DNA from: a virus
IMG/VR virus record: IMGVR_UViG_3300013458_000003
Coordinates: 1-40,888 of that record
Strand: one strand, 5' to 3'
DNA: 40,888 nt
The position numbers and the translations under genes were made by a program. The notes beneath the pieces were generated by a model, which was not told the origin of the DNA, did no database searches, and saw only the letters and a program-made list of their open reading frames with translations. Position 1 is the first letter of the stretch; the number at the start of each line of letters is the position of its first letter. Below, in pieces: positions 1-40,888 of this stretch.

Positions 1-127
1 ACCAACAATGATCTATTTAGGTGGCGACATGCTAAGCATAGGACAACAGATGCGTCGTGAGTGGGAAAAGCAAGAGTTACAGCGATTAGGTTTTAAAGTC
101 TACGCACCACATGACGATAAGGATATA
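1..127. repeat. Terminal redundancy: positions 1-127 are identical to 40762-40888 (circular or permuted genome closure)
   Basis: Direct comparison of the window ends shows the same 127-nt string at both termini. Confidence 0.9.
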
Positions 128-472
128 AATGATAAAGCGAATGCTAAGCAAGATAAACTAGCAGAACGTATTGTGTTTAACGACACACTAGGCATGGAAA
201 TAAGCGATGTAATGATATTTGACTACTTACCTCATGCACAAGGGACAATTTGCGAAATGGGGTACGCACAGCGCCTCAAAAAAGATAGTGAGAAGGATAT
301 TAAGATTTACGTTCAATGTACTGACATCAGACAAGGAACAGGACATGTTTCAGATGAACAGGACCGAGCAGAGTTCAGCATCAATCAGTATGTCTATGGC
401 GTAATTATGGATATTACTGACGGTAGAGGTATTCAAACGTTTGATGAGATATGTGAGGAGTTAATCTCATGA
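8..472 (+). CDS. Nucleoside 2-deoxyribosyltransferase-like protein (gene spans the circular junction; second copy of its 5' end at 40769..40888)
   Basis: 154-aa ORF with a GTICEMGYA motif resembling the catalytic-Glu region (SGTxFExGyA) of the Nuc_deoxyrib_tr fold. Its ATG overlaps the stop of the upstream ORF (ATGA). Confidence 0.5.
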   Translation: MIYLGGDMLSIGQQMRREWEKQELQRLGFKVYAPHDDKDINDKANAKQDKLAERIVFNDTLGMEISDVMIFDYLPHAQGTICEMGYAQRLKKDSEKDIKIYVQCTDIRQGTGHVSDEQDRAEFSINQYVYGVIMDITDGRGIQTFDEICEELIS

Positions 473-654
473 TACTTAGCAACACAATTAACCAACGCTA
501 TCGCTATGCTACACAAGGCAAGACACCTACACAAATACAGCGGGAGTTACGTGAGTTAGGTGTCAAAGGCTTTGTTGTTAAGGTAGCAGGAAGTAGAGTG
601 ACGATGAAAGTTAGTGAGTGTGACATAAAAAGGAACAGGGAGTGTTTGAGATGA
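469..654 (+). CDS. Hypothetical small protein
   Basis: 61-aa ORF, start overlaps the upstream stop (ATGA), same strand as the operon. Confidence 0.3.
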   Translation: MILSNTINQRYRYATQGKTPTQIQRELRELGVKGFVVKVAGSRVTMKVSECDIKRNRECLR

Positions 655-1040
655 TACCTAAATTTAGAGTGTGGGATAAAACTAATAAAGAAATGCTCGA
701 TTGGAAAGAATTAGATTTAACAAAAGAACTTGGCGAAGATGAAATAACTATTTTTGAGCCAACAGGTCAGTTTGCACAACCTATGTACTTTTATGAAACT
801 ATGCAATCAACAGGCTTGAAAGATAAGAATGGTACCGAAATTTATGAGGGGGATATTGTTAAACATTCAGAGAAACCTAATCCATGTTTTAGTTACCCCT
901 TTGAAGTTATACAAGCTAGAACTGGAGAATGGAGATTAGATAATTTTAGATGTGGCACAGTGTTAGCATTTAGTAATCAAGATGAGTTGGAAGTATTAGG
1001 AAACATCTACGAAAACCCAGAGTTATTGGAGGATAACTAA
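651..1040 (+). CDS. YopX-family protein
   Basis: N-terminus MIPKFRVWDKTNKEM matches the characteristic M.KFRaWDK start of YopX proteins. GGGAG sits 8 nt upstream of the ATG at 651. Confidence 0.55.
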   Translation: MIPKFRVWDKTNKEMLDWKELDLTKELGEDEITIFEPTGQFAQPMYFYETMQSTGLKDKNGTEIYEGDIVKHSEKPNPCFSYPFEVIQARTGEWRLDNFRCGTVLAFSNQDELEVLGNIYENPELLEDN

Positions 1041-1385
1041 TTGGACATCAACAATCTCTACACCTACAAAGCAACATGCACCCATGTTGTGGACGGGGAT
1101 ACTTTGGATATTTTACTCGATTATGGCTTTGATACCTACGCTAAACGTCGTGTACGTTTGCTAGGTGTCGATACGCCAGAGAGAGGACAGGATAAGTTTA
1201 AAGAGGCAACAGCGTTCACTAGAGAATGTGTAGAACATAAAGACATCTATGTTCAGACGTACAAGAGCGATGTGTTCGGTAGGTATCTCGCTAACGTGTG
1301 GTACGAGGACGGGACACGTAGTTTGAATGATGATCTAAGGGACGCAGGACTATTGAAAGAGAATTCGAAATGGAATGAGGGGTAG
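1041..1385 (+). CDS. Thermonuclease / staphylococcal-nuclease (SNase)-like protein
   Basis: VVDGDT....VRLLGVDTPE motifs are typical of the SNase fold. TTG start directly after the upstream stop. Confidence 0.7.
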   Translation: MDINNLYTYKATCTHVVDGDTLDILLDYGFDTYAKRRVRLLGVDTPERGQDKFKEATAFTRECVEHKDIYVQTYKSDVFGRYLANVWYEDGTRSLNDDLRDAGLLKENSKWNEG

Positions 1386-1387
1386 GA

Positions 1388-1630
1388 ATGGTAGAAGTTA
1401 AGTTATCACAAGAAAGTTATGATGAATTGTTAAAAGATATAAAAGCATTAAGATTACAACCAGATACTTATTTTGAACAATGGCAAGACGCTAAAAGGAA
1501 AGCAGAGGCGTTTGATGAGATAGCAGTAACTGTATTATCTGAAGATAACGATGTGATAAAAAACATGAATAACATAGTAACTAAAATAGTTATAAATAAT
1601 TTGGAGCGTGGTAGTGATGTGGAGAGTTAA
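1388..1630 (+). CDS. Hypothetical protein
   Basis: 80-aa ORF, tight spacing in the operon. Confidence 0.35.
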   Translation: MVEVKLSQESYDELLKDIKALRLQPDTYFEQWQDAKRKAEAFDEIAVTVLSEDNDVIKNMNNIVTKIVINNLERGSDVES

Positions 1631-1801
1631 AGAGTTAAAGATTTTGAAATTTATGACGATAGGTCAGCTGCTGAAAAATTAGAAAGATACTTATCGGTAT
1701 ATCCAAACTTACATGTGCTAGGTTATTCAGTTAATCACTTTGAGAATGCGAATAACAAAGAACGTTCATATATTTTAATAAAATTTTGGGAGGAACAATA
1801 A

Positions 1802-2224
1802 ATGACAATTTTACCAATTAAAAAACTAAGTGAGAAAGCAATTTTACCAACAAGAGCAAATCCGACAGATAGTGGATTAGATTTATATGTAGCAGAAGAT
1901 ACAACGATTCTAGCGCATAGTACAAAAGTAGTACCAACACACATTGCGATTGATTTAGCGTATGGATATGAAGCTCAAGTGAGACCACGTTCAGGTAAAT
2001 CGAAAGATACAAAATTACGCGTAGCACTTGGGACAATTGATCACACATATAACAAAGAAATCGGAATCATTACAGATAATATCGGTGATGAGGCAATCGT
2101 AGTTAAAGCAGGAACACGCTTAGCGCAGTTAGTTGTTACACCAGTGATGCTACCAGATCCATTGGAGGTGCAAGAGTTTGATGAAGAATCAGAACGTGGA
2201 GCATACGGAAGCACAGGGGAGTAA
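1802..2224 (+). CDS. dut: dUTP diphosphatase (trimeric dUTPase)
   Basis: The ORF has the PTRA..DSGLDLY, RPRSGKS and GTIDHTYN motifs of trimeric dUTPases. RBS GGGAGG lies upstream. Confidence 0.85.
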   Translation: MTILPIKKLSEKAILPTRANPTDSGLDLYVAEDTTILAHSTKVVPTHIAIDLAYGYEAQVRPRSGKSKDTKLRVALGTIDHTYNKEIGIITDNIGDEAIVVKAGTRLAQLVVTPVMLPDPLEVQEFDEESERGAYGSTGE

Positions 2225-2260
2225 GGATATATTAGAAAAAGTAAAAGAGGTGCTGGGGAA

Positions 2261-2479
2261 GTGACACAATTCTTGGTTAGAGAATTCACAGATAGCACAG
2301 GTTATGTGCATGTCAATGTAGAACAACCTAGAGAGAATGAGAAAATTTATATTGTAGAAGCGAATAGTAAAGAGCAGGCAAAACTAAGACATACTGCTAA
2401 CAAATTAAAAAAAGCGTTCAGAGTTTTAGCTAATGGTATGGAAAATTTGTCAAGAAAGCTAGGTGGTAGGAATGATTAA
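2261..2479 (+). CDS. Hypothetical protein (GTG start)
   Basis: 72-aa ORF, AAGAGGTG upstream. Confidence 0.35.
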   Translation: MTQFLVREFTDSTGYVHVNVEQPRENEKIYIVEANSKEQAKLRHTANKLKKAFRVLANGMENLSRKLGGRND

Positions 2480-2654
2480 ACGCATACTTAAAGATTTATT
2501 CTTAATCGCTATGTATGAGTTAGGGAAGTATCTCACTTCTCTACTCATCACTATTTTAGAAAGTGAAGACGATATTGATACTGCACCTAAAGACTTTGCT
2601 AGTGAGTGGGATCAGATTGATTTGAATAAAATTAGGGCGGAGGTGAGTGAGTAG
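2463..2654 (+). CDS. Hypothetical small acidic protein
   Basis: 63-aa ORF overlapping the neighbour's stop. Confidence 0.35.
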   Translation: MVGMIKRILKDLFLIAMYELGKYLTSLLITILESEDDIDTAPKDFASEWDQIDLNKIRAEVSE

Positions 2655-3085
2655 TGTTTAAAAATATAGAGGAACCTATCATGATGACGAATAGAAACGA
2701 AAAATGGATAGTTGTATTAGATGAACCCAAAAACAAAAAGTTATTTGAAGAACAATGGTCTGATACAAAATTAGATAGCGAATGGAAAGTTTATTTTAAG
2801 CCTCATGATGAATTTTGGAGAAGCACCAAAATTGAAATAAAAAGAGCTGAGGAAAAAACACGTTTAAAAAGAGAAAGAGAAATTAAAACTCCAACTATCG
2901 ATGAAGATATTAAACGTATAAACAGTAAAGAAAGTTTGGTTGATTATTTATTAAAAGAATACTATTACAATTCCGAAATACTCATTGACGAATTCTCAAC
3001 TGACGCCGAAGTATCAGAAGCAAAGCTTAAAGCTAATTATAATGAGTTATTAAAACTTAAAGATAAATATATTGGAGGTAAGTAA
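2654..3085 (+). CDS. Hypothetical protein (charged, K/E-rich)
   Basis: 143-aa ORF. The region is AT-rich. Confidence 0.4.
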   Translation: MFKNIEEPIMMTNRNEKWIVVLDEPKNKKLFEEQWSDTKLDSEWKVYFKPHDEFWRSTKIEIKRAEEKTRLKREREIKTPTIDEDIKRINSKESLVDYLLKEYYYNSEILIDEFSTDAEVSEAKLKANYNELLKLKDKYIGGK

Positions 3086-3591
3086 TGGATTTGATGAAAA
3101 TAATTTCTATAATCCTTCTATTTTTCTTATGGGCGTATATTCTTTATAGATGGAAAAAGGCTGAAAGAGAATTAGATAAATCTAAAGAAGAAACTCAGTG
3201 TTATCGAGAAGAAAAAATAAGAGCTGAAAATGATTTGTATGAATGTTTAAAATCTAAAGAATCAATAATGTATGGAACATTAATAAATACATCAAAAGAT
3301 AAAGTTGGTAAAAAGTATAAAATAGACGCAAACAAATGGTTAGATGCTCAAAAGGAAAATGGATCAATACCAATTAAACAATCATTTGTATTAAAAACTA
3401 AGAACGGTAGATATTTTCAAGATGTAGTTAAGATGTATGTAAATAACGAGAACTTAATAGAAAAAGTAATGCAAACTACTGATGATATTTCGAAAGTAAA
3501 GGAATATAGTACACATAAAGAAGCTAACGACGAAGCAATTAAATATGATTTTAAAGTTCTAGCACTTAATACTTATGTAAAGGAGTTATAG
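3085..3591 (+). CDS. Hypothetical membrane-anchored protein (N-terminal TM helix plus coiled coil)
   Basis: 168-aa ORF. The hydrophobic segment IISIILLFFLWAYILY is followed by charged coiled-coil-like sequence. Confidence 0.4.
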   Translation: MDLMKIISIILLFFLWAYILYRWKKAERELDKSKEETQCYREEKIRAENDLYECLKSKESIMYGTLINTSKDKVGKKYKIDANKWLDAQKENGSIPIKQSFVLKTKNGRYFQDVVKMYVNNENLIEKVMQTTDDISKVKEYSTHKEANDEAIKYDFKVLALNTYVKEL

Positions 3592-3594
3592 CCT

Positions 3595-3783
3595 ATGTGG
3601 ATAGCATTAACCATTATACTCGGCGTACTTCTACTCATAGCAATAGGTAACAACACAGTGTTACGTCAGGAGTTAGACGCACAGAGATATACGAATGTGT
3701 ATCTGTTTACTAAGTACGTGAGAGATTGCGACATAGAAGATGTGGAGTTTGAAATACAAAGAGCGAAGAAACAGTTTAAGTAA
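3595..3783 (+). CDS. Small membrane protein
   Basis: 62-aa ORF with N-terminal TM segment WIALTIILGVLLLIAIG. Confidence 0.35.
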   Translation: MWIALTIILGVLLLIAIGNNTVLRQELDAQRYTNVYLFTKYVRDCDIEDVEFEIQRAKKQFK

Positions 3784-3803
3784 ACATAAAATACTACACT
3801 GAT

Positions 3804-3836
3804 GTTGATATAATGTAACAAAGGAGTGTCTAATCA
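3804..3836 (+). promoter_or_regulatory. Putative extended -10 promoter (TGaTATAAT at 3806-3814) and AAGGAG RBS (3821-3826) for the 95-aa/HTH pair
   Basis: Read from the sequence. Lies downstream of the stop at 3783. Confidence 0.35.
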
Positions 3837-4124
3837 GTGCTTATATTTTCAGAAGATATAGTTAATGAAATTGTTAATAAATCAAGAGAATCAAATAATA
3901 AAGAATGTACAATCACTTTAAACGTTTCTGGCGTATCGTACAAAGAGTTGATAAAAGCAATGAATAAATTAAAAAGTATGTTCGATGAAGTTAGAGTGTT
4001 GATGAATTATAACGGTAATATAGAGGATATAAAACCTAATAAACCACATTTAATTCCAAAAGATAATGAATTTGTAATTTATCAAATCACAGTATGGAAA
4101 ACAAATGATTTTTATTGTTTGTGA
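3837..4124 (+). CDS. Hypothetical small protein (GTG start), first gene of a 2-gene cassette
   Basis: 95-aa ORF. AAGGAG lies 10 nt upstream of the GTG. Confidence 0.4.
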   Translation: MLIFSEDIVNEIVNKSRESNNKECTITLNVSGVSYKELIKAMNKLKSMFDEVRVLMNYNGNIEDIKPNKPHLIPKDNEFVIYQITVWKTNDFYCL

Positions 4125-4150
4125 AGAATTGTAGTAATGGAGGTAATGTA

Positions 4151-4372
4151 ATGACATTCGGCGAGAACTTAAAAGCGATTAGAAAAAGAATGAAACTTAC
4201 TCAACAAGAGATGGCGGATAGAATGGATATAAGCCAATCATATTTGTCAGATATGGAGAATAGTAGAAAATGTCTGAATGTGAATACTGCATTACTAACT
4301 GCTAAGAGACTAGGAATATCTGTGAATGAATTAGTTAACGATGATATAGACGTAACTGAATATAATAACTAA
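4151..4372 (+). CDS. XRE-family helix-turn-helix DNA-binding protein
   Basis: LKAIRKRMKLTQQEMADRMDISQSYLSDMENSRK is a classic HTH_XRE. GGAGG lies 8 nt upstream of the ATG at 4151. Confidence 0.55.
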   Translation: MTFGENLKAIRKRMKLTQQEMADRMDISQSYLSDMENSRKCLNVNTALLTAKRLGISVNELVNDDIDVTEYNN

Positions 4373-4385
4373 CGGAGGTAATCAC

Positions 4386-4844
4386 TTGTACACACACGAA
4401 CAAATAAGGGATATGATATTTGAATACCATTGGCGTAGAAATAGATTAGTAGATGAGGGATATACCAAAGAGAGTAACGGTACTGCTCAATATGGTATAG
4501 AGGCTACTATGCCTAAAGGTAAAGGACATACTTCAAATAAGGTATTGAATATCGTCACACGTAACGACACATTGTACAGAGTGTTGTACAAACATATAGA
4601 AGTTGTAGAGTTTATAGATAAGTATGAACATGAGATAAATGATGATATGAATCTTAATATCTTATATGAGTTTAAGAAAGGAAAGAACTTCACTCAAGTC
4701 AAAAAGATTATGAAGATTGGTAGAGATAATTTAAACAAAAGAATAGATGAGATTGTGAACAGTTATATCAATCAACAAGAACAACACAAACAACAACATC
4801 AACACAATCAACAACTTCAACAAGATAAGCAACATCAACACTAA
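4386..4844 (+). CDS. Putative late-gene transcriptional activator (ArpU/RinA-like position and size), with a Q/H-rich tail
   Basis: 152-aa ORF immediately upstream of the HNH-cos-terS packaging block. TTG start with GGAGG 7 nt upstream. The C-terminus has a possible HTH, then poly-Q/H low complexity. Confidence 0.35.
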   Translation: MYTHEQIRDMIFEYHWRRNRLVDEGYTKESNGTAQYGIEATMPKGKGHTSNKVLNIVTRNDTLYRVLYKHIEVVEFIDKYEHEINDDMNLNILYEFKKGKNFTQVKKIMKIGRDNLNKRIDEIVNSYINQQEQHKQQHQHNQQLQQDKQHQH

Positions 4845-4944
4845 TTTTTAATATACTTATATAAGTTTTATAATTGAGTTAACACGATATGAATATACAG
4901 GCACATCACACAGGTGGTGTGTCTTTTATTATGGAGGTGAGCTT

Positions 4945-5670
4945 GTGGATATTATTATAGTATATGGTCCACCTGCAAGTGGTAAGACTACATATGTTAA
5001 GCAACATATAACTAATGAAGACATGGTTTATGATTATAATGCTATATCACAATCACTCACACTAAGTGATCAATACTGTATGCCACAGGCTCATGACACT
5101 TGTATACTCATACGCAATATGATGCTCGATTATACTCAACATATAAGTAAAGGTAAGTTATATGTCATTACTACTTATTTATCCAAGAAGATAACAGATA
5201 GAGTATCTAACTATCACATAGTTAGAATGGATACTGATATAGATACGTGTATCGAACGCGTGAACAATAGTGATAGACCAGATAAAGATAAAGCCAAGCA
5301 AGTTATAAGAGAATGGTTTAATGATGGTAAAAGTAAACCTGCAAGTGATCGTCATGTAGATAAAGAAACAATGAGATTTTATAAATCAAAAAAGTGGCGT
5401 GAACTCAGAGAAAAGGTTTTATTAAGAGATAATTATGAATGCCAAGAATGCAAAAAGGAAGGCATAGTAAAAACTATAGATTACACAAAACACAAGTCTC
5501 TTGATGTTGACCATATTAAAGAGTTAGATAGTCATCCTGATTTAGCTTACGATATGGATAATTTAATCACGCTATGTGTGAGTTGTCATAACAAAAAGCA
5601 TAATAGATATCAAAAAGGGAAAGCATTTCCTAAAAAAGAAACAAAATGGACTGGCGATGAATGGTGGTAA
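4945..5670 (+). CDS. HNH endonuclease fused to an N-terminal P-loop NTPase/kinase-like domain
   Basis: Walker A GPPASGKTT at the N-terminus. The C-terminus carries CQECKK..VDHIKE..NLITLCVSCHNKKH (HNH). GTG start with a GGAGGTGA RBS. Confidence 0.75.
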   Translation: MDIIIVYGPPASGKTTYVKQHITNEDMVYDYNAISQSLTLSDQYCMPQAHDTCILIRNMMLDYTQHISKGKLYVITTYLSKKITDRVSNYHIVRMDTDIDTCIERVNNSDRPDKDKAKQVIREWFNDGKSKPASDRHVDKETMRFYKSKKWRELREKVLLRDNYECQECKKEGIVKTIDYTKHKSLDVDHIKELDSHPDLAYDMDNLITLCVSCHNKKHNRYQKGKAFPKKETKWTGDEWW

Positions 5671-5674
5671 AAAA

Positions 5675-5805
5675 ATAAATAGCCCCCCACTTAAATATTT
5701 TTGGATTAAATTGTTGAAGGGGAAACGGGGCAGGGGAGTCTTCTCCCGACATTTATTATAATTTTTTCACGTATGACCCCCTCCTAGATAAACTGAAATG
5801 AGGTG
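5675..5805. other. GC-rich intergenic segment between HNH and terS: candidate cos site
   Basis: GCCCCCCA, GGGGCAGGGGAG and GACCCCCTCC tracts in an otherwise AT-rich genome. The position between the HNH endonuclease and terS is typical of staphylococcal cos phages. Confidence 0.35.
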
Positions 5806-5813
5806 ATATTGCG

Positions 5814-6197
5814 ATGGAACGTAACGAAGAACAAATTAAACAACATGAAGCTCGTGTAAAAAAAGAAAAACAACGACTGGATAAAATATTTAAATCTATA
5901 CCTGATGATAAAAAACGGGTAGCACAAGGTTTAATTGTTCAAGCTGCACGAATGCGTATATTATTAGATGATGCATGGTTGGACATTCAAGAAAAAGGCG
6001 ATTATGAGTTATTTACTCAATCTGAGAGCGCTCCTCCATATGAAAGAGAAAGACCTATTGCTAAGCTTTTCAACTCACGAGATGCGGCTTATCAAAAGAT
6101 AATCATGCAATTATCTAAACTACTTCCAGAAGAAATAGATGTTGTGGTTGATAAAGAGACTGGCAATTTAAGGAGTATGGTGGATGGAGATAAATAA
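5814..6197 (+). CDS. terS: Terminase small subunit (P27-family-like)
   Basis: 127-aa ORF directly upstream of and overlapping terL, and downstream of the putative cos site. Confidence 0.65.
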   Translation: MERNEEQIKQHEARVKKEKQRLDKIFKSIPDDKKRVAQGLIVQAARMRILLDDAWLDIQEKGDYELFTQSESAPPYERERPIAKLFNSRDAAYQKIIMQLSKLLPEEIDVVVDKETGNLRSMVDGDK

Positions 6198-7851
6198 ACA
6201 TGTCAAATGGTACATCGATAAGTATAAGCATGGTGAAATCAGACTTAATAGCGATAGGATAAAACTTATTGATCATTTAGAAAATAATGTCTTATATAGA
6301 GATGATTTGTATTTTGATAATGAGCAAATCGAATTGTGCATCGCTTTTATTGAACGGTTTTACTTTAAATTACAACCCTTTCAGAAGTTTTTAATAGCAT
6401 TTGTATTTCTCTTTGATGAGGAAGATGAACTTTATTTCGAACAATTCTTTTGGCTTGTTGCACGTGGTGCTGGTAAAAACGGTCTAATAAGCGGATTATC
6501 GACATATTTCATTAGTGAATTGCATGGTATTGATAATTATGATGGTACTGTTGTAGCCAATACAGAAAAACAAGCTAAAACATCATTTGAAGAAATGCAT
6601 AGAATGATAATCAAACACGGACTATATGAAGGGAAGATCAATGACGTAGAAGGCGAAGGTGTATTCGACCTTACAAAACTTAGAATAACTTCTACTAAAA
6701 CGCAAAGCAAGTTTGAGTATGCAACAAGTAATGCAGGTAGTAAAGATGGTGGACGTGAAGGTTTTATTATTTATGATGAGGTTCATAGATATGAAAACAA
6801 TGATATTGTGGACGTATTCTCTAGTGGCTTAGGTAAAGTGAAGCACCCTAGAGAATTTTTTATTGGTACAGACGGATATGTACGTGAGGGGTTCTTAGAC
6901 AAAATGAAGGAGCGTTCGAAAGAAATATTGGAAGGACGTGCAACCGACGACCGTTTGTTTCCGTTTATCTGTCGTTTAGATCATAAAGATGAAAAAGATG
7001 ATCCTTCAACATGGTCAAAAGCAAATCCTATGTTTGAAGAACCTATGAGCGACTATGGAAAGCGTCTTTATCGTAAAGTATTAAATCAATATCATGATTT
7101 AAAACATAGTCCTAGCGGTTATGAAAATTTTATGACTAAACGAATGAACCTTCCAGAAGAAGATTCGAGTAAAATTGTAGCATCACGTGATGATGTATTA
7201 GCAACAAGTCGAGATATACCCCCACTTAAAAACAAAACTGCCATTGGTGGGGTGGATTACGCAAGTATTAAAGACTTTGCGGCTGTAGGTTTGTTGTTTA
7301 AACAAGGAGAAGATGTTGTTTGGTTATCCCACTCTTTCGCTAGAAAAGAATATTTAGATCAAGCACAATTAAAGCCTCCAATCAAGGAATGGGAACGCAG
7401 AGGGCATCTTACGATAGTAGATGAACCGTCAATTAATCCCGCACACATAGTGAATTGGTTTATAAAAATGCGCGAAAAATATGCGATTCAAAAGGTTGTG
7501 GCAGATAATTTCCGCATGGATTTAATTCGTCCTCTATTTGAAGAATCTGGATTTGAGATTGAAGTGTTACGAAATCCAAGAGGTGTGCATAGTAAACTAG
7601 CACCTCGTATAGAAACATTATTTGCCAACCATAGAATTATATTTGGAGATAATCCTTTAATGCGTTGGTATACGAACAATGTTGCGGTACAAGTTAAAAA
7701 AGATGGTAATAAAGAATTTATTAAAAAAGATGAACATAGACGTAAAACTGATGGTTTCCATGCTTTCTTACACGCTTTATACAGTATAGATGAAATACAA
7801 GAAATCGATTTAGATAAAGCGTTTGATTTATTAGATCAACTTAATTTTTAG
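6184..7851 (+). CDS. terL: Terminase large subunit
   Basis: 555 aa. Walker A LVARGAGKNG, IIYDEVH Walker B-like, C-terminal nuclease domain. Confidence 0.9.
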   Translation: MEINKHVKWYIDKYKHGEIRLNSDRIKLIDHLENNVLYRDDLYFDNEQIELCIAFIERFYFKLQPFQKFLIAFVFLFDEEDELYFEQFFWLVARGAGKNGLISGLSTYFISELHGIDNYDGTVVANTEKQAKTSFEEMHRMIIKHGLYEGKINDVEGEGVFDLTKLRITSTKTQSKFEYATSNAGSKDGGREGFIIYDEVHRYENNDIVDVFSSGLGKVKHPREFFIGTDGYVREGFLDKMKERSKEILEGRATDDRLFPFICRLDHKDEKDDPSTWSKANPMFEEPMSDYGKRLYRKVLNQYHDLKHSPSGYENFMTKRMNLPEEDSSKIVASRDDVLATSRDIPPLKNKTAIGGVDYASIKDFAAVGLLFKQGEDVVWLSHSFARKEYLDQAQLKPPIKEWERRGHLTIVDEPSINPAHIVNWFIKMREKYAIQKVVADNFRMDLIRPLFEESGFEIEVLRNPRGVHSKLAPRIETLFANHRIIFGDNPLMRWYTNNVAVQVKKDGNKEFIKKDEHRRKTDGFHAFLHALYSIDEIQEIDLDKAFDLLDQLNF

Positions 7852-7870
7852 TGATAAAGGAGGTGGTTAA

Positions 7871-9049
7871 TTGGGCTTTCTGGATGCAGTATTTAAACGT
7901 AATTTAGAATTAAGAGATATGCTCGATTTAGATTTAGCAAACGACCCAGCCAATCGTTCATATTTAAAGCGTATGGCTATTGAAACTGTAATTAATTTTA
8001 TTTCACGAACATTCAGCCAATCTGAATTTTGGGTTAAAGATGATCAAGAACTAAAGCAAGATAAATTGTATTATAAACTGAATGTAAGACCTAACACAGA
8101 CTCAAGCGCTACTGATTTTTGGCACAAAGTTATTTACAAATTGGTTTATGACAACGAGGTTCTAATCATTAAAAGCGACTCAGATGACTTATTGATTGCT
8201 GATGATTTTTATAGAGAAGAATTTGCTGTTTACGAAGATGTTTTTAAAGATATTATTGTAAAAGACTTCAAATTCGAACGTTCTTTTAGGATGAATGAAG
8301 TTATATATTTAAATTACAACAACGATAAGTTACAAAGATTTGTTGAGAGCTTATTTGCAGATTATGGAGAACTTTTCGGACGCATGATGGATACGCAACT
8401 TCGTAAAAATCAAATCAGAGGGATTGTTAGCGTTGATTCTGGCGGTGGAAATATCGATAATGTAAAAATGACAAGATTGCAAAAGTATATTGATAAAATT
8501 TATAGTCAATTTAAGAATAATGGTGTTGCAATCGTACCTCAAGTACCAGGATTCGAATATAAAGAACTGTCAAAAGATAGCACAACCGGTAACGATAATG
8601 GCGGAGAGAATCTACAAAAAGTCAAACGCATGATTATTGATGATGTTGCGAAAATTGTAGGGATTCCATCGAACTTAATACATGGAGATGTTGCAGATTT
8701 AAGTAATGCTATGAGTGCATATATAGATTTCTGCATTAATCCTTTAATTTCAAAAATCGAAGATGAATTGAATAGCAAGTTTTTTACTGAAAGCGAATTT
8801 TTAAGTGGTAAACGTATAAAAGTTGTTGGTATCAATACGGTAAATCCAATCAAGAATGCAGAAAAAGTAGACAAATTAATATCATCAAGCGCAGCTAAAC
8901 AAAATGAAGTTCGTGAAATGCTCGGTCTTGCACCTGTTGAAGGTGGAGACCGTTTTATTTTGACTAAAAACTATCAACCTGAGGATGAATTGAAAGGGGG
9001 TGAGAATGAAAATGAAGACGAAACAAGAGCTAATGAAAGCAACGTCTAA
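7871..9049 (+). CDS. Portal protein (HK97-family-like)
   Basis: 392 aa. Position after terL. TTG start with AAGGAGGTG RBS. Confidence 0.75.
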   Translation: MGFLDAVFKRNLELRDMLDLDLANDPANRSYLKRMAIETVINFISRTFSQSEFWVKDDQELKQDKLYYKLNVRPNTDSSATDFWHKVIYKLVYDNEVLIIKSDSDDLLIADDFYREEFAVYEDVFKDIIVKDFKFERSFRMNEVIYLNYNNDKLQRFVESLFADYGELFGRMMDTQLRKNQIRGIVSVDSGGGNIDNVKMTRLQKYIDKIYSQFKNNGVAIVPQVPGFEYKELSKDSTTGNDNGGENLQKVKRMIIDDVAKIVGIPSNLIHGDVADLSNAMSAYIDFCINPLISKIEDELNSKFFTESEFLSGKRIKVVGINTVNPIKNAEKVDKLISSSAAKQNEVREMLGLAPVEGGDRFILTKNYQPEDELKGGENENEDETRANESNV

Positions 9050-9725
9050 GTATGCTTTTAAAAACGAAATGAAAGACGATAAAGTTGTTCTCACTCTTAG
9101 TGGACCAGTGGCGCAATCTTCTATCTTTGCTGATGAAACCATTAACAGTCAAGATATTGCCGAAGCATTAGATGATGTAAATAAAGATATTGTAATTCGC
9201 TTAAACAGCCCTGGTGGTGACGCCTTTCAAGGAATTGAAATTTATAATTATTTAAAAAACCACTCTTCACACATCACAATTGAAGTTACTGCTTTGGCTG
9301 CAAGTGCGGCATCTATCATTGCAATGGCGGCCGATGAGCTCATTATGGGCAAAGGTGCTTCGCTGATGATTCATGAAGCAGCGACCATCGCAATTGGTAA
9401 TAAGGCGGACGTTAAGAAGACGCTAAATGCCTTAGAGACAGTGGATGCATCTATTGTTGAAGTTTATAAGGATAAAACAGGACTTGATAATGAAGAAATT
9501 GAACAACTCATGACTGATGAAACTTGGTTTACAGCAAAAGATGCCGTAGACAAAGGTTTTGCGGACAAAACGAAAGATAAGGTTGAAACACCTAAAGAAG
9601 CTCAAGAAGATGTGGAAAACAATAGTGAAATGATTGCAATGAAGAATGAAATCGAGGGGTTAAAAATTCAATTAGCCAATTTCAAAAATAGTAATAATAA
9701 ACCAAAGAAAAAACGTTATTTATAG
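9006..9725 (+). CDS. Prohead maturation protease (ClpP-like serine protease)
   Basis: NSPGGDAFQGIEIYNYL....ALAASAASIIAMAAD....MIHEA are ClpP/S14 hallmarks. The C-terminus is scaffold-like and coiled-coil. Confidence 0.85.
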   Translation: MKMKTKQELMKATSKYAFKNEMKDDKVVLTLSGPVAQSSIFADETINSQDIAEALDDVNKDIVIRLNSPGGDAFQGIEIYNYLKNHSSHITIEVTALAASAASIIAMAADELIMGKGASLMIHEAATIAIGNKADVKKTLNALETVDASIVEVYKDKTGLDNEEIEQLMTDETWFTAKDAVDKGFADKTKDKVETPKEAQEDVENNSEMIAMKNEIEGLKIQLANFKNSNNKPKKKRYL

Positions 9726-9736
9726 GAGGAAAAATT

Positions 9737-10945
9737 ATGACGATAAAATTTAAAGATTCAATCAACAAAGATGTTGAGAATTTAAAGAATGAATATTTTG
9801 AGGCAGTAAGAAATGACGCTGACCCTGAAACGATTGAAAATAAATATGCGGAATACATGGCTGCTTTCTCTTCTAATTTGCAGAACGAAGTGTTAAAAGA
9901 AGCGCGTGAAGAAGTTTATAACACTTCGACAGATAAGCAAGTGCGTATGAATCGTGGAGAAAACATTCTTACTGCTGAAGAATCACGTTTCTTTACTAAT
10001 TTAGTAGAAGATGACGCAAACTTAGACACTTACAAAGAAGAGGTTGTTTTACCGGAATCTACAGTATTACGTGTATTTGAAGATATGCAAAAAGCACGAC
10101 CTCTATTATCTAAAATTAATTTTCAAATCGCTGGAATTAAAACGCGTTTAATCGTTGGAGACCCTAAAGGTGCTGCTGTTTGGGGAGAAGTATTCGGTAA
10201 GATTCAAGGGCAAATTCAAGCGAATTTTAAAGAATTGAATTTCTCACAAAATAAATTAACTGCATTTGCCATCGTGCCTAAAGATATGTTGGAGTTTGGT
10301 CCAGAATGGATTGAGCGTTATGTTCGCTTGCAATTAGCGGAAGCGATGGCACTTAAATTAGAAGAAGGTATTGTTAAAGGTAACGGTGCAGCATCAAACC
10401 AACCTTATGGACTAACAAAAGATTTAACATATGATACAGACGGCGTAACTATTACTGGCGCGACTGATAAAGTATCATCAGGGACATTGACATTCGCGGA
10501 TGCTCAAACTACCGCTAATGAATTAGCACAAGCGCTTACGACGCTTTCAACTAAAGAGAATGGAGCGCAAGTAGACGTAAGTACAGGTGTAACACTTCTG
10601 GTTAACCCAGCAGATCAATTCTATGTAAAAGCACAAAATACTATGCAAACAGTAAACGGTGCTTGGGTAACGTCGTTGCCATTTAACGTAGATGTTGTAG
10701 CATCAGAGTTTGTAGACCCTGATAAAGCTATTTTTGTTGTAGGAAGTCGTTATTATGCAGTTCAAACCGGCTCAGTAACAATCAAGTCATATGACCAAAC
10801 GCTTGCGTTAGAAGATGCTGATGTGTTTATCGCAAAACAGTTTGCACACGGTATGCCAGACGATAATAAAGTAGCTTTGGTTTACGACTTGGATATCGCA
10901 TCAAAACCATCCGCTGACTCAGTATCACCTGATGTAGGCGCATAA
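9737..10945 (+). CDS. Major capsid protein (HK97 fold)
   Basis: 402 aa following the protease. Conserved position and size. Confidence 0.8.
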   Translation: MTIKFKDSINKDVENLKNEYFEAVRNDADPETIENKYAEYMAAFSSNLQNEVLKEAREEVYNTSTDKQVRMNRGENILTAEESRFFTNLVEDDANLDTYKEEVVLPESTVLRVFEDMQKARPLLSKINFQIAGIKTRLIVGDPKGAAVWGEVFGKIQGQIQANFKELNFSQNKLTAFAIVPKDMLEFGPEWIERYVRLQLAEAMALKLEEGIVKGNGAASNQPYGLTKDLTYDTDGVTITGATDKVSSGTLTFADAQTTANELAQALTTLSTKENGAQVDVSTGVTLLVNPADQFYVKAQNTMQTVNGAWVTSLPFNVDVVASEFVDPDKAIFVVGSRYYAVQTGSVTIKSYDQTLALEDADVFIAKQFAHGMPDDNKVALVYDLDIASKPSADSVSPDVGA

Positions 10946-10962
10946 TTGAAAGGGGTGATTAA

Positions 10963-11250
10963 ATGATCACTCAAAAGCATATAGAAGTAATGAAACGACG
11001 TTTAAAAATTTTTCATACTTTTGAAGATGCACACTTAAAATCCTTGTTGGAGCAATCCTACGAGGATATTAAGCATCGTTGTCAGGAATTTGATATGGAC
11101 AAAGATATACGTGGTGCTGAATTGGTTTATGAGCGTACAAGGTATGCATATAATGATAGCCTAGAGTTTTTTCATGATAATTTTTTAGGACAAATAACCT
11201 CTTTTGCATTAGAAAATATGAAGGAAGTTGATTATGAACAAGAATTATAA
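10963..11250 (+). CDS. Head-tail connector (gp6-like)
   Basis: 95 aa, position. Confidence 0.5.
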   Translation: MITQKHIEVMKRRLKIFHTFEDAHLKSLLEQSYEDIKHRCQEFDMDKDIRGAELVYERTRYAYNDSLEFFHDNFLGQITSFALENMKEVDYEQEL

Positions 11251-11602
11251 GCCACCTAAAATAAGTAGCGGAGACTTACGAGTACCCGTTACTTTTTTTC
11301 GTATGGTAGAAAATGACGGTCCGTTTCCGGGAAGTAAAAAGAAAAAAGAAGCGTTTACGACGCTTTGTGAAGTTTATGAAAGTTCTACGAAAGATTTAGA
11401 AAAAACAAACGGTATAACTGGTGTTCATAAAATTACGATTAATTTTAGAAATCCACATACTGATTATCGAATCAATCACTCAGATACGTTCGAACTTATT
11501 TATGGATTGTATGAAAATTCTACATTTAGAATAATCGACTTTGCGCCTAATTCAAGTAATAAAGAAATGATTAAAGTAGTAGGTGTAGCAAATGGCGATT
11601 AA
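11234..11602 (+). CDS. Head closure / head-tail adaptor protein
   Basis: About 122 aa, position. Confidence 0.45.
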   Translation: MNKNYKPPKISSGDLRVPVTFFRMVENDGPFPGSKKKKEAFTTLCEVYESSTKDLEKTNGITGVHKITINFRNPHTDYRINHSDTFELIYGLYENSTFRIIDFAPNSSNKEMIKVVGVANGD

Positions 11603-11981
11603 ATTAAAAGGTATGAAGGAACTGGAACGCGAACTTGAAAACAGATATGGTAAAGCAAAAATGAAACGCATCGTGGATGAAGCTTTAGTTGCTGGTGGTC
11701 ATGTAATTGTTCAAAAAATCAAAAGCAACTTTGAAACCTTTAAAGACACAGGCGCTAGTAAAGCTGAAGTAAAATTATCTAAACCCTTCACTTTAAATGG
11801 TGTTCGGACTATTAAAATACATTGGAAAGGTCCTAAGGATCGCTACAGAATTATTCATTTAAATGAATTTGGTACAATCAAGAACCCTAACCCCCGAGGA
11901 AAAGGTGCGGTAGAACGTGCTTTAAGAAGTGGTCAAGAGACTTATTTCCAAATTGTTAAACAAAGGTTGAAAAGGGGCTGA
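11592..11981 (+). CDS. HK97 gp10-like tail component
   Basis: 129 aa, position. Confidence 0.45.
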   Translation: MAIKLKGMKELERELENRYGKAKMKRIVDEALVAGGHVIVQKIKSNFETFKDTGASKAEVKLSKPFTLNGVRTIKIHWKGPKDRYRIIHLNEFGTIKNPNPRGKGAVERALRSGQETYFQIVKQRLKRG

Positions 11982-12397
11982 TGCGATTGAGAGATATTTT
12001 AATGGAAATTTACAATGTTCTTATTGAGGATGCGTTAGTACAAAAATATGTCGGCAATCGTATTAAGTTTTATGAATACCCTGAACCATTAGAAATGACA
12101 AAACCTTATATCGTAATGAGTGAGATTGATGACACATTACCCGTCGAATACGCTGATAACGATAACCTTGCATTAAGCTATCTTGTACAAGTTGATGTAT
12201 TTGTACCTGAATCTGAGGAGTATCAAGCATATTTTGTAAGGAATAAAGTTAGTTATCACATTTCACGGTTAATGAAAGAACAATTGAAAATGGAAAACAC
12301 ATCAAATGCAAAACCGGAATACGACGAAGAATTAAAAATGTACAGGTCCGCTCGAAGATACGAGGGGATCTTTTATCGTTCTGAATTAAATTTATAG
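11981..12397 (+). CDS. Tail completion protein
   Basis: 138 aa, position. Confidence 0.45.
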   Translation: MRLRDILMEIYNVLIEDALVQKYVGNRIKFYEYPEPLEMTKPYIVMSEIDDTLPVEYADNDNLALSYLVQVDVFVPESEEYQAYFVRNKVSYHISRLMKEQLKMENTSNAKPEYDEELKMYRSARRYEGIFYRSELNL

Positions 12398-12409
12398 GAG
12401 GAGTTACGA

Positions 12410-13033
12410 ATGGCAAAAAAATATAATTCATTTACAGGTATTACAGGATTTTACTATATGCCTTTAAATTCAGAGAAAGTTTCAGGTGTAACAGATCCTG
12501 AGCGTATTAAATATTTACAAGAAATTCAAGTATCAAAAGAACAATCTATTGAAAAAGCATATGGGGATAATAGTGTTGCTGAATTAGCAGTTTCAAATGG
12601 AACTGTTGAATTAGAATCTACATTCCACCATTTACCGATTGAAGATAGAGAAGTGTTATTCGGTTTAGACAAATCTGATGATGGTGTAATCGGTGTAGGT
12701 AATAATACACCGCCATATGTTGCAGTTATCTTCGAAAAAACAACAGAAACTGGCGCATCTGAATATGTTGGATTGCTTAAAGGTATGTTCACATTCCCTG
12801 AAGTTAGTGGACAAACTAAAGAAGATGGTGTCGAATTCTCTCAAGACCAATCTACAGCTGAGTTCATGCCTGCAGAAGTTGAAGGCTTTGATAAAGAACA
12901 AACTATGCTTTTAGGTCGCGATGAAAAAGGTGTTACTGTAATGCGTGATGCAATTTGGCAAAAAGTATTTGGTAAACCACACCCTAAAGCGGCTGTTTCT
13001 GAGGAACCTGCTTCATCTGACCTTGGCGCATAA
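12410..13033 (+). CDS. Major tail protein
   Basis: 207 aa, strong RBS GGAGGAG. Position before the chaperone/TMP genes. Confidence 0.7.
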   Translation: MAKKYNSFTGITGFYYMPLNSEKVSGVTDPERIKYLQEIQVSKEQSIEKAYGDNSVAELAVSNGTVELESTFHHLPIEDREVLFGLDKSDDGVIGVGNNTPPYVAVIFEKTTETGASEYVGLLKGMFTFPEVSGQTKEDGVEFSQDQSTAEFMPAEVEGFDKEQTMLLGRDEKGVTVMRDAIWQKVFGKPHPKAAVSEEPASSDLGA

Positions 13034-13053
13034 TTTAAAGGAGGAATTCGTTA

Positions 13054-13233
13054 ATGGCTAAATATGAAGTCTTAAAAACTTTTAAAGATTTACAAGATAA
13101 CGAGAAACTATATGAAAAAGGTAAGACATTTCCACGTCCTGCCAACAAAAAAATTGACGAAGAACGTATTCTTGAGCTTTCTTCAAGCGACAATCGTCAA
13201 CGTAAACCATTGATTAAAAAGATTGAAGACTAA
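13054..13233 (+). CDS. Small ORF (59 aa, below the ORF-track cutoff)
   Basis: AAGGAGGA RBS 7 nt upstream of the ATG at 13054. Followed immediately by a terminator. Confidence 0.4.
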   Translation: MAKYEVLKTFKDLQDNEKLYEKGKTFPRPANKKIDEERILELSSSDNRQRKPLIKKIED

Positions 13234-13237
13234 TTTT

Positions 13238-13262
13238 GAGGGCATATAGCCCTCTTTTTATT
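13238..13262 (+). terminator. Rho-independent terminator
   Basis: GAGGGC-atata-GCCCTC hairpin followed by TTTTTATTT. Confidence 0.6.
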
Positions 13263-13300
13263 TGCAAATAAAAATTATTATATTAAAAGGAGATTTACAC

Positions 13301-13672
13301 ATGAGTAAAAAAATTAATTTCATTAAACTAGTAGTATTAGATAAAGAAGGTAACGCTAAAGAAGGTAAAAATGGTGATTTTGAGGTTGAGACATATTTCA
13401 CACCTAACTTTATTCCATTCCGTAAAATTTATGAAGCAACTGACATTATGGAAGGTACTTCTGAAGACGGCAACGAATTAACAGAAAAAGAAATGTTCAA
13501 ACGTATGACTGATTTTGTAGTAGATGTATATAACAAACAATTTACAAGTGATGATTTGTTAGATCGTTTACATGCACCTGATGCAATTGAAGAGATTCAA
13601 TCGCAAGTACAATTTATTGCTCAAGGTCAAATGGATGAACAAAGAAAAAAGCAATTAGCGAAGATGATTTAA
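13301..13672 (+). CDS. Tail assembly chaperone (gpG-like)
   Basis: AAAGGAG RBS. Position immediately upstream of the tape measure protein. Slippery heptamer near the 3' end. Confidence 0.65.
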   Translation: MSKKINFIKLVVLDKEGNAKEGKNGDFEVETYFTPNFIPFRKIYEATDIMEGTSEDGNELTEKEMFKRMTDFVVDVYNKQFTSDDLLDRLHAPDAIEEIQSQVQFIAQGQMDEQRKKQLAKMI

Positions 13673-13875
13673 AGGATAAAGTCATCACATGGACTGATCA
13701 TAAACAAAATTTAAAAAAAGTAGCATATGACATGATGAAAGAGGGCGGAAAAGATATCAACGATATCTTGGACATGCCCTTTTCTTTTTTTATGGATGTT
13801 ATTGAAGATGGCAGGAAGCCAATCAAATCAGTTGATAAAAAAGACAGCATGTTAGACGCATTCACCAATTTATAA
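13645..13875 (+). CDS. -1 frameshift extension producing the gpGT-like chaperone fusion
   Basis: A_AAA_AAG heptamer at 13645-13651 in the zero frame. The -1 frame is open from there to TAA at 13873-13875, just before the TMP start. Confidence 0.55.
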   Translation, partial: KKAISEDDLKDKVITWTDHKQNLKKVAYDMMKEGGKDINDILDMPFSFFMDVIEDGRKPIKSVDKKDSMLDAFTNL

Positions 13876-13891
13876 ATAAGGAGGTGGAAGT

Positions 13892-16800
13892 ATGGCAGAA
13901 AGAATTAAAGGTTTGCAGATTGACCTATCTATGCAGGATATGGGTATTGGTTCGACATTAGCTGGCATTAGGCGCAGCTTTAGACAATTGAATTCTGACT
14001 TGAAATTATCGAGTAACAACTTTAAATACTCAGAAAAGTCTATGACAAGTTATAAAAATAGAATTCGTGAGTTGGATGCTGCGACAAAGCAACAGAGGAA
14101 TAATGTTAAAGAACTGCGTAATCAATATATGCAGACTGCGAAAGAGCAAGGTGCAAATAGCGCAAAAGCGGTTAGATTAAGAACTGAATATAATAAACAA
14201 GCTGATACATTAAATAGACTCGAACACGAGCTGGACCAAACTGTAGATGGTTTCAAAAGATTCCAAAAAGAAGCGCAAGAAGCGGCTAGAGTCTCTAATA
14301 GTAGTTTTGGTCGATTAGGTCAAAAGTTTACTGATATCGGACCTAAACTTACCAGTGTCGGAGAATCGATGAAAAATGTCGGTCGTTCTATGTCTATGTA
14401 TGTTACAGCTCCTATTGTAGCTGGATTCGGCCTTGCGGCTAAAAAGAGTATTGATTTTGATGATGCAATGCGTAAGGTAAAAGCAACATCTGGTGCAACT
14501 AGCGGAGAGTTTCAACAATTAAGAGACAAAGCCCTTGAAATGGGAGCTAAAACTAAATTCAGTGCTAGTGAATCGGCTGACGCTTTGAATTTTATGGCCT
14601 TGGCCGGCTGGGATACCAAAGATATACTAGGCGGTATCGATGGTGTCATGCAGTTAGCAGCTGCATCAGGTGAAGATTTAGGTGCAGTAAGTGACATCGT
14701 TACTGACTCGTTAACAGCATTTGGTATGAAAGCGAAAGATAGTGGACGATTTGCAGATGTATTAGCACAGACAAGTTCTAAAGCTAATACTGATGTACGT
14801 GGTTTAGGTGAAGCATTTAAATATGCTGCTCCAGTTGCTGGTGCATTAGGTTACTCTGTAGAAGACACATCAATAGCTATTGGTTTGATGTCTAACGCTG
14901 GGATAAAAGGCGAAAAAGCTGGTACAGCATTAAGAACAATGTTTACTAACCTTGCTAAACCAACAAAATCTATGAAAGAAGAAATGGATAGATTAGGTAT
15001 ATCTATTACTGATAGTAACGGTAAAATGCTTCCTATGCGTGATGTTATGGATCAGTTACGTAATAAATTTAAAGGTTTATCTAAAGATCAACAAGCAAGC
15101 GCTGCAGCTACCATATTCGGTAAAGAAGCAATGTCGGGCGCATTAGCTGTCATCAATGCTTCAGATGAGGACTACAAAAAATTGACTAAGTCTATTGATA
15201 ACTCAACAGGTGCTTCTAAACGTATGAGTGACGAAATGGAAGGTGGCATAGGTGGTTCGCTTCGTAAAATGAAATCAGCCATCGAATCATTGGCGATTAG
15301 TATAGGTGATGTTCTAGCACCACATATACGTAAAGCCGCTGATTTTCTTGCAATGTTAGCTGATAAGTTTACAAATATGCCTGGTTGGGTGAAAACAGGA
15401 GTAGTAGGATTAGGTATATTCGCTGCAGCTTTAGGACCTCTAATCTTAACCACAGGTGCGTTTACCGCAGCACTAGGAAGTATTATGACTACAATAGGTC
15501 CTGTGATGACAGGTATCACAAAAGCTGGTGGTTTAATGAATTTCCTAGGAACTAAAGCACCGTTTGCTGCTAAAGGTTTAACTTTAGTAGGTGGCGCATT
15601 TAAATTCATGCTTGGTCCGGTAGGGTTAGCAATTGCAGCAATAGTAGCAATCGGTACAGCTTTTGTAGTTGCTTATAAAAAATCAGAAACATTTAGAAAT
15701 ATCGTCAACACAGTAGTTACACCAATAAAAAATGCGTTCATTGGTTTAGGGAATGTAATTAAACAATTCTTCAGTGCAATAGGCGCTGTTATGAATAATA
15801 ATTCTGGGAAAGGTTTAAACATTCTTAAAAAGATATTACCTGATGAAGCAGCGAAACAATTTTATGCTACTCTTTTAATGGTACGTGGCGCTTACAATGA
15901 TTTTGTTAACTTCATAAAAACAACATCTGCTATTATCGGGGCTTTCTTTAAAACGTTTTGGAAACAAAATGGCGATTTTATTATCATGGTATTTACTACT
16001 ATCAAGATTGCAGTAGGCTCAATTTTGAATTCGCTATTTAATGGTGTAATTAAGCCAATATTATCGGGTATAAAGGCTTTCTTTGGCATTATATTCGGTG
16101 GTATTAAACAAATTGTCATCAATGTGTTCACTAGTTTGCGTGAAATAGTCCAAGGTGGGCTTAATGTCATTCGTGGCGTTATTAAAATATTCAAAGGTTT
16201 GTTCACAGGAGACTTTAGGCTTTTATGGGAAGGCGTAAAACAAGTATTTAGTGGATACTTATTAATTATTTCGGGCATATTACGTTCTGCACTCGGTAAT
16301 ATGGTGGTTATTGTTAAAACTATTGGACAATTGATCATTAATTCTTTTAGAACGATATGGACGATAGTAAAAAATGTAACGCTTGGAATAGTTAAAGTGT
16401 TAGTTGCCACTATTAAGTTTTTATTTACTGGATTAAAAAATGTTATAGTTTCTATTCTTAATGGAATCAAAAGTATTTCCATTGCAATTTGGACTGGCAT
16501 TAAAAATGGTGTACTTGCGATTATTCGAAATTTTGTTACATTATCTAAACATAACTTCGCAGTTCTAAAAGGTTTCCTATCTGCATTGTGGACAAGTATT
16601 AAAAATACTGCTATTAAATTATGGACTGCCTTAAAAATTGGAGTGCTAGCCATTGTTCGAACATTGGTCAGCACAGCTAGAAACATCCTTAATACGTTGA
16701 AAAACTTCATCACTCGTCTATGGCAAAGTATTAAAGCAATATCTATCAAAACTTGGAACGCTATAAAAAACGGTGTAGTAAATGCTATACGTGGCATGAG

Positions 16801-19339
16801 TAATGGAGTTAAGAAAATAGTAGGTGCTTTAAAATCATGGATGACAAAAACATGGACTGTTATTAAAAATACAACAATAAAATTAGCTAAAGCGTTATGG
16901 TCTGGCGTAAAAAATACATGGAACAGTCTTAAAAAAGGCACAATAAAAATTATAGCTTCTGTTGCTGTTTGGCTAATCAAAAAATGGCTTTCTATTAAAA
17001 AGAATGTAGTCAATACAGTTAAAAAATTATGGTCAGGAGTTAAAAAGACTTGGAATTCTTTAAAATCTGGAACTATTAAAATCATGGCATCCATAGCAGT
17101 ATGGCTAATTAAAAAATGGACAGCCATAAAAAAATCAGTAGTAAACAAAGCTAAAGGTTTATGGTCAGGTGTTAAAAATACTTGGAATAGTTTATCTCGT
17201 GGCACTCGTAATATATTCAATAGAGTTAAAAATACCATGTCTAATATATGGCGAAGTATTAAAAATACAACAGTAGATATGGCTAAAGGATTATGGAATA
17301 GTGTTCGAAGAACGTTCAATAATATGGCTGGTGGACTTAAAAACATTATTGGAAAAATCAAAGGTCATATTACTGGAATGGTTAAAGCTGTAAAAAGCGG
17401 ATTGAATAAACTTATCGATGGCGTTAACTGGGTAGCTGGAAAATTAGATATGCCTAAGTTACCTGAAATAAAACTCTCTACTGGTACTGAAAGCACCCAC
17501 ACTCAAAGTTACATTACGAAAGGCAAACTTAATCAAAATACTTTAGCTACTGTTGGAGATAAAGGTCCAGGCAATGGTCCAGGTGGTTTTAGACATGAAA
17601 CAATCATTCCACCTAGTGGTAAAGCTTTCATCACACCAGCTACAGATACAACAATTCCACTTGCTAAAGGAACTCGTATTTTAAATGGCGCACAAACGCA
17701 TAGTTTACTTAATAGACCACAATTTAACAGTGGTACAATACCGAAATTTAGTTTAGGTACAACATTCGCCAATTTACTTGGTGGTGGTAAAAAACCGAAA
17801 AAACATAAAAAAGATGACAATTTAGTGGGTGACGTAGCTCAAAAAACTAAAGACGGCGTTAAAGCTATGACTGGTAAAGTTGTAGAAGGTGGAAAAGCAG
17901 TCGTTGGTAGTGCGTTGAACGCTGCTAAAAAAGGTAAAGATTGGCTATCTGATAAAATTGGCGATGTACTAGATTGGATAGAAAAACCAAAAAAATTATT
18001 AGAAAAAGTATTTGAAGGCTTCGGTATTAACATGGCTTCGTTTGGCATACCTAAAGGCGCTGAATTACCATTCAACCTTATGAAAGGTATGTTTAAAAAA
18101 CTAAAAGAGGGAGCCGTTAATAAAGTTAAAGAATGGTTTGAAGAAGCTGGCGGTGGAGACGGAGGTTATATTGACCTTTCAAAAGGTGTTAACTTCGGCT
18201 TTGCACCAACAGCAGCAGCAGCAAGAGCAGCTGGTTATCCGTTCGCACGACCGCACTATGGTTTAGATATAAACTATAAATACGATAAAGTTTATTCTAC
18301 ATTAGCAGGTAAAGCGACAGGTAGTACAGGTTGGAACGGTGGTTTTGGTCGTAATATGTGGATACGTACTAAAAATGGTATTGAAGCAATATACGGTCAC
18401 TTATCTAAATTAGCGTTTAGTGGTACTAGACAAGTTAAACCGGGCGACTATTTGGGAGTTTCCGGAGGCGATCCTAGTCGTGACGGAGTAAACGCCGGTA
18501 GTTCGACAGGGCCGCATTTACACTATGAAATGCGTTGGAACGGACAACCTAAAGATCCAACAAACTGGCTTAAAAAGAATAATGGCGGAGGTAAATCTGG
18601 TGGCTCACGTGCAGCAAGCAAGTGGAGACCTGAAATAGTCAAAGCTTTAAAAGCTAACGGTTTACCTACAAGCAGTAACTATGTGAATGCATGGATTAGA
18701 CAAGTACAAAGTGAAAGTGGCGGTAACGCTGGTGCTGTTCAAGGGAATATCGGAGATATAAACAATAGAACAGGGAATCTTGCAAGAGGTTTACTACAAG
18801 TAATACCACCAACATTTGCTGCAAATAAATTACCAGGTCATGGCAATATTATGAATGGTTTAGATAATGCTATGGCAGCTATCAATTACGCTAAAAAACG
18901 TTATGGTAAATCGGGAATGTTACAAGTTATCGGTCATGGTCATGGTTACGCCACAGGAGGCCTAATCAAAAATGCGGGTTGGTACAACATAGCAGAAGGC
19001 GGTTATCCTGAATGGATAATTCCAACAGATCCTAATCGTCGAACTGATGCTATGAAGTTACTTGCACTTGCTGCAAAAGACATTGAAGGCAGTAAAACAT
19101 CAGGTAATAAACGACCAAGTAACTTCTCAAGTACTAAAATAAGCTCTAATCAATCTGACAATAGTAAATTAGAACAAAAATTAGATATGCTTATTGGATT
19201 AATGAGTAAATTAGTTCAAAGTAACGATACAATTGCCAATAAAGATTGGTCAGTTGAATTAGATGGTCGAGAAATAAATAGAAATAATAATAAAGAGCAA
19301 GCTTTATATGAAGCAACTCATTTATTAGGGAGGTTATAA
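13892..19339 (+). CDS. Tail tape measure protein with C-terminal M23 peptidase and lytic transglycosylase (SLT) domains
   Basis: 1815 aa. Coiled-coil N-terminus and a central hydrophobic/repeat region. [12 protein letters not shown] is the M23 HxH motif. [17 protein letters not shown] is the SLT motif. Confidence 0.9.
16898..17200 (+). repeat. About 132-bp (44-aa) tandem repeats (about 2.3 copies) inside the tape measure gene
   Basis: [35 protein letters not shown] repeats appear in the protein and in the DNA. Confidence 0.7.
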
Positions 19340-19342
19340 ATA

Positions 19343-20188
19343 ATGGCAGTTGGCTTTAAGCTTTATGACCCTAATATGAATGAACTTAAATTTCCAGTCG
19401 GTGTAAAACCGCTGGATTTTTTAGTTTCATCAATAGAAAAAGAAAGATACACAGAAACAATTAAAGGTATTCCAGGAACAATAGACTATGGGTTTGATTA
19501 TAAAGAACGTAGTGATTGTTCATTAACTTTTTTCTTAAGACATTATCATGGTGAACATGATTATTTACTGTTAGAAAGTGAAATAAACGCATTTTTAGAT
19601 AGTCAACCATTTTTCTATGTAAGTAGAAATAATTTACCAACAAGAGTACTAAAAGTGACTATAGATTCAAGTTATAAAACAGAGCGTATTTTAGGCAGTA
19701 TGTATGCAACTTTAGAAGTACCAGTTACAATAACAGGCCTTCCTTTCTGGCGTACTAAATGGAAAACGCAAGAACTTGAATTAGAAGGTTATAATGCTGA
19801 TTCTGATAAGTTTGGTTTTGCAGATAATATAAATTTAGATTATCCCAATTATACATTTACTACTAATTCATTTTATGTTTGGAATGGTGGTAATGTCACT
19901 ATTGATCCACGCAATATGGATTTAAAAATCAGACTATATCAATTAAAAACTGATGGAAATTTTAAATTGACTAATCATACTACTGGAGAAACTTTTGAGT
20001 ATTTGGCGCCACGTACAGGCAACACGGTAGATATGGACGGAGTTCAAGCTTTTGTAGGTATGCAAGCTAATAGATTAAGAGAGACAAATAGAAAATATAT
20101 TAGTTTAGCACCTGGTTTAAACAAAATAAGTTACACAGGTGGAGAGATGATAAATATACAATTTGATTTCCCATTTTATTTTAAATAG
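19343..20188 (+). CDS. Distal tail protein (Dit)
   Basis: 281 aa directly after the TMP. Confidence 0.65.
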   Translation: MAVGFKLYDPNMNELKFPVGVKPLDFLVSSIEKERYTETIKGIPGTIDYGFDYKERSDCSLTFFLRHYHGEHDYLLLESEINAFLDSQPFFYVSRNNLPTRVLKVTIDSSYKTERILGSMYATLEVPVTITGLPFWRTKWKTQELELEGYNADSDKFGFADNINLDYPNYTFTTNSFYVWNGGNVTIDPRNMDLKIRLYQLKTDGNFKLTNHTTGETFEYLAPRTGNTVDMDGVQAFVGMQANRLRETNRKYISLAPGLNKISYTGGEMINIQFDFPFYFK

Positions 20189-20200
20189 AGGTGAAAATTA

Positions 20201-21967
20201 ATGGTGAGACACATTCATGGACCTAAATGGGATAGAAATGAGAATTTAGGACTTAATGATAATATGGCTCAATTATTTAATGACACAGGCACAGTTAAAA
20301 AGTCGTTGAACAAATTAGAGGTAAGTTACAAGAATAAAGAAACAGAAGATGCTTTAAAATTTGATTATTTATATAGTAGCGCTGAAAGAATAAATCAAGT
20401 ATCACAAAATGCAAATCTAGCATTACAAGAAGCGCAAAGAATTAACACAGAAAATGTGGATGCAAACCAACGTATTGATAATATTATTGCTGAAAGTGGA
20501 ACGTCTGACACTGAAGTTGTAGATGCAAGAGCAAATTATAAAACGTTGAACGAAAGATTAAATAATCAAGATGCCGTTACAGTATATAACGAGAGTAAAA
20601 ATCGAGAAATTAGTTATATGAATTTTCTAAATGAAAATAGTGTTACTGCTAATGATAACGTTTTAGAAATATTGGGGGATAGAGACCTAAAAGCAAAATT
20701 AAAAATCAACGAGTCGGAATCCTACACATTGCAATTCACAAAAGATACAAATGATGACTTTATCAAATTCAGAAATGTGGATTTAACCACAAATAAATCA
20801 AGTACACAGTATAAAAGTTTTGCTACAACTATGCTGACAGGTTCGACAGTATCCGGTGGTGGAGATAATATATATGTGACTGATACAGCATCTGTAATTA
20901 CTTACAACTTTACAGGTTCTGGTATTGCATTCAGATATTATACAGATACACGTGGTGGTATTTGGGACGCGTATATCGACGGACAAAAAGTATCATCATT
21001 CAGTACGCATTTAGACGCACAGTCAAGCAGCACACTTATTCAGTCGTCTATAGGCGAAGCAGTGATTGCTACTAATTTATCGCAAGGACCACATAAATTA
21101 GAATTGAAGTTTGTCGGTGATGACCCTAAAAATCCACCTAGCAGTTCACCTGCAAGAGGTTGGATTAAACAAAAAAATACATCAGGAACGGATACGCGTA
21201 CAGAAACTTTTAGAATAACAGTAGATGAATCGCAAAATATCAATGTATTATATGATTCTAATAAAGAATTTGCATTTGATGTTATCGATGGGGATAATCG
21301 AGCATGGATTCCCGAACACAATAATACAGGTACACTAAAATTAGGTGATAAAGGTACTCAGAAATTAATTTTAGACAATGTGGAAGTAAGTATGAACGTA
21401 GCACATACCTCTAAAACGTTCAAAGAAATGAAAATATTGCAAGATTTGTATGGATTCATGCCTAATACAACTGAACCGGTATGTAGAGTGCTGATTGTGG
21501 GTACAATTACATCAAGAGGCGTTAAATTTAACACTACGTGGACATGGTTCAAGTCAGTTACCGTAAGGAACGGCTATGTTAATATGTTTACAGTCAATCC
21601 TGCATTTGCTAATAGAATCGTTTCATCCAACAGACAGAATTACAATATTAAAATATTTGATAATAGTTATGAATACATTGCAGAAAAAGCGCCTAGTTCA
21701 TATGTAGCATTAAGCACAACTTTTAATAACTATTATGCAACTGTAGACAATATTAATCCTTATGAAACATTGAGGCTAGGTGCTACCACACGTGATGGCG
21801 ATATTTGGGGTAGCAATTTATTCGCTATACAACATAGAAATGAATATTTACAAAAGTTATATCCTAAGACTTATGCAAATCATATAACGGAACCTAACGA
21901 AATTTATAGATTTGAAGGTTTTTTTGGTTTTGGTAAATTACCGATGGTTAATGATTTATTAGGTTAA
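20201..21967 (+). CDS. Tail-associated structural protein of unknown function (putative fiber/receptor-binding)
   Basis: 588 aa, coiled-coil N-terminus. Sits between Dit and Tal and is followed by a terminator. Confidence 0.4.
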   Translation: MVRHIHGPKWDRNENLGLNDNMAQLFNDTGTVKKSLNKLEVSYKNKETEDALKFDYLYSSAERINQVSQNANLALQEAQRINTENVDANQRIDNIIAESGTSDTEVVDARANYKTLNERLNNQDAVTVYNESKNREISYMNFLNENSVTANDNVLEILGDRDLKAKLKINESESYTLQFTKDTNDDFIKFRNVDLTTNKSSTQYKSFATTMLTGSTVSGGGDNIYVTDTASVITYNFTGSGIAFRYYTDTRGGIWDAYIDGQKVSSFSTHLDAQSSSTLIQSSIGEAVIATNLSQGPHKLELKFVGDDPKNPPSSSPARGWIKQKNTSGTDTRTETFRITVDESQNINVLYDSNKEFAFDVIDGDNRAWIPEHNNTGTLKLGDKGTQKLILDNVEVSMNVAHTSKTFKEMKILQDLYGFMPNTTEPVCRVLIVGTITSRGVKFNTTWTWFKSVTVRNGYVNMFTVNPAFANRIVSSNRQNYNIKIFDNSYEYIAEKAPSSYVALSTTFNNYYATVDNINPYETLRLGATTRDGDIWGSNLFAIQHRNEYLQKLYPKTYANHITEPNEIYRFEGFFGFGKLPMVNDLLG

Positions 21968-21972
21968 TTCAA

Positions 21973-22004
21973 GTCGAGCATTTAATTGCTCGGCTTTTTA
22001 TTTT
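21973..22004 (+). terminator. Rho-independent terminator
   Basis: GTCGAGCA-tttaat-TGCTCGGC (one G-U pair) followed by TTTTTATTTT. Confidence 0.55.
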
Positions 22005-22018
22005 AAGGTGGTGTAACA

Positions 22019-23989
22019 TTGGAAAACTTATTCTTTATTCGTGATTTAGAAGGTGAAGAATATTATTTAGAAGGTACGATTAAACATGAACAGGAATTAA
22101 ATGGTGATGAACGTATTGATATGGATATTCCATACACAAAAATGAACTCAATCTTCATGGATCAACAAAGCGATTTAAAGATGTGGATTATTCTTTTTGA
22201 AAATAAAGAGTATCGTATTATTTCCAGTAAACAACAAGGATACGGGGATAAATATAAAATTAGCGTAACTGCTGTATTGTACATTCTTGATTATCTGAAT
22301 ACACATAGAGTATATGAACGTATTGACGCAAGTCTAACGACTAAAGAAGCTTTTGATATTGTATTTAACGATACACCTTACACATATATCACGGTTGATA
22401 CTGCTTATAGTGAACGTTTTGAAGGTATTGGTGAAGGTGAAACGAAATTAGAAATCTTTAAAACATTTATTGATCGTTACGGTTATGAAATGAAAATCGT
22501 TGATAAAGTCGTTTATCTATACAATCAAATAGGTAATGACGCTAACTTTGAATATCGTCATAAAGTTAATACACAAGATATTTCAAAAGAAGTAGATGCT
22601 TCTGAAATGTATACGTATATGAGAGGGTATGGCGACTACAGAGAAGAAGGCGGAGAAGAAGAAAACACTACCGAAACCACCAATTCTGAAACTACTTCAG
22701 GCTATCAAAAAACAAGTGTTAAAGTGATTGAAAATGATAATGAAGAAGATGTGACTAAGAAAGCGAAGTTAAAACGTGAATACACATCACCACTTGCAGC
22801 AATTATAGGCATACGTGAAGGTCCGCCTATTATGAATGCAAACATTACTAAACAAGAAACAATGGATAAACAATTAAAAGAAGCTGTTGAAAGTAGTGTG
22901 AATATCTCATTTACTGCTGATATTTATGATATGAGTAGACATGGCTATCGTTTTCAACATGCTGAATTAGGTGACAGAGTATTTTTAGTAGATGAACGTA
23001 TTGGACTAGATACAGAAATAAGAGTAGTTAAGATTGATAGAGAAATTAATAATGAAGGATATGTAACAAATGTTGAAATTACGTTTGGTTCCGCTAATTT
23101 AGCAGATAACTACAGTAGTAATTTATCGACTGCAGCTAAAGACATTCAAGATTTAATTACAGGACGAAAAAAATTAAAATTCGACGCACTTGATGTGATT
23201 AGTCAATCAATGGTCAAAAAAATATTAAACACTTCAAGCGAACTAGCATTTGATAGTAATGGTATTCATGCAGTGGAGAAAAACAACCCTAACAATCAGA
23301 TGACATTAAATAGTAGTGGATTAATGCTTTCAACTGATGCAGGAAATACTGCAAAAACAGCAATTACTGCAGAAGGGATAATTGCAGATGCAATTACTGC
23401 AGGCTCAATATGGACTGAAAATGTTAATGTAATAGGACCAAAAGGTTATATGTCAATTATTGGAAATGAATTAGTTTCTATTGATCCTAATAGTCTATCG
23501 AGAACTGTTTTAAGTCCAACTGGTTTAAATATTACTCGACCAGATGGAGCAATTTATATGGTAAATGGCGTTCCCGTCTTAGATTTGGAAGTTCAAAAAA
23601 ATACTTATCATAATTCAAACGTAGAATGGAACGGTAGAGTCTTCCTTACATCTCAAACAGAACCACAAATTTTTGAATATTTTTATACTCAACATAAAAG
23701 TAGGTATTTAAATGTATCTTACGCAATGAGTTGGGATAGAGATAATGCTAGTTCAGTTGGTGGTGTAGAAATTATTGTTGAAGAGTTTGGGAAAGACGAT
23801 AATAATCGAACAGCGAATTATAAAGTCATTTCTAAAAATACTGATGGTGAAGTTTTTGGTGTTATCCAAATTGACTTAGGAGTACCAACATACGAGCCAT
23901 TAAATTGCTATTTAAAGTTCCGACGAATTGGTGGTAAGGAAACAGATAAAGTTACTGTTCGCAGTACTAGAATATCAATGAGAGGTTGA
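22019..23989 (+). CDS. Tail-associated lysin-like / tail tip protein (Tal)
   Basis: 656 aa. N-terminus resembles the gp27-like domain of siphovirus Tal proteins. TTG start with AAGGTGG RBS. Confidence 0.6.
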   Translation: MENLFFIRDLEGEEYYLEGTIKHEQELNGDERIDMDIPYTKMNSIFMDQQSDLKMWIILFENKEYRIISSKQQGYGDKYKISVTAVLYILDYLNTHRVYERIDASLTTKEAFDIVFNDTPYTYITVDTAYSERFEGIGEGETKLEIFKTFIDRYGYEMKIVDKVVYLYNQIGNDANFEYRHKVNTQDISKEVDASEMYTYMRGYGDYREEGGEEENTTETTNSETTSGYQKTSVKVIENDNEEDVTKKAKLKREYTSPLAAIIGIREGPPIMNANITKQETMDKQLKEAVESSVNISFTADIYDMSRHGYRFQHAELGDRVFLVDERIGLDTEIRVVKIDREINNEGYVTNVEITFGSANLADNYSSNLSTAAKDIQDLITGRKKLKFDALDVISQSMVKKILNTSSELAFDSNGIHAVEKNNPNNQMTLNSSGLMLSTDAGNTAKTAITAEGIIADAITAGSIWTENVNVIGPKGYMSIIGNELVSIDPNSLSRTVLSPTGLNITRPDGAIYMVNGVPVLDLEVQKNTYHNSNVEWNGRVFLTSQTEPQIFEYFYTQHKSRYLNVSYAMSWDRDNASSVGGVEIIVEEFGKDDNNRTANYKVISKNTDGEVFGVIQIDLGVPTYEPLNCYLKFRRIGGKETDKVTVRSTRISMRG

Positions 23990-23993
23990 TTAG

Positions 23994-24266
23994 ATGAATT
24001 GGCTATTATTTTTAAAATATATAGACGGGGAATATTATATTGTTCAAGCTGGTTCAAACATTGTACCAACTGAAGAATTCGATAAGGTATTACCTACAAC
24101 TGAAAGAATTGCACGTCAATCGGATAAAGTCTATTTTGATGGTGAGAAATTAAAGTTAAAAGATGGAGAAATATTATTATCTGTAGAAGAATTAAACGAA
24201 TTAAAAGAAAGTCCGTTAGAAGAAATAGAAAGAAATACACAACCAGTTATATTTGATATTGAATAA
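23994..24266 (+). CDS. Hypothetical protein
   Basis: 90-aa ORF. Confidence 0.4.
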   Translation: MNWLLFLKYIDGEYYIVQAGSNIVPTEEFDKVLPTTERIARQSDKVYFDGEKLKLKDGEILLSVEELNELKESPLEEIERNTQPVIFDIE

Positions 24267-24298
24267 GCCATAGCCAGTGGAGGTTATGGCTTTTAAAT
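24266..24298 (+). terminator. Rho-independent terminator
   Basis: AGCCATA-(12 nt loop)-TATGGCT followed by TTTTAAATTT. Confidence 0.5.
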
Positions 24299-24319
24299 TT
24301 GTACAAAGGACGTGAGGAC

Positions 24320-24622
24320 ATGGAGAATAGCAACCGAAGTTGTGGAGATTACGAAACAAGAATAAGAAGGCTTGAAGATAACGACGAGAGAATCTTCGCA
24401 TCTTTGGAACAAATAAAAGATGGACAACATAATCAAGAACTCATTAATCAAAAAATGAACTTTACCTTAGATAGTATCAATCGAGAACGAGAAATTGATA
24501 AAGAAAGCAAAAGAGAAAATCGTAAAAATATCAAAGAGATGAAACGCTTAATGTTAGGTATGGTTTTTTCGGTGACAGGTTCTATTATTTTCGCTGTTAT
24601 CAGAATGGTATTCGGAATATAA
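24320..24622 (+). CDS. Hypothetical protein with C-terminal transmembrane helix
   Basis: 100-aa ORF. GAGGA lies 5 nt upstream. C-terminus LMLGMVFSVTGSIIFAVIRMVFGI. Confidence 0.45.
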   Translation: MENSNRSCGDYETRIRRLEDNDERIFASLEQIKDGQHNQELINQKMNFTLDSINREREIDKESKRENRKNIKEMKRLMLGMVFSVTGSIIFAVIRMVFGI

Positions 24623-24707
24623 GGAGGTGATTAATATGTTTAAACTCTTTGCAAAAGCTAGTTTTTGGACTTGTTATTGGTTTGGTAAATGTAAATAAAG
24701 AATTTAA

Positions 24708-24735
24708 GTCGGCACTTACGTGTCGGCTTTTTATT
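24708..24735 (+). terminator. Putative terminator
   Basis: GTCGGCAC-ttac-GTGTCGGC (two G-U pairs) followed by TTTTTATT. Confidence 0.4.
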
Positions 24736-24755
24736 ATGGATAAGGAGTGGAAGAA

Positions 24756-25049
24756 ATGGAAACAAAAGTAATAGCAAGATATATTGTATTAATTATGGCA
24801 ATCGTCAATCAATTTTTAGCAAATAGAGGACTTAGTCCTATTCCGATAGATGAAGAAACGATCAGTACGATTGTATTAGCTGGTATTGGCTTGTACACAG
24901 CATGGAAAGATAACCCAACAAGTAAAGAGGGACAATGGGCGAATAAAAAACTTAAAAAATACAAAGCTGAGAAAAAGTATCGTCAAGCAACAGGACAAGC
25001 ACCAACCAAAGAATATATCAAACCATCAGATTTAGATGAATTAGGGTAG
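24756..25049 (+). CDS. Holin
   Basis: About 97 aa. TM helices IARYIVLIMAIVNQFL and TIVLAGIGLYTAW, charged C-terminus, directly upstream of the endolysin. Confidence 0.8.
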   Translation: METKVIARYIVLIMAIVNQFLANRGLSPIPIDEETISTIVLAGIGLYTAWKDNPTSKEGQWANKKLKKYKAEKKYRQATGQAPTKEYIKPSDLDELG

Positions 25050-25059
25050 GTGTTAGCGT

Positions 25060-26511
25060 ATGTTAATGACAAGAAAGCAAGCTGAGAAATGGTTAGATAA
25101 CTCAGAAGGTAGACAATACAATGCAGATGGTTATTATGGTTTCCAATGTTACGATTACTCGAAAATGTATTTCTATGTTGTGACAGGTGAATGGATAAGT
25201 GGACTTAAAGCATCTAATATTCCTTTTGACAACAAGGCTAAAATTGAAAAGTACGCTACGATCATTAAAAACTATGATAGTTTCTTACCTCAAAAAGGTG
25301 ATATCGTTTGTTTCCCTGATAAATATGGTGGCGGATATGGACATACTGCAGTTGTAACTAGAGCCACACTTACACAGTTTGAGGTACTCGAACAAAATTG
25401 GTTTGGGAATGGTTGGACAGATGGTGTCGTTAAACCCGGATGGGGTCCTGAAACAGTGTCACGTCGTTGGCACTATTACGACAACCCTATGTACTTCATC
25501 CGTTTTAACTTTCCTAAAAATGTTAACGTGGTTAAGAAAGCAAAACGAAAAATTACTTCTAAAAAAGCAAGTGGAGAAATCAAACGTAAGAAAATTATGA
25601 TTGTCGCTGGTCATGGTTATAATGATCCGGGTGCAGTTGGTAATGGCACAAATGAACGTGACTTTATTCGTAAGAATCTAACGCCTAAAATCGCTGACTA
25701 CCTACGCAAAACAGGACATGAAGTTGCATTATATGGTGGTAGTAAGCAATCACAAGATATGTATCAAGATACAGCTTACGGTGTCCGTGTAGGTAATAAG
25801 CGTGATTATGGTATGTATTGGGTAAATAAGCAAAGCTATGACCTTATCGTTGAATTCCATTTAGACGCAGCAGGTGCTAGTGCAAGTGGTGGACATGTTA
25901 TCATCTCAAGTGCATTTAATGCAGATAGTATTGATAAAGATATACAAGAAGTCATCAAAGAGAACTTAGGACAAATCAGAGGTATCACTAAACGAAGTGA
26001 TTTACTCCATGCTAACGTATCGGCAGAAATCAACATGAACTATCGTTTAGCAGAGTTAGGTTTCATCACTAATAAAGAAGATATGGACTGGATAAAGAAA
26101 AATAGCGACAAGTACGCTAAATTAATTGCTGGTGCTATTCATGGCTCTCCTATTGGTGGTGTCGTTGCTAGTAAGAAGAAATCATCTAGCAAGAAATTGA
26201 ATGTACCTAAAACTATCCCTAGTGGATATAAACTAAATAATAAAGGCGTACCTTATAAGAAAGAAAAAGGTCGCTACACAGTAACAACGATTAAAGGTAA
26301 TAATGTTAGAACAACATACTCAGATAAAGCAGAAATCACAGGCACATTACCTAATGGAACTGAAATTATCTATGATGGTGCTTTTGCAGTGAATGGCTAT
26401 CGTTGGATCACTTATCTAAATAATGACTTACAACGTCGCTATATTGCCACAGGTGAGATTGATAAAAATGGTAAGCGAACAAGTTCTTATGGTAAATTCA
26501 GTAGAGTATGA
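25060..26511 (+). CDS. Endolysin: CHAP endopeptidase + N-acetylmuramoyl-L-alanine amidase + SH3b cell-wall-binding domain
   Basis: N-terminal YGFQCYDY....GHTAVV is the CHAP Cys/His motif. Central MIVAGHGYNDPGAVGNG is amidase_3-like. C-terminus is SH3_5-like. Confidence 0.9.
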   Translation: MLMTRKQAEKWLDNSEGRQYNADGYYGFQCYDYSKMYFYVVTGEWISGLKASNIPFDNKAKIEKYATIIKNYDSFLPQKGDIVCFPDKYGGGYGHTAVVTRATLTQFEVLEQNWFGNGWTDGVVKPGWGPETVSRRWHYYDNPMYFIRFNFPKNVNVVKKAKRKITSKKASGEIKRKKIMIVAGHGYNDPGAVGNGTNERDFIRKNLTPKIADYLRKTGHEVALYGGSKQSQDMYQDTAYGVRVGNKRDYGMYWVNKQSYDLIVEFHLDAAGASASGGHVIISSAFNADSIDKDIQEVIKENLGQIRGITKRSDLLHANVSAEINMNYRLAELGFITNKEDMDWIKKNSDKYAKLIAGAIHGSPIGGVVASKKKSSSKKLNVPKTIPSGYKLNNKGVPYKKEKGRYTVTTIKGNNVRTTYSDKAEITGTLPNGTEIIYDGAFAVNGYRWITYLNNDLQRRYIATGEIDKNGKRTSSYGKFSRV

Positions 26512-26552
26512 TATAATCAGTAAACATTAACCTATTTTTTCACACATTTTAC

Positions 26553-26583
26553 GGGACAAGTTTAGTGCTTGTCCCTCTTTTTT
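26553..26583 (+). terminator. Rho-independent terminator of the lysis operon
   Basis: GGGACAAG-tttagtg-CTTGTCCC followed by TCTTTTTTT. Confidence 0.75.
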
Positions 26584-26584
26584 T

Positions 26585-26910
26585 ATGTTATAATAAAAAT
26601 ATGAAATGGTCATTCTTGAAATGTACTCAGATTAATCTTCATGCTTTGCATGGAGGTTTTTTTGTGGCCGACATCAATGTCGGTCGCAAATATGTTATAA
26701 TCAAATAGAAATTGCGGTACACATCTGAGGAGTGTATCTGAGTATAACTGTTGCGACGGTTATCTCTTTTTATGTTATAATAAAAGTGCAGATCATTTTA
26801 GAATATCTGTGGCTGTTAGGCAGTTTAGGGGTATTCTTATAAAAGATACTGTATCTTAAAAGAAGCTACCTAATATGTCACTGGGTAGCTTTTTATGTTA
26901 TAATAAAGAT
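26585..26910 (+). repeat. Four dispersed copies of TTTTTATGTTATAATAAA (26585, 26691, 26771, 26894), three immediately preceded by a hairpin
   Basis: The motif contains an extended -10 TGTTATAAT. Hairpins lie at 26553-75, 26672-87, 26745-60 and 26867-90. Confidence 0.6.
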
Positions 26911-26969
26911 ACCCAGTTTATGATAATTTTAGTTTTATTATTTGTGTTTTAAATGAGTAAATCGTTCAA

Positions 26970-27000
26970 ACCGTACCTTAACAGGTGCGGTCTTTTTTTA
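26970..27000 (+). terminator. Rho-independent terminator
   Basis: ACCGTACC-ttaaca-GGTGCGGT followed by CTTTTTTTA. Confidence 0.55.
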
Positions 27001-27010
27001 TGCATAAATA

Positions 27011-27058
27011 TATGGAAGTACACACACTATACATTGGTTGATTGTGCATACTTCCATA
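27011..27058. other. Candidate attP core: 48-bp imperfect inverted repeat immediately 3' of the serine integrase gene
   Basis: TATGGAAGTAcacaca ... tgtgcaTACTTCCATA. The outer 10-bp arms are perfect and the spacer is about 16 bp. Confidence 0.4.
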
Positions 27059-27063
27059 AAATA

Positions 27064-28449
27064 TCAGTAGAACTCGATATCCTTTATTTTAAGGGAACGA
27101 CGTTTCTTTTTGTTATCATTCTTACCTAATACATATTCGATAAATATATTCTTTATCGCCATTTGAATAAATTCAGCTTTTTCTTCATCACTTGAAATAT
27201 CCCACATCTCAAGTAACAAGTTTTTGTACTGTTTTATATCTTCGGTGTCATACTGCTTAACCTCTTCATTCTCACTTTGCTTTTTATATTCTTCGATTGC
27301 TATATCTGTTTCTTCAATCAATTCGGCCAACTCATCTTCATTCATAAGTCCGTTAGCATATAGCTTATGGTATCTTTTTCGTTGCTGCATAATTTTGTTG
27401 ATATCGATTGTAATTTCTTTTTCTTCCTTATCCTCAACGATGTCATATTGCGTTAAATCTTGATGTTGTAGATACTCATAGAACACTCGTTCTACTTCTT
27501 CGGAACGTATATACACAGGTTTTAAATTTGGTGTCTCTTTGCAATTATTGCAGTAATAGTGCTTGTTATAATACACTCTATCTTTCAGTGTTACCTTATG
27601 AGTATTCATCGTTAATTTACTATCACAAACAGGACAAACTAATTTACTTCTGAATATAGATACGTGCTTTATCTTTTTAGTATTCGTTCGTTCTTCTAAT
27701 CTATCCTTAACTTTCTCGTACATTTCTTCAGTAATAATAGGCTCGTGGTTATTCTCTAGATAAACGCCACCCCATTCAAAGTGTCCTCTTGTAAACGGAC
27801 TTCTCAATGCTCGTGTGATTGACCTATCTTCCCACTTTCTATTGTTTGGTGGTGGAATATCTGAATTATTTAATTTCCGTGCTATCGATTTAGCGCTTTT
27901 ACCTTTTAACGCCTCCTCATAAGCAAATAACACAACCTCTTTATATTTATTAGGCACAAACTTATTATCGACACGATCATAATAAAACGGTGGAGTAGTC
28001 AGCATGATACCTTTTTTAAGTGCTGCAAGTTTACCCATTTGTGTACGTTCTCTAATCGTTTCACGTTCCCATTCAGCCATTGCACCGACTAATGTGACAA
28101 ATAATCGTCCCATTGCAGTTGAAGTATCATATACTTCTGTTGCGCTTCTAAAAGCTACATTATTCTGTTCAAATATCTCTAGTAAGTCCAATAAGTCACG
28201 TACATTACGTGTAAGCCTATCTAACTTGTACACTAAGATTAAATCAAACCGTTTAATATCATTCATCATTCGTTGTAATTCTGGTCGGTCACGTTTAGCA
28301 CCAGAGAAACCAGCGTCAACAAATACATCAGCTACATTCCAATCATTTATTTCACAAAATGATTTAAGTTTCCGTTCTTGTTCTTCAATAGAATAGCCAT
28401 GTTCTTTTTGCTCTAGTGTACTAACACGACAATATATTGCTACGTTCAT
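27064..28449 (-). CDS. int: Large serine recombinase (integrase)
   Basis: 461 aa. N-terminal resolvase domain IYCRVSTLEQ....YKLDRLTRN, followed by large recombinase and zinc-ribbon/coiled-coil regions. GAGGTGA RBS. Confidence 0.9.
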   Translation of the reverse strand: MNVAIYCRVSTLEQKEHGYSIEEQERKLKSFCEINDWNVADVFVDAGFSGAKRDRPELQRMMNDIKRFDLILVYKLDRLTRNVRDLLDLLEIFEQNNVAFRSATEVYDTSTAMGRLFVTLVGAMAEWERETIRERTQMGKLAALKKGIMLTTPPFYYDRVDNKFVPNKYKEVVLFAYEEALKGKSAKSIARKLNNSDIPPPNNRKWEDRSITRALRSPFTRGHFEWGGVYLENNHEPIITEEMYEKVKDRLEERTNTKKIKHVSIFRSKLVCPVCDSKLTMNTHKVTLKDRVYYNKHYYCNNCKETPNLKPVYIRSEEVERVFYEYLQHQDLTQYDIVEDKEEKEITIDINKIMQQRKRYHKLYANGLMNEDELAELIEETDIAIEEYKKQSENEEVKQYDTEDIKQYKNLLLEMWDISSDEEKAEFIQMAIKNIFIEYVLGKNDNKKKRRSLKIKDIEFY

Positions 28450-28465
28450 TAAATCACCTCAAAAA

Positions 28466-28499
28466 AGTAAAAAAAATAATAAGGGTAGGTGGACTACCC
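28466..28499 (-). terminator. Rho-independent terminator (minus strand) after the lipoprotein gene
   Basis: On the minus strand, GGGTAG-tccac-CTACCC is followed by TTATTATTTTTTTT. Confidence 0.55.
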
Positions 28500-28508
28500 A
28501 ATTATTTA

Positions 28509-29102
28509 TCATTCTTCATAGTCACTAGGATCATACTCATAACCATACTTTTCTGCATCTCGTTTACGTATCTCTTCTTTTTCTGATTGAGTAGCATTAG
28601 TCCATTCCTCTTGACCTTTAATCCACTCATCTGGCTCTTCATTTTGAGAGTCAGAAGGTTCGTTTACATCTTCTGGATCAATCAACCCATAATCAGTTCC
28701 TCCAGGAATATTTTGTTTATCCCATTCGTATATCTCATCTTTTGTTGGTTCATGGTAAGATTGTTGGTCGTTATAGTTTTGTTGATTAGCTTGTTGTGTT
28801 TGCTGTTGTTCTTGAGTTGCAGGTTGTTGAAATTGAACTTGTTCATTTGTAGCAGTTTCTTGAGTGTCTTGTTCTTCAGTAGAATTCTCTTCTTGTGTAG
28901 ATTTGTTATCTTCATTTTCTTGAGATTTCTTTTCTTCTTTAGACTTTTTATCCTCTTTGGATTTATTGTCTTTTTTATCTTCTGATTTCTTTTCAGTTTT
29001 ATTTTCTGACTTAGTATCAGAATCTTTGTTAGATGTGTCATTATTACCACACGCGCCTAAGATTAAAGCACCGCTAAAAATTAAAGCTAAAAACTTTTTC
29101 AT
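28509..29102 (-). CDS. Acidic low-complexity lipoprotein (signal peptide with lipobox LGAC)
   Basis: True start MKKFLALIFSGALILGACGNN at 29102 with an AAGGAG RBS. The longer ORF-track start lacks an RBS. Mature part is K/E/D/Q-rich. Confidence 0.7.
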   Translation of the reverse strand: MKKFLALIFSGALILGACGNNDTSNKDSDTKSENKTEKKSEDKKDNKSKEDKKSKEEKKSQENEDNKSTQEENSTEEQDTQETATNEQVQFQQPATQEQQQTQQANQQNYNDQQSYHEPTKDEIYEWDKQNIPGGTDYGLIDPEDVNEPSDSQNEEPDEWIKGQEEWTNATQSEKEEIRKRDAEKYGYEYDPSDYEE

Positions 29103-29118
29103 ATGTATTTCTCCTTTA

Positions 29119-29589
29119 CTATATATCTTTATATTCAAACACTCGTAATGGCTCAAACTGAATAACGTATTTACCACACCGAGTTGAGTGACCGAATTTT
29201 TGCTGATAGTGATTCAAAGTTTGAAGTACAAACGATTCACTTACTTCGAAATAATCAGCTAATTCATATAGGTTATGAACATTTTGTAGGTATGCACTTA
29301 TTAATTCTTTAAGAGGTATTAGAATTTCACAAGCTAATCTACGAGCTTTCAACTCATATTTTTTGTTTTGTATATCTTTATCATCGAGTATGTTCCCATA
29401 AGTAATTTCATGGTGTGCTACTTCTTCGGCTAAAGTTTCTAATTTAATTGTAGTAGGGCGATTACTATTAATAAATATTTCGCCGTTCATATAGAAACCA
29501 GACATAAACTTAGGAATACTTCCAGTTTCATTTATAGATATGTAGTCGTACTTTTTTAATAAATCTTCGTATCTCCCCATACAAAACAC
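29119..29589 (-). CDS. ImmA/IrrE-like (DUF955-like) protein adjacent to the repressor
   Basis: 156 aa immediately downstream of the cI-like gene. The motif region reads AHHEITYG, not the canonical HExxH. Confidence 0.45.
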   Translation of the reverse strand: MFCMGRYEDLLKKYDYISINETGSIPKFMSGFYMNGEIFINSNRPTTIKLETLAEEVAHHEITYGNILDDKDIQNKKYELKARRLACEILIPLKELISAYLQNVHNLYELADYFEVSESFVLQTLNHYQQKFGHSTRCGKYVIQFEPLRVFEYKDI

Positions 29590-29592
29590 ACC

Positions 29593-29928
29593 TTATTTTT
29601 TTCTGTTTCTGATAAATTGAATAAATTGTTCTACTTCTTTTTGCTCATCTTCAGTTAAATCTGAATAGTCTAAATGTGCAGCCATTGTATCTTGATTTTT
29701 TTGAGGGTTAAATGATGGATCAATATCAGATTTATTTACATTTAACGCATCAGCTATTTTTTGAACATTTTCGGGATTAATTAATGTTTTATTGTTCAAA
29801 TAGTCAGAAATAGTACTACGTGAAATTCCAGATTTATTTGCTAAATCTAATTGTCTTAAACCTTGTGCTTTCATAAACTTTCTAATATTAGTAGATATTT
29901 GAAGTTTTAATTCATAATTTCTATCCAT
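29593..29928 (-). CDS. cI-like repressor (XRE-family HTH)
   Basis: IRKFMKAQGLRQLDLANKSGISRSTISDYLNNK is an HTH_XRE. Divergent from the cro-like gene. Confidence 0.8.
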   Translation of the reverse strand: MDRNYELKLQISTNIRKFMKAQGLRQLDLANKSGISRSTISDYLNNKTLINPENVQKIADALNVNKSDIDPSFNPQKNQDTMAAHLDYSDLTEDEQKEVEQFIQFIRNRKK

Positions 29929-29959
29929 ATTTTTTACCTCTCGAAAAAATTTTTATTTG

Positions 29960-30090
29960 TAATTTGATAATTCCATTATATAGGAAGGGAAACGGATAAA
30001 CAAGCATTTTTCCGATTTTATCCGAATATTTTTTCTTCGAAACGGAAATTTCCGTTTGACATTCCGAATTAACTCGGTTTATAATTGGTA
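29960..30090. promoter_or_regulatory. Divergent promoter/operator region of the lysis-lysogeny switch
   Basis: Perfect 18-bp palindrome AAACGGAAATTTCCGTTT at 30040-30057 overlaps TTGACA (30056-61) with TATAAT at 30080-85 rightward. TTCCGa(t/a)TT half-sites at about 30010, 30021 and 30062. A leftward TTGTTT/TATAAT lies on the minus strand at about 29975-30005. Confidence 0.6.
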
Positions 30091-30120
30091 CATACTTAAA
30101 GAAAGCGAGGGATAAAAGAA

Positions 30121-30369
30121 ATGCAAATTACTATGAGAGCCGCTAGAGTAAACGCTGGCTTAACACAAGAAAAAGCGTCTAAAAGGCTTGGTATTAATGC
30201 TGACACTCTTTCTAGATATGAGAAAGATAACTCTAGAATACCTAGAAATATTATTGCAGAAATTCCAAAGGTTTATTTTATCGACAGTGATAATATTTTT
30301 TTTGGTAAAGAAACCGAGTTTTTTCGGAATTTATCTAAAGAGAATTCAGAAGAAAATATAGAAACTTAA
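30121..30369 (+). CDS. Cro-like XRE-family HTH regulator
   Basis: RVNAGLTQEKASKRLGINADTLSRYEKDNS is HTH. Divergent to cI. Confidence 0.7.
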   Translation: MQITMRAARVNAGLTQEKASKRLGINADTLSRYEKDNSRIPRNIIAEIPKVYFIDSDNIFFGKETEFFRNLSKENSEENIET

Positions 30370-30523
30370 TAATTAAAAACTCAGTAAGTTTCAACGCTCA
30401 CATTGAGCGTATAAGAGCGAGAGTGAGCGACGATATGAGCCACACCTAAATACATTAATAAAAGGTCATTGCCAAGACTGTACGTTGAATGTGGGCGTTG
30501 AAAAGAAGAAGGAGGAAATAGAA

Positions 30524-31300
30524 ATGCAAGATTTGCAAGTAGTAGAACAAAATAATGAATTTTATGTAGACAGTCGAGAAGTAGCTGAAATGGTAGGTAA
30601 AAGGCACACAGATTTATTAAGAGATATAGATAATTATTTGAGTGTAATTTTACAAAACGCAAAATTGCGTTCTGCAGATTTCTTTGTTGCATCGAGTTAT
30701 ACATCTAACAACAACAATATGTATAAATGTTACCTACTTACTAAAAAAGGTTGTGACATGGTAGCAAATAAAATGACAGGTTCAAAAGGTGTACTGTTCA
30801 CAGCAATGTATGTAGATGCATTTCACAAAATGGACGAACACATTAAACAACAAGCACAAATCAGTACACCAACAAGTCAATTAGAAGCAATAAAGATGTT
30901 CGTACAAATACAAGAAGAACAACAAGCATTTAATCAACGTATCGAAAATGAAGTGACAGGTATCAGAAATATCGTAGGCATAGAAACGAAAAACTGGCGT
31001 AATGATACAAACAAAATACTATCAGCCATTGCTCAACATTTAGGCGGTGGAGATATGCACAAGAAAATTAAAGCAGAAGCATATACAGCACTTGAAGAAA
31101 AAGGTCGCTGCAACTTAAAAGTTCGCATGCAAAACAGAAAAGGAAAAATGCTAGCTAATGGTGCTACAAAAACACAAATAAATAAATTATCAAAATTGGA
31201 TGTAATCAATGATGATCCAAGATTAATTGAAATTTATATATCAGTAATTAAAAGTATGGCAATTAAATATGGCGTTGACGTAAGTCAATTTGAAATTTAA
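30524..31300 (+). CDS. Antirepressor (Rha/Ant-family N-terminal domain)
   Basis: MQDLQVVEQNNEFYVDSREVAEMVGKRHTDLLRDI matches the Rha-type regulatory domain. GGAGGA RBS. The first ATG of the ORF-track ORF lacks an RBS. Confidence 0.65.
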   Translation: MQDLQVVEQNNEFYVDSREVAEMVGKRHTDLLRDIDNYLSVILQNAKLRSADFFVASSYTSNNNNMYKCYLLTKKGCDMVANKMTGSKGVLFTAMYVDAFHKMDEHIKQQAQISTPTSQLEAIKMFVQIQEEQQAFNQRIENEVTGIRNIVGIETKNWRNDTNKILSAIAQHLGGGDMHKKIKAEAYTALEEKGRCNLKVRMQNRKGKMLANGATKTQINKLSKLDVINDDPRLIEIYISVIKSMAIKYGVDVSQFEI

Positions 31301-31312
31301 GGAGGAATAACA

Positions 31313-31459
31313 ATGAACTTTTTATACAAAGTAGCATTAGTTTTTGTAACAACAACTATATTATGGAAAATTTCAAAAATAGAAAAATATTCAAAACCTA
31401 TTCAAATAGAATTTTCAGGTGTTTCTAGCGATTTAAGAGCAAGCAAATTTAGAGGATAG
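31313..31459 (+). CDS. Small hydrophobic protein (48 aa, below ORF cutoff)
   Basis: AAGGAGGA RBS. TM segment VALVFVTTTILW. Confidence 0.35.
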   Translation: MNFLYKVALVFVTTTILWKISKIEKYSKPIQIEFSGVSSDLRASKFRG

Positions 31460-31514
31460 AAACAAGCAGAAAAATAAATAGTGTTTAAAAAACATAAGTA
31501 AAGGAGGACTAACC

Positions 31515-31655
31515 ATGCTAAAGAAATTAAAAATAGCACTCCTAATCGTCATCTTGGTGGAGGAGATTAGAAGTGCTAAGCGAAATAAAAACCAATTTCA
31601 TGGAATAAAAATAAAAACTAATAAAAATGGAACATCAAAAATAACAATCTGTTAA
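31515..31655 (+). CDS. Small hydrophobic protein (46 aa, below ORF cutoff)
   Basis: AAAGGAGGA RBS. TM segment IALLIVILV. Confidence 0.35.
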   Translation: MLKKLKIALLIVILVEEIRSAKRNKNQFHGIKIKTNKNGTSKITIC

Positions 31656-31671
31656 TTAAATGGAGGACATT

Positions 31672-31917
31672 ATGAACATACAAGATGCAACGAAATTAGC
31701 TACTAAAAAACTTTTAACTATGACACGAAAGGAATGGGAAGGAAGTCATCAAACTCGAGTGTTGCCGACAAATGATAGTTTTTTACATTGCATTGTAACA
31801 AGTAATGATGGAAAACACCTCATTAGATATTGGCAACCTTCAGCAGATGACTTAATGGCAGAAGATTGGGAAGTAATAAATCCAATTAAAGACCAGGAAT
31901 TATTGAAGCTATTTTAG
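31672..31917 (+). CDS. DUF2829-like small protein (Tad2-like candidate)
   Basis: RKEWEG ... YWQPSADDLMAEDWEVI resembles the GW.GKG ... W..SQ.DLLAEDWEV pattern of DUF2829. GGAGG RBS. Confidence 0.4.
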   Translation: MNIQDATKLATKKLLTMTRKEWEGSHQTRVLPTNDSFLHCIVTSNDGKHLIRYWQPSADDLMAEDWEVINPIKDQELLKLF

Positions 31918-32251
31918 AAATATTATCAATTATACTTTGCAAATTATTTTTAAACGCATTTTCAAAATAAACGATAGTCTTATCCGAAATAGTTACATGA
32001 TAAATAGTGTTGTCTGCAAAAACACCATTAATAAAACCAGATTTTTTAAGTTTCTTTAAGTCGTTTTCTACATCTTCGAAATGTAGTTTTTGAAAATACT
32101 TAGAATGTATATCTTCTGCACTTTCAAAATCATTGCAACTTAATTTAACAGCACCAGACTTTACACACTCTAAATAATTTTTATAAAGGACAGACAGTAT
32201 ATACTGCTGATCTTTGGTAAGTATCTCGAACTCGTCAGATATTAAAGACAT
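31886..32251 (-). CDS. Reverse-oriented moron gene of unknown function with its own promoter
   Basis: Only minus-strand gene inside the plus-strand early region. Start MSLISDEF at 32251 with a GGAGGTG RBS. Extended -10 TGGTATAAT on the minus strand at about 32270-32280. The 3' end overlaps the convergent 31672..31917 gene by 32 nt. Confidence 0.5.
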   Translation of the reverse strand: MSLISDEFEILTKDQQYILSVLYKNYLECVKSGAVKLSCNDFESAEDIHSKYFQKLHFEDVENDLKKLKKSGFINGVFADNTIYHVTISDKTIVYFENAFKNNLQSIIDNISKIASIIPGL

Positions 32252-32303
32252 ATATAACACCTCCAAAGGTGATTATACCAAACACACGAAAGGAGTGGTC
32301 TTA

Positions 32304-32435
32304 ATGCCACCACACATTCAAACAATGATGTTAAAACACTTTAAACATCATCTACCAGAAGCACTTGAAAGATGTAAACAAAAAGAAAAGGAAAGAAAGG
32401 AGCGAGAGAATGAGAAACAAAAGAAGATTAGTTAG
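32304..32435 (+). CDS. Small basic protein (43 aa)
   Basis: AAGGAG RBS 6 nt upstream of the ATG at 32304. Confidence 0.3.
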   Translation: MPPHIQTMMLKHFKHHLPEALERCKQKEKERKERENEKQKKIS

Positions 32436-32616
32436 AAAACCAAAGCTATCTAATTTAGATAAAAGTCTTTATATCGCTGGAACAATGGCATTAGCACTAT
32501 TCACTTTCCTAACACTATTTGGAGTGTTCATTGCACAAGCATTAGGTGTAGGAGTGATTGCTGGAGTAGTAACGCACATATTTTTCAACGAATACTACTA
32601 CAAAATAAAAGACTGA
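32410..32616 (+). CDS. Small membrane protein (68 aa)
   Basis: AAGGAG RBS. TM regions ALALFTFLTLFGVFIAQALGVGVIAGVV. Confidence 0.4.
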   Translation: MRNKRRLVRKPKLSNLDKSLYIAGTMALALFTFLTLFGVFIAQALGVGVIAGVVTHIFFNEYYYKIKD

Positions 32617-32694
32617 ATGCTATCGGCAAATAGCAAACAGTCAAGATGTTAACAAAATTTATACAAGTTAATCATATAACAATGGAGGACTAGC

Positions 32695-32976
32695 ATGCAA
32701 CAAGAATATATAACAATACCTTTTAAGGAATGGAAAAATCTCAAGAAAAACTCACTTGACCTATTCATTTTAACAAGAGATTTAGACTTTGCACGACAAG
32801 AAATTGAGTTACTCGAAAGCCAAAAAGAAGAACTAAGAAAAGACGTTCGATACTGGTCAACGATGTACCAATCAGCAAGCATTCGTGCCGATAAAAATGC
32901 ACAAGATATAGCTAGATGTACGGAGGTGCATGAACGTGAAAGAAACTGTCACTTATATAATCAAGCGAAAAGATAA
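32695..32976 (+). CDS. Hypothetical coiled-coil protein
   Basis: 93 aa, GGAGG RBS. Confidence 0.4.
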   Translation: MQQEYITIPFKEWKNLKKNSLDLFILTRDLDFARQEIELLESQKEELRKDVRYWSTMYQSASIRADKNAQDIARCTEVHERERNCHLYNQAKR

Positions 32977-33160
32977 CGACTTATATGTAACCAACATGCC
33001 TAGTCATAACTTCCCAGCAATCAAATACTCAACTGAATTCAGAGATGCAAAAGAATTTAACGGAGTAGATAAAAGTTCAATAGATATGACAGAACACAAA
33101 GCTATCAAACATACGCACATAGAACAAGATAAATATGAGGAGGTAGAACTTGATGACTGA
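32930..33160 (+). CDS. Hypothetical protein
   Basis: 76 aa, overlapping out of frame. Confidence 0.35.
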   Translation: MNVKETVTYIIKRKDNDLYVTNMPSHNFPAIKYSTEFRDAKEFNGVDKSSIDMTEHKAIKHTHIEQDKYEEVELDD

Positions 33161-33827
33161 GAAGCAACAAGAACTCAACTTATTTCAAAAAATAGCAGAT
33201 GTTAAAGCTAATATTGATGGCTTTACTAAAGATGCAAAGAGTTACAACTACTCATATGTAAGTGGCTCTCAAGTATTGCACAGAATTAGAAATAAGATGA
33301 TTGAAAACAATTTATTACTTGTACCAAAAACATCAGAAGAAAATTACAAACAAATCGATGTAACAAGATTTAATAAAAAGGCTGGTCGTGAGATTACAAC
33401 ATCAGAATTTATCGTTGAAATGAAATTAACATATGTATGGATCAATGCTGACAAGCCAGAAGAACAATTCGAAGTAACTTTCTATGCAGTAGGTCAACAA
33501 GACGATGTATCAAAGGCACATGGTACTGCATTAACTTATGCAGAAAGATACTTCTTAATGAAATTCTTCAATATTCCAACTGATGAAGATGATGCAGATG
33601 CAAAAGAAAAACAAGATAAGTATGCAACATCAAGTAATCAATTGAAAGAGTTGCTTAGACAAGAAGCAGATAGCTTTATCGAAATCGCTGAAAGAAGTAA
33701 TGCTGCAAGCAAATATCAAGAACAGATAGAAAAATTAAAAAATATGAACGTAAATGATTTAAACAAACAACAAATCAACGTTACAAGACAACAAATTAAT
33801 AAATGGCTTGGAGGAATTAAAGAATGA
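33153..33827 (+). CDS. ERF-family-like single-strand annealing protein (recombinase)
   Basis: The [19 protein letters not shown] region and the position immediately upstream of SSB fit an ERF-type SSAP. GAGGAGG RBS. Confidence 0.5.
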
Positions 33828-34258
33828 TAAACAGAGTAATTTTAGTAGGTAGATTAACAAAAGATCCAGAGTATAGACAAACGCCAAGTGGAGTGAGTGT
33901 AGCAACTTTCACATTAGCAGTGAATAGAAGTTTCACAAACTCACAAGGTGAACGTGAAGCAGACTTTATCAATGTAGTTGTATTCAGAAAGCAAGCAGAG
34001 AACGTTAATAAGTACCTTTCTAAAGGCTCATTAGCTGGTGTAGATGGACGTATTCAATCACGTAGCTATGAAAACAATGAAGGTCGCCGAGTATTCGTAA
34101 CAGAAGTAGTAGCAGACAGTGTTCAATTCTTAGAGCCAAAGAATAACAATCAACAAAACAGTCAACCTCAACAACAACGAGGGCAAACACCAGCAGGCGA
34201 TAACCCGTTTGCAAATGATAACAACGCAAACATTAGTGATGATGACCTACCCTTTTGA
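33824..34258 (+). CDS. ssb: Single-stranded DNA-binding protein
   Basis: OB-fold N-terminus [16 protein letters not shown], a Q/N-rich linker and the acidic tail DDDLPF. Confidence 0.95.
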
Positions 34259-34433
34259 TAAACCTACAACAAAACAAGTTAAGTACGCTGAATACTTACA
34301 ATCATTCTTGAGAAAAGATGATGACTTATCAAAGATGAGTAAAAAGGAATTAAGCGACTATATAAACTCAATAAAACCTGATGCAGAATTCGTCATCGAT
34401 GAATTGCAGGCACATACAGATATTTTTTGGTAG
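34239..34433 (+). CDS. Hypothetical small protein
   Basis: ORF overlapping the ssb 3' end. Confidence 0.3.
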
Positions 34434-34441
34434 GTGATTAA

Positions 34442-35137
34442 ATGCCAAAAATCAAAAATTACATCACTCAAGATGACGGTACAACAACCGTCGTCATTGA
34501 GGGTGTAGAACTAGATAACAAGACTTCACTCTTACTTGATAACGGTTTTGATGTAGAAGTCGATGTCATTCCAGTTGATCCATTCAGAATAACGAATAAG
34601 CAGCGTAAGAAGATATTTGCGCTCGTAAAAGACATAGAAGTCCATACAGGTATGCCAATGGACTACATGCGCCATATGTTTATCGAATATGTAAGAACGT
34701 ATTACGGATATGATAAACGCATTTCACTCAGTAACTGCACACGTACACAGGCAAGTCAGATTATCGAAGTAACCATCGACTGGGTATTCGCTAACGGAAT
34801 AATACTTGCATACAAAACAAGTGATTTATTAAAAGGCGATAAGTCGTTACTTTACTGGGCGACAGTCAATCGTAATTGTGTATTATGTGGCAAAAGTGGA
34901 GCAGACCTTGCACATCACTACGCAATAGGTCGTGGTGCTAACCGTAAGAAGATGCAGCATTACGATTATGAAGTGTTGGCTTTATGTAGAGAACATCATT
35001 CCGAACAGCACAACATAGGCGTTAAGTCTTTTGATGAGAAATACATCTTACAGGATAGCTGGATAAAGGTAGATGAACGACTAAACAGAATGTTGAAAGG
35101 AGAGAAATCAAATGCGATCAGTAATGATAAGAATTGA
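34442..35137 (+). CDS. Cys/His-rich putative HNH-like nuclease (DUF968-like)
   Basis: CVLCGKSGADLAHHYAIGRG....LCREHHSEQHN zinc-binding/HNH-like arrangement. Position after ssb. Confidence 0.4.
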   Translation: MPKIKNYITQDDGTTTVVIEGVELDNKTSLLLDNGFDVEVDVIPVDPFRITNKQRKKIFALVKDIEVHTGMPMDYMRHMFIEYVRTYYGYDKRISLSNCTRTQASQIIEVTIDWVFANGIILAYKTSDLLKGDKSLLYWATVNRNCVLCGKSGADLAHHYAIGRGANRKKMQHYDYEVLALCREHHSEQHNIGVKSFDEKYILQDSWIKVDERLNRMLKGEKSNAISNDKN

Positions 35138-35351
35138 AGATAGAATACAAATTTCCGAACGAATTAGAGATATCAGATTAGATGCTAACCTATTACAATA
35201 CGAATTTGGTGAACGTTTAGGCGTAGGTCGTGTGACAGTCAATCGTTGGGAAAACTTTTCACAGTTACCACCAATGAAAATGATTAGAAAAATGGCTAAG
35301 GAATTCAACACTACACCTCAATGGATATTGTACGGGAGCGATGAACAATGA
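35112..35351 (+). CDS. HTH DNA-binding protein
   Basis: LLQYEFGERLGVGRVTVNRWEN is an HTH. Confidence 0.5.
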   Translation: MRSVMIRIEDRIQISERIRDIRLDANLLQYEFGERLGVGRVTVNRWENFSQLPPMKMIRKMAKEFNTTPQWILYGSDEQ

Positions 35352-35554
35352 CATTAGGACAAAAGATTAAAAACCATCGTAAAAATCTAGGTGAAAGTAT
35401 GGCAGAATTCGGGCAACGTTTTAACGCCAAAAGTGGTGTAGTTTCAAATTGGAAGAATAACAAACAAAAACCTAACAATAAACGATTAAAATTGATTGCT
35501 GATGAAATGGGATTAACTGTAACTGAATTGTTGAACGGAAGTGATAAAACATGA
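35348..35554 (+). CDS. HTH DNA-binding protein (XRE-like)
   Basis: LGESMAEFGQRFNAKSGVVSNWKNNKQ is an HTH. Confidence 0.5.
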   Translation: MTLGQKIKNHRKNLGESMAEFGQRFNAKSGVVSNWKNNKQKPNNKRLKLIADEMGLTVTELLNGSDKT

Positions 35555-36270
35555 GTGACAAAGTAAAAACTAGCATCACTGGTTACGGTCTTGTATTCAA
35601 ACGAGTAATGAAAGACAGAAATATTAGCATAGAAGCTAAAGCATTATACAGCTACTTATCGGCTTATGCTGGTGCAGATGAAAGTGCATTTCCTAGCGTG
35701 GATTTAATCAAACATGAATTAGGTATCGGTAAACATAGATTTTTAAGAGCAAAAAATGAGTTGATTGATAACGGTTATTTAATGGTTGATAGAAAACAGA
35801 CTAAGAATATTTACGGAAGTAACTTATATACATTGTTTCATAGTCCTCGACAGGTTGATGGTCGACCCGTCGATGACCGACCTGCCTATGACCGACCGGT
35901 CGACAGTCAACCCACTACAAATAACAGTATTACAAATAACAATATTACAAGTAACAGTAAGACAATTAATAATAGCGCAACTGACGTTACGCGTGAACGT
36001 TTTGAGGAATGGTGGAAACTTTACAACAAGAAAAGGGATAAAAAGATTTCTTTTAAGAAATTCGAAAAATGCTTAAAGAAACATTCATTCGAAGAAATTA
36101 TGCAAGGTACACGTATGTATCTGAAAACTATTAAAGATAAGCAATATCAAAAAGATCCTAAAACATTCTTACACAACGAAAGTTATATGAATGATTACAG
36201 CGACGAGTTGCAACCTAGTGGCATGGATCAACTAAACAGAATGAAGTATGACGAAAGTTATTGGGACTAG
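35551..36270 (+). CDS. Replication initiation protein / replisome organizer
   Basis: N-terminal winged-HTH of phage replisome organizers (ISIEAKALYSYLSAYAG...FPSVDLIKHELGIGKHRF), DNA repeats inside the gene, and a DnaC-like loader downstream. Confidence 0.7.
   Translation: MSDKVKTSITGYGLVFKRVMKDRNISIEAKALYSYLSAYAGADESAFPSVDLIKHELGIGKHRFLRAKNELIDNGYLMVDRKQTKNIYGSNLYTLFHSPRQVDGRPVDDRPAYDRPVDSQPTTNNSITNNNITSNSKTINNSATDVTRERFEEWWKLYNKKRDKKISFKKFEKCLKKHSFEEIMQGTRMYLKTIKDKQYQKDPKTFLHNESYMNDYSDELQPSGMDQLNRMKYDESYWD
35850..35975 (+). repeat. Putative origin iterons embedded in the replication gene
   Basis: ATGACCGACC occurs twice (35874, 35888) and GGTCGAC twice (35860, 35898). About three tandem 15-bp units (g)TATTACAA(a/g)TAACA follow at 35927-35970. 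Confidence 0.45.
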
Positions 36271-36282
36271 GAGTGATAAGTA

Positions 36283-37053
36283 ATGCAATCATTAGGAAGT
36301 TTAGCAAGAAATATCAAGCCTAATCAAAACATTGTAGAAGAAGAATATAACCTTAAATGTGAAAGATGTGGGAATACCTACGACTATTACAAGTTCAGTA
36401 ATGGACAAGAGTTCAGACATGGTTGTGATTGTTCAATGATTGCTGCTGGTAAAGAAGCTGAGCAACAAAGAAAGCAGAAGTATCTCAATCGTATCTTTAA
36501 CCAATCTAATGTGAACGCATCTTTACGTGATGCAACTGTTAACAGTTACCAACCACAAAATGAACATCAAGTAAAAGCTAAAAATACAGCTATTGAGTAT
36601 GTTAAAACATTTTCCCTAGATGAACCTAAGTCATTAATACTACAAGGCTCATATGGTACTGGAAAAAGTCACCTAGCTTATGCCATAGCAAAGGCAATTA
36701 AGCAACAAGGGTATTCGGTAGCTTTTATGCACATTCCGATGTTAATGGAACGTATTAAAGCAACATACAATCGTAATGCTACTGAAACAACAGATGAATT
36801 AGTTCAGCTATTAAGTAGCATCGACTTGCTTGTATTAGATGATGTTGGTGTAGAAAACACTGAACACACATTAAATAAATTATTTTCAATCGTAGATAAC
36901 AGAGTAGGTAAGAATAACATCTTTACTACTAACTTTAGTGATAAAGAACTAAATCAAAATATGAACTGGCAACGGATCAATTCACGTATGAAACAAAATG
37001 CGAGAACGGTTCGAGTGCTGGGAGATGATTTCAGAGGACGTGACGCATGGTGA
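36283..37053 (+). CDS. DnaC/IstB-like helicase loader ATPase
   Basis: Walker A GSYGTGKSHLA, Walker B LLVLDDVG. N-terminal Cys-rich segment. Confidence 0.85.
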   Translation: MQSLGSLARNIKPNQNIVEEEYNLKCERCGNTYDYYKFSNGQEFRHGCDCSMIAAGKEAEQQRKQKYLNRIFNQSNVNASLRDATVNSYQPQNEHQVKAKNTAIEYVKTFSLDEPKSLILQGSYGTGKSHLAYAIAKAIKQQGYSVAFMHIPMLMERIKATYNRNATETTDELVQLLSSIDLLVLDDVGVENTEHTLNKLFSIVDNRVGKNNIFTTNFSDKELNQNMNWQRINSRMKQNARTVRVLGDDFRGRDAW

Positions 37054-37211
37054 CGGTAGAAAATATTAAGCAAATACTTGAGTGTAAAGATATGTATGCT
37101 CAGAAAATGATTAAGTGGGCAAACGGGGACGAAAAAGCATTAGTCGACCTAATCAATCAGAAGTTAGAAGAACGTCGCAAAAGGGAGGCTGTGGTTGAAT
37201 ATGGGGCTTAG
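37047..37211 (+). CDS. Small ORF (54 aa, below cutoff)
   Basis: ATG overlaps the DnaC-like stop (ATGGTGA). Fills an otherwise uncovered gap. Confidence 0.3.
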   Translation: MVTVENIKQILECKDMYAQKMIKWANGDEKALVDLINQKLEERRKREAVVEYGA

Positions 37212-37443
37212 AGAAAATCAACCTAATGCTTACACATTATATGAAAGTGACGGTTGGCCATTGTTGAGAGTGCTACCTAGAGACGATGGCACTTTCTACT
37301 TAACCAACTTAGGTGGAATGGCAGATAAATATTTTAAGAAGTACGTGACTAAAGAAGAATTAGCTGAGATGAAACGTAAACATAAGCTGTTCAGACGAGA
37401 AGAACTGAAACAGCAAACAACGATAGACGATTTCTTATTCTAG
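37201..37443 (+). CDS. Hypothetical protein
   Basis: About 80 aa. GGGAGG upstream of the ATG at 37201. Confidence 0.4.
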   Translation: MGLRENQPNAYTLYESDGWPLLRVLPRDDGTFYLTNLGGMADKYFKKYVTKEELAEMKRKHKLFRREELKQQTTIDDFLF

Positions 37444-37453
37444 GAGTGAGCAA

Positions 37454-38176
37454 ATGGAACTAAATAAAATTTACAACGAAGATTGCTTGATAGGTATGAA
37501 AAAGATACCTGATAAAAGCGTAGACGCTATTATCACTGACCCTCCTTATATTATAGCTAGAGAAAATAGGTTCGAAACTATGGGGAGATACGGCATTGAT
37601 TTCGGTGAATGGGATAAGGAATTCGATTTAATTTCATGGATATCATTAGCGATAAAAAAATTAAAAAAAGGTGGGAATGTTGTCATTTTCACTGATTGGA
37701 AAAAGATTAGCTACATTATCGAAGAATTAGAAAAAAATAACATTGAAATAAAAGATTTAATAAGAATTGAAAAAAGCAATCCAATACCTAGAAATAGAGA
37801 TAGACGTTTTATAACAGATTATGAAGTCGCTGTTTATGGCGTTAAAAAGGGTAGTAAATGGACTTTTAATAGATTGAGTGAAAAGTATGAAAGACCATTA
37901 ATAAAAACAGCTATAACGCCCAAAAGCCAAAAAATAGGTAAAGGACATCCAACACAAAAGCCATTGTATGTTATGGAGTGGCTTGTTGAGAGATTAACCC
38001 AAAAAGGAGATGTTGTTCTTGACCCGTTCATGGGAAGTGGGACAACAGCAATCGCATGTATTAACAATGAACGTAGTTATATTGGTTTCGAATTAGATGA
38101 AAAATACTTCGAATTAGCGAATGAACGTATAACAAAACATGATAAACAAATCGAATTATTTACATTACAGGAGTGA
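37454..38176 (+). CDS. Orphan DNA methyltransferase (beta-class N6-adenine/N4-cytosine type, DPPY)
   Basis: Motif IV IITDPPY comes before motif I VLDPFMGSGTT (beta permutation). No adjacent restriction endonuclease gene. Confidence 0.85.
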   Translation: MELNKIYNEDCLIGMKKIPDKSVDAIITDPPYIIARENRFETMGRYGIDFGEWDKEFDLISWISLAIKKLKKGGNVVIFTDWKKISYIIEELEKNNIEIKDLIRIEKSNPIPRNRDRRFITDYEVAVYGVKKGSKWTFNRLSEKYERPLIKTAITPKSQKIGKGHPTQKPLYVMEWLVERLTQKGDVVLDPFMGSGTTAIACINNERSYIGFELDEKYFELANERITKHDKQIELFTLQE

Positions 38177-38180
38177 CAAC

Positions 38181-38597
38181 GTGAGTAAATATAATGCTAA
38201 GAAAATTCAATACAAAGGTGTCGTGTTCGATAGCAAAGTCGAATGCGACTACTACCAATATTTAGAACGTAACTTAGGTGATGAATATGATCGTATCGAG
38301 TTGCAACCTAAGTACGAATTACAACCTAAATTTGAAAATTTCAGACCTATTAACTATGTAGCAGATTTTGCTTTATGGAAAGATGGCAAGTTAATCGGAG
38401 TTATAGATGTAAAAGGTATGCCTACTCCAGAAGCAAAAATAAAAGCGAAGATATTTAGGTATCAAAACAGAGATATACCACTTACTTGGATATGCAAAGC
38501 ACCTAAATACACAGGACTTGAATGGATAACGTATGAAGAACTAATTAAAGTACGCAGAAAGCGTAAGAAGGAGAAGATGAAGAATGGTAAAAGTTAA
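38181..38597 (+). CDS. DUF1064-like protein (possible PD-(D/E)xK nuclease fold)
   Basis: GTG start after a GGAG RBS. KYNAKK..GVVFDSKVE..YYQYL N-terminus. ADF...GVIDVKG resembles D...(D/E)xK. Confidence 0.5.
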   Translation: MSKYNAKKIQYKGVVFDSKVECDYYQYLERNLGDEYDRIELQPKYELQPKFENFRPINYVADFALWKDGKLIGVIDVKGMPTPEAKIKAKIFRYQNRDIPLTWICKAPKYTGLEWITYEELIKVRRKRKKEKMKNGKS

Positions 38598-38958
38598 AGT
38601 TGAGAAGAAAATGAACTTATTAGAATTAATTGAGTGGGCTTGGAAGAATGATGTTAAAGAAAAAGCATTTTATAGCAATATTGACGGAGGTTCTGTGTAT
38701 TTTGACATGGTACAAACAGTGTCTGTAGAGCATTCAATTGGTAAAGATGAAACTTTCGCAGTGGAAGTTGAAGAAGAGCTTACAGAAGGCACAAAAATCC
38801 CAGAAATGCTTGAGATATTTCAAGATAATGATGGAACGCAATGGTTCGGGAATTCTATTGAACAAGTAAAAGATGATTTTAGTAGAGAATTTTGGTTAAA
38901 AGACGGAGACACAATGACACTCATCTGGAAAGATGGCGAATTGGTTGGTGATGAGTAA
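38584..38958 (+). CDS. Hypothetical protein
   Basis: 124-aa ORF in the operon. Confidence 0.4.
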   Translation: MVKVKVEKKMNLLELIEWAWKNDVKEKAFYSNIDGGSVYFDMVQTVSVEHSIGKDETFAVEVEEELTEGTKIPEMLEIFQDNDGTQWFGNSIEQVKDDFSREFWLKDGDTMTLIWKDGELVGDE

Positions 38959-39317
38959 TGGATAACATTTGGAAAGAGTTTGCAAAAGAATATATGCCAG
39001 AAGATAAATTCAAAAGAGTATGCGAAGAAATTAAAAACTCAAAAAATGTAGTAGATGTTGATCATAAATTTTCTTTAAATAGTTTTCTTAGTGTCATTTA
39101 CAACAAAGAAGATAGAAAAGTAGGAATGAGAATAAAAAGTGGTTACCAAAATGCTTTTGATGTTTGTTACAAAAATAAAGAACCAATCATTAATGAAGAA
39201 GATTTCGGAAGAATTGATTTAATATTCGACAACAAACTTAGTATTGAAAATTTCATCAAAACTGCACAACTCTTATTAAAAGCATATGACGAAATTACGA
39301 AAGAGAGTGATGAGTAA
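38958..39317 (+). CDS. Hypothetical protein
   Basis: 119-aa ORF, start overlaps the upstream stop. Confidence 0.4.
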   Translation: MDNIWKEFAKEYMPEDKFKRVCEEIKNSKNVVDVDHKFSLNSFLSVIYNKEDRKVGMRIKSGYQNAFDVCYKNKEPIINEEDFGRIDLIFDNKLSIENFIKTAQLLLKAYDEITKESDE

Positions 39318-39499
39318 TGGCAAAACTAAAAGTTAATTTTGTAATCGAAGGTACTGCCTACATTGATGCTGATAGTGAAACAGAAAGCGAAGAAACTCGT
39401 GTAATGAACTTAGCGACAGATTATCCCAATGAATTTGATAGTCGATTAGACATTACTAATGTCGAAGATGTCAGTTTAATTTCAGAAGGTTGGAAGTGA
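39317..39499 (+). CDS. Hypothetical small acidic protein
   Basis: 60-aa ORF. Confidence 0.35.
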   Translation: MAKLKVNFVIEGTAYIDADSETESEETRVMNLATDYPNEFDSRLDITNVEDVSLISEGWK

Positions 39500-39503
39500 T
39501 CAT

Positions 39504-39854
39504 ATGAAGAAGATAAAAACTTTAATTAAGTCTAAACCGTTCAAACTTCTTTTGGAAAAACGCAATTTAAGTTATACAGCTATTGCCGAAAATATTCATG
39601 TTGATAGAACAGTCATTTCAAACTTAGCGAATAGAAAAAGATACGTTTCTGGTTACATGAGAGAGTTGTTGATTGATTATTTGAAAGTTGATTTTGATGA
39701 CATATTTGAGATTGTCGAAATTGACTATGTTAATAACTTCAAACCTGTTCCGGAAGTTGAACTTAGCAAAGGTGAGATTTACAAACTTCTCAAATCAGGA
39801 TCTAAAGAAATCATGTTTAAGCAACAGAAAATCAAATTAAAAGTAGCTGAATAA
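39504..39854 (+). CDS. Hypothetical protein
   Basis: 116-aa ORF. Confidence 0.4.
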   Translation: MKKIKTLIKSKPFKLLLEKRNLSYTAIAENIHVDRTVISNLANRKRYVSGYMRELLIDYLKVDFDDIFEIVEIDYVNNFKPVPEVELSKGEIYKLLKSGSKEIMFKQQKIKLKVAE

Positions 39855-39875
39855 ACACATTTGGAGGAGTAGCAA

Positions 39876-40124
39876 GTGATTAGTACAGAAAAAGTCGAAG
39901 AACGATTAAGTAATAAAGAGCAGTATGGCAGATTATCAGAAAGAGAATACCGTCAGCTTATGTATATCAGAGCATCACACGAAAGAGCGCTGAAACGTAA
40001 ACGACGTGAGCAACGTATCGCAAGAGCAAGACGTTCAGAAGAGTTAGTTGCTAAGCATAGAGTGAGTAGTAAGTGGTTTAGATACTTAGCAGAGAACGAC
40101 ATATTTCCAAAGGTAAGGGGATAA
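39876..40124 (+). CDS. Hypothetical basic protein (GTG start)
   Basis: 82 aa. GGAGGAG lies upstream. Confidence 0.4.
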   Translation: MISTEKVEERLSNKEQYGRLSEREYRQLMYIRASHERALKRKRREQRIARARRSEELVAKHRVSSKWFRYLAENDIFPKVRG

Positions 40125-40128
40125 GCGA

Positions 40129-40326
40129 ATGGTAGAAAACGTTAAAATCGAACAATTAGAAGTTGGAGATAACATTTGGTTTAGACGACCAGAAAGCTAT
40201 TCAACAACAGGAATAGTCAGAGAGCTGCATTTTAACGGTGGTAAACCTTATGCAGTTGTAGAAGTAGGAAAACATAATTTTAATATTAGTAATCGTTACG
40301 AAATAGCGAGAGTAGGGGATAATTGA
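40129..40326 (+). CDS. Hypothetical small protein
   Basis: 65-aa ORF. Confidence 0.4.
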   Translation: MVENVKIEQLEVGDNIWFRRPESYSTTGIVRELHFNGGKPYAVVEVGKHNFNISNRYEIARVGDN

Positions 40327-40772
40327 TGAGAATTAGTGATTTAAAGAGAAACGATGTAATAATGATGTGCTGTTGTAAAGTTTATTCTTTAGCAATAGTC
40401 GATGAAACTGGCGGAACTAATAAAAAGAATGGCATCTATTTTTGGGCAATAGTCGAACTAGAAGATGGTAGAAAAATTGAGATAGATGATAGTTGGGAGT
40501 TTATGAAAGTAGATGAGCCTTTTACACGTAAGGTGGATATGCAGGAAGAACAAGACATGGTAAACAAACCAAAACATTACACTTATGGAAATATTGAAGT
40601 CATTGATTACATTGAACAAGTAACTAAGAACTACAAGCCAGAATTAGCATTTGCGATTGGCAACGCAATCAAATATATCAGTCGTGCTAATCATAAGAAT
40701 GGTAAAGAAGATTTAGATAAAGCGCGTTGGTATTTAAATCGTGCATTTGAAAAGTGGGAGGACCAACAATGA
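40323..40772 (+). CDS. Protein with C-terminal DUF3310-like domain
   Basis: KPKHYTYGNIEVIDYIE....GNAIKYISR....LDKARWYL resembles the conserved phage DUF3310 pattern. The stop overlaps the ATG of the Ndt-like gene across the junction. Confidence 0.45.
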   Translation: MMRISDLKRNDVIMMCCCKVYSLAIVDETGGTNKKNGIYFWAIVELEDGRKIEIDDSWEFMKVDEPFTRKVDMQEEQDMVNKPKHYTYGNIEVIDYIEQVTKNYKPELAFAIGNAIKYISRANHKNGKEDLDKARWYLNRAFEKWEDQQ

Positions 40773-40888
40773 TCTATTTAGGTGGCGACATGCTAAGCAT
40801 AGGACAACAGATGCGTCGTGAGTGGGAAAAGCAAGAGTTACAGCGATTAGGTTTTAAAGTCTACGCACCACATGACGATAAGGATATA

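Follow-up and report, generated by a model that had tools for sequence, protein, structure and literature searches.

Clusters of small RNA (sRNA) genes are already known from S. aureus prophages. The closest described system is the "condensed sRNA cluster" srn_9342–srn_9346 of prophage phiNM2 in S. aureus Newman, whose sRNAs were identified by TEX-RACE as independent primary transcripts separated by gaps of only 20–23 nt (Bronsard et al. 2017, PMC5496865). The primary 5′ ends of srn_9344 and srn_9345 were mapped 151 nt apart, two antisense RNAs were also found, and a 33-aa secreted peptide, srn_9343, is encoded opposite srn_9344; the organization was called Newman-specific, and the TATAAT box was not mentioned (PMC5496865). 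In phi12, SprY is expressed independently from a gene approximately 50 bp away from sprX2 (Le Huyen et al. 2021, PMC8501977). SprX and SprY are demonstrated regulators in S. aureus, and SprX2 and SprY act in trans on the host RNAs RNAIII, spoVG, and ecb (PMC8501977). According to one transcriptome survey, the prophage regions of both S. epidermidis and S. carnosus generally lack sRNAs (PMC5343137).

Here, we examined the spacer between the lysin gene and attP in a stretch of viral DNA of 40,888 bp (hereafter, the window), which, to judge from its sequence, is a temperate phage of coagulase-negative staphylococci. Its closest relatives are the S. hominis phages StB12 and StB27 and the S. haemolyticus phage IME1318_01. 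The spacer probably consists of five autonomous sRNA genes (units 0, A, B, C, and D), which by homology with the S. aureus genes would be transcribed.

Terminator–promoter junctions in the lysin-to-attP spacer

The features of the locus are as follows.

25060..26511, + strand: endolysin gene with CHAP, Amidase_3, and SH3_5 domains (ORF with Pfam matches); left boundary of the array
26509..26517, + strand: P0, candidate extended −10 TGATATAAT; its TGA is the lysin stop codon
26524..26584, + strand: candidate unit 0, approximately 60 nt; unstructured leader, lysin terminator hairpin (26553–26575), T-run
26580..26597, + strand: junction 1, exact 18-mer TTTTTATGTTATAATAAA; P1 TGTTATAAT at 26586–26594
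26601..26665, + strand: unit A, approximately 65 nt; 5′ hairpin (26608–26627), terminator (26634–26658) plus U7
26661..26690, + strand: hairpin 2, 13-bp stem, no T-run; just upstream of P2
26693..26701, + strand: P2 TGTTATAAT, in partial copy 2 of the junction motif
26708..26771, + strand: unit B, approximately 64 nt; short 5′ tail, hairpin (26716–26738), terminator (26740–26766), U5
26767..26784, + strand: junction 3, exact 18-mer; P3 TGTTATAAT at 26773–26781
26788..26894, + strand: unit C, approximately 107 nt; long irregular hairpin (26788–26852), terminator (26860–26894)
26890..26907, + strand: junction 4, exact 18-mer; P4 TGTTATAAT at 26896–26904
26911..26999, + strand: unit D, approximately 89 nt; AT-rich body, conserved AAATGAGTAAATCGTTCAA, terminator (26970–26991) plus T7
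27011..27058: attP-like inverted repeat, 16-nt arms, 88% complementary, centre 27034/27035; right boundary of the array
27064..28449, − strand: large serine recombinase (integrase; Pfam Resolvase, Recombinase, Zn_ribbon_recom), convergent with the array

The end-points of the matches to StB12 and StB27 showed that both GenBank records are linearized at the centre of the inverted repeat (27034/27035).

The exact 18-mer TTTTTATGTTATAATAAA occurs three times in the window, always on the plus strand (26580, 26767, and 26890), and had no match in 100 dinucleotide shuffles of the window. Its inner 15-mer, TATGTTATAATAAAA, has four copies (26584, 26691, 26771, and 26894), spaced 107, 80, and 123 nt apart. 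Copy 2 (26688–26705, AAATATGTTATAATCAAA) has only TATGTTATAAT in common with the 18-mer and differs from it at four positions. The initial annotation had described four copies of one motif, at 26585, 26691, 26771, and 26894, and these are indeed the positions of the inner 15-mer; as an exact 18-mer, however, the motif is present only three times, and copy 2, a partial copy, was not matched even when three mismatches were allowed. Copies 1, 3, and 4 each come immediately after a plus-strand hairpin with a T-run (26553–26575, 26740–26766, and 26860–26894), as had been proposed. Copy 2 follows the hairpin at 26661–26690, which has no T-run, and the real terminator of unit A is the one at 26634–26658 with its U7. 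The same annotation had named one possible counter-argument, that this 18-mer might serve as a terminator tail throughout the genome; this was rejected, as no further copies were found even with three mismatches.

Five of the eight TGNTATAAT sites in the window fall inside 26509–26904 (396 bp). These boxes start at 26509, 26586, 26693, 26773, and 26896; the last four are each located directly 3′ of a hairpin, and the first, at the end of the lysin gene, is the extended −10 TGATATAAT (26509–26517) that had been missed when only four promoters were counted. The overlap of stop codon and −10 in P0 also occurs in PH15, BE20, and the loci L006, L015, and L040. P4 scored 10/12 with the TG element in a promoter scan. 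The sequence TATG-T-TATAAT fits TRTGnTATAAT, the "−16 region/extended −10" form of Gram-positive sigma-A promoters, which reportedly, from the work of Voskuil and Chambliss in 1998, function without a −35. The TTGCGA previously put forward as a −35 of promoter 3 at a spacing of 16–17 bp (26751–26756) is in fact separated from the TATAAT (26776–26781) by a 19-nt spacer and is therefore not usable as such. TATGTTATAAT is a general strong Firmicute promoter, in other phages usually accompanied by a TTGACA −35 (IMG/VR pairs), so the motif alone is not diagnostic, and it is the terminator context that is.

With predicted unit starts set approximately 7 nt 3′ of each TATAAT, every unit ends with its own terminator and folds better than its shuffled versions (z-scores from −2.2 to −6.1). 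A simple terminator scan found six terminator-like sites in 1.5 kb, compared with 0.9 ± 1.0 expected from shuffles. The predicted fold of unit 0 has −15.4 kcal/mol (z = −6.1), but this unit is scarcely more than the lysin terminator and is treated only as a candidate. Hairpin 2 folds with −19 kcal/mol (z = −5.1) and recurs, with compensatory changes, before the unit B promoter in other phages. The fold of unit C has −35.5 kcal/mol (z = −4.3); its hairpin includes the palindrome AAGATACtGTATCTT at 26843–26857, which the initial annotation had correctly pointed out between the motifs. The GGAGG-like tracts also reported there are parts of stems or loops, and none is followed by a conserved start codon. 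In all, the tandem modules described in the initial annotation are real, while the details of copy 2, the −35 spacing, the GGAGG tracts, and the number of −10 boxes had to be revised.

All six hairpins (five of them with T-runs) are oriented as the late operon is, the terminator-like sites are enriched over shuffles, the integrase gene is convergent with the hairpins, and units 0 and A are scarcely more than terminators. These features would also be expected if the spacer were a stack of terminators, or insulator, that stops late-operon read-through and so protects attP, the integrase gene (from antisense transcription), or, in a lysogen, the host DNA; the TATAAT boxes would then be incidental AT-rich sequence after U-tails, and no meaningful RNAs would be made. 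We regard this explanation as improbable, because, in dozens of phages, a perfect TRTGnTATAAT keeps a constant distance to every conserved unit start, because the corresponding junctions of phiNM2 coincide with mapped primary 5′ ends, and because hairpin 1 of unit B and its loop, which a mere terminator would not need, are conserved across genera. A terminator stack is in any case compatible with an array of sRNA genes, and both can hold at once.

Correspondence with phiNM2 and phi12

The phiNM2 sequence (locus L093) contains the junction TTTTTATGTTATAAT twice, at positions 2136 and 2288 (152 nt apart), 3′ of the amidase gene. Both copies directly follow a terminator hairpin, and in both a T-run is joined to TGTTATAAT, as in the window. 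The published coordinates were transferred to L093 with an offset (L093 = Newman − 1,139,373) inferred from coordinate differences, which by itself brings three 5′ ends and four 3′ ends to plausible sites. Under this mapping, srn_9344 and srn_9345 start 6–8 nt 3′ of the two junction TATAAT boxes, and the 3′ ends of the phiNM2 sRNAs lie in terminator T-runs, while srn_9342 starts within the amidase gene, after a weaker −10-like TAGGAT that is not a junction. In phi12, SprX2 (Rfam score, 190 bits) is preceded by a hairpin, a T-run, and TGTTATGAT and is followed by TTTTTATGTTATACT. The matches in phiNM2 and phi12 therefore indicate that the junction grammar of the window is that of known, validated prophage sRNA genes. 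The kind of locus is accordingly less novel than the initial annotation implied, having been published for S. aureus.

Junction 1 of the window aligns with the srn_9345 promoter of phiNM2, and the promoter and first approximately 35 nt of unit A (GTGAAATGGTCATTCTTGAAATG...) can be aligned to the 5′ end of srn_9345 (= S808), after which the sequences diverge. Unit A thus appears to be a short relative of S. aureus srn_9345/S808. Beyond the shared 35 nt, a short terminator follows in the window, IME1318_01, L205, and L213, and the long srn_9345-like body is kept in L040 and in a S. borealis prophage. Truncated as it is relative to the validated srn_9345, unit A could be a remnant. Its 5′ hairpin occurs in other phages as a compensatory variant (GTCATT/AATGAC versus GTTGTT/AACGAC). 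In a plasmid search, only short matches to the 5′ part of unit A and one S. hominis record were found, the latter probably being a phage-plasmid or a mis-binned prophage.

The resemblance to phiNM2 extends to the arrangement of the locus. As in that cluster, which is located between the amidase gene and the att site, the array of the window lies between the lysin gene and attP, and all of its units are oriented on the lysin strand (+); the phiNM2 sRNAs are contiguous, plus-stranded, free of a plus-strand ORF, and independently started, as the units of the window are predicted to be. In contrast, phiNM2 lacks counterparts of units B, C, and D, and the units of the window are shorter (60–107 nt versus 131–314 nt). 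Nothing in the window points to the antisense partners srn_9343 and srn_9346 or to the 33-aa peptide. The phage of the window also differs in having a coagulase-negative Staphylococcus as its host and a serine recombinase as its integrase. The phi12 genes for SprX2 and SprY are also located 3′ of the phage lysin, approximately 50 bp apart, and are independently expressed, but the units of the window are not members of these families by sequence. Two hits to the Rfam SprX family (RF02672) at 26867–26912 reached only 15.7 and 13.3 bits against a gathering threshold of 80; SprX identity was rejected, the weak score arising only through the generic terminator-type hairpin of unit C. No Rfam family reached its threshold in a scan of the region, 12 related loci, and the C/D junction, and no named S. 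aureus homologue was found for units B, C, or D.

Variation of the units among phages and conservation of unit B

Across the relatives of the window, the spacer is a mosaic. In IME1318_01, unit A, hairpin 2, and unit B are followed by a different unit; PH15 and BE20 have unit B in other surroundings; and in StB12, the lysin terminator leads through a single junction directly into unit D. Alignment showed that this single junction joins what lies to the left of junction 1 in the window to what lies to the right of junction 4, so that the two phages differ by the 310 bp of units A, B, and C, bounded by direct repeats of the 18-mer, and the absence of A–C from exactly between two copies indicates that units are gained or lost at junctions. 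In a catalogue of 49 non-identical staphylococcal loci, we counted 124 TGNTATAAT units of 37 families, which occur in varying order at 1–5 per locus; the five units of the window are at the top of this range. The expectation that the number of units varies among relatives was thus borne out, both by StB12 and by the catalogue. Unit B accounts for 33 of the 124 units, a share that is inflated because most of the sampled loci were fetched through unit B itself, and a lysin-based scan of the genome collection of the species yielded only eight loci, so that the diversity of prophage ends is thinly sampled.

Units with a promoter and a terminator of their own, whose presence or absence differs among related phages, at a locus of lysogenic conversion, resemble classical phage morons, autonomous units of promoter, gene, and terminator placed between conserved phage genes. 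The comparative evidence supports the earlier proposal of tandem terminator plus extended −10 modules at a moron locus, overlooked by ORF-based annotation, that would give short independent transcripts. The units differ from classical morons in that their cargo would be a short non-coding RNA rather than a protein gene, and in that they are stacked head to tail with junction sequences in common.

The same promoter drives small protein genes in relatives: TGTTATAAT is followed by AGGAGG and ATG in L198 and L200, and it also precedes coding sequences in PH15 (ph30) and StB12. The units might therefore be decayed moron cassettes, shells of promoter, 5′ leader, and terminator that were left after the loss of a coding gene and that may be transcribed but are neutral and without function. 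In keeping with such decay, unit A retains just the first approximately 35 nt of srn_9345, unit C is nearly unique to the phage of the window, and unit D is a patchwork. The only other full copy of unit C was found in L040 (92% identical), where it is likewise located 3′ of unit B; it was also the sole true copy in a pattern scan of IMG/VR, nearly all of whose hits were chance matches. Unit D is a mosaic across phages, with two alternative 22-nt bodies and two alternative terminators around a constant AAATGAGTAAATCGTTCAA. Because unit C has one other copy and unit D is a mosaic, neither has support from covariation. Against general decay, the arrangement of unit A, hairpin 2, and unit B recurs in this order in IME1318_01, L205, and L213, the S. 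aureus counterparts SprX and SprY are demonstrated regulators (PMC8501977), and unit B is near-intact in approximately 50 independent contexts in several host species, with changes that preserve its structure. Neutral moron shells are thus a plausible description of units A, C, and D and candidate unit 0, but not of unit B, and for the spacer as a whole we consider this account unlikely. Either a terminator stack or moron shells may hold for single units with the overall picture of an sRNA gene array unchanged.

Unit B is the best-supported unit of the array and, from the comparisons that follow, appears to represent a family of phage RNAs that is conserved and has no name. It was located by exact 16-mer matching across IMG/VR, by a search with our unit B model (R1), and by BLAST in 44 IMG/VR loci and in named phages and prophages, approximately 50 temperate phages or prophages overall. 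They include PH15, E72, BE20, IME1318_01, IME1367_01, phiIPLA88, and IMEP5, the S. pseudintermedius phages DS3 and DS12, the Mammaliicoccus phage phi6255, and two S. borealis prophages; the staphylococcal hosts are S. epidermidis, S. haemolyticus, S. warneri, S. aureus (phiIPLA88 and IMEP5), and S. pseudintermedius. Nearly all copies lie 1 nt after a TGNTATAAT-type −10, and what precedes the promoter varies between a lysin terminator, hairpin 2, and the final codons of a small HTH gene. Model R1 describes an RNA of approximately 64 nt with a short 5′ tail, a 9-bp hairpin with a UNNG loop, and an 11-bp terminator, placed directly 3′ of a −10 box; unit B of the window scored 91.2 bits and belongs to this family.

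Among 42 distinct sequences, 98.5% of the cells in the two unit B helices are paired, compared with approximately 40–44% in register-shifted controls, and three pairs show compensatory or double changes (10 cells). The covariation value was 0.167, against 0.145 ± 0.006 in shuffles, and was reached by none of 500; a separate MAFFT alignment gave similar values for pairing and covariation. Most copies exceed 80% identity, which keeps the covariation modest, and part of the conservation could be explained by recent horizontal spread. A one-base indel in the terminator loop breaks every reading frame, which rules out that unit B is coding. The loops are near-invariant except for two positions of the tetraloop (UGCG, UGAG, UGUG, UUAG, and UAAG), and the loop sequences AUCUGNGGAG and UGUUGCGACGG are kept beyond structural need, suggesting sequence-specific recognition. 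When we searched the B-containing loci for a co-varying partner of the loop, only the opposite-strand self-match was found.

Coding potential, proposed mechanism, and implications

No ORF of at least 60 aa is present in 26553–27000, in agreement with the initial annotation; the longest, at 26565–26708, has 47 aa. The small ORFs of the units have no Shine-Dalgarno sequence, as had also been noted, and no Pfam match, and their frames are not conserved; the strand that would be transcribed is thus non-coding. It could nevertheless be supposed that the units express tiny peptides or type I toxin–antitoxin cassettes, from a leaderless 35-aa ORF at 26601, an 18-aa hydrophobic GTG ORF at 26786, and a 10-aa ORF at 26920. 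An ATG stands at the predicted start of unit A, the peptides of units C and D would be hydrophobic, and phiNM2 has its 33-aa secreted peptide srn_9343 opposite srn_9344. However, the 35-aa ORF crosses a strong terminator and the next promoter, and its homologues differ in length, stopping after seven codons in phiNM2 and after two in L007 and running past the usual stop in L205. The two versions of unit D encode unrelated peptides in the 10-codon ORF, and unit B has its frame-breaking indel. On the minus strand, no ORF of at least 20 aa lies inside unit C or the body of unit D, and only weak promoter matches (9/12, no TG) were found. A cassette of the srn_9343/9344 type exists in relatives such as IME1318_01 and PH15 but is absent from the window. 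The type I toxin alternative offered by the initial annotation was rejected, with no conserved ORF on either strand, no arrangement of Shine-Dalgarno sequence plus start codon, and no antisense partner. Because the frames are not conserved and lack Shine-Dalgarno sequences and Pfam matches, we consider peptide or toxin readings very improbable.

We therefore return to the array of sRNA genes. Each unit would start approximately 7 nt 3′ of a sigma-A extended −10, or "−16 TRTG", promoter (TATG-T-TATAAT) without a usable −35 and would end at its own intrinsic terminator. The U-tail of each terminator enters the next promoter, so one gene would end and the next begin within the same 15–18-nt junction of T-run plus TGTTATAAT. 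In a lysogen, where the late operon is silent, the five promoters would fire independently, and the attR end of the prophage would give rise to short, stable, terminator-stabilized non-coding RNAs. If SprX, SprY, and srn_9342–9345 are a guide, these RNAs would probably act in trans on host RNAs or proteins, so that lysogenic conversion would take place at the level of RNA. Elsewhere in the window, the units have perfect complements of at most 11–13 nt, as shuffled units do, and there is thus no indication that they control the phage's own genes by antisense pairing. Because the same junction brackets every unit, homologous recombination there would add, delete, and reshuffle units between phages.

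The occurrence of such genes in phages of coagulase-negative staphylococci, the junction as their unifying rule, and the unit B family were not found described in the literature searched, and searching it with sequence strings of the junction, unit A, and unit B returned no matches. We tentatively propose, as a joint claim that is possible rather than probable, that unit B is an undescribed RNA family spanning two genera (Staphylococcus and Mammaliicoccus) and that the junction is a crossover site for RNA-gene cassettes. Contrary to the general lack of sRNAs reported for S. epidermidis and S. carnosus prophage regions (PMC5343137), our comparisons suggest that a common junction grammar marks lysin–att RNA genes in temperate phages of both S. 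aureus and coagulase-negative staphylococci. In the annotation of phages and prophages, this spacer is left empty or is populated with spurious tiny coding sequences; in BE20, units of the kind present in the window are recorded as "hypothetical proteins." Such RNA genes can be searched for with a simple rule, a terminator T-run and then TGNTATAAT. If the joint proposal is correct, the lysin–att spacer would hold a genus-wide library of regulatory RNAs that can be exchanged, and the conserved loops of unit B would mean that it binds a specific host or phage factor, as a decoy, sponge, or immunity RNA, rather than being a generic sRNA. Widespread, conserved, and only approximately 64 nt long, unit B is a good candidate for functional studies of how prophages reprogram skin staphylococci.

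Coding annotation and source labels of related records

In the deposited annotation of phage BE20, the spacer between the lysin and integrase genes (positions 761–2215 of the fetched locus L004) is occupied by eight tiny CDSs labeled "hypothetical protein," one of which overlaps unit B, the conserved RNA of approximately 64 nt proposed at window positions 26708–26771. These eight CDSs are probably over-annotated RNA units. Approximately 81% identity to unit B and the neighboring proposed small-RNA gene, unit A (26601–26665), was found at positions 26910–27028 of NZ_CP031279.1, a 42-kb Staphylococcus hominis "plasmid" from the plasmid collection; this record could be either a phage-plasmid or the genome of a phage that was misassigned. 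A 456-bp contig of a Corynebacterium kefirresidentii assembly (NZ_NGUZ01000089.1, L203) encodes a fragment with 76% identity to the staphylococcal lysin of the window, and probably represents contamination. The record OR842880.1 ("Xanthomonas phage SU1") contains a copy of unit B (44303–44382), together with other sequence resembling that of staphylococcal phages, and its host label or assembly looks doubtful.

Promoter-like boxes overlapping coding sequences

The TGA stop codon of the lysin gene is overlapped by the extended −10 element TGATATAAT (26509–26517), and the same overlap is present in PH15, BE20, and the comparison loci L006, L015, and L040. In the Staphylococcus aureus phage SAP1_TA-2022 (L092, 2066–2074), a small HTH gene ends within TGTTATAAT, which supplies its final codons, V-L-stop. 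A further TGTTATAAT lies within the integrase gene of the window, on the plus strand and antisense to integrase (27564–27572); it is not preceded by a terminator and is probably a chance occurrence.

The hairpin preceding unit B and the composition of unit D

Directly 5′ of the unit B promoter is a 13-bp hairpin without a T-run (26661–26690), which recurs at this place in many phages with compensatory changes among them; IME1318_01, for instance, has T-A in place of C-G. PH15-type loci (L003, about 1470–1540) also carry three direct repeats of TTTCTAGTAG ahead of the hairpin. This hairpin could be an operator or a 3′-end stabilizer. Unit D, the proposed small-RNA gene at 26911–26999, is a patchwork around a constant 19-mer: its 22-nt body exists in two alternative versions of equal length, its terminator hairpin likewise in two, and the combination differs between loci (the window, L002, L189, L193, L194, and L195).

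Junction polarity and unit B beside a tRNA gene

The published 5′ end of srn_9343, an antisense RNA of the phiNM2 sRNA cluster srn_9342–srn_9346 (Bronsard et al. 2017, PMC5496865), maps to within approximately 8 nt of TTATAA, the palindromic core of junction 2 (L093, about 2280), where a terminator T-run runs into an extended −10 promoter. The window junctions have the same core. Given this proximity, the junctions may also be weakly active in the opposite direction. In the 133-kb Mammaliicoccus phage phi6255 (L243, 813–964), a copy of unit B lacking the TGNTATAAT box is located 6 nt downstream of a tRNA-Pro gene, an arrangement suggesting that unit B is co-transcribed with the tRNA in that context.

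Follow-up and report, generated by a model that had tools for sequence, protein, structure and literature searches.

A minimal Tad2-like protein, candidate sponge for an immune signal, in a convergent gene cassette of a temperate Staphylococcus phage

The locus and its early operon

The window, by which we mean the whole stretch of 40,888 nucleotides that was analysed, comes from a 40.9-kb temperate Staphylococcus phage that encodes a small (<100 aa) Tad2-like protein in its early region. The genes and signals around this protein are the following.

30056..30085, plus strand: early rightward promoter-like site, TTGACA-18-TATAAT (promoter scan, 12/12 matches)
30121..30369, plus strand: cro-like HTH gene, first in the early operon (ORF list; the position of the Cro/HTH gene of StB27 and tp310-2)
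30485..31300, plus strand: Rha/antirepressor gene (Pfam Phage_pRha, E = 3e-24; phrog_373 anti-repressor family)
31313..31459, plus strand: micro-ORF (48 aa), N-terminus hydrophobic, ribosome-binding site strong (phrog_4309, E = 7.8e-07; AAGGAGGA-type leader)
31515..31655, plus strand: micro-ORF (46 aa), N-terminus hydrophobic, ribosome-binding site strong (phrog_16149, E = 1e-11; repeated leader)
31662..31667, plus strand: ribosome-binding site GGAGGA of the Tad2-like CDS, 4 nt 5' of the ATG at 31672 (read from the sequence)
31672..31917, plus strand: Tad2-like (DUF2829) CDS, a member of the minimal subfamily (ORF and translation, Pfam PF11195, fold, dN/dS)
31886..32251, minus strand: partner CDS, 121 aa plus stop, predicted winged-helix protein (phrog_750, E = 1.2e-51)
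32258..32264, minus strand: ribosome-binding site GGAGGTG of the partner (read from the sequence)
32272..32280, minus strand: extended -10 promoter-like element TGgTATAAT of the partner gene (consensus match, read from the sequence)

The promoter-like site at 30056..30085 likely drives the whole series from cro through the antirepressor and the micro-ORFs to the Tad2-like gene, and the promoter scan found no terminator-like site on the plus strand from 30330 to 31917. Both micro-ORFs share the same type of ribosome-binding leader (repeat family D2). The gene order given in the initial annotation, with the Tad2-like gene behind an antirepressor and two strongly translated micro-ORFs, was borne out, and its idea of an anti-defence hotspot is a reasonable one, as StB12 and StB27, the most closely related phages of S. 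hominis, have other small genes in its place.

The Tad2-like ORF is confirmed as a real, conserved gene under purifying selection, with a dN/dS of 0.11-0.22 against its orthologues. Its product is 81 aa plus the stop codon, and not 82 aa as first counted. An alternative in-frame ATG lies upstream at 31660, where automatic pipelines placed the start of P0001, and would give a product of 85 aa. Since hundreds of relatives begin with the same MNIQ that follows from the 31672 start, we take 31672 to be the true start.

Family, fold and ligand pocket

The initial annotation had assigned the product to the DUF2829/Tad2-like proteins from its motifs and had proposed an HMM search and a comparison with the Tad2 structure as checks; both were run, and both agree with the assignment. 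The protein matches Pfam PF11195 ("Thoeris anti-defense 2-like") with 46.3 bits (E = 6.3e-12), well above the gathering score of 25 bits, and the alignment places residues 1-69 on the whole of the model (all 73 positions, 1-73). The AlphaFold model (pLDDT 83.7) has the element order a1-b1-b2-b3-b4-a-b5 (H3-13, E16-19, E28-32, E40-44, E50-52, H58-62, E66-69), that is, a helix at the N-terminus and then an antiparallel sheet whose last strand is preceded by a short helix, as in Tad2. In a Foldseek search of the PDB the best 12 matches are all crystal structures of Tad2 (ModTad2, SPO1, SptTad2 and HgmTad2) with a probability of 1.00 and TM-scores of 0.58-0.70, and the first match after these 12 falls to a probability of 0.63. 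Neither the protein nor its neighbours matched a family in NCBIfam, and the NCBI/UniRef name for proteins 93% identical to it is "Thoeris anti-defense Tad2 family protein". The Tad2 fold and family membership are thus nearly certain; the membership was already known from public annotation and is a settled, ordinary matter.

The two motifs from which the family had first been recognised are not equally informative. The C-terminal one, YWQPSADDLMAEDWEVI at residues 53-69, is a true family signature, in which W54, S57, D60 and W66 align with W73, S76, D79 and W85 of the W..PS..D..AEDW motif of SPO1 Tad2. The N-terminal TRKEWEG is present at residues 18-24 and agrees with the canonical GWNGK only at W..G, the sequence here being E-W-E-G-S. 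In canonical Tad2 the Trp of this b1-b2 loop stacks on the ligand and the Asn contacts its phosphates; here W22 keeps the Trp, Glu23 stands in place of the Asn, and Glu21 in place of the Gly before the Trp. Four ligand contacts of SPO1 Tad2 are retained (W25 as W22, W73 as W54, S76 as S57, D79 as D60), while the phosphate-contacting Asn26 (N22 in HgmTad2) is Glu23, and other contact or water-coordinating positions are changed as well (T78 to D59, I63 to S44, T65 to D46, D67 to K48, H71 to R52). Among 224 short relatives, the residues that correspond to W73 and D79 are near-invariant (219/224 and 217/224), W22 is found in only 86, and Asn is never the majority at the N26-equivalent position and lies outside the six commonest residues there; within the clade this position is K, E, G or D.

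The founding gcADPR sponge, SPO1 Tad2 (gp34.65; PDB 8SME, 8SMF, 8SMG), has in common with our protein the PF11195 domain, the order of secondary-structure elements, the C-terminal W-x-P-S-x-x-D-[LV]-x-A-E-D-W, and the character of a small phage protein with early expression. The identity is about 20%, with a phmmer E of 0.02 that comes from the C-terminus alone. The SPO1 protein is 89 aa long and the one here 81 aa, with a core some 20 residues shorter and an additional C-terminal tail of 12 residues that is of low confidence in the model. The missing part is the b2-b3 insertion, which in SPO1 spans residues 36-59 and includes the F44 stack and the helix a2 that builds the V-shaped dimer interface; it is cut here to a 7-residue loop, P-T-N-D-S-F-L (residues 33-39), with no helix in the model. 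As the PF11195 model has only 73 positions, the a2 insertion is a feature of the solved members and not of the Pfam family. The minimal subfamily to which our protein belongs, of about 65-80 aa, is common in prophages of Staphylococcus, Bacillus, Enterococcus and gut Clostridia, and an L-P-T-N motif (residues 31-34) is near-invariant in it.

Two other solved relatives are instructive. ModTad2 (PDB 8V3E, 9EIB), which binds His-ADPR and cUMP, is the best Foldseek match (TM-score 0.64-0.70) and shares the C-terminal motif, but the 81-aa protein has neither its REGWNGK nor its second pocket, which is formed by an extension that follows b2. HgmTad2/AcrIIA7 (PDB 8KBI-8KBM), a binder of gcADPR and of cyclic dinucleotides, shares the fold and has an identical L-P-T-N after b2, with W21/N22/G23 where our protein has W22/E23/G24; its 41-residue insertion, which builds the cyclic-dinucleotide pocket (S47, F70, R31/N85), is missing here. 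Because a key ligand contact and the dimer interface differ from those of every solved Tad2, it is unsafe to transfer the description "gcADPR sponge" to the short subfamily as it stands.

What the protein binds has to be judged against this background. The label of candidate anti-Thoeris sponge, given in the initial annotation, is a fair one in view of PF11195, the Tad2 fold and the public annotation; what does not stand is the picture of a family devoted to gcADPR, since reported ligands of Tad2 family members also include His-ADPR, N7-cADPR, cUMP/cCMP and cyclic dinucleotides (PMC12393519). With at least five kinds of signal bound in the family, the ligand of the 81-aa protein is uncertain. 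Of the Tad2 homologues tested from distant hosts, four of five, and later most, inhibit signalling defence; in the searchable literature, exclusive of the 18 tested proteins of the 84-sponge study, we found no binding or rescue tests of a staphylococcal or short-subfamily Tad2. We think it probable that the protein is a sponge for some immune signal. Since staphylococcal type I Thoeris, which acts against siphoviruses, produces 1''-3' gcADPR (PMC12578639), gcADPR is the best guess for that signal, with a chance for gcADPR specifically that we put somewhat short of even.

It is conceivable, though unlikely, that the sponge serves a different signal altogether, such as the His-ADPR of type II Thoeris, the N7-cADPR of type IV Thoeris, the cUMP/cCMP of Pycsar, a cyclic dinucleotide of CBASS or a cyclic oligoadenylate of type III-A CRISPR. 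The documented Tad2 members for His-ADPR, N7-cADPR, cUMP/cCMP and cyclic dinucleotides show that specificity shifts within the family, and the loss of the canonical b1-b2 WN, with E23 for N26 and W22 in a minority of short relatives, would suit such a shift. The shared L-P-T-N is a further point for it, as L36 of the HgmTad2 motif (L36-N39) stacks on a base of cGG in the second pocket; against this, the insertion that makes the cyclic-dinucleotide pocket of HgmTad2 and SptTad2 is absent from the 81-aa protein. Nor does the loss of N26 point to His-ADPR, because ModTad2, a His-ADPR binder, retains GWNGK, and no Tad2 is known to be tied to cyclic oligoadenylates. The retained W/W/S/D core favours an ADPR-type ligand in the canonical pocket. 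We mention as a separate observation that type III-A CRISPR systems are common in coagulase-negative staphylococci.

The convergent winged-helix partner

The minus-strand gene at 31886..32251 had been missed in the initial annotation. Its coding sequence overlaps that of the Tad2-like gene tail-to-tail by 32 nt (31886-31917). Searches of Pfam and of the PDB sequences with its product gave no accepted match, and a match to the plant TPD1_C domain was sub-threshold and was set aside as spurious. The structure model (pLDDT 85.5) matches the MarR/ArsR-type winged-helix regulators MepR, PefR, AntR, RosR and HlyU with a probability of 0.99-1.0, and relatives match YjcQ and phrog_3675 below threshold; a literature search on YjcQ found nothing relevant. 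The gene has a dN/dS of 0.05-0.09, and a TGnTATAAT-like element lies upstream of it in five of six otherwise diverged phages.

The convergent pairing of a Tad2-like gene with a phrog_750 gene is a new finding, and the linkage is conserved. It was present in 31 of 51 Firmicute loci when the search was made with the Tad2-like protein and in 90 of 93 when it was made with the partner (the close alignment A4 plus three single-protein scans, the diverse alignment A3 being without a conserved stretch). The overlapping convergent arrangement is kept from Staphylococcus to Clostridia at protein identities of 21-45%. About 40% of the short Tad2-like genes are without a detectable phrog_750 partner, and in three loci (L140-142) the partner lies beside an unrelated small ORF, the sole type of alternative cargo seen. 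In a megablast comparison with S. aureus phages the matched region is exactly the Tad2-like gene plus the partner, so the two move as a unit. The orthologues there, phi12p07, MW1434 and tp310-2 p13 of Sa2/Triavirus prophages, belong to another host species group and another phage backbone, are 72-73% identical and likewise 81 aa long, share the WKESH-type loop, overlap a phrog_750 partner by 32 nt in the same way, and are labelled variously "transcriptional regulator", "DUF2829" or "type I TA toxin".

A gene so regularly kept beside the Tad2-like gene hints at a function beyond the needs of a simple sponge model. Both genes might form a two-gene module that is not primarily a sponge, for example a lysis-lysogeny or superinfection switch or a pair resembling a toxin-antitoxin system, with the Tad2 fold in another role such as sensing a small molecule for the regulator. 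The wide conservation of the pair, the strong purifying selection on both genes and their joint movement speak for such a module, as does the fact that SPO1 Tad2, the canonical member, has no convergent winged-helix partner. Yet the large share of short Tad2-like genes without a detectable partner and the loci with other cargo count against it, and taken together the partial linkage and the alternative cargo look more like a regulator whose cargo can be exchanged than like two proteins that always go together. When eight local proteins were scanned with PADLOC, the Tad2-like gene, the partner, four other small ORFs and a metalloprotease gene had no match, and a lipoprotein-like gene had a weak sub-threshold one to PDC-M17A (E = 0.0022); neither gene of the pair, then, fits a PADLOC defence model. 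As every experimentally studied Tad2-fold protein is a sponge, we consider the two-gene module quite improbable.

A sponge gene with its regulator alongside has an analogue, for the partner only, in the Aca HTH regulators, which are likewise small genes of DNA-binding fold; they are linked closely, in diverse phages, to an anti-defence gene, as the partner is to a candidate one, with an occasional swap of cargo. The differences are that aca genes lie downstream in the acr operon, whereas the phrog_750 partner is convergent and overlapping, and that the partner has a winged-helix fold (MarR/ArsR/YjcQ-like) instead of the classic Aca HTH; its role as a repressor is putative. An operator search revealed no enriched or convincing repeated operator family, the single perfect palindrome at 32328-32348 having 3 matches against 0.97 expected. 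We infer that the partner, or transcription antisense to the sponge gene, would control the timing of sponge expression, and the partner may keep the sponge silent in the lysogen. A bolder version of this idea, which we regard as tentative and rather doubtful, would make the short "MNIQ...PTN...WQPSADDL" proteins a subclass that is always part of a winged-helix-paired cassette, with a lock during lysogeny and a remodelled pocket, perhaps for a new signal. The winged-helix (YjcQ-like) protein and antisense transcription would then keep the prophage from disarming the signalling immunity of its host, an Aca-like principle for anti-Thoeris genes in an antisense layout, and the pocket, from which the canonical Asn and in many cases also the first Trp are missing, would possibly use the conserved PTN loop.

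Database labels and the proposed role of the protein

Three further explanations, two of them taken from database names, fare poorly. The label "transcriptional regulator" comes from a phrog_643 match (PHROG 643, E = 1.2e-30) and is repeated in the RefSeq annotations of tp310-2 p13 and phi12p07; the 81-aa protein lacks an HTH and any other DNA-binding fold, its structural relatives are only Tad2 sponges, and the regulator identity was rejected on its fold. It is the adjoining convergent gene that has the winged-helix fold, and the label may therefore be misplaced. We judge it very unlikely to describe the Tad2-like protein. An AcrIIA7-like inhibition of Cas9 is just as improbable: AcrIIA7 (HgmTad2) does have the same fold, with 8kbi among the fold matches, and the first report of DUF2829 proteins described them as type II-A anti-CRISPRs, but AcrIIA7 was never shown to bind Cas9, the family is now read as one of sponges, and the identity to AcrIIA7 is only 16-19%. 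Least credible is a type I toxin, despite the name "MW1434 family type I TA system toxin" in some NCBI records and a convergent 3' overlap resembling type I TA loci; the label stems from a bioinformatic table in which MW1434 is listed without expression, only MW2354, MW1888 and MW1381 having been assayed (PMC6266405), the model is a soluble alpha/beta Tad2 fold without a hydrophobic membrane or transmembrane segment, and the antisense partner is a conserved protein-coding gene and not a small RNA, the convergent transcript being likely an mRNA of the 121-aa partner from the promoter-like site at 32272-32280. We therefore rejected the toxin label.

The reading that we prefer is that of a minimal Tad2 sponge, made early and encoded in a convergent cassette, with gcADPR as its most likely target, and we give it a probability of about 0.6. 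In this model the cro-antirepressor operon of a temperate siphovirus of coagulase-negative Staphylococcus would express the minimal Tad2-fold protein early in the lytic cycle. By homology, the protein most likely assembles as a homo-oligomer, whose inter-subunit pockets would sequester a nucleotide-derived immune signal, such that the host effector would never be activated. The Tad2 assembly is a homotetramer with its ligand pockets at protomer interfaces; for the 81-aa protein, whose a2 insertion is reduced to a loop, a tetramer is putative. The most likely target would be the 1''-3' gcADPR made by ThsB1/ThsB2 of type I Thoeris, which would otherwise activate the NADase ThsA. Oligomerisation, ligand binding, the identity of the ligand and the anti-defence effect are here all predicted from the behaviour of relatives.

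The distribution of the gene among S. aureus phages agrees with this model in a way that is fully confounded. Sau-Thoeris is the Thoeris system of S. aureus, and the phage sensitivities are those of PMC12578639. Phage phi12, which is insensitive, has a 72%-identical orthologue of the Tad2-like gene, and no orthologue was found in the sensitive phages 80alpha, phiNM1 and phiNM4 (the last in its first 12 kb only), so that presence and absence agree with sensitivity; the correlation is confounded because the capsid protein of phi12 does not trigger ThsB at all. The putative capsid protein of the window is similar to neither the phi12 nor the 80alpha major head protein.

By itself the Tad2-like call adds a routine annotation of anti-defence, one that standard pipelines produce already. 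Since a type I Thoeris test system exists in S. aureus and phi12, the one phage that escapes it, carries the same gene pair, the role of the Tad2-like protein is directly testable, and the protein could matter for the prediction of host range in staphylococcal phage therapy. Sponge expression in temperate phages may be regulated quite generally by the conserved winged-helix partner, in which case the partner gene could be used as a genomic marker of new anti-defence genes.

The Tad2 fold and its place in the early operon

The membership of the window's 81-aa protein in the Tad2 family is firmly established, and its Tad2 fold practically certain, because profile match, public names, structural model and fold comparison all point to it. 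The DUF2829 profile named in the initial annotation (Pfam PF11195, now called "Thoeris anti-defense 2-like domain") matches over all 73 model positions with 46.3 bits (gathering score 25, E = 6.3e-12), and both sequence motifs cited there occur in the protein, one spanning residues 18-24 and the other 53-69. The ORF is a genuine gene; its pairwise dN/dS is 0.22 against the S. aureus tp310-2 orthologue and 0.11 against that of S. simulans, and a 93%-identical S. hominis protein is named "Thoeris anti-defense Tad2 family protein" by NCBI and UniRef. The AlphaFold2 model, built on a 78-sequence alignment (pLDDT 83.7, pTM 0.72), runs from a helix (3-13) through four strands (16-19, 28-32, 40-44, 50-52) and a second helix (58-62) to a last strand (66-69). 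The top 12 Foldseek matches in the PDB are all Tad2 structures (probability 1.00, TM-score 0.58-0.70), among them ModTad2 (8V3E, 9EIB), SPO1 Tad2 (8SME, 8SMF, 8SMG, 8WJE), SptTad2 (8WJD) and HgmTad2/AcrIIA7 (8KBI, 8KBJ, 8KBK), while the next match has a probability of 0.63. The exact protein and 29 close relatives are restricted to Staphylococcus and Mammaliicoccus. Family membership as such is already known, as standard annotation recognises such genes; Pfam, fold and public annotation together support the proposed anti-Thoeris reading at the level of a candidate.

Other labels proposed for the protein are rejected. An AcrIIA7-type Cas9 inhibitor is unlikely, the AcrIIA7 family having since been reinterpreted. 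"Transcriptional regulator" (PHROG 643, RefSeq) conflicts with the Tad2 fold, the DNA-binding fold residing in the neighbouring gene. "MW1434 family type I TA system toxin" goes back to a prediction table in PMC6266405, where MW1434 was listed and never expressed, and the window protein has no membrane segment.

The 40,888-bp window reads as a temperate Staphylococcus siphovirus, complete by its gene order, which spans an entire phage genome (packaging, head, tail, lysis, serine integrase, a metalloprotease gene next to a CI-like repressor, and an early region running rightward); it is probably the whole contig of a phage or prophage. Within the phage collection it is closest to StB12 and StB27, two S. 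hominis phages, with ~91-92% identity in patches only. The features around the Tad2-like gene are as follows.

27064..28449, minus strand: serine integrase
30056-30085: perfect sigma-70-like promoter
31313-31459, plus strand: micro-ORF, 48 aa, matching PHROG 4309 (function-less family label)
31515-31655, plus strand: micro-ORF, 46 aa, matching PHROG 16149 (function-less family label)
4 nt before the ATG of the Tad2-like ORF, plus strand: ribosome-binding site GGAGGA
31672..31917, plus strand: Tad2-like ORF, 81 aa plus stop

The Tad2-like ORF is the fifth gene after the promoter-like site, following a cro-like gene, a Rha/antirepressor gene (Pfam Phage_pRha, E = 3e-24) and the two micro-ORFs, and a scan for terminator-like sites found none on the plus strand between promoter and ORF. 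The antirepressor and micro-ORFs that the initial annotation describes upstream are in place: near-identical AAGGAGGA leaders precede both micro-ORFs, with a strong Shine-Dalgarno sequence and a 22-nt repeat that is 82% identical. With their hydrophobic N-terminal segments, the micro-ORF products resemble small membrane proteins.

A 222-aa, K/E/D/Q-rich, low-complexity lipoprotein-like gene (28509-29177, minus strand) separates the integrase from the metalloprotease/CI genes, in the position of a DUF5067 gene of StB27. PADLOC gave it only a weak match (PDC-M17A, E = 0.002), and it is probably a lysogeny-expressed moron.

A minimal Tad2 subfamily with altered ligand-contact positions

In the SPO1 Tad2-gcADPR complex (Yirmiya et al. 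preprint), van der Waals contacts come from W25 and W73, and polar contacts to the phosphates and hydroxyls from N26 and D79; T78, I63 and T65 are close to the adenine, and D67, H71 and S76 hold waters. According to the MAFFT and phmmer alignments, which agree, four of these residues are conserved in the window protein (W25 as W22, W73 as W54, S76 as S57, D79 as D60) and six are changed (N26 to E23, T78 to D59, I63 to S44, T65 to D46, D67 to K48, H71 to R52). In HgmTad2, N22 and G23 of both protomers hold the diphosphate, and binding is lost in a W21A/N22A mutant. Position 23 of the window protein is E, K, G or D across the close staphylococcal clade and K, F, E, G, R or D among 224 short relatives, of which only 86 retain W22, while W54, P56, D60, L61 and W66 are near-invariant.

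The b2-b3 segment differs as well. Its 24 residues in SPO1 Tad2 include helix a2 and form the V-shaped dimer interface, and its 41 residues in HgmTad2 form the cyclic-dinucleotide pocket, whereas the window protein has a 7-residue loop. This loop starts with a near-invariant L-P-T-N (P and T each in 216/224 short relatives, N in 199/224), also present in HgmTad2 (L36-N39), where L36 packs against the guanine of cGG. The "minimal Tad2" type is abundant, since most of the 581 cluster representatives recovered at E <= 0.001 in an exhaustive profile search are 65-80 aa long. In a genome scan it ranged over Staphylococcus, Bacillus, Geobacillus, Enterococcus, Lactobacillales and many gut Clostridia, and several paralogues per genome were common. 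The window protein belongs to this subfamily, for which neither ligand nor assembly can be carried over from SPO1 Tad2.

In S. pseudoxylosus S04009 (loci L008, L011, L019), S. simulans PFJB-50N (L005, L012) and S. americanisciuri (L007, L010), a single genome has two or three diverged short Tad2-like paralogues with 35-84% identity to the query, each in a separate prophage region. Tandem-duplicated short Tad2 domains also occur in single polypeptides of 164-183 aa (relatives P0121-P0125, P0135, P0145, P0180).

Candidate ligand and the phi12 correlation

All experimentally studied Tad2-fold proteins are sponges for nucleotide immune signals, and at least one signalling defence was inhibited by four of five diverse homologues and later by most of 18. 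Specificities vary, from 3'cADPR (type I Thoeris), His-ADPR (type II) and N7-cADPR (type IV) to cUMP/cCMP (Pycsar) and cyclic dinucleotides (CBASS). We estimate a probability of roughly 0.6-0.7 that the window protein acts as an immune-signal sponge. Staphylococcal type I Thoeris is known from 32 highly conserved operons, and its ThsB1/ThsB2 sense siphovirus capsid protein and produce 1''-3' gcADPR (PMC12578639); this phage would thus benefit from a gcADPR sponge. The kept W/W/S/D core and the early-operon position are consistent with that role, while the lost Asn, the absent a2 interface and the variable b1-b2 loop argue against a confident transfer of the ligand. That gcADPR in particular is the target has somewhat less than even odds.

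The S. aureus type I Thoeris system tested in PMC12578639 (Sau-Thoeris) restricted phi80alpha-vir, phiNM1gamma6, phiNM4gamma4, phiJ1, J2 and J4, and phi12gamma3 was the sole phage of that study not restricted. Phage phi12 (NC_004616, locus L150) encodes an orthologue with 72% identity to the window protein, phi12p07 (5015..5260, plus strand), annotated "transcriptional regulator", and an unannotated orthologue of the convergent phrog_750 partner (5232..5606, minus strand). HMM searches of the whole 80alpha and phiNM1 genomes and the first 12 kb of phiNM4 found no Tad2-like ORF, and the partner was likewise absent from these sequences. Such a distribution agrees with an anti-Thoeris function. 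Yet the phi12 capsid protein does not activate ThsB1/B2 in vivo or in vitro, and the authors explain the insensitivity by capsid non-recognition (PMC12578639); the correlation is therefore confounded and is not evidence. No similarity to the phi12 or 80alpha capsid protein was found for the putative major capsid protein of the window (9737-10942).

A convergent partner gene with a predicted winged-helix fold

The gene facing the Tad2-like ORF has these features.

31886..32251, minus strand: partner gene, 121 aa, phrog_750 (E = 1.2e-51)
upstream of its start, minus strand: ribosome-binding site GGAGGTG
32280-32272, minus strand: extended -10 element TGgTATAAT

Its 3' end overlaps the Tad2-like coding sequence by 32 nt, and five of six phages that are diverged elsewhere have a TGnTATAAT-like element ahead of the orthologue. 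Sequence searches of Pfam, NCBIfam, PADLOC and the PDB gave no match. The model (pLDDT 85.5) shows a helical bundle, a two-strand wing and a long C-terminal helix, and its best PDB fold matches are the MarR/ArsR-type winged-helix regulators MepR, PefR, AntR, RosR and HlyU (probability 0.99-1.0). Its dN/dS is 0.05-0.09.

A megablast of the region against phages hit S. aureus Sa2/PVL-type phages at 81% identity, with the match confined exactly to these two genes. A search with the Tad2-like profile gave 51 genome loci (one per species), of which 31 had a phrog_750-like gene directly convergent, almost all with a gap of -13 to +8 nt, including loci from Flavonifractor, Oscillospiraceae, Lachnospiraceae, Bacillus and Geobacillus at 21-45% identity. 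In several others, the convergent position was taken by a different gene of ~100-115 aa, and the two scanned both matched YjcQ and phrog_3675 below threshold. Searching in reverse, the Tad2-like gene was convergent in 90 of 93 loci found with the partner (80/80 Sa2-like loci, which are redundant, and 10/13 diverse viral loci). The other three viral loci have in its place an unrelated 58-65-aa ORF (MMDTFRVTKDK...; L140:2317-2511 and L142:2317-2514, both minus strand), again overlapping the partner; it has no Pfam or PHROG match and could be different anti-defence cargo.

The pair is thus kept from Staphylococcus to gut Clostridia, whereas SPO1 Tad2 has no convergent winged-helix neighbour and both genes are missing from StB12 and StB27. 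One possible operator is the perfect 9+3+9 palindrome ATGTTAAAAcacTTTAAACAT at 32328-32348, ~50 nt upstream of the partner -10 and within a small plus-strand ORF. No other good copies were found in the window (three loose matches against 0.97 expected), and a repeat and palindrome search of the window yielded no convincing operator.

We read the Tad2-like and winged-helix genes as a mobile two-gene cassette, and the conserved convergent partner is the one element for which we could not find a prior description. That the pair is a distinct, regulated sponge cassette whose pocket has been remodelled seems rather unlikely. Judging from the anatomy of the locus, the winged-helix gene, whose transcription runs into the sponge gene from its far end, would probably govern sponge expression, for example by silencing the sponge during lysogeny.
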